Shown here in pieces: positions 1 to 64,000 of a stretch of DNA of 64,000 nucleotides. The position numbers and the translations under genes were made by a program. Positions within the stretch are counted from its first letter, which is position 1. Every line of letters begins with the position of its first letter. The stretch is from Eledone cirrhosa (taxonomy: Eukaryota), in contig OZ024749.1 in NCBI GenBank assembly GCA_964016885.1, positions 28,768,001 through 28,832,000 on the forward strand, read 5' to 3'. Below the pieces are notes generated by a model that was not told the DNA's origin, ran no database searches, and saw nothing but the letters and a program-made list of their open reading frames with translations.

Positions 1-84
1 TCTATATATTTATATATTAATATATCCACCAGCCTCTGTATCTTCTTTTCTTTATGACTTCACATACACACACCCTCACACACA

Positions 85-145
<61 letters not shown>

Positions 146-161
146 CCTCACACACACACAC

Positions 162-295
<134 letters not shown>

Positions 296-662
296 GCGTG
301 TATGTGTACGTGTTTGTACATATATATAAATGAACATCCGCTTCATTTAAGAATCATTGGGAAAATTTGAAATGTATGCGACTATAAGATTATTTGATTA
401 CTGTATAATATAAAATTTACTTCTGGTGACGGAAATTCTTTCAACTATTACTTATATGAATGTCTATTATTATAGTCATCTATTTTGGAACGACTTCATT
501 TTATCCCAATCCTGAAACTGCACGTGTGGGTGGCTGACGAGGAAAAAAATTCATTTGTGCAGCTTATGTAACTGTTTCTCAATCTGCATCTTATGCCCCC
601 CCTCCCTCTCTCTCTATATATATATATAGAGAGAGAGAGAGAAAGAGAGTGCAAGAGAGAGA

Positions 663-710
<48 letters not shown>

Positions 711-899
711 AAGAGAGTGCGAGAGAGAGATGGATAGATTGTATTGACACATCACATATGTCTGCGTTTTACAGCTATCTAGTGCTCTAGTATGTGTGCA
801 TATACTGCCTATATACGTACATACACACGTGCATACGAATACCTACACACACATTCACAGATATACACAGACACATACATATACAACTACACACACACA

Positions 900-2394
900 T
901 ATATAGCCACACACATACACCTACTCACAGACACTGACACAGGCACAGACACATACACACACACATACATACCCACATACACTTACACACCTACACATAC
1001 AGACATCTCCACACACAGACACCTCCACACACAGACACACACACGCACATACATCTACACCTACACACACATATATACCCACATACACTTACACACTTAC
1101 ACATACAGACATCTCCACACACAGACACCTCCACACACACACACACACACACACACATACATCTACACCTACACACACATACATACCCACATACACTTAC
1201 ACACCTACACATACAGACATCTCCACACACAGACACCTCCACACACAGACACACACATACATCTACACCTACACACATACATACCCACATACACTTACAC
1301 ACCTACACATACAGACATCTCCACACACAGACACCTCCACACACACATACATCTACACCTACACACACATACATACCCACATACACTTACACGCCTACAC
1401 ATACAGACATCTCCACACACAGACACCTCCACACACAGACACACACACACACACATACATCTACACCTACACACACATACATACCCACATACACTTACAC
1501 GCTTACACATACAGACATCTCCACACACAGACACCTCCACATACAGACACACACACACACACATACATCTACACCTACACACACATACATACCCGCATAC
1601 ACTTACACGCCTACACATACAGACAACTCCACACACAGACACCTCCACACACAGACACACACACACACACATACATCTACACCTACACACACATACATAC
1701 CCACATACACTTACACACCTACACATACAGACATCTCCACACACAGACACCTCCATACACAGACACACACACACACATACATCTACACCTACACACACAT
1801 ATATACCCACATACACTTACACACCTACACATACAGACATCTCCACACACAGACACCTCCACACACAGACACACACATACATCTACACCTACACACATAC
1901 ATACCCACATACACTTACACACCTACACATACAGACATCTTCACACACAGACACCTCCACACACAGACACACACATACATCTACACCTACACACATACAT
2001 ACCCACATACACTTACACACCTACACATACAGACATCTCCACACACAGACACCTCCACACACAGACACATACACACACACATACATCTACACCTACACAC
2101 ACATACATACCCACATACACTTACACACCTACACATACAGACATCTCCACACACAGACACCTCCACACACAGACACACACTCACACACATACATCTACAC
2201 CTACACACACATACATACCCACATACACTTACACGCCTACACATACAGACATCTCCACACACAGACACCTCCACACACAGACACACACACACACACATAC
2301 ATCTACACCTACACACACATACATACCCACATACACTTACACACCTACACATACAGACATCTCCACACACAGACACCTCCACACACAGACACCT

Positions 2395-2441
<47 letters not shown>

Positions 2442-2525
2442 TCTACACCTACACACACATACATACCCACATACACTTACACACCTACACATACAGACAT
2501 CTCCACACACAGACACACACACACA
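900..2525. repeat. (CA)-derived complex minisatellite, ~80-90 bp unit
   Basis: Unit ACATCTACACCTACACACATACATACCCACATACACTTACACACCTACACATACAGACATCTCCACACACAGACACCTCC recurs many times with variable (CA)n linkers; explains the 579-aa H/T-rich pseudo-ORF. Confidence 0.9.
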
Positions 2526-2849
2526 CCATAGATACAGAGACACATATACACACAGACGTTATCTTGTCTGTTCAATATGAAAACGAGAAGAAATGTTTCT
2601 CGTTCGGAGCCGCCGATACAAAGCATTGATCTGGGCTGACTGCTGTCCAAAAGTGTCTTACACTCGGTTTTGAAGCCCTGCCAGCCATCTGACAGTCTCT
2701 ACTTTAGGTTAATCTATACACGTCAATCACTTCGATCATTATTCAATCAGGTTTCAAATTGGAGGCCAGTCAATTAGAAATATCTGACATGGCTGCTGGG
2801 TGAATAGTAAAGAAGAGATGGGGGATAAGAGATAAATTGATGAAAGAGA

Positions 2850-3570
2850 GACAGAGAGTGAGAGAGAGAGAGAGAGGAAGAGTGAGGAAGTGAGTGTGAG
2901 AGAGAGGGAGGGAGAGAGAGCAGGAGAGAGAGATATTCGAGAGATATAGGTGGATAGATAGATAGAGGAACAGACAGATAGATAGATAACGAGAGAGAGA
3001 GAGAGAGAGATGGGGAGAGAGGGGAAGAGAGAGAGGGAGAGGGAGAGAGAGCAGGAGAGAGAGATATTCGAGAGATATAGGTGGATAGATAGATAACGAG
3101 AGAGAGAGGGAGAGAGAAGGGGAGAGAGGGGAAGAGACAGAGAGAGGGAGGGAGAGAGAGCAGGAGAGAGAGATATTCGAGAGATATAGGTGGATAGATA
3201 GATAGAAGAACAGACAGATAGATAGATAACGAGAGAGAGAGAGGGAGAGAGAAGGGGGAAGGAGAGGGAGAGAGAGAGGGAGAGGGAGAGAGAAAGGGAG
3301 AGAGAGATATTCGAGAGATAGATAGAAGAACAGACAGACAGATAGATAACGAGAGAGGGGGGGGAGAAGAGAGAGAGGGAGAGAGAGAGGGAGAGGGAGA
3401 GAGAAAGGGAGAGAGAGAGATATTCGAGAGATACAGGTAGATAGATACAGGAACAGACAGACAGATAGATGATAACGAGAGAGGGGGCGGTGGAGGGGAG
3501 ATGGAGAGAGAGATAAAGAGAGATAGATAGAGGGAGAGAGAGAGAGAGAGAGAGAGAAAGAAAGAGAGAG
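2850..3570. repeat. (GA)/(GATA)-derived composite minisatellite, ~120 bp unit, ~5 copies
   Basis: GAGATATTCGAGAGATA...GATAACGAGAG recurs near 2930, 3060, 3170, 3305 and 3420. Confidence 0.85.
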
Positions 3571-3835
3571 AGAGCTTGAAAGCAAGTGGCTGTGAGTAGA
3601 GGAAGATTACGGTAAAGGTTACTGGAATTATTGACACCAACTTGTATTGACAAGACAAAATACTTACTGATTGGTGCCGTCCAATTTCCGCAGATTTTGA
3701 TGTCGGATTTTAACTCTTCAAATTGACTGGCTTTTAACACTGGCCAAGGAAATATAATATACGTACTACTGGCTAGCTACTACCCCCACCACACTATATG
3801 GCTTTGTGTGTTCTATTTATGGCTTTCTATGGCTT

Positions 3836-3893
<58 letters not shown>

Positions 3894-4039
3894 TAGATAG
3901 ACGCACATATACATGCACATTGAGGGTGCATCAACATGACCGCAATCTAATGAGGCTTCCAGTAAAAAGTAATGAAATAAAAAAATTTATATATAATATA
4001 TGTATATATATATATTATATATATATTATATATATATAA

Positions 4040-4225
4040 GGGCGGTGGATTGGCAGTATCGGTAGAGGGTCGGACGCCATGCTTTCCAGCATAGTTACGT
4101 CCCTTTACCTTCTGAGTTCAAATCCCGCCGAGGTTGACTTTGCCTTTCATCCTTACGGGGTCGATAAAATAAAGTACCAGTAATGCACTGGTAATTGCTG
4201 GCCTTGTGCCTAAAGTAGAAACAAT
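4040..4225 (+). mobile_element. tRNA-derived SINE, family 1 (Deu/Nin-like central domain)
   Basis: A-box-like TGGCAGTATCGG, B-box GAGTTCAAATCC, then GAGGTTGACTTTGCCTTTCATCCTTACGGGGTCGATAAAATAAAGTACCAG. Homologous copies lie near 8705-8860(-), 15760-15870(+), 16450-16650(+), 18305-18500(+), 26850-27098(-), 40403-40620(+), 48715-48890(-) and 58845-59000(-). Confidence 0.8.
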
Positions 4226-4339
4226 TATATATATATATATATATATATACAGAGAGAATGAGAGAGGTAGAGTGTGTGAAAGAGAGAGTCAGGCAGTTAG
4301 ACAGATAGATAGATTCACCTTATCTGTACAACGTGCAAG

Positions 4340-4683
4340 AATGTACGTATATGGACTTCCGTCGGTTCCGACGTTGAGTGTTCCAGTTGTTCGATCAACT
4401 GAACCACCCACTAATTAAATTAACGTATAATTGGCTGAGTATTCCACAGACGTGTGTACATTTAAACGTGATACTAAGGGACATGCAGTATGCACAGTGT
4501 GTGACACGTCAACCCTTTGATTTAGAAGTACAACCCATCCAAGGAGAGTCCAAGCAATTTAAATCTACCTAATTCTACTCACAAGGCTTGGATCGAAAAA
4601 GATACTTGCTCATGTCGTCACGTAACAGGATCGAACACAGAATCGCATGATTGTAAATTGAATAGCTTAACCATTTAGCCATG
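4340..4683 (-). mobile_element. degenerate tRNA-derived SINE
   Basis: The minus strand starts with a tRNA-like head (TGGCTAAATGGTTAAG...GTTCGATCC) followed by GAGCAAGTATCT, resembling the head of the SINE at 5945. Confidence 0.55.
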
Positions 4684-5208
4684 TCGACTCCATTACAAAA
4701 GTATAAATATTTGGTTAGGGGGCTCGCTTCAAAACTCCCTAGATTTAAGTTCAATCCCAGTGTGTGGAACCTTGGTGAAAATTCTTTTATTGTGACATAG
4801 AAACGAGCAAAATCTTGCAATGGAAATTTGGTAGACGGGAATTGTATGGAAGCCCATCGGATGCCCTATTGCTATTCATAAGTGCACGATTTCATTCTTG
4901 TCCCAGCTTCAGAGCACCATTGAAGAGTTTTTAACAGGGTTCCAGACTATTACAAACACCGCCCGCCTTGTATAAAAGACAGTTTAAAGAGGGTTTCATT
5001 GGAGGACTTCATTTTCTTTATAAATCAACGGTAGAACATTCTAAAAATGTCATCCCAATGAAGACGTCAAATAGAAGAGAGAAAAGAATATATATATATA
5101 TATATATATATGGGATAACAAGTTATCGTTTTAGGTACCAGTTAGAGGTTGTGTGTACTCTGTATTATATATTATATATATATATATTATATATATATAT
5201 ATGTATGA

Positions 5209-5253
<45 letters not shown>

Positions 5254-5366
5254 TATACTCATACATATAAGTGGAACGATATCAGTACATTATACAAGTG
5301 TACGTATGCACATTCATATAATATACCTACACGCACATATACATTATATTCATATATACAAGCATG

Positions 5367-5485
<119 letters not shown>

Positions 5486-5944
5486 GCAAACGTATACATA
5501 CATATATTTATATTGCATACTCCGATGAATTCCCCATAAACATAAACACGAAATACAATTGAAAAATATGTAGAAAGAATTTAATAGAAATACAAAAACA
5601 TGGCGAATATCAGCAACAACAGCGAAACAACAATAACAAAGACAATAATAATAAAAATGATGACAATGATTTAACATAAATCATATGGAAATATTTCTTG
5701 TAAAGAATATTTTCTGGTGCAAAGATAATTTAGCGTTTTTCTCATTGCTGTCATTTACCATTTTATCGTTACTATTTACCAATTACATTGTGTAGTGAAG
5801 TCATTGGAAAAAACGTTCAACTACACCAATTGTAAACCATTTTTGAAGACACACACATACACACACATATATATGTATATATGTATATATTATGTGTCTA
5901 TGTATATATATACAGTATATATATACATATATAATATATATATA

Positions 5945-6160
5945 AGGCGTGTGGCTGAGTGGTTAGAGAATTGGATTCTCAATCGTGAGGTTGTGAGTTC
6001 GATTCTCGGACCGGGCGATGCGTTATGTCCTTGAGCAAGACACTTTATTTCACGTTGCTCCTTCTACCTAGAGTTGCGACCGATAGATAGTATTAGCAAT
6101 TGGAAAGACCAATGGAAACATTGTTTCCTCGGTCCGATTTGACGAATGTCGATCGTTCCT
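5945..6160 (+). mobile_element. tRNA-derived SINE, family 2
   Basis: A-box TGGCTGAGTGG, B-box GAGTTCGATTC, then GTCCTTGAGCAAGACACTT; flanked by (TA)n; a close reverse copy lies at 58160-58378. Confidence 0.85.
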
Positions 6161-6170
6161 TTTATATATG

Positions 6171-6217
<47 letters not shown>

Positions 6218-6246
6218 TTATATATATATATGTATATATATATATG

Positions 6247-6278
<32 letters not shown>

Positions 6279-6744
6279 AATATATATATATATATGTGCG
6301 TGTGTGTGTTTATTGTATTCAGCCATGTAGAGCGATAACTAGTTGTTAGTTATATGTATATATATATATATATATATATGTAAATATACTCACACATATA
6401 TACTTATATGCACACATATACACACAAATACATATATACATATATACACACACTGTTTCGCTTTATTTTGGTTTTCGTTGGTTTTCACGGTTATCATTTT
6501 TGTTTTATTTTTATTCTCTTTTTGCTTCATCTTTTTCTTCTTCTCTCGTTGTCGTCGTTGTTGTTGTTGTTATTGCTGTTGTTATTATTAAAGTTGTACA
6601 TATATATTATATTATCATTATTATATCATTATTATATTTCTTTATACATCAATAAATAAATTCTTCTTCTTCTTCTACTTCTTCTTCTTTACTTCTTCCT
6701 TTTCTTTTTCTTTTTCTTCTTCTTACTCTTCTTCTTCTCTATTA

Positions 6745-6826
<82 letters not shown>

Positions 6827-7104
6827 CATATAACGGCGTTGTGGTGGTGGCGGTGTTGTTGGTAATGGCGGTGCTGAAGAAGTGTGTGTTTCCAGAAAAC
6901 AATTTTGACAAACAAAAAAATAACACATGAAACTATAGAATCAATCATAATTTCTGAATAACAACAACAACAATAACAATAACACCAATAACAACAACAT
7001 CAACAACATCAATAACATTACCAACAACAACATCAAACACAACATCAACCACAACAATAACATCCCCAACAAAACCATCAACAACGACAACAATACCAGT
7101 AATT

Positions 7105-7153
<49 letters not shown>

Positions 7154-7288
7154 TAATAATAATAAGTTGACATAAATATAATAACGATAATATATAAATA
7201 TATATATGTGTGTGTCTGTATGTGTGTGTGCATATATATATGTATATGTAACAATATATATATATATACACATATATATATATAATAA

Positions 7289-7345
<57 letters not shown>

Positions 7346-7887
7346 CAATTCGAATTTCCGTTAGACAGAAGGAATTATTCCATCATCATTGTCACCCAAA
7401 TTTCTTTCCAATTACATCTGGAATGAAGGAGACATTTCTTATATACCATAATGACTTTAAGTGGGTATATATAGTTATATAGTTATATTCCTAACTGCCT
7501 TCATTCACGTTTTACACGTTGTATATATGTATACATACATAAGCATGTACATATTTATGTATGTATGTATGCATGCATGTATGTATGCATGTATGTATGA
7601 GTGTAGGTATGCATGTGTATGTAAGTATGTATGTATGTGTGTATGTGTGTAAGTATGCATGTATATATGTATGTTTGTATGTGTGTAAGTATGCCTGTAT
7701 GTATGTGTGTATGTGTGTATGTATGTATGTGTGCATCCGTATAGTATTGAAGAATGCGAGTATGAGTACTCAATATTCTAATAAGGTCGAGCCTGTGGCC
7801 TGTTACTCCGAAGTTTATTTTCAATTTCCACAGGGTCATAAGTTAGAACTGTCTGAATGTATGTGTATATATATATATGTATGTGTG

Positions 7888-7947
<60 letters not shown>

Positions 7948-7974
7948 CACACACACACACAAACACACACGCAA

Positions 7975-8044
<70 letters not shown>

Positions 8045-8148
8045 ATATATATGCATATATATATATATATATATATGCATATATACATAATACATATATG
8101 CATATATATGTATACACACATACAGATATACATACATATATACATACA

Positions 8149-8194
<46 letters not shown>

Positions 8195-9080
8195 AATATA
8201 CATCTGTGTATATGTTTGTGTATGTATGTGTCTGCCTGGCTGTCTGTTTCTGTATGAAACTTCAACTTGATGGCCACAAATATATACTGTGGACCTATGT
8301 GTGGAATATCCTGTGAGGATGCGGTGCCGTCTTACAGGAAATTGGTCATGTAGCCAGCCTTTATAATTTGCTTAATAAAGAATAAGAGCCAACATTTATA
8401 TATGTGCTTCTCAATGTGTTGAATGGCGATAGCCCCTGTGTTCTAGTTTGTGGCGTCATAGTAATAGGTTGTCCGTCATTCTATCCATCGGTGCTTAACT
8501 GTTGATGATGTCGTAGGAACACCGTTGTGATTTTCATCGCTTTCCGGCCATTTTTAATCCGGCGTACCCCATCTCTATCTAGGACTGAACATGGCCGATT
8601 TCTTTCAGAGAATGGAGACAGTGCAAGATAAAGAAAGCGAGATAGAGCAAGAATCAGCCGCTCCTCTCATGTCTCAGTACTGCTTCTATATTTACTGATC
8701 TCAAAATAATTGTTTCTTATTTAGGCACAAGGTCAACAATTTTGGTAGGAGAGGGGAAAGTTACTGGCACTTTATTTTATAGACCTCGTAGGGAGGAATG
8801 TCAAAGCTAACCTTGGTGGGATCTTAACTCAGAACATAAAGGGCCGTAACTCTATCAATTGATCTCAAAAGAATGGTTTCTGATTGAGATACAATGTCAA
8901 TAAGGTCAACAATCTTATTTTTTTAATTTTAATTTTTGTTTTTTGTGGGGGTGGGGGACGATAATTCGACTCCAGTACGTTACTGTATTTTCAACATTTC
9001 AACCATGTATTTTCAACTGTGGTTACCCCCCCCCCCTCCACACACACAACTCGGGAATCTACATTTCTATATATATATAT

Positions 9081-10040
<960 letters not shown>

Positions 10041-10435
10041 GTGTGTGTGTTGTGTGTGTGTGTATGAAATGTATGTATGTATGTATATAGCTTTCAAATT
10101 TAATAACATATATTTTTTTAAGTTTATAAGTATATAACCTATAAAATATATATTTATCAAATGCACTTGAAACCTTTCTTTCCTCTGGATTACCTACATA
10201 TTAGGGCTATACCTGCTATATCTTTATTCATGCAGCAAGATTTTAATCATAGTGGCTGCATATTTATGTAATACAAACATGAAATGTGGGTTCGCTGTTT
10301 GATACTGTGTAGAGTGTGCAGATTATTACAAAAAGAAAACTACTGTGTAATATGTGCAGAGAAGTATCTGTCTGTAGAATAGGATAAGTGTGTTTACTTG
10401 AATGAGAGAATGTGTTGATATGTGAGTATGTATGC

Positions 10436-10482
<47 letters not shown>

Positions 10483-10657
10483 GCGTGTCTGTATATATGC
10501 ATATATACATAATACATATATGCATATATATGTATACACACACACATACAGATATACATACATATATACATACATACATATATATTATATATATATATAT
10601 ATACATTATATATATGTATATATACATATATGCATATATTTATATATACACACATAA

Positions 10658-10773
<116 letters not shown>

Positions 10774-10914
10774 TTATATATATAGTAAAGAGCAAGACAG
10801 AAAGAGGTGCTTATATATATATTTATATATATATATTATATATATATATATATATATAACCAGGTTATGAACGGTATATGGTGATACAGCGTGGTTTTAT
10901 GGAAACGTTTAATA

Positions 10915-12275
10915 ATTATTTCTACTAGAGGCACAAGGCCAACAATTTGGGGAGAGGGGAAATTCGATTAAATCGACCCCAGTGCATTACTGGTCCTTTA
11001 TTTTATCGACCCCGTAAAGAGGAAAGGCAAAGCTAACCCCGGCGGTATTTGAACTCAGAACGTAAAGGGATATAACTCTGTCGCTAAGCATGTTGTCCGA
11101 CGCTCTACCGAGTCTGCCACCGTTTAATAATGACATGACCAATAACATAATCAAAATAAAAATATTTTAATGTCGGCGCAATGCCAGCTGCTTGTGATTA
11201 AGGGAGAAAATCAATGAAACCCATCCCATTACTCCACTAGTACTTTATTTATCGACCAACCAATGATAAAAGACAAAATTCACCTCGATGAGATTTAGAA
11301 CGTAGAACGTAAAAGAGCGGGAATTAACACCACAATGGTATTTTGTCAGATGCTTTACCAATTCTGCCAATAATTCTGACAACCCACCTGTTGTTCAAGA
11401 ACACAACACGCCGTCCGCTCCAGAAATCGAACCTACGTCATTTCTATTTTAGGCACAAGGCCAGTAATTTTGGCAAAGAGCAGTCGAGGATAAAAATAAT
11501 AATGGTTTCTACGTTAGGCACAAGGCCAGCAATTATCCAGTGCATTACTGGTACTTTATTTCATCGACCCCGTAAGGATGAAAGGCAAAGTTAACCTCGG
11601 CGGGATTTGAACTCAGAATGGCAAGGGCCGTAACTCTATGCGCCAAAGCATGGCATCCGACACTCTACCAATACTGTCAATCCACGTTTCTTATTTAGGA
11701 AGAAGGCCAACAATTTGGGGATGGGGAAAGGCGATTAAATCGACCTCTGGATGTTACTGATACTTTATTTTATCGACCCCTCATAAGGATGAAAGGGTAA
11801 AGCTAAGCTCGGCGGAATTTGAACTCAGAGCGTAAAGAGACGTAACTCTATGCCACAAAGCATGTTGTCCGATGCTCTACCGATTGCTGCCAATCCGCTA
11901 TTTATAATAATTGTTTCTACTTTAGGCACAAGGCCAGAAAATTACCCAGTGTATTACTGGTACTTTATTTTATCGACCCCGTAAGGATGAAAGGCAAAGT
12001 TAACCTCGGCGGGATTTGAACTCAGAATGGCAAGGGCCGTAACTCTATGCGCCAAAGCATGGCATCCGATACTCTACCAATACAGCCAATCCATGGTTTC
12101 TGATTTGGGCACAAGGCAAATAATTTTGTGGGAGGGGAAAGTCGATTAAATCGACCCCAGTGCGTTACTGGTACTTTATTTTGATAGTACTGATTTGAAC
12201 TCAGAATGTAATGAGTCGTGACTCTATGCCACAAAGCATGTTGTCCGACGCTCTACCGGTTAGTGCTGCCAATCC
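10915..12275 (-). mobile_element. head-to-tail cluster of ~6 family-1 SINE copies
   Basis: GGCACAAGGCC...TACTGGTACTTTATT...ATCGACCCC...TTTGAACTCAG...CTCTACC recurs about six times in the same orientation. Confidence 0.85.
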
Positions 12276-12431
12276 AATAATAATGAATATTAGTAAGTGA
12301 AACTCCCAATACAAACCATTAACCTCTCCGACTCCATTCCTTAATCCCCCCCCCCTCTCTCTCCCTTTCTCTTTTTTCTTTCCCTTTTCTCTTTCATTCA
12401 CTCCATACTCTCTCCTCTCTCTCTCTCTCTC

Positions 12432-12523
<92 letters not shown>

Positions 12524-12688
12524 CCTCCTTTATTTCCTTTTCTCTCCCATCTCTACTACTCTCCTTTCTATCCTCTCCCTGATTCCTCTCTATTCAGTTC
12601 ACGGGAGAGACAGAGAGAGAGAAGGAAGAGAGCGAGAAAGAGTGAGAGAGAGAAGGAGAGAGAGCGAGAAACAGAGAGAGAGAGCGAG

Positions 12689-12726
<38 letters not shown>

Positions 12727-13171
12727 AGGAGAGGGAGAGAGAGAGAGAAAGCGAGAGAGAAAATTAGTGAGAGATATAGAGAGAAAGATAAGGAGAAGAG
12801 GAAGTCGTCTTTTAACTGTTTCTATTCTACCTTCAATTACATCTTTTTATCAATTGAAATGAAATTATATTTTTACATCATAAATTTCCATTATGTACAT
12901 AAATTAAGAAAGGAAAAAAGAAATAGAAATACAACCCCCACCACCATTGCCACCACCACCATTACTACCACGACTGCCAACACCACCACCACCACCACCA
13001 TCCATCAACGACAACAATACCACCACCACCACCACCACACCACCGCCACCCACCACACCCCCACTGCCAACACCATCACCCTACACCGCCGCCACCATAA
13101 CAGCCACCTACACCACCACCTACCACCACTACCCACAACCACTGCCATCAGCCGTAACCTCAAATCCTTTA

Positions 13172-13371
13172 NNNNNNNNNNNNNNNNNNNNNNNNNNNNN
13201 NNNNNNNNNNNNNNNNNNNNNNNNNNNNNNNNNNNNNNNNNNNNNNNNNNNNNNNNNNNNNNNNNNNNNNNNNNNNNNNNNNNNNNNNNNNNNNNNNNNN
13301 NNNNNNNNNNNNNNNNNNNNNNNNNNNNNNNNNNNNNNNNNNNNNNNNNNNNNNNNNNNNNNNNNNNNNNN
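13172..13371. other. assembly gap (200 N)
   Basis: Run of N; the round length suggests a placeholder. Confidence 0.98.
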
Positions 13372-13435
13372 TTCATCATTTCATCACTGGCTTCATTACG
13401 TTATTTTGGGTGTTTTTGTTTTATGTCTATGTGTG

Positions 13436-13599
<164 letters not shown>

Positions 13600-13681
13600 T
13601 TTATGTATGCATATATATGTATATATGCATATATGTGTATATGTATGTATTTATGTATGTATTTATGTATGTATATATATG

Positions 13682-13728
<47 letters not shown>

Positions 13729-13850
13729 ATGTATATATATAAATACATATATGGGGGAGGTGTGCGTATGTGTGTAAGAATGAGTGTATATATATATATG
13801 AGTATGTGTGTGTATGTGTATATCTCATTGCGCACGTCACTTGATGTAGG

Positions 13851-13911
<61 letters not shown>

Positions 13912-14334
13912 GTGTGTGGAGAGGGGGGGGGTGTATGGATGTATATATGTAAATGTGAGTCGGGAGGCGGTGAGGTATGAAGGGCAGGGGGTGCTTTCCA
14001 TTTGTATCTACATAACTATATAAATAGACACACTTGTATATCTATCTATATATATCTCAAGTAGATAAGAGTGCGCGTGTAAGGGGGCGTTACCGTGTTT
14101 GTCTACATTTATTTATATAAATATAAGTAGACATATCTATATAAATACATATATATAAACAATGTACATATTTCAAATATTTATATATAAAAATGAGGTG
14201 GAGGTGCATGCTTATATGCATATATAAAAATGTCGTATATTTAAATGTATATAAATGTATATATATATATATATATTAATATTTATCTGAATATCTACAC
14301 ATTCAAATATGACGAATACATATTATGCATATAT

Positions 14335-14376
<42 letters not shown>

Positions 14377-14384
14377 ATATATAG

Positions 14385-14416
<32 letters not shown>

Positions 14417-14462
14417 ACCTATATTCATTGTATATATATATATATTTTACCTATATGCATTG

Positions 14463-14493
<31 letters not shown>

Positions 14494-14498
14494 GTATG

Positions 14499-14596
<98 letters not shown>

Positions 14597-15092
14597 GATA
14601 TGCATATATGTATGTGTGTATGCGACAGAGGAATGTGTGAATGCATACTTATATACACAAGTATGGAGATTTATGTATCAAAATATAGAATATAATATAT
14701 TACTATACTACCGTAAACTCTTGGTAGATTTATCTACATAATTTATCTACACATATACATTTAAAATCTACATGATCATATATATACCTATATATCATTT
14801 CAGTTTCAGTACACGTACACACACAAACAAATACACTCACACCCGTACACACACACACGTACACACACACACGTACATAGAGGCAGACAGACCGACAGTA
14901 CAGGGGAATGTGGGTTATATATATATATATAATATACATAGGTGTGCTTATATGTATGCATTGCATATATATATATATGACATTTAGAGTATATTTTATT
15001 ATAAGTATAAATATATATATATATATATTTATACTTATAATAAAATATACTCTAAATGTCATATATACACATATATATATATACATACACAC

Positions 15093-15126
<34 letters not shown>

Positions 15127-15130
<4 letters not shown>

Positions 15131-15675
15131 GATAAAAAGGACGATTGATTATTCCTTCATTGCATTATTGATAAGTGACGCGCGTTTCGCCACTGATCAG
15201 CTCAAGGTTCGATCTATATCGATCCTACCCGACTCAATAATCCGCAGCTCGACGGACCCTCTTAAAATGCTATAAGAAAATGAAATACATGCTATGTGGT
15301 AAAGTCAGAGATTCAAGAGTTTGACAAAATGAGTTGTTTTGATTGGTGGGAAGGATCAAGGCGATGTACTGCAAACTCTTGAATCTCTGACTTTACCACA
15401 TAGCATGTATTTCATTTTCTTATAGCATTTTAAGAGGGTCCGTCGAGCTGCGGATTATTGAGTCGGGTAGGATCGATATAGATCGAACCTTGAGCTGATC
15501 AGTGGCGAAACGCGCGTCACCTAATCAATAAATGCAATGAAGGAATAATCAATCGTTCCTTTTTATCCTTTCCTATATATTACACTCTGTATAGCTCTAC
15601 ACCTCATCACAGAAGTGAACCTAAACATCGAGTGCTCTCCCGGGTGAACCTGCAGTAACTCCTAGTTACACCTCC
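15127..15675 (+). mobile_element. fold-back element (family C) with ~200-bp near-perfect arms and a variant hammerhead in each arm
   Basis: Arms ~15127-15330 and ~15373-15572, then a unique tail to (TA)n. The + arm (15437-15521) reads GGT-CCGTCGA-GCTGC...GTGGC-GAAAC-GCGC-GTC-ACC. Confidence 0.8.
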
Positions 15676-15686
15676 TATATATATAT

Positions 15687-15751
<65 letters not shown>

Positions 15752-16214
15752 TTTTGCATGATTTAGTTACGGTTCTTTTGCTCTGAGTTCAAATCCAGCC
15801 GAGATCGACTTTGCCTTTCATTCTTCCGAGATCGATAAAATGAAATACCAATCAAGTACTGAGATCGATTCAAACGGTTTTCTCCTTCCTCCTCTTTAGT
15901 CTATGTGTCTAAATTAAAATTCCTTTATTCTAAATTTCCCCGGTAGCGCAATAGGAAGCGTGGCTGGCTTCAATCTCAAAATCAGAATTATTATGTTGAG
16001 GAATCTGAAGGTCGCGAGTTCAATCCTCACCTGGGACACATTTTAAAATAAATATTTAAATATATCTAGGAAGAAACCCTTATTGAATAAGGGTGGGGAT
16101 TTGTAGAGTGTTGGTGATGGTGGTGATAGTGGTGGTGCTGGTGGGATTCTCTCCATCGTCATTGTCATCGCCATCACCTTCATCATCATCATCGTCGACA
16201 ACGTTATCATAAAC

Positions 16215-16440
16215 TTCTTCTTCTTCTTCTTCTTCTTCAGCCCCACTTATTTCTGAGAGGGTCGTAGGGGGCAGAGTTCTCAAACATTCCCTCTAGCAGG
16301 TCCTGCCAGAACAACCGTTATCAATTGATCTGGCTAGATCTCCCAAACGTGACCAGCCAAGCTCATGGATATTATCCAACCATCTTTTTTCGGGCGGAGG
16401 TCTACCTCTGCATCTCTTGCCGGTCGTCTGCTTTGCTTTT
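16215..16440 (-). mobile_element. 3' end of RTE-like LINE with (GAA)n tail
   Basis: Reverse homolog of 29800-30125 (GATGGTTGGATAATATCCATGA...TGGCTGGTCACG) ending in (GAA)n. Confidence 0.65.
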
Positions 16441-16794
16441 GCTCGAGTGTTAGACAAATCACCGTACGACGTTTAAATCCTCTCTTTACGTTCTAAAGTT
16501 AACTTTGCCTTTCATCCTTCCATGGGTCAATAAAATAAAGTACCGGTCAAGCACTGGAATCGATATGATTGACTTTTCGTTCCTAATCCCCAACCACCAA
16601 AAAAAAACAACAACAAAAAAAAACAAGAAAACATGGCGGATCTTGTGCCAAATTTCGACACCAATATATATTAAGCTAAAGAATTAAACCCTTATTTAAT
16701 CTGATCTCCATCATAACCAGCTGTCTTTCATCACATTCACATGTTCTCTTAATCAAGCAGACTATTATTATTATTGGTATTATTATTATTGTTG

Positions 16795-16892
<98 letters not shown>

Positions 16893-18616
16893 GGTGGTGG
16901 TGGTGGTGGTGGTGGTGGTGGTGGTGTCAATAAAATAAAGGACCGACTAGCCAAGTATTAGAATCGATATAATCGACTTTCCTCTTTCCCCAATCCCTAC
17001 CATCACCATCGTCACCACCATCATCATCATCATCATCATCATCAACATCAGCGCCACCGCCACCACCATCGCCACCATCATCATCATCGTCTTCATCGTC
17101 GTCATCGTCACCACCACCATCATCATCATCACTATCATCATCATCATCATCATCATCATCGTCGTCGTCGTCACCACCAGCATCATCATCAACGCCAACA
17201 CCACCACCACCACCACCACCATCACCATTATCATTATCATTATCATCGTCATCACAATCATCATCATCATCATCATCATCAACACCACCATCACCATCAT
17301 CATCACCACCCCCATCATCATCACCACCCCCATCATCATCCTCATTATCACCACCATCATCATTACCACCATTACCATCATCTTCAACACCGCCATCACC
17401 ATCATTACCATCATCATCACCACCACCACCATCATCACCACCACCACCGTCATCATCATATCATCATCATCATCATCATCGCCGCCGTCGTTGCCTTATT
17501 TCCTATTTAATTCTGACATTAGTCTTATTCTAAAGCCGGCTAAAGATAATCAAAAAGCTATGTCCCTGACCACAAACACCGCTCCTGATGACGTCACCCA
17601 CACCAGCCCCCAGATATATAACCCTGACCATACCACCACACAACCACACCGCCCTCACCATACCACCGCACTCACCGCACACACCACACCACCCTCACCG
17701 TTCTCACCACACCAACTTACCACCAGACCACACCACACCACAGCCCTCATCACACCACCACACTCACCACACCACCGCACTCACCACACTCACCACCTTC
17801 ACCACACCGCCTTCACCACACCACTACACCACCCTCACCACACCCAAACTTGACAGCTTCTTACGATTCCTCAATTTTAACATGGTTACTTCCTTTCCCA
17901 AGCATCCTTTCATCGCCTCTCGCTGAAATGTCTGTATTATAAGATAATCATTAACACAGGGTAAGGCGGGGATGGAGTGACGGTAGGAGGGAGAGGGAGT
18001 GAGAGAGTGGGATAGAGAGGGGGGTAGAAGGGAGGGAAGGAGGGAGGGAGAGAGAAACAGAATGAGAGGGAGGGAGCTACAGAGTGGTAAGGAGACTGAG
18101 AGGATGGGAGTTACAGAGAGTGAGTGGGGTAGATAAAGAGAGAGAGAGAGACGGACAGAGAGGGAGATAGGGAGAGGTGGGAGACAGGGTGGATGGGAGA
18201 TTGAGAGGGAGGGAGAAGATACAGAGAAAGAGAGAGGGAGACAGGGAGATAGAGGGAGAGAGCTAAGGGGGCATGGAGAGAGAGAGGGTGACATTTTTTT
18301 CCGTTCTAGGCAATAATCGGTAGAGTGTCGGGCAACATACTTCGCAACATATCATCACGGCGCTTTACGTTCTGAGTTCAAATCCCGCCGAAGTTAGCTT
18401 TGCCTTTCATCATTAAGGAGTCGATAAAATAAAGTACCAGTAACACACTGAGGTCGATTTGATCGAGATTCCCCACCCATAAAATTATTGGCTTTGTGTC
18501 TAATTTCTGTAGTTAAAAAGATACAGTGAAGTTACTAATTCAGTTTTCAAATTCCCCCGCTGCTTTCTAATATTTATGGGTATACACACACATGTGTATA
18601 TATATATATATATATA

Positions 18617-19141
18617 TATAAACAAATAACGAAACGAAATTAAATTTCGTTTCGTTTGTAACTCACTTTTGTATGACTGACGCTTAAACAATTAAGTTAA
18701 AAATGTACATCTACATATGCATACTGAAATACTAGTATGCATATGAATACACACACGTATACATATGTAGATGTACCAAGTCTTTCACTGGTTACTTTAC
18801 TGTGAGTAATCCAGCTATTCTGTATGTAAACACACAGACAAACCGGTTTTTAGAGTCATACTGGTTTTCGAGGAAACACCTTTCCTCTATTCTCCAGAAA
18901 GCCAGACAAGGAATATTGAACTAGTTTCGTTGTTGTTACAACTCATCAGCAATATTTACCTATCTACCGGCCTTTCTGGAGAATCGTAAAAGCACATATC
19001 GTTATATGCTTTTTCTATGAAAATTAGTAGTGGGCAGACTAATAACCAGTGAAAGACTTGGTACATCTACATATGTATACGTGTATGTATTCATATGCAT
19101 ACTAGTATTTCAGTATGCATATGTAGATGTACATTTTTAAC

Positions 19142-19147
<6 letters not shown>
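18617..19147 (-). mobile_element. fold-back element (family D) with ~105-bp arms and a hammerhead in the loop
   Basis: Arms ~18690-18795 and ~19043-19147; (TA)n on both sides. Confidence 0.8.
18912..18956 (-). ncRNA. type I minimal hammerhead ribozyme (canonical core)
   Basis: Minus strand: AATATTG-CTGATGA-GTTG-TAACAA-CAAC-GAAAC-TA-GTT-CAATATT. It has a 7-bp stem I, a 4-bp stem II, a palindromic stem III (AACTAGTT) and a GUU triplet. Confidence 0.88.
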
Positions 19148-19189
<42 letters not shown>

Positions 19190-19194
<5 letters not shown>

Positions 19195-19384
19195 AACGAG
19201 TAGGACCCCGACGGCTGAGCTCAAGCCGTTTCGACGGCTAATTCTGTCCAGAATTAGCCGTCGAAACGGCTTGAGCTCAGCCGTCGGGGCCCTACTCGTT
19301 CCTATTACCCACTCTACTACCCTAAGTATTGAGTACTTCGGTGCGTTATGGTCCACCTGGTTCCTTACCACATTTCCTTCGTTA
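19190..19384 (+). mobile_element. fold-back element family B (3' half of a hammerhead)
   Basis: Palindrome centred at ~19248. Each arm has GAAA-CGGC-TTGAGCTCA-GCCG-TC-GGGG but lacks CUGANGA. Other copies at 9261, 9730, 20453 and 32743. Confidence 0.8.
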
Positions 19385-19633
19385 TATATATATATATATA
19401 TAAACCGTGTATAACATACAGGTATTTTTATATTACTTATATTACTTAAGATGGATGGCATCTAATATATGTTTTCGACGGTACTCAAAGTTTCATGATA
19501 GTACCGACGAAAACATGCTTAGTTGCCGTATATATATACAAAAGGTAAACAGAAATAACAAAGCAAACGACACAGTACAATGAAGAAATATATTTTTAAT
19601 TTTAGTTTTACGCTTGATATTGTAAGAAAAGAG

Positions 19634-19669
19634 TCTTAACGTTTCGGACACTAGTCCTTCATCAGAAAA
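19634..19669 (-). ncRNA. minimal hammerhead ribozyme
   Basis: Minus strand: TTTT-CTGATGA-A-GGAC-TAGT-GTCC-GAAACGTT-AAGA. Confidence 0.8.
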
Positions 19670-19873
19670 TAGAATGAGAAAGTAAAGAAGAAATAGAAAT
19701 GTAGAGGAGACTGGCCGTAGTAGAAACAAAACAAAACATTCTAGAGAAAAAACACGTCCATTCATGTATTTTGCAAGAGATGTCAACATGAATGGACCTG
19801 TTATTTTTATCTAAAGACATTTTTTCCAATTCCAACCCACACGTCCCCTCAATCTATCTTATTTCTCATTCTT

Positions 19874-19909
19874 TCTTCTGACGAAGGACTAGCGTCCGAA
19901 ACGTTAAGA
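19874..19909 (+). ncRNA. minimal hammerhead ribozyme
   Basis: TCTT-CTGACGA-A-GGAC-TAGC-GTCC-GAAACGTT-AAGA. Stem I is TCTT/AAGA; the palindromic AACGTT stem III is typical of dimer-acting Penelope hammerheads. Confidence 0.85.
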
Positions 19910-19996
19910 CCCTCTTCCTGCTATATCAAACGTTAACCTAATATATCCCTTCCATACACTGTACCGATTTTGTTGTTATTTCTGTTTACTTTTTAC

Positions 19997-20029
<33 letters not shown>

Positions 20030-20031
<2 letters not shown>

Positions 20032-20380
20032 TCAAAATAAAGATCCGAAGGCATAGTATAAATTTCCAATCATTTTAATCACGACACATGTTTCAATAAG
20101 AGATAGATCGATCGTGCGGCCATGATCGATTATCACTGATCTCGTCAGGTGAAAATGAATTTGAAGACAATTCATTTTCACCTGACGAGATCAGTGATAA
20201 TCGATCATGGCCGCACCATCGATCTATCCCTTATTGAAACATGTGTCGTGATTAAAATGATTGGAAATTTATACCATGCCTTCGGATCTTTATTTTGATA
20301 CAAATACTCCGTTTTACATCATCTAGCTGTTCCCTTAAATGGAACTGGAGATATACAAAAGCGTGGAGAACTTAATATTG
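20030..20380 (+). mobile_element. fold-back element (family F) with ~130-bp near-perfect arms, both with an intact hammerhead
   Basis: Palindrome centred at ~20165; arms ~20030-20161 and ~20169-20300. The right boundary of the tail is approximate. Confidence 0.82.
20178..20251 (+). ncRNA. type I hammerhead ribozyme with extended stem II
   Basis: TCAC-CTGACGA-[47-nt hairpin including ATCGAT/ATCGAT and GATA/TATC]-GAAAC-ATGT-GTC-GTGA; mirror copy on the minus strand at 20079-20152. Confidence 0.82.
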
Positions 20381-20452
20381 CTAACAAAAGTTTATTGGAC
20401 CGTATGACACAACCAATAATACACCTTACTATATAACTACATATATATATAT

Positions 20453-20614
20453 AACGAAGGAGGTGTGGTAAGGAACCAGATGAACCATAACGCACCAGAG
20501 TACTCAATACTTAGGGTAGTAGAGTGGGTAATAGGAAAATATTAGACCCCGACGGCAGAGCTCAAGCCGTTTCGACGAAACGGCTTGAACTCTGCTGTCG
20601 GGGTCTAACATTTT

Positions 20615-20653
<39 letters not shown>

Positions 20654-20828
20654 TTCTACAGGACTAGAACTGTTTCATTCTTTAGAAATCATCAGAGATT
20701 CTTGATGATTTCTAAAGAATGAAACAGTTCTAGTCCTGTAGAATCTCATCTATATTAAAACTTTTATACTCTGCAATGTATTGAGTACCTTACTTACTGT
20801 GGTTACCTCCGACTCAACCCGGAATAAC

Positions 20829-20830
<2 letters not shown>
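20453..20830. mobile_element. family B (20453-20620) and family A (20649-20830) fold-back elements
   Basis: Sequence identity with the copies at 9.2-9.9 kb; separated and flanked by (TA)n. Confidence 0.85.
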
Positions 20831-20870
<40 letters not shown>

Positions 20871-21204
20871 GGGGTGTTATTGTCACTATTTATATAGTAC
20901 TCATTCTCCCCACCCCTATATTGCTCTCTATCTCTCTCCCTCTTTCTCCCTCTCTATCCCACACTCTCTCCCTTCCTGACCCTTTCCTCTCCCTGTCACC
21001 CCCTCTCCCCCTCTCTGTCACTCACACTCTCTTCTCTCTCATCCCCCCTCTCTCTCTCCCTCTCTCAAATACTTCCCCATATCCCTCCCCCCTCCTCCAG
21101 CATTACCCATTCACCACAGTTGAACTAATTAACTGACAACACTCTAACACACCGGCCATAAATACTTTATAATAAAACAGAAACACGTTAGCCGGGATAT
21201 ACGG

Positions 21205-22710
21205 CATAGTGGTATTTGTTAATGGTAATAGTATAGTGGTATTTGTTAATGGTAATAGTATAGTGGTATTTGTTAATGGTAATAGTATAGTGGTATAGCC
21301 GTGTAATGGTAATAGTATAGTGGTATTTGTTAATGGTAATAGTATAGTGGTATAACCGTGTAATGGTAATAGTATAGTGGTATTTGTTAATGGTAATAGT
21401 ATAGTGGTATAGCCGTGTAATGGTATTGTTACTGGTAGTGGTATAGTGGTGTATTGGTATTATTAATGGTATAGTGGTATTGTTAATGGTAGTGTAGTGG
21501 TGTATTGGTATTGCTAGTGGTATAGTGGTATTGTTAATGGTACTGTAGTGTAATGGTATTGTTAGTGGTGAAATGACATGGTGGTATGGTTTTGTGATGG
21601 TGTGGTAGTGTAGTGTATTCTTAATGGTATAGTGGTGTAGTGATATTGTTAATGGTATAGTGGTATTGTCAATGGTATTGCTAGTGGTATAGTGGTGTAG
21701 TGATATTGTTAATGGTATAGTGATATTGTCAATGGTATTGCTAGTGGTATAGTGGTATTGTTAATGGTATAGTGGTATTGTCAATTGTATTGCTAGTGGT
21801 ATAGTGGTGTAGTGATATTGTTAATGGTATAGTGATATTGTAAATGGTATTGCTAGTGGTGTAGTGATATTGTTAATGGTATAGTGATATTGTCAATGGT
21901 ATTGCTAGTGGTATAGTGGTGTAGTGATATTGTTAATGGTATAGTGATATTGTAAATGGTATTACTAGTGGTGTAGTGATATTGTTAATGGTATAGTGGT
22001 ATTGTCAATGGTATTGCTAGTGGTATAGTGGTGTAGTGATATTGTTAATGGTATAGTGATATTGTAAATGGTATTACTAGTGGTGTAGTGATATTGGTAA
22101 TGGTATAGTGATATTGTCAATGGTATTGCTAGTGGTATAGTGGTGTAGTGATACTGTTAATGGTATAGTGGTATTGTCAATGGTATTGCTAGTGGTATAG
22201 TGGTGAAGTGATATTGTTAATGGTATAGTGGTATTGTCAATGGTATTGCTAGTGGTATAGTGGTGTAGTGATATTGTTAATGGTATAGTGGTATTGTCAA
22301 TGGTATTGCTAGTGGTATAGTGGTGTAGTGATATTGTTAATGGCATAGTGATATTGTCAATGGTATTGCTAGTGGTATAGTGGTGTAGTGATATTGTTAA
22401 TGGTATAGTGATATTGTCAATGGTATTGCTAGTGGTGTAGTGATATTGTTAATGGTATAGTGGTATTGTCAATGGTATTGCTAGTGGTATAGTGGTGTAG
22501 TGATATTGTTAATGGTATAGTGGTATTGCCAATGGTATTGCTAGTGGTATAGTGGTGTAGTGATATTGTTAATGGTATAGTGGTATTGTCAATGGTATTG
22601 CTAGTGGTATAGTGGTGTAGTGATATTGTTAATGGCATAGTGATATTGTCAATGGTATTGCTAGTGGTATAGTGGTGTAGTGTTATTGTTAATGGTATAG
22701 TGGTATGGTG
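21205..22710. repeat. TGG/TAG-rich minisatellite (27-bp then 60-bp unit)
   Basis: TGGTGTAGTGATATTGTTAATGGTATAGTGGTATTGTCAATGGTATTGCTAGTGGTATAG aligns line over line at period 60. Confidence 0.9.
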
Positions 22711-23020
22711 TGGTAGTGGTATAGTGATATTGTAGTATAGTGGTGTTGTAGTATTGTGCTGTAGTGATACAGTGGGTATGGTAATGCGGTGGTGTGGTGG
22801 TATGGTGGTATGGTGATATTGACAAAACAATTGACAAAAGCAAAACTAACCAGCCAAGAAGGAAGGTGGTTGAGGAGAAATTGTCAAGACAAAAACCACA
22901 CCGTTTAAGACAGATGGTGGCTTTAGGGGGGGGGGGGGGGCAGAGCAAATAAATAAGGTACAGTGGTGGGGAGGATGGGAGAGTGGTTGGTGGGGTCAGG
23001 ACCTTGATCTTAATAATAAC

Positions 23021-23091
<71 letters not shown>

Positions 23092-24366
23092 AAGAAGAAG
23101 AAGAAGAAGAAGAAGAAGAAGAAGAAGAAGAAGGAGGAGGAGGAGGAGGAGGAGGAGGAGGAGAAGAAGAAGAAGAAGAAGAAGAAGAAGAAGAAGAAGA
23201 AGAAGAAGAAGAAGAAGAAGAAGAAGAAGATTATGATGATTATGAAGGTGATGACGATGACGACGACGATGAAAGGAATTCCCACCAGCACCACTACTAA
23301 CACCACCATCCCCACCGCCACCACAACAACCACCACCACCACCACCACCGCCACCACTATCACTACTAACACCACCATCCCCACCGCCACCACTAACACC
23401 ACCATCCCCACCACCACCACTACCACCATTATCAACACCATCACCACCGCCACCATTATCACCACCACCACCACCGCCACCACTATCACCACCACCACCA
23501 CCACTACCACCACTATCACCACCATCACCACCGCCACCACTAACACCACCATCACCACCGCCACCACTATCACCACCACCACCACGACTACCACCACTAT
23601 CACCACCACCACCACCACTACCTCCATCACCACTACCACCACCACCACTACCACCATTATCAACACCATCACCACCGCCACCACTATCACCACCATCACC
23701 ACCGCCACCACTACCACCACAACTACCATCACCACCGCCACCACTATCACCACCACCACCACCACCACTACAACCATTATCAACACCATCACCACCGCCA
23801 CCACTATCACCACCATCCCCACCGCCACCACTACCACCACAACCACCACCATCACCGCCACCACTATCACCACCATCACCACCGCCACCACAACCAACAC
23901 CACCACCACCACCATCACCACCACCATTGTTTTAATGAATAACATCTGTAGAAATTGGTTGAGATTAATTAGAAAGTTTGTTTTCTAATTTATCATTGTT
24001 GTAAGCGGTTCCATTTAGATTGATGCATTGCGTCCCCCCTCCCCCTCTCTCTCTCTCTTGCTGCTTAGTCTCTCGTTCAGACGTTCAAATCATCAGAAGA
24101 TAGCTCACTTCTTTGATGTAGACATCTCTATGGTGTGGTGCAGTAGACGATTGCCTTATATATATATATATATATATATGCACAAACATACATACATACA
24201 TACATACATACATACATACATACATACATACATACATACATACATACATACATACATACATACATACACACCTACATACATTTACCACCACCCCATATAT
24301 ATGTATGTGTATGTATATATATATATATATATATAGAGATATAATGTGTGTGTGTTTGAGTGTATG

Positions 24367-24457
<91 letters not shown>

Positions 24458-24609
24458 GATAAGTTTTCCTAATATGGAATGTCACTATAAGTTTTATGTA
24501 AACATCAATCTATTTATTTATCTATGTGTGTAAACAGAAATAACAAACCAAATGACACAGTACATTGAAGAAATATATTAGTTTAACGCTTGAAATAGCA
24601 GCAAAAGAG

Positions 24610-24645
24610 TCTTAACATTTCGGACATTAATCCTTCATCAGAAGG
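24610..24645 (-). ncRNA. hammerhead motif, family E copy (slightly decayed)
   Basis: Minus strand: CCTT-CTGATGA-A-GGAT-TAAT-GTCC-GAAATGTT-AAGA, within a 24520-24720 segment homologous to 19545-19700. Confidence 0.7.
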
Positions 24646-25116
24646 TAGAGTTAGAAATAGAAGATAAATAGAAAGATAGAGTGAGAAAAGGAAGGAATGG
24701 GGGAAAAGTGAGAAAAAAAGGGACGAAACACACGTGCGTATTGAGTCGGCCATTTTGTTATCTATATGTGTTGTTTCTCTCTCGTTCTCTCACCCCCCAC
24801 CCCCCCTATATATATAATCATTACTAATTTACGATAGAAATTTACCATTTATGATGCCATTTACCATTGTTACGATATGTTTTTACTCTATAACTTTACT
24901 ATTGCTAAGATAAATCTTTATTATTGCTATGATGCATCTTTACTTTTGGTATGATACATCCTTATTCTTGAACGACATGACTTTAATATTGCTACATTAT
25001 CTCTTTATTCTTGCTACGTCATGTCTTAAACGTTGCTATGATATATCCTGTAATAATCACTTCAGTAAATATGATTGGTCAGTGAATAATATATATTTAT
25101 TTTCTGTCTGTTGCAG

Positions 25117-25436
25117 CTGGATTACTACTGCAGTCTCCGGGAACTCCGCTAGACACCTGTCGGGTGGCACCGTTTTTTAATATGCCTCCAATTCGGGAAC
25201 CAATGGAAAGGTTTGCCATGCCGCCTTTCCCTCCTTATTACCCTTACCACGCCGCCGCAGCTGCTGCAGCTGCCGCCTCGCAACACCCGCTTCATCCCAT
25301 CTTCTTCTACCCGCACCACTACACGGCACTCAATTATGCCATGATACCCGACAGTAGCTTCAAAACTAACAAAAGTTCCAGCATCGCAGATCTCAGACTG
25401 AAAGCCAAGAAACATTTAGCAACGTTGGGGCTATGA
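25117..25436 (+). CDS. Shox: terminal coding exon of short-stature homeobox (Shox/Shox2-like) protein with OAR domain
   Basis: Polypyrimidine tract plus TTGCAG acceptor ending at 25116 (phase 1). It translates GLLLQSPGTPLDTCRVAPFFNM...poly-Ala...KSSSIADLRLKAKKHLATLGL*. The CRVAP motif and the SSIADLRLKAKKH..LGL OAR tail match SHOX/SHOX2. Homeobox exons were not found in the window. Confidence 0.9.
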
Positions 25437-26470
25437 ACCTACTAAACCCCGTCATTCTCCGTGACTTTCTTATACATTCCGCGTGGCTGTCTTGTTTTGT
25501 CTTGTTTTGTCTTGTCTTGGCCCCCTAATACTTGTTCCTTACCACCAACACCACTATCAAGACCTCCAATACCACCAACACTACCACCATAACCAAGACC
25601 ACCAATTCCACCAACACTACCACAACCAAGACCACAAATACCACTAACACCACCAACACCAACGCTACTAATACCACCAAAAAAATACTATCAAGACCAC
25701 CAATACCACCAACAACACCACCACAATCAATATCACCACCACTCCCAAGACCAGCAGTACCACCTACACCACCACAACCAAGACCTCCAAGACCGCCACC
25801 AAGACTACCACCAACAATACCACTACAACAAATGCCACCAACACCACCACCACAACCACCAATACCACCACTACCAAAACCACCAATACTTCCAACACCA
25901 TACCACCACCACTACCAAGACCACCAACTCTAATACCACCACAACAACCAATACCACCACTACCAAAACCACCAATACTTCCAACACCATACCATCACCA
26001 CTACCAAGACCACCAACTCTAATACCACCACACCACCACCACCACAACCATCAATACCACCACTACCAAAACCACCAATACTTCCAACACCATACCACCA
26101 CCACTACCAAGACCACCAACACTAATACCATCACACCACCACCACCACCACCACAACTACCAATACCTCCAACAATACCACCACTACCAACACCACACCA
26201 CACCTCCACCACAACCACCAATACCACCAACAACACCACCACTACCAACACCACCAATACTACCAACACCACACTACCACCGCAAACACCAAATATACTG
26301 GCGTGTTTTGTTTGTTGTTGTTTTTTGTTTCTTTTTATATAAAGTTTGTTTGTTTCTTCCTTTGTTTTCACCCCTCCACCCTACCCCCTTTCACTCCCTT
26401 TCACCTACCCACCACTACCACCACCACTCGTTGTCTGCAACACCCAGTTATCAATCATGGCTACCTTCTT

Positions 26471-26830
26471 CACTCAAATAGACTCAGTAATGGCGGCGGC
26501 GGATAACGAACTCACACACACATCCCCGGCTCAACTGAGCTCCGGCTGAGAATTGATCCTCGGACAATTTGAACTCAGACCTCTCACTCAGACAGACTCT
26601 GTAATGGCGGCGGATAACCAACTCATATACACATCCCCGGCTCAACTGAGCTTTGGCTGGGAATTGATCCTCGGACAATTTGAACTCACGCCTCTCACTC
26701 AGACAGACTCAGTAATGACGGCGGATAACCTACTCATACACACATTCCCGGCTCAACTGAGTTCTGGCTGGGAATTGAACCTCGGACAACTTGAAACAAT
26801 GCAACGGACTTCACGTCTCTCACTCAGACA
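26471..26830. repeat. ~111-125 bp tandem repeat, three copies, downstream of the Shox stop codon
   Basis: Units start CACTCA at 26471, 26585 and 26696, with a partial unit at 26821. Confidence 0.9.
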
Positions 26831-27569
26831 ACAGCGACCAAAAAAATAATAATTCTTTCTCACATTGGCACAATGCCAGTATGCCAGCAATTTGAGCTAA
26901 GGGGTTAAGCGATTAAAAGGACACTCCCTCACTGCCCCAGTGCGTTACTGGTACTTTATTTTATCGACCACCGGATGGATGAAAGGCGAAATTGACCTCG
27001 GCGGGGATTTGAACTCAGAACGTAAAGAGCTGTATCTAAATCCTACAAAATTTATAGTCTGGCGCTCTAACGATGCTGCTAATACACCGCCCAATCCACA
27101 GGGACCAATAATAATAATGATAATAATAATAAATATTTACTATACACACGCATGCGTGCACACACATACACACACACATACATACACTGACATATTATAT
27201 GTGTGTATACACACACATATATCTGTGTCAGTGAAAGGTAGTGAGAGTGACAATGTAACAAAGAGGAAGAGAGAGAGAGAGATTGAGGAAAGTAAGAGTG
27301 ATAGGGTGAGAGAAAGAAAGGGAGAGAGAGGGAGAAGAAAAAAAGAGAAATGTAACTATATATTGACATATATGCATGATGTAGGTGTGGATGTGTGTAT
27401 AATATTATATATTTATTATTTATATATACGTATAATATTTATGCATAAATATTATACATATTTGTGTCTTTGAGAGGTAGTGTGAACGACTGCGTACGAG
27501 AGACTAAAAGAAAGAGAATAAAAGGGATATAAAGGGAAAGAAAGAACAAAAATACAGCTATATATTTAC

Positions 27570-27627
<58 letters not shown>

Positions 27628-27991
27628 ATGCACATATGTGTACGTGTGTGTACGGTATTTGTACAATGCGCGCGCATATGTGCTGCAGACAAATACATTT
27701 AAATGTTGACAACAACAAAACAATGCATTGGTCTTCCGTAACCGTTGATTTCCGCGTCTCATAAAATTGGAAGAGAGCAGACGATGGAAGTTCAGAGCCA
27801 GACGATGAAAGGTCAACGCCAAAAGGATAACTGTGTAAATAAAAGAATGGACATATTGGTTTCCGCTTTTTATTTTATTTTTTTTCATCACAGAACTTCA
27901 CTGGTGTTTACACACCGAACACATACGCAAACATACACACATACACACATACATACATATACATACATAAACACACACACACACACACACA

Positions 27992-28056
<65 letters not shown>

Positions 28057-28070
28057 TAAATATATATATA

Positions 28071-28137
<67 letters not shown>

Positions 28138-28722
28138 AGCAGTAAGAGAGGAGAGCAGGTAAAGAGAAAAAAGACTGAAAGAAAAGCTCAACTACACTTG
28201 TATAAATTATTCTCTATAATTCCGAGTTGAAATATAAAATAATTGGACGTTATATCTTTGGTGTTCAAGTCTTCTTCTGTTTATAACTTGTGTTTCTGTA
28301 TTGTGTTTATATATTTCTCGGTTATGTGCCGAAATACTTGCTTGAAGAAGAGGTTCCTTCTCTAAAGACCTTCTGCTGTCCAGCTCTCCTGAGAGTTTCC
28401 TACTACCACTGTTCATATATTATGTTTATATATATTATCTTCACGTATTCACTGTACTCACATATTTTCTCTTTTCTTTCTCAATATGCTGGCATAAGAA
28501 ATGCAGCTATATATATGTATGTATGTGTGTGTGTGTGTGCGTGCGTGCGTGCGTGTGTGTATGCATATGTATATGTATATATATATATATACATATATAC
28601 ATATACATATACATACATATATATGTGTGTATATATATATTTATATATATATACACACATATATATGTATGTATATGTATATGTATATATGTATATATAT
28701 ATATATACATATACATATGCAT

Positions 28723-28809
<87 letters not shown>

Positions 28810-29338
28810 TACGAGAGTATTGATGAAATATCAACGTACACACAACTTGAACTATTATACGACCATTGTCATGGGGTTTCCTGGCTTGGACGTAATAACA
28901 TTAAGATAATCCCTTAATCCCTCTTTTCATCAGTAAAAAAGGGAAAAATAATAATAATAATGCTAATAATACAACTGAGGGTGCGGGGTCACGGCTGGAA
29001 GACGTGTAAGAAATATCGAAGAAGAAAGAACTCGCTTCCATGTTAAATGAGCAATTGATCTATGTGGAATTAGAACAAATATACAAATATTAGCTTTCCC
29101 GTTAGAATATTGGATAAATGAATAATGAGTTAAGTTGTTAGTTGGATGGATGGAGCAGTGAACTGAACAACTGGACAATTGGATAACTGGACATTAAACT
29201 CTACTGGTCGTACATACATGTTAAGTGTATGAAACATTGTTTCTACTAAATAAGCTCTCTTGCAACAGATTGTGTTGAGCACTGGTTTCCTTTATCTTTC
29301 ATCTACGGATTTCTACATGTAGATACACACACACACAC

Positions 29339-29496
<158 letters not shown>

Positions 29497-29666
29497 ATAA
29501 TAATAAATACAAAGAACAAAATCCTGAGAGGACTCGATAAGGGTTGTATATATATATATATATATATATGAAAAACAAGGGGAGAAGAATACTGCATGGC
29601 TGCACATGGATTACATATTATAAAATTAGTCCCTCATCAGTTATTTGCCAACCATCATTGGTATTT

Positions 29667-29707
<41 letters not shown>

Positions 29708-29711
<4 letters not shown>

Positions 29712-29800
29712 AATAAGATAACAAGGACGATTGGTTACTCCTTCATTACGTTTATTGGTTGGTGACGCGCGTTTCACCATATAAGTATCACAGCTCCGAT
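29708..29800 (-). mobile_element. truncated family C hammerhead-element tail
   Basis: Minus strand GAAACGCGCGTCACC...CAATAAA...AATGAAGGA...AATCGTCCTT is homologous to 15507-15570 and abuts (TA)n. Confidence 0.7.
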
Positions 29801-30125
29801 ACTATGTGCATGTGGTTAGAATGTCTCAGGAAAGAATTGGTGGACAGGTTTTACCAACCGGCAAGAGACCCAAGGGTAGACTCCGAGCAAGATGGTTGGA
29901 TAATATCCATGACGTTGGCTGGTCACGCTTGGGGATTCATCCAGATCAGTTGGAGACGGTTGCGTCTGATAGGACCGCTGGAAGGAATGTTTGACGACTC
30001 TGCCCCCACGACCCTCCCAGGAAGAAGAAGAAGAAGAAGAAGAAGAAGAAGAAGAAGAAGAAGAAGAAGAAGAAGAAGAAGAAGAAGAAGAAGAAGAAGA
30101 AGAAGAAGAAGAAGAAGAAGAAGAT
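29800..30125 (+). mobile_element. 3' end of RTE-like LINE with (GAA)n tail
   Basis: Translates HVVRM...GKRPKGRLRARWLDNI, the typical RTE ORF C-terminus, followed by a long (GAA)n. Confidence 0.75.
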
Positions 30126-30868
30126 ATATGGATATATATAAACCCGTAGATGTTCCTCCTTAGAGTGGAATCAGAAATTGTTTGGTTAAACTTTCAATCT
30201 GTGCTAATACGTTATATATATATATAGCTAATAACTTTATACTGTTCAGTTCAGTTGTTTCGTTTAGAATACAGTGGAATAATTATTCCGTTATTCCATC
30301 CTCTTATCGAAATTTTCCATTAAATTTAAACCCATTCACTCATTATTCTGTATCCTCGTATTCTCTTATTCTTGGCCGGGGAGAAGGAGAGAATGAGAGG
30401 TTGGTGGCGTTGACCATATTCGTTCTTTATACGCCGAAAATGTTGGCCGTTGTGGCAGTAAAATTGACTCTTAACTCCTAAACGAGCAGTTCTTACAAAG
30501 TGTCACTCATATATTCTTTGAGATGATATTCAGAAGCGATGATTGAAAGCAATCATGTGAACAGTTTCGATACGTTTCGATGATCCTGTCCACAATTAGG
30601 AGTTATGTATCTTAATTATCTCCAACCTACCCGCCATTATGTATTTATTGCTTCTCTAATTCAGAAGAGCGACTTTTCCTTTTTCCTTTGTGTTGCGGAG
30701 ACTTGAAAAAAAATGTCTATGTGATAAAAGCGTCCCTCTATAGAAAATATGATATCAATCAGTCATTCAATCATTTACTACTTCGTAAACCATGCCAGAT
30801 TATAATGTATAGTTATCTTAACAGATAATACAATGATACAATGTGGAATATTTTGAGATAACTATATA

Positions 30869-31032
<164 letters not shown>

Positions 31033-31101
31033 TTCCAGCTTCCCATATTTTCTCATGAGAAAATATGAAACCAGTCCAAAGGCCAGTAATTATCACACTA
31101 A

Positions 31102-31240
<139 letters not shown>

Positions 31241-31483
31241 TACACATATATATGTGGAAGCTTAGTAAAATCGAAGCTCTGGCTGTGAGCAAGCAAATTC
31301 GACCTACAAATATGAATGAGTTAGCAAAGCACTCAATAAGGGTAGGTCCTTAGAGTAATAACATACGTTTAAATAACTTCACAAATTGAACATTGTGGTA
31401 GGCAAAACCCAACACACAATACCAAAGTAACGAAAAAACTAACAAGTTAAAAAAGATACACCTGGACAAATTAAACGATATAC

Positions 31484-31582
31484 GTTTAAAGTGTTTCTGT
31501 GAATCCGAAATCAAATATCCGACTTACATAACAAAGACGCTCGTGGTATTCCATGATCGAACACAGGATTCAGTTCATCAAC
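31484..31582 (-). ncRNA. decayed hammerhead-like motif with long stem II
   Basis: Minus strand: GTT-GATGA-AC-TGAATCC...GGATTCA-CA-GAAAC-ACT-TTA-AAC, inside a ~590-bp unique insert between (TA)n tracts; the core is imperfect. Confidence 0.4.
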
Positions 31583-31835
31583 AGGGATTCCGTTCTGTCC
31601 AAAACCGAGGTGGAATCTAAATGGTGCTGCTATCAGCAAGCTAATCGTACATTTACTTATCACGTGTTATTTCCAACAAGGGAAGCAACCTCCGGTTTTT
31701 GGCGGGTAGATTCAAAGTGTTAAGCAAAGGAAATATTATAATTTCAACATTCAGAATAAAAGCTCTCAACCACATGTTATTAAACAAACACAAATAATTA
31801 ACCAATCAACAGAATTGTCTAATTAAATTAATTAG

Positions 31836-31876
<41 letters not shown>

Positions 31877-32048
31877 CAGTTGCAACAGTGGAATATGCAG
31901 ATATTTAAGTTTCATTGTGTTTAACGCCATACAGTTTGCCACATTAGGATGCAGTACTTCCGGGGAGATTCGTGAGAGTATAGGAGATTTCTCTTTAAAT
32001 ACATATAGATAGATATAGATATCTTTATACATTATACACACACACGCG

Positions 32049-32123
<75 letters not shown>

Positions 32124-32701
32124 TTATTTATTATATTATATATATATTAATTTAATTTTGGATATATACACGGCCCCTTAATTGTAGAGCTAACTCAGTT
32201 GAAAGGACTCGGCTGCTATTTCTAGTTGTCGATAACCCTATTCACGCCACTGGGATGAAGCTGGTACGATGTGTATATTTTAAAAAAATGCAACACGTGC
32301 TGCTAGTCATTCGCAGATTTGAATTTGCTGTCTAAACACTGATAGTTAGATCTTCTCCCTTCTTGAAAATTCGGGATTTGGCTATTGTGGTTTACCGATC
32401 AATTAACGGTTAAATATATTTCTTTAATGAAATATATACAAGGAAGATTAATCAATTTATAAGGTATCTATTTTTAAAGTTCTAGTTAAACTTTAATTAG
32501 TTACCTACCTGGCTATGTGTGCTTACACACTTTTATAAATTATTCCCTGTGATTGTTTCATATGTTTATTTTAAATATATATATATGTCAATCAATTTCT
32601 AGTTGATATAAAATGCTCGGATCTATTCATTGGAATCTTGGAGCATATTCTACAGTGGATATGGCGCATATCTCTCTGACATGACACCCTTAATTTAATT
32701 T

Positions 32702-33046
<345 letters not shown>

Positions 33047-34107
33047 GTGATCTATAACAATATACATGTGTGTTTGATAGAACTGGGGTCCCCTATCATT
33101 AAAATACTTGAGAGACTTCTTATGAGATGCAACCGCTTAGGAGGCCAACTAAACCTACATAGTTGAGAGCAGTAACAACAATAAGACTGAATTGGGACTC
33201 CCTATAACTAAAACACTCGGGAAACCTTCTATCAGATACAACCTTGAATGAGGCCAGCTAACGCTATATATGTGTGAGCTATAACGGATCTTTATCATTA
33301 AAACACCTGAGAACCCTCATATGATACACAACCTCATAGGAAGCCAGTTAAACCTACAAAGATTTGCTTATAAAGCTAATGTCCTCCTAGGACATGGAAT
33401 GAACGCCACAACATCCTCTGTCCTACTCATCGACCAATTATGACACCTTTACACATATTTTTATAGAAACCAGATTTTTTCTTGTTTTTCACGTTCTTTG
33501 ACCTATGTTATCCAATCAAATATCCCCAAAATTATCGTTTCGAATTCAAATGGTTCTGTACAGTACATGTATCTCCAATAGAAGAGAATGAACTTCCGGT
33601 AATGCCAATCACCATTGCTAGAATCTATCGTCTCTTCTCTCTAAATGGTTCCGAGATTTTAGGAAAATGAGAAGAATTTTGTAATATATTAGCAACTGTC
33701 TCTGTAATGGAGTGATTGTTACATTATCTCAATTGGTCAACAACAACAACAACAACAGTAACAGCAGCAGTAACAACAACAGTAACAATAACGGCAGCAA
33801 CAACAACAGCAGTAGTAACAACAACAACAAAAAACAACAATAACAAAAACGACAGCAACAACAACGACAACAACAACAACAACGATAACAACAACAACGA
33901 CAACAACAGCAATAACTGCAGCGACTACAGTAAAAAAAAATACAATATATAAATGAATAAATAAATATTTTCGTAATTTTTTTGGTTGAACATTTTCTTT
34001 AATATTTTTGTTAACTTTTGTTGTTGTTGGTAATGGTCGTGGTAGTAATGGTGGTGCTGTGGTGGTGGTGGTAGTGGTGGTGGTAGTGGTAGTGGAAGTG
34101 ATGGTGG

Positions 34108-34138
<31 letters not shown>

Positions 34139-34900
34139 GGTGGTGGTGGTGGTGGTGGTGGTGGTGGTGGTGGTGGTGGTGGTGGTGGTGGTGGTGGTGA
34201 TGGTAGTGATGGTGGTGGTGGTGGTGGTGTTGTTGTTGGTGGTGGTGGTAGTGATGGTGGCGGTGGTGGTGTTGTTGTTGTTGGTGGCGGTGGTAGTGAT
34301 GGTGGTGGTGGTGGTGGTGGTGGTGGTGGTGGTGGTGGTGGTGGTGGTGGTGGTGATGGATGGTGTTGTTGTTGTTGTGGTTGGTGGTGGTGGTGGTGGT
34401 GGTGGTGGTGGTGGTGGTGGTGGTGGTGGTAGTGATGGTGGGAGTGATGGTGGTGGTGATGGTAGTGATGGTGGTGGTGGTGGTGGTGGTGGTGGTAGTG
34501 ATGGTGGGAGTGATGGTGGTGGTAATGTTATCTTTTGCTGTTTTTGATATTGTTGTTGTTGTTGTTGTTGTTTAGCACCAGAACCACAACAGCTATCAAC
34601 ATTAGTAGACACGTTCTTATCATCATCACCATCACCATCATCTTCATCATCATCACCATCACCACCATCATCATCATCACCATCACCACCATTAGCATCA
34701 TCGTCGTCATCATCATCATCATCTCCAACACCATCACCACCACCACCAACACCACCACCACCATCATCATCACCATCATCATCATCTCCATCACCATCAC
34801 CATCACCACCACCACCACCACCACCATCATCATCATCAACATCATCGTCATCGTCGTCATCGTCATCATCTCCATCACCACCATCACCACCACCACCACT

Positions 34901-34958
<58 letters not shown>

Positions 34959-35486
34959 ACACCATCATCATCGTCGTCATCATCATCATCTTCTTCATCA
35001 TCACTACCAACACAACCACCATCACCACCGCCAACATCACCAATCAATCAGTTGACAGTGTTATATCGATCACTGTAGTCACTATTCATTCATCAACAAC
35101 GGATCTGTTAAACACCCTCCTCCACATACACTCCCCTACCTCAACCAAAACAAACTAGGCTACCACAGAATAATCGAAGAGGTTTCTTAAGGGGTGTGGG
35201 GAATACGAGAGGAGTGTCAGACAGACATTCTTACTACAGAAATCTATAAATAAATAAAATAAAATAAAATAAAATAAATAAACAAATAAATAAATAAATA
35301 AATAAAGGCATGGTTGTGCTGTTAGGGAGTTCGTTTGACAACCATGTCATTGTGGGTTCAATCCCACACCATTACACCCTTGATTAACTGTTTACTATAG
35401 ACTTGAGTTGACCAATTTGGTGGATGGAAACACACGCACACACATATATATATAGATAGATATACATGTATGTATATATATATATA

Positions 35487-36732
35487 CAGGGTGCGGACGG
35501 TATTTGAGGACAGATTTATGGTTTTAAAAAAACGTTTATATAATAACAGAAAAAAACCTGTATTCTTATAAAAATAACATAAACATAAAGCTAAATTATC
35601 AATTTAATAATTTCATTCAACAAAATCGCCATAAGCATCAATAACTGCCTCTACACGGGGTCGAAATCGTTTACAAGCTCGGATTAAATGGTCCTTGTTC
35701 ATATCGAACATGACTCGAACTATGGCGGCTTTCAAAGAATCTTTGGTGCTATGACGATATTCATTGACATTTTTCTCAACGATGCTCCATACATAGTAGT
35801 CCAATGGATTGAGATCTGGAGAATTAGGAAGCCAAATGTTGCGGGTGATGTGATAATGCAAATTGTCGGCCACTCATTTTGAGCCTTGTGTGATAGTGCA
35901 GAATCTTGTTGAAAGACGTAAGGCTTTTCATTGCATACACTGTTGATTCAAGGCTTAACAACTTTATCCAGAACGCAACAGCATTCACCCTAAGGCCTTG
36001 TGGAAAAAAGTGAGGAGGCATCACATGTACTTCATTGCTAACAACACCCAAAACCATGACACTTCCAGGAAATTTTGTGAGCATTACTCTTGGAACCTCA
36101 GAAGTGTCTGCACATAGCCACCTGTAATTTCTTCTGTTAGTTTTCTGGTCCTGGTCAAAGGTTTTCTCATCTGAGAAAAACCAAATCACATCATCTTCTG
36201 ATGGATTTTTAAGTTTGTTCAAAGGTCTTTTGGATCTGATTAAACGGTTTTCTTTCGTTTGTTTTCTGGCATGAATTGACCTCTCCTCATCACGTAAGAT
36301 TTGTATCTGATGTCTTCGTGCACAACATTTCTGATTGTTTTTTCTGACACACCAAAACTTTTTGCAATTGACCTCATTGATTTTCCTGGATTGTTATCAA
36401 TGTTTTGCTTAACTTCCTGAATAAATTCAGGTGTCCTGATAGAATCAGAGCGTTTGGAATGTTTTTTACGTTTTGATACAGGTAATACGCTTCCATCCTC
36501 TTTCTCTAACTCACACCGAATCTTGTGGATAAAAGATCTTGCAACTTTCAGAAAACGAGAAATTTCTAAATCACCATGCTTAGCCTTCAAAGCAACAATC
36601 AAAGCATGCCTTTTCATTTCATTAGTAAGCATAGTTATTTTCATTGTTATTTTCTGAAATAGAAGTTCAATAAAAATTAGTCAAATACAATAATGACTAA
36701 AAATGCATGTGTCCTCAAATACCGTCCGCACC

Positions 36733-36735
<3 letters not shown>
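35487..36735 (-). mobile_element. Tc1/mariner superfamily DNA transposon, maT/Bmmar1 (DD37D)-like, near full length
   Basis: Perfect 26-bp TIRs CAGGGTGCGGACGGTATTTGAGGACA (35487-35512 and 36710-36735), inserted in a TA tract. Confidence 0.93.
35613..36644 (-). pseudogene. frameshifted maT/mariner transposase
   Basis: Split ORFs give the HTH region (NPGKSMRSIAKSFGVSEKTIR), WFFSDEKTF, VMVLGVVS and WLPNSPDLNPLDYYVW. The terminal catalytic D in SPDLNPLD is typical of maT; the D-D spacing cannot be counted because of a frameshift. Confidence 0.9.
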
Positions 36736-36785
<50 letters not shown>

Positions 36786-36786
36786 G

Positions 36787-36833
<47 letters not shown>

Positions 36834-36848
36834 CTATCTATCTATCTA

Positions 36849-36884
<36 letters not shown>

Positions 36885-37683
36885 CAATTTCAAAAAGCTC
36901 GCATGACCAACACTTTAGAGTATAATCTCAAAACAGCGAAGGGCGCACAGGACAAAGACAATGGAAACATATTACTGAAAAACGGACAGTCCCATCTCTT
37001 CGATCAACCTTTGGAAATCACTACAGTTTTGGTGCATTAAGGTTGATACTATTCATTCCAGTGCACATTCGGATGCAACAGAATAGGTAGAGACAAAGAC
37101 TGGACAAGTTTTATATATATGTGTGCGTGTGTGAGTGAGAGAGAGAGAGAGAGAGAGAGTGTGTGTGTGTGTATGTGTGTGCGAATGTGTGTGCATGTGT
37201 ATTTGTTTGTATATGTGTGTATGTATGTGTGTGAGTGTGTGTTTATACCCCCGTTAGCGGTTTGACAACAAAGAGACCTTTTAAATAATTAAGTAGCAGA
37301 CTTAGAAAACAGTAAGTACTGGTGTTGATATGATCTACCAAAATACATTAAAACTGTGTCTTAACATGGCCGCATTCAAATAACTGAAACCAGTAAAAGA
37401 ATATGGTGCCCCAGCATAGCCGCAGACTAATGACTGAAACCAGTAAAAAAAGAGAAATCAAAGAATCAATGACTAGAAGATTATATTAAGTAAATCAATG
37501 TGAAAGCCGGGAGTTCTTTACATTGCCGGATCTTAATCAGAGTAAAGTGTCTGTTTTTATATTCCAGCTTGGTTCTCGCCATCTTGTCTTCCTTAGTATC
37601 ACTTGAGAAATGGAAACTTTATCATTTATAACATAATACTTAATATAATATATTCTACATATATTTCATATTAATTTGTGTGC

Positions 37684-37892
<209 letters not shown>

Positions 37893-37955
37893 TATATATA
37901 TAATGTGTGTGTGTGTGTGACTGTATGTGTGTGCATTATATATATATTTATGTGA

Positions 37956-38005
<50 letters not shown>

Positions 38006-38150
38006 GCCTGTCTGTTGTGTATACATATGTGTGTTCTATTATGATTATTTTACCAATGGAATATTTGACTCTTGAAAGAATCCTTTGTCTTGCCATCGCC
38101 TCTAATTTCATCTCCTTAATTTAATGAATAATGTATATATGGACGTACGA

Positions 38151-38213
<63 letters not shown>

Positions 38214-38324
38214 CCCACGAAATCCACCAAAATATGGCGATAATAATAAAAAGAAACGAAAGAAATACCTTTTCTTACTTCGAAATCCGGAATTTATTAT
38301 AAAAGGAAGAAAAAATGATAAAGA

Positions 38325-38387
<63 letters not shown>

Positions 38388-38734
38388 CATACATATGTAT
38401 ATATGTGTGTATATACACACATATACACATACATATATATATATAGCTTTGCATTGCTTTGAAGAATGTAATAAAGTCAAAGAAGAAGAATTTGGTTTTT
38501 AGTAAATGAAGAATGTATTGTGGATATTTTTGGAAACTCCCGATCAATACAGGAAACAATTGGAAATATTATGGTCTTTATATGCTTCCATAGAAGACAA
38601 TAATTGGGTTCCTAGAGATCAATACAGGAAACAGTTGGAAATATTATGGTCTTTATATGCTTCCATACAAGACAATAATTGTGTGCTAACGTTTGAGCAA
38701 TAGTATCCACTTTTTACCTAAATTAAATTGCCAC

Positions 38735-38799
<65 letters not shown>

Positions 38800-38937
38800 G
38801 GCATGTGTGTACATATATATAGTTAATGGTCTTTTGTGAGTGTGTGTTTATATATACGCATATGCACATATTCATGTACCTGTATACGTATATAAATAAT
38901 TGTATTGTGTGTGTGTATATATACATATGTATATATA

Positions 38938-38987
<50 letters not shown>

Positions 38988-39062
38988 TATATATACATAT
39001 ATATAAATATGTATATATACATATATGTGTGTGTGTGTCTGTATGTATGTTTTTATATACAT

Positions 39063-39130
<68 letters not shown>

Positions 39131-39136
39131 GGTGGG

Positions 39137-39191
<55 letters not shown>

Positions 39192-39534
39192 GGTGGGGTA
39201 CATATACATATATATATATACGCACACACACAATGGTGTGGAATTGAATGCATAAAATAATATATTATATAGAGATCTAGTGTGAAGGAACCATCAAATT
39301 TAGACAACAATTTTCCTAATATTCTTTATATTATCTGAAGAATTCTTTGATATATTCCCGAATATGGAGCGTTTAATCTGTTCGTTAAGTCAGTCCCGGG
39401 TTGGAAATGTCAGCAGAAACAGGACGGAAGGAAACAATTCTACTTACATTTATCTCACTTTTCACCATTATATATATTGGATATTGGATAATATGTACTT
39501 TCAGTTGATTAAGAAATTGGTGTCTATAATACGA

Positions 39535-39930
39535 TTAACTATAGTACAGGTGTTACTAACTACTGTATTTTATAGTATCATATAGTACAACTAGTGTATG
39601 GTATAGTATAGGTGTTATATTAGTGACACTAACTACTGTATTATATCGTACAGGTGTTATATATAGTAATACTAAACACTACATTGTATAGTACAGGTGG
39701 TATATATGGATATACTAACTACAATAATATATAGTACAGGTGCTATATAGTGATACTAACTACTGTAATATATAGTACAGATGTTATATAGATATTAACT
39801 ACAGTATTATATAGTACAGGTGTTATATATAGTGATACTAACTACTGTATATATATATAGTACAGTTGTTATATAGATACTAACTATAGTATTATATAGT
39901 ACAGATATCATATAGATACTAACTACAAGC
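39535..39930. repeat. degenerate ~43-bp minisatellite
   Basis: TATAGTACAGGTGTTATATAGTGATACTAACTACTG recurs about nine times. Confidence 0.8.
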
Positions 39931-39968
39931 TCTGGTGGACATCAGAGACGAGCTTGCATATTGAAGCA

Positions 39969-40053
39969 TATCTAAGGATCTTTCGATTCCAGAGTCAGGT
40001 TCGATCACTAATAGACTGTTCATCGAGCTGATCGACAGTGAAACATATGTAAT
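39969..40053 (+). ncRNA. decayed extended-stem-II hammerhead (family C-related)
   Basis: TAT-CTAAGGA-TCTTTCGATT...GATCGACAGT-GAAAC-ATAT-GTA-ATA, with a G5A core change. A 5'-truncated relative follows at 40135-40240 (GAGCTGACC...GAAACGCGCGTC). Confidence 0.5.
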
Positions 40054-41010
40054 AGGTTATTAAATATGTTATGATGCAATACTGATTCTTTGTTCCTTTA
40101 TTCTAATACTATATATATATATATATATATATACCAGATTCGGACCCGACACCACCGATCGTATCTTGAGCTGACCGACCGCGAAACGCGCGTCACGTGT
40201 GAATAAGAATATTGATGTTATGTTAATACTTCGTTCCTGTTCTTTATTATTATTATCATTATTATTATTATTATTATTGTAAACGACCTTATTGTAAACC
40301 CCCACTGTCCCTGTCTTTGTATTGTCCTCTACATGTCGGCCCTTGTGGCTAATAAATGAAATCATTATTATTATTATTATTATTATTATGATTATTATTA
40401 TTATTTCATCCTTACGGGGTCGATAAATAAAGCACGAGTAATACACTGGGGTCGATTTAATTGACTTTTATCCCCCCCCCCCCTCCCAATTACTGGCCTT
40501 GTGCCTATACTAGAAATCATCATTATTATTATTATTATTATTATTTCATCCTTACGGGGTCGATTTAATCGACTTTCCCCTCCCCTTCAGATTGCTGGCC
40601 CTGTGCGTAAAGTAGAAACAATTATCAGTATTAAAATATGAATACATACAAAATTAACTACATATAAACACAGTAGATACTGCCCTTAAATAACCACAAT
40701 ATACCTAACTTATTTACACCTTTTGACCACACGAGATCTCATACAAAGTAAAATCAACGATCTTAATACAAAGTAAAATCAACGATCTTATATGTACTAA
40801 CCGAATGAAAAGTACCCTCAGTAAACCATGATAAAACTTTATGTCTAATACAAGGACATGTTTTGAAACCTAAGGTAGCTACAGCAAGATAGGTAAATGA
40901 CAGTTCAGAATTTTATCCAATCGGTAAATCTCCAATCACGGTAGTTTTACAATATCAGAGATTACTTACATAAAAGAATATAGAATAACCAAGATTTAAA
41001 ATAAACCTTT

Positions 41011-41194
41011 TATTTGATTGACGAACATTTCGTTAAAATAACAGCAATATCACTCCTGTTATAATAATCTTTCCAGTGATTGTTTTATGGACATGTAATG
41101 GTAAATATTACTTTTGTTTAATGGATTCTGATTTTATTATAATAACAGAAATGGATATTCCTGTTGTTTTAACGAAACAATCGTCAATCAAATA
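41011..41194. mobile_element. old fold-back element with decayed hammerhead-like arms
   Basis: Inverted arms ~41011-41065 and ~41135-41194. The + arm reads GATT-CTGATTT-[13-bp hairpin]-GAAAC-AATC-GTC-AATC. Confidence 0.55.
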
Positions 41195-41258
41195 GATGGT
41201 TTAATTTAAATCCTGGTTATTGTTAATTCATATATATATATATTTATATGTCTATTTA

Positions 41259-41383
<125 letters not shown>

Positions 41384-41412
41384 GTATATATATATATATA
41401 TGTGTGTATATA

Positions 41413-41497
<85 letters not shown>

Positions 41498-41620
41498 TTA
41501 TATATATATATATACATATATATATACATATATATATATTTATATATATATATATATATATATACATATATATATACATATATATATATATCTATACGTT
41601 ATACATATAATGTATATACG

Positions 41621-41654
<34 letters not shown>

Positions 41655-41662
41655 TATGTATA

Positions 41663-44214
41663 TCAGCACCCACGTCCACTTCTTAGACATCTCAGTCGCC
41701 TTCGACCCCTCCCACCACTCCCTGTCACCTCCGCCTAATTCAAACCCACCGACTCCCACTCCTACCTCGACTTCACCTCTTCCCACCCCACACACACTAA
41801 ACACTCTATTCCCTACTCCCAACTCCTCAGGATCCGCCGCCTCTGTAGCCGAGATGCTGACTTTGAGTTCCAGGCCCTTTCCCTAGTCAGCCATTTCATC
41901 CGCAGAGGTTACCCCCCTCTCTCGTCCACACCGCTCTCACCCACGCCCGTGCTGTCCACCGCTCCATCACCCTCACCCCACGCCACCGCACACCCACCCA
42001 CCGTCTCCCCTTCCCCATCACCTACCACCCCTCCACCATACCCCTCCACCGCACCATCCTCCGCCTATTTCGACGCCTCCAGTCCGACCCCTCCACCTCC
42101 CACATCTTCCCAGCCCCACCACTCCCCTCCTTCAAACGCGCACGCAATCTCCGCACCCTCCTCGTCCACAGCTCCCTACCCCTAACCTACGCTCTCCTTC
42201 CCCCTCCGGTTCCCTTCCCTGTTCCAGGCCCCGTTGCAACACCTGTCCCCACATCACCAACACCACCACCTTCCAGGGTCTCAACGGCCACTCTCTCTCT
42301 CTGTCCGACATGCCTTCCGCTGCACCTCCTCCAACCTAGTCGACGGACTTCGCGCAACCTACATCGGACAGACTGGACGTCGCCTGGCGGATCGGTTTAC
42401 CGAACACCTCCGAGATATTCGGTGGTAGTTCCCCCATCGCCCGCCACTTTGGTGCCCCTGGACATTCCGCGCACCACCTCACAGTGTGTGGCCTACTCCA
42501 ATGCCACGGAACACCCGCCACTCTCGTCAGAGTCGAACAACGAACCATCTTCACCCTACAGACCCACACTCCCCCCGGCCTGAACTCCCCACCCTTATTC
42601 CTTTAACCTTCGACCGCCTCCCCCCCACATATCCCCCACTAACGCCACTAACACACCCCTCCTTTTCACCGCCCACCCCACAACTAACAATACTAACACC
42701 TCCACCCCACACCCGACCACCCTTCCCCAACTAACATACTAACATCCCTCCCTTCTTCTCCCCCCTCCCCTTATCACACGCACACACCCACCGGTACATA
42801 TATACACGCGCTCACACTAAACACACACCCTACTACCACCACTAACCCTCACCCCCACACATCCTCCCCACCACCCCGCAACTAACATCACTAACACCCC
42901 CCGAACCCACGCACACGAACACACACACCCACTTACACCACCCACTCTACACGCAACTAACATCACTAACACCCCCCAACCCTACGCACACGAACACACA
43001 CACCCACTACACCACCCACTCTACACACCCTACCACCACTGACCCCCACTCACACCCGCATTCAACCCTTTCCCCACCACCAGTATACTAACACCCACTA
43101 ACCCCCCCCCCCCCCTCTCACCACACACACACTCATCCAAACACTCACACACACACCAGTACACTACACTCCCTCCACCGGCCCCCACACCCTTCTCTCC
43201 CTGCTCCACCCACACCCTTTCTCACACACACACACATCCCACTAACACCTCTACTAATACCCCCCCCCCCCTCACTCCAACTTTCACACCTACCCATCCT
43301 CTCCCCTGTCCACCGCATCTCAGCACACACTGACACACCGACTTTCTTCACTTACCATTCTCCACGACTGCTGCTATGCCCTTATCTCTGACCACCTCCC
43401 CGCACACACAGACACACAACCCTCCTCCTGCCTTGACCCTCTGACCACTTCCTGTTGCGCGCGCAGCCCACATCTCCCCTCTTCCGACCAACCCAACCAT
43501 GGATTACACATATTGGACATCGATCCCTAGAATCAACCACATCCCAAGGATATTACCCAGCATTCCACCACATCCTCTACGGAACTACCTTAAGGACTCA
43601 CCCACTGACATACATTCAAAAACATTTTTTCCCACACGCCACCTACATCCACAACACGCATAAACACCACACACACGTGCGTACCACCACATATTTACAC
43701 ACTCAGCCTCCGGAATCTCCCCCACCTCTCTGACCCCTCCTCATCCACACACGCACACACACCGACCTACACCCCACCCCACACACACCTCTTCCTGAAC
43801 ATGCAACCCCGTTCTTCCCCCAACTCTTACTTTCACAAACACACACACACACGTACACCTACACACACACACCACCTTCAGCCCTCCCCGCTCGGACACC
43901 CCGCCTCCCTCTCCCCACTCCACCCCCTACACGCCCCACAACCTTCCCTCACCTGTTTTACTTCATGTTTATTTTTATTTTTATTATGCTTTTATATTTA
44001 ATTTCATTTGTACCGTTTCCTCTCACCCCCTTTTTTCTATATGTCTCTCCACCACTCCCCTACACACCCTTGGAACTCTCTTCCCACACACTTTTCACCT
44101 GAAGAAGGGCTTATGCCCGAAACGTCGTTCCCCACCACCACCCCACTCTCAAGAGCGTGAAACTTATAAACCTTTGTTCGTACTGCCTCTCTGTTTTGTT
44201 CCCGTTCAATTTTT

Positions 44215-44218
<4 letters not shown>
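41663..44218 (+). mobile_element. 5'-truncated Penelope-like retroelement (Neptune-like) with long C-rich 3' UTR and hammerhead
   Basis: Frameshifted coding remnant ~41663-42610: FLDI, KPTDSHSYLDFTSSHP..IPYSQLLRIRRLCS, RGYP, PCSRPRCNTC linker, YIGQTGRRLADRFTEH, PPGLN. (TA)n lies at both ends. Confidence 0.92.
44097..44128 (+). ncRNA. minimal hammerhead ribozyme at the 3' end of the Penelope-like element
   Basis: AC-CTGAAGA-A-GGGC-TTAT-GCCC-GAAAC-GTC-GT. Confidence 0.82.
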
Positions 44219-44255
<37 letters not shown>

Positions 44256-44257
<2 letters not shown>

Positions 44258-44790
44258 TAAGTTATTCCGGGTTGAATCGGAGGTAACTACAGTAAGTAAG
44301 GTACTCAATACATAGCAGAGTATAAAAGTTTTAATATCGAAGAGATTCTACAGGACTAGAACTGTTTCATTCGTGAGAAATCATTAGGAATCTCACTCTA
44401 AGTAAAGAATGAGCTTTTAAAGAATTCCCCTTTCTTGAAACCCTTTCTTTAAACCATGACTGACCTCCAACCATCTTATAGGCAGCTGAAATATAGGCAT
44501 TGTTAGCTTAAGAGAAACTTAAAAATAAGGAGTAGCACTCCAATTTGAACTTGTTTATAGAATTCTTTCTGCCTTTGTCACTCTAAATATAAATTATAGC
44601 TTTAAAGAATTAGCTTTTAATGAATTCCCTTTTCTTTCAACCAATGACCTCCACCCATCCCACTCCCCACCCTCTCCTACTACCAGAAAAGATATAAATA
44701 CCACCATATTTACTTGGACAGTCAGATTCCTGATGATTTCTCACGAATGAAACAGTTCTAGTCCTGTAGAATCTCTTCTATATTAAAACT
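44256..44790 (-). mobile_element. longer family A fold-back element
   Basis: Family A tail on the minus strand at 44256-44330; inverted arms ~44330-44392 and ~44724-44790 around a ~330-bp loop. Confidence 0.85.
44724..44774 (+). ncRNA. complete type I hammerhead ribozyme (family A)
   Basis: AGATTC-CTGATGA-T-TTC-TCAC-GAA-T-GAA-ACAG-TTCTAGTC-CTGT-A-GAATCT. It has a 6-bp stem I and a 4-bp stem III; predicted cleavage is after GUA at 44768. Confidence 0.85.
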
Positions 44791-44794
44791 ATAT

Positions 44795-44861
<67 letters not shown>

Positions 44862-44862
<1 letters not shown>

Positions 44863-45552
44863 GGATTAACAAATAATAGTTAAATGCAGTCCACTTAGGT
44901 GAAGTCCAGTTATGGTATTCCAGGTAGTGGATGATATTAACGCTTGGCTTGGTTTGACTCAACAAGGCGTTTTCATAGTGATGCTGCGGGTATGCTGTAA
45001 TTCCTATGTTGTAAACACTTGGAGTAATAATAAATCAGGAAAGAAGGTTTACATGGTTTGCTATACAAAAAAGTTTTTAATCACATAGCTTACATTTGTT
45101 TCACTGAACTGGTCTGTCTAGAGATCGCTATCCGCCTAATTTTGCGTCACTCGATCGCCAATACAGAATTATAACCAGTCAGATCTTCGGAGCATGCGAG
45201 AATGAAGAAAATACACAGGCAAGAAAATAAAATAAAATATGGAGTAGTTATGGCATTCAATTAGAACAATAACAACAACAATTATTACAACAATGCTATC
45301 AATAAACTATTTAAGGAGACCCTGACATTACTTAGGTGGGGGGTATATAATGTATCTAATGTTACGGCGTGAAAATCAGCTGTCATAAGGCAAAAAGTAT
45401 CGTAGTGTGTATCAATTTTAAATTATAAAGATAAGCTAGTTTTTACAGTCTTTCTCTTCATCTTCAACAGTATACATGAGTGGGACCACTGTCAAAGCTC
45501 AATAGTTGTAGAGTTAATACAGAGGTTAACGAATTAATATACGCATATATCT

Positions 45553-45641
<89 letters not shown>

Positions 45642-46345
45642 AATATATATACACATATATGTGAACATAGACACATACATACACATCAATATACACTCGT
45701 ACAAAAATATACATACATGCAAAGAGAAAAGCGTGCTAATTGTAGTTATGGCAAAAAGAAGGTAAAGTAACATTGTAGTAGTGAAATGAGAAAAACTAGG
45801 ATCTAGGATCAAATGATTGCAGCAGCAGAGAAGGAGTAAGATTGTTGGTAGATGAGGTATTTACAGACAATTGTGTGGTATAGACTTGTGAAGGAAATAG
45901 TATACTTAATGAATATATTTCTGTGGGTAGTAGGTATCCTAATTTAAAGCTATGTTATGTTGGTTCGATTCACGGAGGTTTGAATCTTATGAATTTAGTG
46001 GCTATTCTATGTCTGCAGAAGATAGATCTTTCTAACTTATTATTAAGTAGCCTTTTAACATTTCTAAGGATATACAATAGCTCAAGATCACACAGCCCGC
46101 AATAGGACATCCCTGTACTATAGGTTTTAGCAGCCGACAACTTCGAGCAGTTGATAGTGTAGCTAGCGTTGCTGTCCTTCAATTCCCATATTTTTCTGGC
46201 GAGGGTGGTGGAACCCATAAGTGCTCGATTTTTCATTGAGTGCCTGTGCACATACCATCTTTTCTTAAAAGAACCCGCGGTGGATCCTAGGTAATTCCAA
46301 GTGGAGTTACCCGAGATGACAGTGCACATGTACACCAGGCTCGAA
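44862..46345 (-). mobile_element. 5'-truncated Penelope-like element of a second clade (C-terminal GIY-YIG, 3' UTR, hammerhead)
   Basis: ORF 45970-46345: LVYMCTV...YLGST..SFKKR..H...TTLARKIWELK...YCGLCDLE...LLN...CRH; it ends in (TA)n at ~44862. Confidence 0.82.
45088..45193 (-). ncRNA. hammerhead with U4C core variant and ~80-nt stem II
   Basis: Minus strand: GCT-CCGAAGA-TCTGACTGGTT...GACCAGTTCAGT-GAAAC-AAAT-GTA-AGC. Confidence 0.65.
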
Positions 46346-46579
46346 TCGAGACATATATATATATGATGGGTTTCTGTACAAATTCCGTCTACTAAATTTT
46401 CCTGAAAAGACATTGATCAACTTGAGGATATAGTTTAGGTCTTTTGACAAAGGAACCTCGCAGCTGGACTGAACCTAGACCCAAGTGGTAGTGAAGTGAA
46501 ATCCTTAGTCTGGTTTCTATTTGTCTGGTCTACGTAGATTTGGATTCTATTTTTTCATATAAAATTCTATGTTATAAGT

Positions 46580-48560
46580 GTATAGTGTAGTACAACTGAT
46601 GTGTACAGTAGCAGTGTAGTTGAGTAGATGACAGTGTAACATTGTTCTATACAGTGTAGATAATAAAAGAGAGACAGTGTAGTACAACTGAAGTGTACAG
46701 TAGCAGTGTAGTTGAGTAGATGGCAGTGTAACATTGTTCTATACAGTGTAGACAATAAAAGAGAAGCAGTGTAGTACAACTGATGTGTACAGTAGCAGTG
46801 TAGTTGAGTAGATGACAGTGTAACATTGTTCTATACAGTGTAGATAATAAAATAGAGACAGTGTAGTACAACTGAAGTGTACAGTAGCAGTGTAGTTGAG
46901 TAGATGGCAGTGTAACATTGTTCTATACAGTGTAGACAATAAAAGAGAAGCAGTGTAGTACAACTGATGTGTACAGTAGCAGTGTAGTTGAGTAGATGAC
47001 AGTGTAACATTGTTCTATACAGTGTAGACAATAAAAGAGAGACAGTGTAGTACAACTGAAGTGTACAGTAGCAGTGTAGTTGAGTAGATGACAGTGTAAC
47101 ATTGTTCTATACAGTGTAAACAATAAAAGAGAAGCAGTGTAGTACAACTGATGTGTACAGTAGCAGTGTAGTTGAGTAGATGACAGTGTAACATTGTTCT
47201 ATACAGTGTAGACAATAAAATAGAGACAGTGTAGTACAACTGAAGTGTTCAGTAGCAGTGTAGTTGAGTAGATGACAGTGTAACATTGTTCTATACAGTG
47301 TAGACAATAAAAGAGAAGCAGTGTAGTACAACTGATGTGTACAGTAGCAGTGTAGTTGAGTAGATGACAGTGTAACATTGTTCTATACAGTGTAGACAAT
47401 AAAAGAGCGACAGTGTAGTACAACTGAAGTGTACAGTAGCAGTGTAGTTGAGTAGATGACAGTGTAACATTGTTCTATACAGTGTAGACAATAAAAGAGA
47501 AGCAGTGTAGTACAACTGATGTGTACAGTAGCAGTGTAGTTGAGTAGATGACAGTGTAACATTGTTCTATACAGTGTAGACAATAAAAGAGAGACAGTGT
47601 AGTACAACTGAAGTGTACAGTAGCAGTGTAGTTGAGTAGATGACAGTGTAACATTGTTCTATACAGTGTAGACAATAGAAGAGAGACAGTGTAGTACAAC
47701 TGAAGTGTACAGTAGCAGTGTAGTTGAGTAGATGACAGTGTAACATTGTTCTATACAGTGTAGACAATAAAAGAGAAGCAGTGTAGTACAACTGATGTGT
47801 ACAGTAGCAGTGTAGTTGAGTAGATGACAGTGTAACATTGTTCTATACAGTGTAGACAATAGAAGAGAGACAGTGTAGTACAACTGAAGTGTACAGTAGC
47901 AGTGTAGTTGAGTAGATGACAGTGTAACATTGTTCTATACAGTGTAGACAATAAAAGAGAGACAGTGTAGTACAACTGATGTGTACAGTAGCAGTGTAGT
48001 TGAGTAGATGACAGTGTAACATTGTTCTATACAGTGTAGACAATAAAAGAGAGACAGTGTAGTACAACTGATGTGTACAGTAGCAGTGTAGTTGAGTAGA
48101 TGACAGTGTAACATTGTTCTATACAGTGTAGACAATAGAAGAGAGACAGTGTAGTACAACTGAAGTGTACAGTAGCAGTGTAGTTGAGTAGATGACAGTG
48201 TAACATTGTTCTATACAGTGTAGACAATAAAAGAGAGACAGTGTAGTACAACTGATGTGTACAGTAGCAGTGTAGTTGAGTAGATGACAGTGTAACATTG
48301 TTCTATACAGTGTAGACAATAGAAGAGAGACAGTGTAGTACAACTGATGTGTACAGTAGCAGTGTAGTTGAGTAGATGACAGTGTAACATTGTTCTATAC
48401 AGTGTAGACAATAAAAGAGAGGCAGTGTAGTACAACTGATGTGTACAGTAGCGGTGTAGTTGAGTAGATGGCAGTGTAACATTGTTCTATACAGTGTAGA
48501 CAATAAAAGAGAAGCAGTGTAGTACAACTGATGTGTACAGTAGCAGTGTAGTAGTATACA
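46580..48560. repeat. 92-bp tandem satellite, ~21 highly similar copies
   Basis: The ORF track repeats at exactly 92-bp steps (46647, 46739 ... 48395); the unit is built from CAGTGTA sub-motifs. Confidence 0.97.
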
Positions 48561-49654
48561 GTAGCAGTGTAGTGCTGTAGTGTACATTGTATTAGTGCTG
48601 TATAGTGTAGTGTACAGTGCCAGTGTAGTAGAGTAAAGTACGATATAACAGTTCTATGCAGTGCAGTAATATAGTATACAGTGTGTAGTGGCAGTGTGGT
48701 AATAATTGCTTCTTCTTTTGGCACAAGGCCAGCAATTATCCCAGTGCATTACTGGTGCTTTACTTTATCGACCCCGTAAGGATGAAAGGCAAAGTTAACC
48801 TCGGCGGGATTTGAACTCAGATCATAAAGGGCCGTAACTCTATGCTATAAAGCATGGCGTCCGACCCTCTACCAATACTGCCAATCCACCGTATTGTACT
48901 GTAGAGTACAATAGCAGTGTAGTCGTGTTTATACAATGTAGTATGTACTATAAAGTGTTGTGTATGATGGAACACTGTTCTATACAGTGTACTGTGTTAG
49001 TATAGTTGTGAACGATGTAAACCTGTTCTATACAGTGTAGTTCTATGCTACACTACACTGTTGTAGTTACAGTACAGTACACTCCACTATTATAGTGTAC
49101 TGTACTGTAACAGTGACTATAACATCTATTACAGTTTGGTTTTGCCTCCAGAAAACTAAGTAGAAATGTGTGCACATGTGTGTATATAGGTGTGTATGTA
49201 CATTGTGTGTGAGTTCGTATATATGTATGCGTGTGTTAGTATATATTTGTGTGTGTGTTTAATATATATGTATGTATGTATGTACATGTGGGTGTATATG
49301 TGTGTGTCTGTATGTGTATATATGTAAGTATATATGTGTCTGTATGTCTGCCTGTACGTATGCATGTGTATGTGTGTGTATGTATATATATATATATGTC
49401 TGTATGTATATATCTATATGTGTATGTGTGTATATATATCTATAAGTGTATGGGTGTATGCATCTATGTGTGTGAGGATAAGGATGAGGAGGAAGGGGGG
49501 GGGGGTAAATTACGAAGAACTTTATTGTTAAAGCAATTAACTATCAACTAGAAAGCATTTCCGTTCTCTTCAAGCCAGGAATGATAATTATGCTCGATTT
49601 CTGAATATCGTGCGCTTACACACACATCCACATATTTACTCCGAGAAGCACACA

Positions 49655-49910
49655 CTCACACATTTACTCTGAGAGGCACACACACACACACACACACACA
49701 CATTTACTCTGAGAGGCACACGCACACACGACTCTGAGAGGCACACGCCATACATGAATCTGAGAGGCACACGCACACTGACTCTGAGAGGCACACGCCA
49801 TACATGAATCTGAGAGGCACACACACACACACACACACATTTACTCTGAGAGGCACACGCACACACATGAATCTGAGAGGCACACGCACACACACGACTC
49901 TGAGAAGCAC
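49655..49910. repeat. TCTGAGAGGCACAC motif repeated about nine times with (CA)-rich linkers
   Basis: Directly visible. Confidence 0.85.
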
Positions 49911-52012
49911 ACGACACACAGACCAAATACGCTTGCTCACATACACATTGAAACATACACTCACATGCAGGTTGAAACATACACACACATACACACATAC
50001 AGTGAAACACACACATACAGAACTTTTAGTGGTTTCTATCGTCTGCTTTTTGACGTCTTATTTCTTGTTCTGTCTGTTTAACTGTTTTTAGTTGGAAGAA
50101 GACGAAGAAGTCGAACTGCTGCCATCGATTGAAGACGAATTAGGCAAATTTCCGTCAGTCATAAATTGCCGAACAAAAATTGAAACAAAAACACTAAATA
50201 AAGATAAATAAAGGTAAATATAGGTAAATAAATAAAAAAAATAATATATATAAAATAAAATAAAATAAAATAAATTTGAAAGAAAAAAAAAAAAGCCACC
50301 TCATTCCCACCTCCAACCCTGCTCTCCCTCAAATCCTCTCAATATTGCTTGACAAGGGTGGGTTTGTTCCATGAAAAAAGAACAGATTGTAGATAAATGA
50401 TCGAATAAAACGTTTCTTTTACATTTTCGTTCAGTTTTTTTCATTCTTTTATATTTTCCCCTAATTTTATTTATTTTTCAACCATTTTTTTCTAAATATT
50501 TTTCACTGCTTTTCGTTTATTTTATTTTAATTATTTTTTAAGGTTATTTTTATTTTCCAATCATTTATTTTATACTTTTAATCATTTTTTTTTTATATTT
50601 TTCAATCATTTTATATAGAGAGAGATATTCACATAACACACACACATATATATATATAACATTACATATATACATATATATATATGATATACATATATAT
50701 ATAACATAACATATATGCATATATATATATATACATATATAACATATATATATATAAACATAACATATATACATATATAACATAACATATATACCATAAC
50801 ATATATATATATACCATAACATATATATATAACATAACATATATATATACCATAACATATATATATATACCATAACATATATATATAACATAACATATAT
50901 ATATACCATAACATATATATATATACCATAACATATATATATAACATAACATATATATATATATATAACATAACATATATACATGTATATATATATATAT
51001 AACATATACACATATATATAACATATATTTTTTTATATATAACATATATATAACATATATACAACATATATATATATATATATCGATGATTGTATTATCT
51101 TTTAGATTGATTATTTTGGTATTAATTCTGTAACTGAAAATAAACAAAACCAAACCAGCTGATTGGTGAAGCGAGAATTTCAGTCAGGTATATGTGTGTA
51201 TGTATTATGTATATATGTATATTTGTGTGTGTATGTGTGTATACATGTGTGTGTATGTGTATATGTATGTGTGTGTGTGTATATATATATGTATATGTAT
51301 GTATGTGTGTATATATGTATGTGTGTGTGTATATATGAATGTATGCACATGCGTGTACATGTACGTGTATGCATGAATGAGTGTTTGTGCGTATGTCCAT
51401 GACAGTGTTTGTGTGTGTGTGTATACATGTGTACATGTATGCACATACGTGTATTTATGTATGTATATATGTATGTATGTATATATGCATGAGTGAATGA
51501 GTATGTGCATGAGTGCATGTATGTCTATGTGTGCATGAATGAATGAGTATGTGTATGCATGAGTGAATGAGTGTGCGTATATGCATGCGTTAGTGTGTGT
51601 ATGAGTACATATGTATATGTATTCTGTGAAGAAATGGGTGGCAGACCAACACCTGCTCCTCTGTGGAAACGGTTAACGATTCCTCTCTTGTCTAATTAAA
51701 CAACTGAGACTTCATTTGTTAACGACGGCAAGCGGCCATTGTAATGAACGCCATTAGATGACAATTAAATATCCTGTCTCATTTCCACATCTTTTCCTTT
51801 CAACAGTAGGTCGTCTCTTTTATTACTTTTCTTTACTTAACAGGCACACAAGGTAAGGTAAGCTGACGAACTGTGGGATGAAGCACACACACAGACAGGT
51901 AGACTTAGAGACAGTTTGTGTGTGTGTGTGTCTGTATGTATATATATAGCACCACTTATACAGAGAGGAGAGGGTGAGAGTGATATGTGTGTGTGTGTGT
52001 GTGTGTGTATAC

Positions 52013-52453
52013 CGAAGCAAAAACACAAACACTCATATATATGTAAAATCTAAAAGATACCAGAGATAGTAAAGAATTGTTATTTTGGTCGCAACAGTTT
52101 GAGAAAACAGGTCAGAGAGAGACTGGTTATGTTGTTTAAAGTTAGACATTTCCAGAACTGTTTTAGTTGTAAGAGACAGGTTAGACAATAAGACACGTAT
52201 TGATATGGTTTGTCTGTCTGTCTGTGTCTATGATAGCACAGTAACACACACCACACTACGCAAAATCCCACATAATACTACACCACACACCAGCCCCATT
52301 TCATGTCTGTTATACACCGCACCAACCCACACCAAATCCCACTACATCATACTACACCATACCATTTCATCTGTATGTCTGTATCTATGATGGCACTGTA
52401 ACACACCACACCACTGTACATCACAACACACTACGCCGCACTATTTTTTTATC

Positions 52454-52487
<34 letters not shown>

Positions 52488-52960
52488 AGAAGCAAAAACA
52501 CAAACACACTCACTCATATATATGTAAAATCTAAAAGATACCAGAGATAGTAAAGAATTGTTATTTTGGTCGCAACAGTTTGAGAAAACAGGTCAGAGAG
52601 ACTGGGTTATGTTGTTTAAAGTTAGACATTTCCAGAACTGTTTTAGTTGTAAGAGACAGGTTAGACAATAAGACACGTATTGATATGGTTTGTCTGTCTG
52701 TCTGTCTGTGTCTATGATAGCACAGTAACACACACCACACTACACAAAATCCCACATAATACTACACCACACACCACCCCATTTCATGTCTGTTATACAC
52801 CACACCAACCCACACCAAATCCCACTACATCATACTACACCACACCATTTCATCTGTATGTCTGTATCTATGATGGCACTGTAACACACCACACCACAAT
52901 GCAGCACTGTACATCACAACACACTACGCCACACTATTTTTTTATCTGTGTGTGTGTGTG
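52013..52960. repeat. ~481-bp recent tandem duplication
   Basis: ATGTAAAATCTAAAAGATACC occurs at 52041 and 52522; the two copies are nearly identical. Confidence 0.93.
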
Positions 52961-53526
52961 TGTGATAGCGCTGTAACACACTACACTACAATGCATCACA
53001 CTACACTATACCACATCCCAATGCACCATACTACACCACACCATTCTGTCTGTCTAGGTGTTTATTGTAAGTAAATGTTCAACAAAACAGTCGAGATTTA
53101 ACAGCAAGTGACAGTATAACAATGATTGAAATAAACAGTAGACTAAGACAAATTATATGAAACCTTCTAAAATATGTGGTTAAGATTGTTATGGAAAAAT
53201 TGGTGCAATGCAAGTTAGAAATAAAGGAGTGGAAAGTAGAACTGAATAAGAAAGACCCTAGTTTGCACTTTTACTTTATATTTCATGATATTTTGAGGTT
53301 GTGAGCCCTTTTTCAATAAATATATGAAATATAAGGTTAAAGTATAAACTGCTGTTTTGTTTCATTTTGTTTATTTTACTTTATACTAGATTTCATTCCT
53401 GTATTTCAAATTGAAATTGTAGCAGCTTTCCCAGGACAATTATAGAAACTGACAGATGGGTTGACAAAGTTAGATAGATAGAGACATGCATATGGAGAGA
53501 GATAGATAGGCAGAAGGATGTATATA

Positions 53527-54907
53527 TCATCATCATCATCATTGTTTAACGTCCATATTCCATGCTTGCATGGGTTTGGACGGGAGTTTTCCCACTTGAG
53601 GCAAGATTGGTTGTCTTGCTCGCATAGGACTGTCTGGCGAGTTTTCTACGGCTGGATGCCCTTCCTAACACCAACCACATTTACAGTGTGGAACTGGGAG
53701 GTTTTTACCGTGTTACCTACACGGCCATATTACAGCGTGGACTGTGTGTTTTTTTGTTGTGACACCTACACGACCTCATTTGTTTCGGGCTGGATGTTGT
53801 GGTACCAATATAACTTTACATTGAAAGGGGTGGTGTGGATGGGGTGGGGTAGTGGGACGGGGGGTGTATTTTGTTAGAGGTGCCTACTGACTGTAGTAGG
53901 TTTCACATTGTACTTAGGTAAGGCGGGTCTTCTCTATTACTGTGTAGCGCCAAAGGTCTCGGTCCAGTGACATTGTCTTGGAGAGGTGTAAGTGTGTGAG
54001 GTTGGAATTTATCAAGTCGTCTTAGGTTTTTCTGGGTCTGTCTACTCCGTGGCTACCGTCTATTTTTATTGCCCTGCACTTTTTTATACAGCCGTCGTCT
54101 TTCATGCGCATCACGTGACCATACCAACGTAGTCTTCTCTCGAGTAAACAACATCTGATCCCTCTTATTTCTAATTTTTCCCTTAGTTCGTTTATGCTTT
54201 GCCGTTCACATATATTACTATTCCACATCCAGAGGAGCATGCAAGCTTCGTTCCTCTCCAGTCTGCGTATATCCTCTGCACACAATGCCCAGGTCTCACT
54301 GCCATGCAACATTGCTGTTCGTATGCAGGCATCATACAGCCTGCCTTTCATTTTTAGGGAGAACCCTTTCGCGGCTAATAGTGGTATAAGCTCTCTGAAC
54401 TTTTTCCATCCAGTTCTGACTCTAGCTACTGTACTTTCAGAACCCCCCCCCTCCACTGCTGATTTTGTCACCCAGGTAACGGAAGCTGTCCACTATTTCT
54501 ATAGAACCATCTGTGCAATGGAATGAGCTAGTATTCTGTGGGCACTTGCTGCTACTTATTGCACCAGAGCACCGGCCACATAAAATCTATGTTCTTAGTT
54601 AGCTTACCTGTGATCCCACTACATCTTTTATGCACCCATACTTTGCATTTGGGACATAAAATGGAGTTTCTACCTACTCCATTCCTACACACTGAGCATG
54701 GCCATTTCCCGGATGGGACCGGCGCCCTATTTTCCTTCCTACAAACTAGAACTTTAGTCTTAGACAGGTTAATTTTAAGGCCTTTTGATTCTAGGCCATG
54801 CTTCCATGTTTGGAATTTCTTCTCTAGTTCGGCCATTGATTCAGTTATGAGCGTTAGATCATCTGCGTATAGGAGTTCCCATGGGAAGCTGGTCTTGAAC
54901 TCCACTG
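53527..54907 (-). mobile_element. 5'-truncated RTE-clade LINE (RT C-terminus with embedded PHD-like finger, 3' UTR, (ATG)n tail)
   Basis: PWELLYADDL, GLKINLSKTK, CSVC..C..C.VWVHKRC, MLHGSETW, RRLRWYGHVMRM; frameshifted. Confidence 0.92.
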
Positions 54908-56390
54908 GATAGATAGACAGAGAGAGTCATATGGACAGATAGATAAATAGATAGAGAGACATATGGATAGATTGATAGACAGATACAGACATATAGATAA
55001 ATAGATAGAGAGGTAGACAGACAGATAGAAAGTTGTAGAAATGAGGTATTTAACCAACACAAAACACTGCCAATTCATAGACAATAGAATTCATCATCAT
55101 CATAATCATTATTTAACATCCAATAAGGATTAGAAGAGGGGGTCATCAACAGGCCAGGTCAGTACTGAAGCAGAGCTACTGACCACAAGGATAGGCTAGG
55201 ATCAAGCATCTCACAGAGAACAATTCACTGCCAATGGGTTTATCACCATCATCCACTTTCCATGCTAATAAGGGTTGGAGCAAGTCATCAACAGACCAGG
55301 TCAGTAATGAAGCAGAGCTACTGACCTCCAGGATAGGCCAGGAGCCAGCACCACAGATAGAACAATTCACTGCCAATGGATTTAAAGGATAACAACTCAA
55401 AACATAAAATAAAACTAACATTTTTATTGGGAAAAAACAAAACAGAAAAAAAAGAAAAAAATGTATATCACAATAAAAAACAATAATGAAAGAGAATTGA
55501 AAGAAATATAAGTTTCTAGGTGACCCTCATTTCTTACATATGTTGTATGTATGGATGTGAAGGCCTCCATGCCTCAACAGTATATAACAGCAACCACCAC
55601 CCATCCCTTCCCACAATCCAACAACATTCATTTCATCTTTTTTTTCTTTCTTTTATAACAACTTGTTGATTTATACAGTGGAATGTCAAAATGGAAAATA
55701 CATGATCCCTTAAACAGAAACAGACATACAAAACACACCTTTAAATCTACCCCTAAAATTGTTACAAATATCCCAATCATCAAACAATGTTTATAAAGAC
55801 AAAAAGTTTTTCTACTTTATAAAGTCTCATGTTTTAGTTTAACATAAATTTGATGGAGGTAAAACTGTATTTGGTTTACACTCGGTAATGGAGGAGGTTT
55901 ATTGTTTAATTTCAACGGTATTATATAATTTATATAGATTCAAGAGAAGAAAGGTTTGAAAATTGTGTGGTAGAGAGGGGGGGGAAGAGCAGGGAAAGAG
56001 AGAGAGAGATAGAGAGATAAAAGAGAGATCAGAGAATAAGTGGGAGAGACAGAGATCAAAGAATGAGAAAGCATGAGAGATGAAAGATCGAGAGATGAGA
56101 GAGAGAGAGACTTACTAGCAATAAAGAATATAAAGTTTCTGGTTAATTTTAACAATTAGTTCAATATTTTAGAACACATTAATTGGTTTGATTTGATTTG
56201 ATTGATTGGCTGTGATTAAAGATTAAAGATCTACAACATACACGAGACTGTTGTCTCACTAAGACTGCCAAAACAACCTTACTGATGTGGTGTGTGTGTT
56301 TGTATATATATATATATAAACACACACACACACACATCAGTAAGATTGCTTCAAAAACAAACCTCACTGATATATATATATATATATATA

Positions 56391-56490
56391 CAGGGTGCCC
56401 CCAAAAATTGACATCACTTCGTAATCTAATAACATAGCCGAATCAAATATTCACATCTCAAATGATGTCAATTTTGAGGGGACACCTATG
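56391..56490. mobile_element. 100-bp Tc1/mariner-type MITE in the probable ATP6AP2 3' UTR
   Basis: TA-flanked; CAGGGTGCCCCCAAAAATTGACATCA pairs with TGATGTCAATTTTGAGGGGACACCTATG. Confidence 0.72.
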
Positions 56491-56651
56491 TATGTATATA
56501 ATATACACATACATCAGTAAGACTGCTTGAAAGTCAATCTATCTCAAAAAGTCTGTATTGAAATATTTTCCTATTCCCCTGACACAAAACAACTTTCACA
56601 CACAACAGGTGAACTTCAATAATTATTTTCTAATACTCAATGTGACAAGAA

Positions 56652-56846
56652 CTATTCCTTTTTCAATCTTTGGCTGGTCATTCTGTAGATAACGCTGTCA
56701 CGGCCTGGGTCCATGTTCCAAATTCCGTAACATATCACGAACAGAGCTACCATCAATACAACCATACCCCACAGAATTATGTTGAAAATGGAAGCATAAT
56801 TTTCGGAATAATCTCCAACCAGATTCAGAGGTGTTTCCTTAGGTTC
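56652..56846 (-). CDS. ATP6AP2: terminal exon of (pro)renin receptor / V-ATPase accessory protein 2 (TM helix and cytosolic tail)
   Basis: Poly-T plus CAG acceptor, phase 0. It translates EPKETPLNLVGDYSENYASIFNIILWGMVVLMVALFVICYGIWNMDPGRDSVIYRMTSQRLKKE*, matching the diagnostic WNMDPG.DS.IYRMT. Absent from the ORF track. Confidence 0.96.
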   Translation of the reverse strand, partial: EPKETPLNLVGDYSENYASIFNIILWGMVVLMVALFVICYGIWNMDPGRDSVIYRMTSQRLKKE

Positions 56847-57629
56847 CTGAAAAAAAAAAAGATTTATTATTAAGACTTAAACTCTTAAACTCCTGTTATG
56901 ATTTAGTAAAAAATATCTAAAAATAACTGCTTAGAAATTTTACTGATGGACAAATTGTTGTGTAAACTTACAGTATCATAGAAATTTAACATCTTTTAAT
57001 GATTTAGTAGAAAAATATCTAAAATCTGCTTAGAAATTTTATTGGTGGACAGATTGTCATGAAAATTTGACATCTTTTAATGACTCATTAGAAAATATTT
57101 AAAATCTACTTAGTAATTTTATTGGTGAACAGATTGTTGTGAACATTTGCAGTATTGTGAACATTTGCAGTATTGTGAACAATTGACTTATTTTAATTAC
57201 TTATTTTAATTACTTATTAGCAAAAAAAATATAAAAAGTTTTGTTAATTCAGATATGTATAGTAAGATCATTGTGAAAATATGCAGAATTTTTAATGTGA
57301 TGCAGTAATAGAGCTATTTTGTATTTTTCAAGGGTGTCTGTACATGTCTGTGAGATTGTGTATGCATGTGAGTGTATGTTAATGTGTGTGTTTGTACATG
57401 TGTGAGAATGTGTATGCATGGAAATGTGTTCGTATTGTACATGTCTGTGAGAATGTGTATGTATATGTGAGTGTACATGTTAGTGTACGTATTTGTGAGA
57501 ATGTATATATGCATGTGTGTACATGTCTGAGAATGTGTATGCATGTGTACGTGTCTGAGAATGAGTGTGTGTGTGTCACCCTCAACTATCCAGTCCCCTC
57601 AAAGAAACTTCACTCAACACAAAACTTAC

Positions 57630-57743
57630 AGCAGCCTGCATCAAACTCCTGGTTTTATGCAGCATGTCTCCATGTATGGGTTGTGTGATCAGAACCTCAA
57701 CAATCACACCATCATCATAGATGTTTCGGAAGTCAGCTGTCAT
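57630..57743 (-). CDS. ATP6AP2: penultimate exon of ATP6AP2 (luminal segment with the processing site)
   Basis: TTCTTCTCCTCTTTCAG acceptor and GTAAGT donor, 114 bp, phase 0/0. MTADFRNIYDDGVIVEVLITQPIHGDMLHKTRSLMQAA aligns with vertebrate FADDMYSLYGGNAVVELV...RKTRTIL. Confidence 0.92.
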
Positions 57744-58159
57744 CTGAAAGAGGAGAAGAAGGAGACATCAAACAATGGAACACCTGACACATGAAAGTAT
57801 TTTGTCATTATATCCCATATAACAGCTTAATGATTAAAAAGTGAGTTATATCATATATTATTTTTTTCAAATTCTTAAACATTTCCAAAATTACTTAAAA
57901 CACACAGGTAGTGTCTTTCATTAAGAATATGTTACTGTTTCATCCAGCCCATGCTAGTGTGTGTATGGGGGGGGGGGGGGGGGGGTGATGCAAATTTAAT
58001 GATAGTCATGTCTATAACTACAATATGATAGAGTATGATTTGAGGGAAATTTAGCAGCTATTTTTACAATACTAATTGGCTATGTATAGGTTTTGTTGTT
58101 GGTTTAACCTATTTCTCAGTTAAGGGCAGCAGTGGTATATATATATATATATATATATT

Positions 58160-58378
58160 GACAGTCGATCGACTTTCATCAAATCGGACCGAGGAAACAA
58201 TGTTTCTGTTGGTCTTTCCAATTGCTAATACTATCTATCGGTCGCAACTCCAGGCAGAAGGAGCAACGTGAAATAAAGTGTCTTGCTCAAGGACATAACT
58301 CATTGCTCGGTCCGGGAATTGAACTCACAACCTCACGATAGCAAATCCAATTCTCTAACCACTCAGCCACGCACCTTC
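58160..58378 (-). mobile_element. tRNA-derived SINE, family 2
   Basis: Reverse-complement homolog of 5945-6160. Confidence 0.85.
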
Positions 58379-58381
58379 ACT

Positions 58382-58402
58382 ATATTCAATATAACCCATA
58401 CT

Positions 58403-58462
<60 letters not shown>

Positions 58463-58726
58463 GAATTATATTTCTCGCTTTATCATAGTAAATTACACAA
58501 ATGTAAGTATGGGTTATATTGAATAATAATCATAATATTCGATTCATTTGCAAGCAAAACGGCCTTACTAAGCTATGCTGTGCTTTGATAGCTATCATCA
58601 TCAATGATTCAGAAACATGTTGATTGTTCCTCGATGTTACTGTTGAACAAATGGATGGTGACAGCTATCAAGGCACAGCATAGCTTAGTAAGGCCATTTT
58701 TATTCAATATAACCCATACTTACATA
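58382..58726. mobile_element. nested fold-back element in (TA)n
   Basis: TATTCAATATAACCCATACTTACA occurs at 58383(+), ~58502(-) and 58701(+); inner arms are ~58558-58602 and ~58654-58699. No clear hammerhead. Confidence 0.7.
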
Positions 58727-59406
58727 TATATATATATATATATTTTTTTTTTTCCCATCTAAACAGGCTGAAGGAAGCTCAGTGATGTGATATCATCACT
58801 GGTTAACGTCCATTTTTCCATGCTAGCAGGGGCCATCATAATAATCCTTTCTGGTTTGGGCACAAAGGCCAACAATTTGGGGTAAGGGGAAAGTCAAATA
58901 AATTGACTCCAGTGTGTTACTGGTACTTTTTTTTATCAACTCTGTAAGGATGAAAGGCAAAGTTAATCTCGGTGGGATTTGAACTCAGAATATAAAGAGC
59001 CGTTGTTATAACGGCAATTATGATCACTGTCGAACTTCAAATCAAACGAAGGAAACTATGTTTCAATTAGACTTTCCCTATTTTTAAAGGGGTTCATATC
59101 TAAAGAGGGTCCCCCAGCCCCCTTATTTCTTGAGAGTAAAAAGACAAGCTTCTTTAGATGTTGTCACATCTGAACAACATCTTATTAACAACTACCACAA
59201 CAACAACAACATATCTACATCACAACCAGAACAACAACTACAACACAACATCATAGCAAACTCATCATCATCACAAGCACAATAACATCCCAACCACAAG
59301 AACATCACAACAACTACCACAACAATAATACTGCAACCACAACAATTTGAACAAACAAAATGAAAGTTAGATAGAGAGAAAGAAAGCAAGAGAAAAAGAG
59401 AGAGAG

Positions 59407-59457
<51 letters not shown>

Positions 59458-59810
59458 AAGAGAGAGAGAGCAAGAGAGCAGGAACGTTAGTTAAAAGTAA
59501 AGTTGCTTTCTATAGTGTGTAATATGTGAGATGTTAGCGGCTGTGTTAATGATAAGTTTGGTGAGGAAAAGGATATATTTGAGAGGAGGCTAGCAGAGAA
59601 GATGGACATATAATTAGCAGAAGACACCAAACAAATGAGGAACCACTAATTAGTGGTATATTACAACACCTTTCCTTTTTTTTAACAATCACTGCTACAG
59701 GCAGTAGTGGTAGTAGTAGTGGTAGTAGTAGTGGTAGTAGTAGTAGTGGTAGTAACAGTAGCCTTTATCATCCCCCCCCCCACAACTACCTACCAATTAT
59801 ACACAGGCAC

Positions 59811-59844
<34 letters not shown>

Positions 59845-59921
59845 ATGTATATATGTGTTTATATATATATGTGTATATGCATACACAAAGTTACTTTTTT
59901 TGTCTCTCACTCTCTTTCTCT

Positions 59922-59957
<36 letters not shown>

Positions 59958-60449
59958 TATGAATCAATTTATGAGTTGGCAGTGAAGATGAGGAGAAATT
60001 AGAGGGAGAGGAGGATAAGAAGAGGAAGAAGGGGGTGTGGAATAAGGTGGGGAGGAGGTAGCGATAGAGGAGAGAAAAGGATGAGGAGGACGAGGTGGAG
60101 AGGGTGTGATGAAATAAAGTGAGGTAGAGACAGAGAAGGGGTAAAGGGTGAGGGTAGTAGTGGCAGAGGAGGAAGAGGAGTGGGTGTGATGAAATACAAG
60201 GGAGGAGGTAGAAATAGAGAAGAGGATGTGATGAAATAAAGCAAGGGAATGAGGTAGCAGGAGAGATGGTGGTAGCTACTGATGAGGTGTAAGTGTATTG
60301 AAATAAAGTGGGTGTCAGTTAATTCTTGTTCATTACAATAATGAACAACTGTTTATATAGCAATATAGCAGCAATGGCTACTTTTTTGGTTTGTTGTTAA
60401 TTTTTTGAGGCAGAGGGTTGCTTCATTAGTCTTTACATACACATACATG

Positions 60450-60480
<31 letters not shown>

Positions 60481-60526
60481 TGTATATATATATATATACA
60501 TATATATGTGTGTGTGTGCATGTGTG

Positions 60527-60628
<102 letters not shown>

Positions 60629-60643
60629 GTGTGTGTGTGTGTG

Positions 60644-60692
<49 letters not shown>

Positions 60693-61799
60693 TATATATA
60701 TGTGTGTGTGTGTGTATATATATATATACATATATATATGTGTGTGTGTGGTGTGTATATATATATATATATATGCGTGTGTGTGTGTGTGTGTGTCTTT
60801 GATGTTTACAGAGCTAAAAAGCCTTGCAAGTTAACTGTGATTAGACAGAGAACAATGAAACAACCATCATGATGGTGGTGGTTATTAGTGATATAAGGTG
60901 GGGGTGGGGAGGGGGGGTTAGTGGTAGTATAAGGTGATAGTGGTGGCGGTAGTGAAGGTGATGGCAGTGACAGTGTTGGTAGAGGTGGTGGTAATGGTGA
61001 TGGTTAGTGGAAGTATAAGGTGGTGGTGGTGGTGGTGGCAGTGGTAGTATAACGTGGTGATGGTGGTGGTACCACCATCACTACCACCACCACCAACAAC
61101 AACAACAACAACACCAACACCACCACCAACAAAAAATACCATACAACAACAGTAGCAGTAGTAGTATCAACCATGTTTAAATGACTGAACATCAAATTAA
61201 TATAATGGTACTGAGATGTTTTAGAAGAGTTCACCCCCAGCCACAGCCCCCAACCCTCACCACCCAGCCCCACTCACCACCAGCGACCCTTCCCCCAACT
61301 CCCCCTGTCAGACTTTAATAGTTTACAACAGTTTAATCAAATTTACAGAAGCTACCAATTCTACCTCCAAGCTATTGACAGTATTTCTAACTCTCAATGA
61401 CAACATCCTTAACAGAAGAAACTGCCAGCTTTTCAAGGAATTAAGATTTTAACATTTCTTTTTTAAACTTATTTGTTTTTAATAGTTTCAGTCATTAGAC
61501 TGTGGCCATGCTGGGACACTGCCTTGACTCATTGTCCTGTACTACATGAAACCACATTAGCAACACAGTCTTGAAAAAGTACAAAACAGCACTATGATCA
61601 TCACCTTATAAATAGAAGTCTTTACTTTTTAATACTGTAAATTTTCCCAATGATCTGTCCACCAGTAAAAATACTATAAACATTTGAATTAACAAACATG
61701 CTTTTAGATATTTTCAGCTAAATCATACAACTGGATGTGATTTAGTTGATCATATCATCCCTATGATTTTTTTTTTCAAGCCTTGTACTTTTGGTGATC

Positions 61800-62170
61800 T
61801 ACACAATAAACACCCCCAGTACACGTAATATGGTTGGTGATAGGAAGAGCATCTAGCCACAGAAAACTTGTCAAACAAAAGGTTGTGAAGACCCTTTAGT
61901 CATGTCAAGGACGTGACAGGTTCCCTAGAGTTTGGTGATTTACACTATAAATACACCCAGCACATGCTGTAATGTGGTTGGTGATAGGAATACAACCATA
62001 GAAAGCTTGTCAAACAACGGGGTGGGAGGACCCCCTTCAGTCATGACAAGGCCGTGACAGCTTCCCTAGATTTACACAAACACACCCAGCACACGCTGTA
62101 AAGTAGTTGGTGCAGGGAAGGGCATCCAACTATAGAAAGCCTGCCAAATAAAGAGTTGGGAGGACCCTTC
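61800..62170 (+). repeat. three degenerate tandem copies (~145 bp) of an RTE 3'-UTR-like motif
   Basis: ACACCCAGCACA...TGGTTGGTGATAGGAAGGGCATC...AGAAA resembles the reverse complement of 53641-53680. Confidence 0.6.
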
Positions 62171-62549
62171 ACTCAATGAATCTGCCAGAATGCAGTAATG
62201 CAAATGCAACTAATTGTTCAGAGTGTACACATTCTAGTTAATAGCAGGTATATATATATGATAGTCTTCAACTTTCACTGACAAGGCAACACTGGTCAAG
62301 CTGAAGCTATATTAGATGATATCCTTGCTCAAGGTGACATGCAGGGTAAAGTAAACCCCTTAACCATGCATTATACTTTCACTTTTCCTTTTATCCTTGT
62401 TCAGTATTTCTTTACATTACATAAGCTAAGTATCTTATCTGACGTACAAACTATTTTACAGTCCAGTTTAAATTAAAAAGGAAGTCTTAATTTCTTCAGC
62501 CTTTCCCAGTAGCTCATTTTTACACTGGTCCAGTGTACCTTTGTTGTGG

Positions 62550-63110
62550 TGGTCCTATGTTTGTGGGTTGATAGTGGGGGGCTTGAAATTTGCCTGCATT
62601 AAATTGCATATAGTTGTTTTCAGCCCATCTGTACAACATCTAAATCATGTTGTAAGAGAGTAGCATCAGCCAGTTTCTTGATTGCCTCTGCTACTTTCAT
62701 GTCATCAGCATAGCTTGTGAAGGAGGCTGTCCGTATTATAAAGAGCATGTCTCAGAGAGCCACCACAAGCAGTAGTGGGCCCCAAGACAGTTCCCTAGGG
62801 CATGCTGCTTGTTACTGACATTTCCTTTGAGAGGACCCCGTTAGCTGCAACAGTCTGGCTTCTGTCTTTTAAGAAGTCATGAAGCAATTCAACTAGTTTT
62901 CCAGCTATGCCAAAGCTACGTAGTTTATGACATATGATCCGATGATCAACCTTCTTGAAAGCCTTTACAAAGTTGAGATATATCACATTTGAACAGTCTA
63001 GAAGCTGTTTGAGTATCCAGTCATAATACTGTAAGAGCTGTGTAAGACAACTTCTAGCTGGGTGAAGGCCATGCTGAGTGTCAGTTAGATGATTTTCCTC
63101 CAGAAAAGTG
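62550..63110 (-). pseudogene. CR1/jockey-group LINE reverse transcriptase fragment
   Basis: QHG...SCLTQLL, IYLNFVKAFKKVDH, FLKDRSQTV, P*GTVLGPLL, SYADDMK, with a stop codon and frameshifts. Confidence 0.88.
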
Positions 63111-63590
63111 ATCAGTTTCCTTCAGAAAAATATTCAAAATAATATCCCCCATTTAAACTCACAACAGAGTTGATGAAGGATCGTAATATGTGGAAAGATG
63201 CTGTGTTGAAAAGGATATGTTCAACCGATGCAAGCATGGCAAAATGGATGTAATGATGATGATGATGATGATATGTAGAAATTAACTTTGAGAGCTGAAT
63301 TGCAGCCAACTGTAGCAGTATAATCTGTAGAAAGTGTTGTCCAAGATGGACTTAACCAAGGTGGTGGACTTTATATATTGCCTGGTTTCACAACCCTGCT
63401 GGTTCTTCGGTGGGGACAATCTGTCACACAGTTTAATACCATCACCTGGTCCTTGGGTGGTAGACTTAATCTCTCACCCAGTTTAACACTACCACCTGGC
63501 TCTCTGCTGATAGTCTTAATCTGTCACCCAGTTTAATACCCTCCTGGCTCTTAGGTGGTATATAACCTGTTACCTGGATTAACACTATCC

Positions 63591-64000
63591 CACCCTTGGT
63601 ACTAACTACTGCACCCTTGGTACTAACTACTGCACCCTTGGTCTAACTATTGCACCCTTGGTACTAACTACTGCACCCTTGGTACTAACTACTGCACCCT
63701 TGGTCTAACTATTGCACCCTTGGTACTAACTATTGCACCCTTGGTACTAACTACTGCACCCTTGGTACTAACTACTGCACCCTTGGTCTAACTATTGCAC
63801 CCTTGGTACTAACTATTGCACCCTTGGTACTAACTACTGCACCCTTGGTACTAACTACTGCACCCTTGGTACTAACTACTGCACCCTTGGTCTAACTATT
63901 GCACCCTTGGTACAAACTATTGCACCCTTGGTACTAACTACTGCACTCTTGGTACTAACTACTGCACCCTTGGTCTAACTATTGCACCCTTGGTACTAAC
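63591..64000. repeat. 21/20-bp minisatellite running off the window end
   Basis: CACCCTTGGTACTAACTACTG with an interspersed 20-bp variant CACCCTTGGTCTAACTATTG. Confidence 0.95.

What the first reader, a model, noticed from the sequence alone, without database searches (positions are those of the whole stretch)
18617..20830. Chain of six or seven different ribozyme hairpin elements in 2.2 kb of the presumed last Shox intron
Seen: family D, family B, a small hairpin (19469-19516), then families E, F, B and A follow one another, linked by (TA)n spacers, with five canonical hammerhead cores. Inference: each insertion leaves or regenerates a TA target, creating a self-propagating landing pad. No upstream Shox exon was found in 1-25116, so the cluster is probably intronic and transcribed with a developmental regulator.
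Basis: partly seen in the sequence, partly recalled or inferred. Interest (0 to 1): 0.75.

Follow-up and report, generated by a model that had tools for sequence, protein, structure and literature searches.

The report
Penelope retroelement ends stacked in TA-repeat
This 2.2-kb stretch, likely in the last intron of an octopus Shox gene, is a pile of eight cut-down jumping-gene pieces of known kinds that likely landed one after another in a TA repeat; such piles occur across this genome, and the ribozyme motifs facing the gene are predicted to be folded shut.

Summary
The chain is real and mostly as described, but ordinary in kind. It holds eight pieces: 3' ends of Hydra-type Penelope-like elements (A, B twice, F), two Neptune-type copies of different age (E, E2), one young 467-nt retrozyme (D) and an old unassigned piece (G). 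None of the 40 scored genome matches reproduced the chain as a unit. Identities to the nearest other copy run from 85 to 100% and orientations are mixed, so insertion was likely sequential. TA tracts touching one element carry a second about twice as often as expected, and chain sizes in 1.31 Mb fall geometrically (171/30/9/1), so tens of eight-member chains are extrapolated genome-wide. Shox is not enriched once clusters count as one event. Of five canonical hammerhead cores only two face the Shox strand; both, and A's variant core, are predicted to be paired with upstream antisense arms, so cleavage at 19905 or 20247 is unlikely. Both B copies lack half the core. The last-intron position is well supported but spans an assembly gap. 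The open point: oldest pieces sit centrally and young families have long TA flanks, suggesting a decaying landing pad. The scan has reported such stacks before on other DNA.

The parts
18597..18620 (.). (TA)n tract, left boundary of the chain
18621..19147 (-). D: non-coding retrozyme insertion (about one 467-nt unit plus a 105-bp inverted arm); type I hammerhead 18896-18967, core 18949, predicted GUU cut at 18919; antisense to Shox
   Evidence: (copies 100% identical, tandem arrays)
19148..19192 (.). (TA)n spacer, 23 units
19190..19382 (+). B1: 3' end of a Hydra-type Penelope-like element; inverted arm, forward arm and tail; only the 3' half of the hammerhead
19404..19527 (-). G: old, unassigned TA-flanked fold-back piece (small hairpin 19469-19516); no intact core
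   Evidence: (11 other matches, 77-89% identity)
19540..19766 (-). E2: old copy related to family E; minimal hammerhead core 19665; antisense to Shox
   Evidence: best full-length matches 85%
19769..19998 (+). E: young 3' end of a Neptune-type Penelope-like element; minimal hammerhead core 19878, predicted GUU cut at 19905; head-to-head with E2 across one TA
20030..20440 (+). F: 3' end of a Hydra-type Penelope-like element; 132-bp inverted arm (core 20148 on -), forward arm (core 20182, predicted GUC cut at 20247) and 140-nt tail
20454..20619 (-). B2: second B copy of another subfamily; half hammerhead only
20650..20830 (+). A: 3' end of a Hydra-type Penelope-like element; hammerhead with closed helix III and a U-U pair at the base of helix II; forward core has U at position 3; intact core in the inverted arm (20695 on -)
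20830..20867 (.). (TA)n tract, right boundary of the chain
13172..13371 (.). Assembly gap; the Shox homeobox exon lies here (contig C831 continues into it) and, by elimination, so does the short third exon
25117..25436 (+). Shox last coding exon (OAR domain), 99% identical to an Octopus bimaculoides Shox2 protein

Best explanation
The chain is eight separate, 5'-truncated pieces of (TA)n-targeting Penelope-like retroelements and one retrozyme that likely inserted one after another into what began as a single TA tract, likely in the last Shox intron. Shown: family identity of A, B, E and F through longer copies with RT and/or GIY-YIG frames; TA at copy ends; different ages; mixed orientation; a genome-wide excess of neighbours. 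Inferred from published PLE work: the element's endonuclease cuts in (TA)n, and both DNA ends prime reverse transcription at two internal sites of the RNA. This gives a forward arm with a tail plus a shorter inverted arm, and leaves TA on both sides. The split tract stays a target, changes length by slippage and decays with age. The hammerheads are passengers of the element ends. On the Shox strand each is predicted to be paired with an upstream antisense arm, so the likely effect on the pre-mRNA is long double-stranded RNA, not cleavage.
For: Long copies: F joins a frame with RT thumb, CxCx5C linker and GIY-YIG; B likewise; A's tail runs directly into a 378-aa frame with RWR and DKT motifs; E's long copies share RT + CX4CxxC + GIY-YIG with CCHH. 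D forms 467-bp tandem arrays, 35% GC, longest Met frame 22 aa. TA of 8 nt or more lies at the 3' end in 29/29 A, 28/28 B, 12/12 D, 18/23 F, 21/29 E and 11/19 E2 copies. 34 of 37 elements in 390 kb of control DNA touch a TA tract. The far side of a touched tract is occupied in 20/216 cases, against 48/1412 in control DNA and 78/1760 for other tracts of the same loci; length-stratified OR 2.0, p 0.008. With de novo families it is 32% against 17% in controls. Adjacent pairs: 8 tail-tail, 6 head-head, 5 head-tail. Arms of one insertion are more alike than shuffled pairs for A, B and F. Folding penalty for the ribozyme shape rises from 2.7-5.8 to 38-65 kcal/mol when the upstream arm is included.
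Against: No empty allele of this chain was seen, so the order of insertion rests on sequence identity, which depends on family size; B2 was compared only with loci in hand. Six-family chains of three or more were rare (1 in 181 focal loci), so eight is the far tail and the extrapolation (about 5 to 120 per genome) comes from an element-enriched sample. The de novo chain count scored the window's own chain as only 4. The E2/E junction has one TA, not a tract. G is unassigned. Clade labels rest on motifs; no tree was built. A's C-terminal frame (L225) is separated from the A end by other insertions. Folding results are equilibrium predictions.
Confidence: 0.85

Rival explanations
1. Active regeneration: each insertion duplicates or synthesises TA (staggered cut, or slippage during repair), so a filled site offers more target than the empty one and chains grow by positive feedback. 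This is a stronger form of the best explanation.
For: Young copies have long TA on both sides: both sides 16 nt or more in 17/21 B, 11/19 A and 7/15 F, against 8.7% expected from splitting a length-weighted tract. Duplicated flank marks in 9/108 complete insertions against 0.6% in shuffled pairs. One haplotype pair gained about 20 units. Precedent in MuTAnT DNA transposons: about 15 units per flank against 9 at empty sites (PMC4486113 passages).
Against: A strong preference for long tracts gives the same flank lengths. Of the 9 duplications, 4 are one locally duplicated cluster seen in two contigs, 1 looks like a neighbouring repeat and 2 lie in compound microsatellites, leaving 2 clear cases. 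The other haplotype pair lost about 10 units. TA lengths differ between the two contigs even without insertion and may carry assembly error.
Confidence: 0.4
2. The chain, or much of it, moved or formed as one unit, by composite retrotransposition or by template switching among several RNAs in one event.
For: E(+), F(+), B(-) occur in the same order and orientation at one other locus, and F-B tail-to-tail at several. The E2/E junction lacks a TA tract.
Against: That search favoured such loci. At the other locus F has a different internal breakpoint and B is another subfamily. No match covered more than about 460 of 1261 bases. Identities span 85-100%. No head-to-tail excess.
Confidence: 0.05
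3. The chain acts on Shox: sense-strand hammerheads cut the nascent intron, or the cluster has been kept for regulation.
For: The position is intronic. Two canonical cores face the sense strand. A PLE hammerhead can be protein-assisted (PMC11167929).
Against: Cores are predicted to be paired, mean unpaired probability 0.00-0.09. E and F need a dimer partner and differ in helix III. Metazoan minimal hammerheads cut poorly, and not at all as monomers (PMC4209133). The flanking pieces are very young. The Shox span is not enriched in clusters (10 seen, 8.1 expected, p 0.30).
Confidence: 0.07

Closest known systems
Hydra clade of C-terminal EN+ Penelope-like elements, including Hydra-1_Obim (Craig et al. 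2021, PMC8557442; passages, section 11 and supplement rows read)
   Same: (TA)n insertion, CxCx5C linker, DKT and RW[KR] motifs, no CCHH, hammerhead near the 3' end, inverted 5'-truncated copy and one-sided tail (families A, B, F).
   Different: Three other families: short motifs of A, B and F were absent from the supplement and the listed Hydra-1_oBim hammerhead differs. Tails are 70-140 nt rather than 30-40. A plus B extrapolate to about 2x10^5 short copies.
Neptune-type Penelope-like elements with minimal hammerheads (Cervera and de la Pena 2014, PMC4209133, parts 1-2 of 4 read; PMC8557442)
   Same: E has RT + CX2-5CxxC linker + GIY-YIG with CCHH, a minimal type I hammerhead with an extra base after A9, a G10.1-C11.1 pair and a palindromic helix III. 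Opposite-strand hammerhead pairs 100-700 bp apart are described there.
   Different: Here the head-to-head pair is two copies of different age, and the cleavage triplet is GUU.
Metazoan non-LTR retrozymes (PMC7229834, passages; bioRxiv 10.64898/2026.07.22.740005, part 1 of 5 and passages)
   Same: D is non-coding, low GC, tandem, with one type I hammerhead per unit; linked to PLEs.
   Different: The 467-nt unit is slightly above the 150-450 bp range. This copy has one core and a PLE-style inverted arm. Circular RNA was not tested.
Poseidon_Ac in vitro mechanism (Frangieh et al. 2024, PMC11167929, parts 1-2 of 4 read)
   Same: Both strands cut and extended, two internal RT start sites that define the tail, hammerhead dispensable for insertion.
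   Different: There priming is not homologous to the target; here copy ends fall at TA in the template, which suggests microhomology.
MuTAnT and other (TA)n-targeting transposons (PMC4486113, passages)
   Same: TA microsatellite as a safe haven, nested insertions, longer TA at filled sites.
   Different: Plant DNA transposon without a ribozyme.

Membership tests
Hydra-clade PLE (A, B, F) | C-terminal GIY-YIG endonuclease after RT, contiguous with the element end | tested here: met
   F: L035, L033, L034. B: L078, L097/L223, L181. A: N-terminal frame contiguous in L269, C-terminal frame in L225 separated by other insertions. Pfam GIY-YIG for L225 only 12.2 bits, below cutoff; none for B and F.
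Hydra-clade PLE (A, B, F) | CxCx5C linker and no CCHH motif | tested here: met
   Alignment; L181. L097 has the first Cys changed.
Hydra-clade PLE (A, B, F) | RWK and DKT motifs | tested here: met
   A: RWR and DKT. F: DKT. B: N-terminus not recovered.
Hydra-clade PLE (A, B, F) | (TA)n insertion, inverted 5' copy, tail | tested here: met
Hydra-clade PLE (A, B, F) | Canonical hammerhead near the 3' end | tested here: inconclusive
   F canonical core. A canonical core in most family copies, with a U-U pair at the helix II base. Full-length B has a YUGANAA variant core. Window B copies lack it.
Hydra-clade PLE (A, B, F) | RT phylogeny groups with Hydra | not tested
   No tree built; similarity to the supplement alignment judged by eye.
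Neptune-type PLE (E, E2) | RT + CX2-5CxxC linker + GIY-YIG with CCHH at the C-terminus | tested here: met
   L232, L238, L240, L250, L254, L256 and L258 of 30 loci. E2 assigned only by 76-80% identity to E.
Neptune-type PLE (E, E2) | Minimal hammerhead in the pseudo-LTR | tested here: met
   55 pattern matches: 50 with CUGANGA, 39 with the same helix II, a few with two-sided changes.
Neptune-type PLE (E, E2) | RT phylogeny | not tested
   No tree built.
Non-LTR retrozyme (D) | Short tandem non-coding units with one type I hammerhead each | tested here: met
   467-bp spacing over 20 cores at one locus, GC 35%, no frame over 22 aa; HH9 match below gathering threshold.
Non-LTR retrozyme (D) | Self-cleavage and circular RNA in vivo | not testable with these tools
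   Needs bench work or RNA reads.
Intronic cis-acting ribozyme of a host gene | Core on the sense strand, able to fold as a monomer in context | tested here: not met
   Sense cores of E, F and A are predicted to pair with upstream arms; E and F lack a stable helix III.
Penelope-like element (G) | Linked RT/EN frame or intact hammerhead | tested here: inconclusive
   11 diverged relatives, shared hairpin, no frame or intact core recognised.

The most novel reading that the evidence does not exclude
Chains like this are age-polarised, self-renewing landing pads. Each Penelope-type insertion leaves freshly lengthened TA on its flanks, the inner spacers decay, and the chain grows outward, so its order is a readable record of successive retroelement waves. 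The built-in antisense arm silences each hammerhead, which is what lets some 10^5 ribozyme-bearing copies sit in introns and turns them into double-stranded RNA substrates instead.
Probability: 0.3. Interest if true: 0.5.

Novelty: new member of a known kind. Interest (0 to 1): 0.27.

Why it matters
As a locus it matters little: it is the long tail of a genome-wide pattern and no effect on Shox is indicated. As a sample it is useful. About a fifth of TA-tract sides in this genome carry a recurrent repeat end, and two filled/empty TA pairs appear within 7 kb of the same gene. Octopus haplotypes therefore offer a large natural test of how Penelope-like elements cut and rebuild (TA)n targets, a mechanism that PMC8557442 names as open.

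Tried and rejected
Rfam at gathering threshold: no match in the window. Composite element: rejected. Two different RNA templates for the two arms as the rule: rejected, since arms are more alike within than between insertions (A p 0.011, B and F p 0.0005; D uninformative, 4 pairs). A recurrent one-arm variant in B is explained by query bias (the allele is rare); homogenisation of arms after insertion is not excluded. E as an endonuclease-less or Naiad element: rejected, since long copies carry a C-terminal GIY-YIG. Shox-specific enrichment: 20 elements against 8.1 expected (p 3e-4), but 10 clusters against 8.1 (p 0.30), using small-chromosome controls. Third Shox exon: not found in C9 28,738,001-28,768,000, the window, C831 1-80,000, or by genome search. 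Sequencing runs: no RNA holder listed. Contigs of four runs were swamped by other copies and none spanned the chain, so no empty site of this chain was seen. The G arm-to-arm alignment was mis-set and is not used. E against E2 flank length alone is not significant (p 0.39). Literature searches returned no paper on chains of hammerhead-bearing PLE ends in octopus TA repeats; the library lacks most subscription papers and bioRxiv supplements were closed.

Full report
Setting. The last coding exon at 25117-25436 matches an Octopus bimaculoides Shox2 protein at 99%, so the animal is an octopus or close relative. The window is G000:C9:28,768,001-28,832,000. Shox exon 1 lies on the same strand about 46 kb upstream of the chain, and the homeobox exon is on unplaced contig C831. 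The window has one gap, 13172-13371. C831, reversed, is colinear with window 7422-13171 and runs on to the homeobox exon, so that exon belongs in the gap. The short third exon was found neither in the contiguous DNA nor in C831 1-80,000 nor by genome search, so it probably lies in the remaining gap. The chain follows the gap and precedes the last exon by 4.3-6.5 kb, so it is very likely in the last coding intron, provided the scaffold is right.

Observation. The order of pieces and the TA spacers are as described. The five canonical cores are at 18949(-), 19665(-), 19878(+), 20148(-) and 20182(+). There are eight pieces: D(-), B1(+), G(-), E2(-), E(+), F(+), B2(-), A(+). The E hairpin is two copies. 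E has relatives at 97-98%, E2 only at 85% over its length; they share 163 of 241 columns and meet at one TA. Both B pieces carry only GAAA, helix III and the cut site; the 5' half appears in longer copies. G has no intact core.

Identity. Longer F copies extend 5' into a frame with RT thumb, CxCx5C linker and GIY-YIG, contiguous across L033, L034, L035 and L038. Longer B copies do the same. The tail of A continues directly into a 378-aa frame with RWR and DKT motifs in L269. These are the features given for the Hydra clade, which inserts in (TA)n and has a member in O. bimaculoides (PMC8557442 section 11 and supplement rows). Seven of 30 loci for the 5' part of E share RT, a CX4CxxC linker and a GIY-YIG domain with CCHH, the Neptune pattern. 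Pfam support is weak and no tree was built, so clade names rest on motifs. D occurs as 99-100% identical 467-bp tandem units without a reading frame, folds as a type I hammerhead on a long stem and gives a sub-threshold HH9 match: a non-LTR retrozyme by the criteria in PMC7229834 (passages). An inverted 5'-truncated copy and a one-sided tail are described PLE features, and the tail is explained in vitro by two internal RT start sites with both strands extended (PMC11167929). Arms of one insertion are more alike than shuffled pairs in A (6 pairs), B (30) and F (13), which fits one template per event or later homogenisation.

Abundance and target. In 39 control stretches (390 kb) the six families gave 37 elements, 34 touching a TA tract; B and A extrapolate to about 1.4 and 0.9 x 10^5 copies. 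A de novo grouping of TA flanks gave 115 end groups. About 20% of control tract sides were occupied after removing two tandem loci and internal-TA pairs.

Landing pad. The far side of a tract touching a focal copy carried another six-family element in 20 of 216 cases, against 48 of 1412 control sides and 78 of 1760 sides of other tracts in the same loci; the length-stratified odds ratio was 2.0, p 0.008. With de novo families, control tracts gave 32% against 17%. Chain sizes in 1.31 Mb were 171 pairs, 30 triples, 9 of four and 1 of five. A geometric fit (q 0.19) extrapolates to about 26 chains of eight or more per genome, range 5-118. The sample is enriched for elements, and the method scored this chain as only 4. 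With only these six families, 1 of 181 focal loci had a chain of three, so eight is the far tail. A search with the middle 1261 bases found no match longer than about 460 bases among 40 scored loci of 9509 candidates. One locus repeats E, F, B in the same order but with another F breakpoint and B subfamily. Nineteen adjacent pairs showed no head-to-tail excess. The Shox span has 20 elements but only 10 clusters, against 8.1 expected.

Order and regeneration. Best identity to another copy along the chain is 100, 99.3, 85, 85, 97.8, 98, 95.5 and 100%. It rises with distance from the centre (Spearman 0.77, permutation p 0.02); this test is post hoc and B2 was compared only with loci in hand. Median 3' TA length rises with family youth: E2 8, E 11, F 14, B 27.5, A 30, D 41.5 nt. 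Young copies have long TA on both sides far more often than splitting predicts, but a preference for long tracts would do the same. Duplicated flank marks were seen in 9 of 108 insertions, of which 2 are clear. C831 supplies two filled/empty TA pairs about 100 bases apart in the same gene: 40 units empty against 7+23 filled, and about 22 against about 7+33. Direction of change is not proven and TA lengths vary between the contigs anyway. Survival of the target is therefore shown; regeneration is open.

Ribozymes and Shox. On the Shox strand only E and F have canonical cores, and A's forward core has U at position 3. Forcing the hammerhead fold costs 2.7, 5.8 and 5.6 kcal/mol alone but 46.5, 37.6 and 65.0 with the upstream arm. 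In the whole-chain fold each core pairs with its antisense copy, and that arm is transcribed first. E and F also need a dimer partner, and metazoan minimal hammerheads did not cut as monomers (PMC4209133). D's ribozyme stays folded in context but is antisense. 956 of 2214 bases lie in predicted helices of 15 bp or more. Such helices would be ADAR substrates; that cephalopods edit heavily is recalled and seen only in a search listing, and was not tested.

Verdict. A real, unusually long example of a genome-wide and largely published phenomenon. Earlier notes of this scan describe similar stacks on other DNA and supplied the lead to Hydra-1_Obim, which I checked in the supplement. New member of a known kind; interest 0.27.

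Noticed in passing
window 7422-13171 against G000:C831 (L221, L309): Unplaced contig C831 is colinear with the window up to the gap (21 mismatches in 4102 complex positions) and carries the Shox homeobox exon about 25 kb beyond. It has two TA-tract insertions (at window 10727 and 10826) and a 1.65-kb LINE-like insertion in a (TATC)n tract (12507) that the window lacks.
   Followed up: yes
window 9173-9884: Second cluster A-B-A-B in the same gene; looks like a local tandem duplication of an A+B unit followed by hairpin deletions. Its TA spacers differ between the two contigs (35/23, 19/23, 28/13, 30/36 units).
   Followed up: partly
window 41650-44220: Degenerate Neptune-type Penelope-like element related to family E (RT thumb, GIY-YIG, minimal hammerhead at 44099), followed across a TA tract by a longer inverted A insertion (44261-44790).
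   Followed up: partly
L078, L037, L196, L099, L124 and other long B copies: Full-length B hammerhead core reads YUGANAA: the published U3-A8 variant in some copies, C3 with A8 in many. Most short B copies stop inside loop II and most short A copies stop at the 5' edge of helix I.
   Followed up: partly
L126:1646-2542: The 5' end of an E copy abuts, head-to-head and without a TA tract, a different PLE frame with a Pfam GIY-YIG hit; a possible two-template event.
   Followed up: no
control loci L174-L212: Six-family density is 31 per 210 kb on small chromosomes against 6 per 180 kb on large ones.
   Followed up: no
G000:C1:268645613-268654972 (L227, L228): Retrozyme D array of 20 cores at 467-bp spacing, with an internal inversion.
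   Followed up: partly
L096: B insertion with a duplicated TA tract plus 24 unique bases and a short fold-back filler at the 5' junction; a clear staggered-cut signature.
   Followed up: partly
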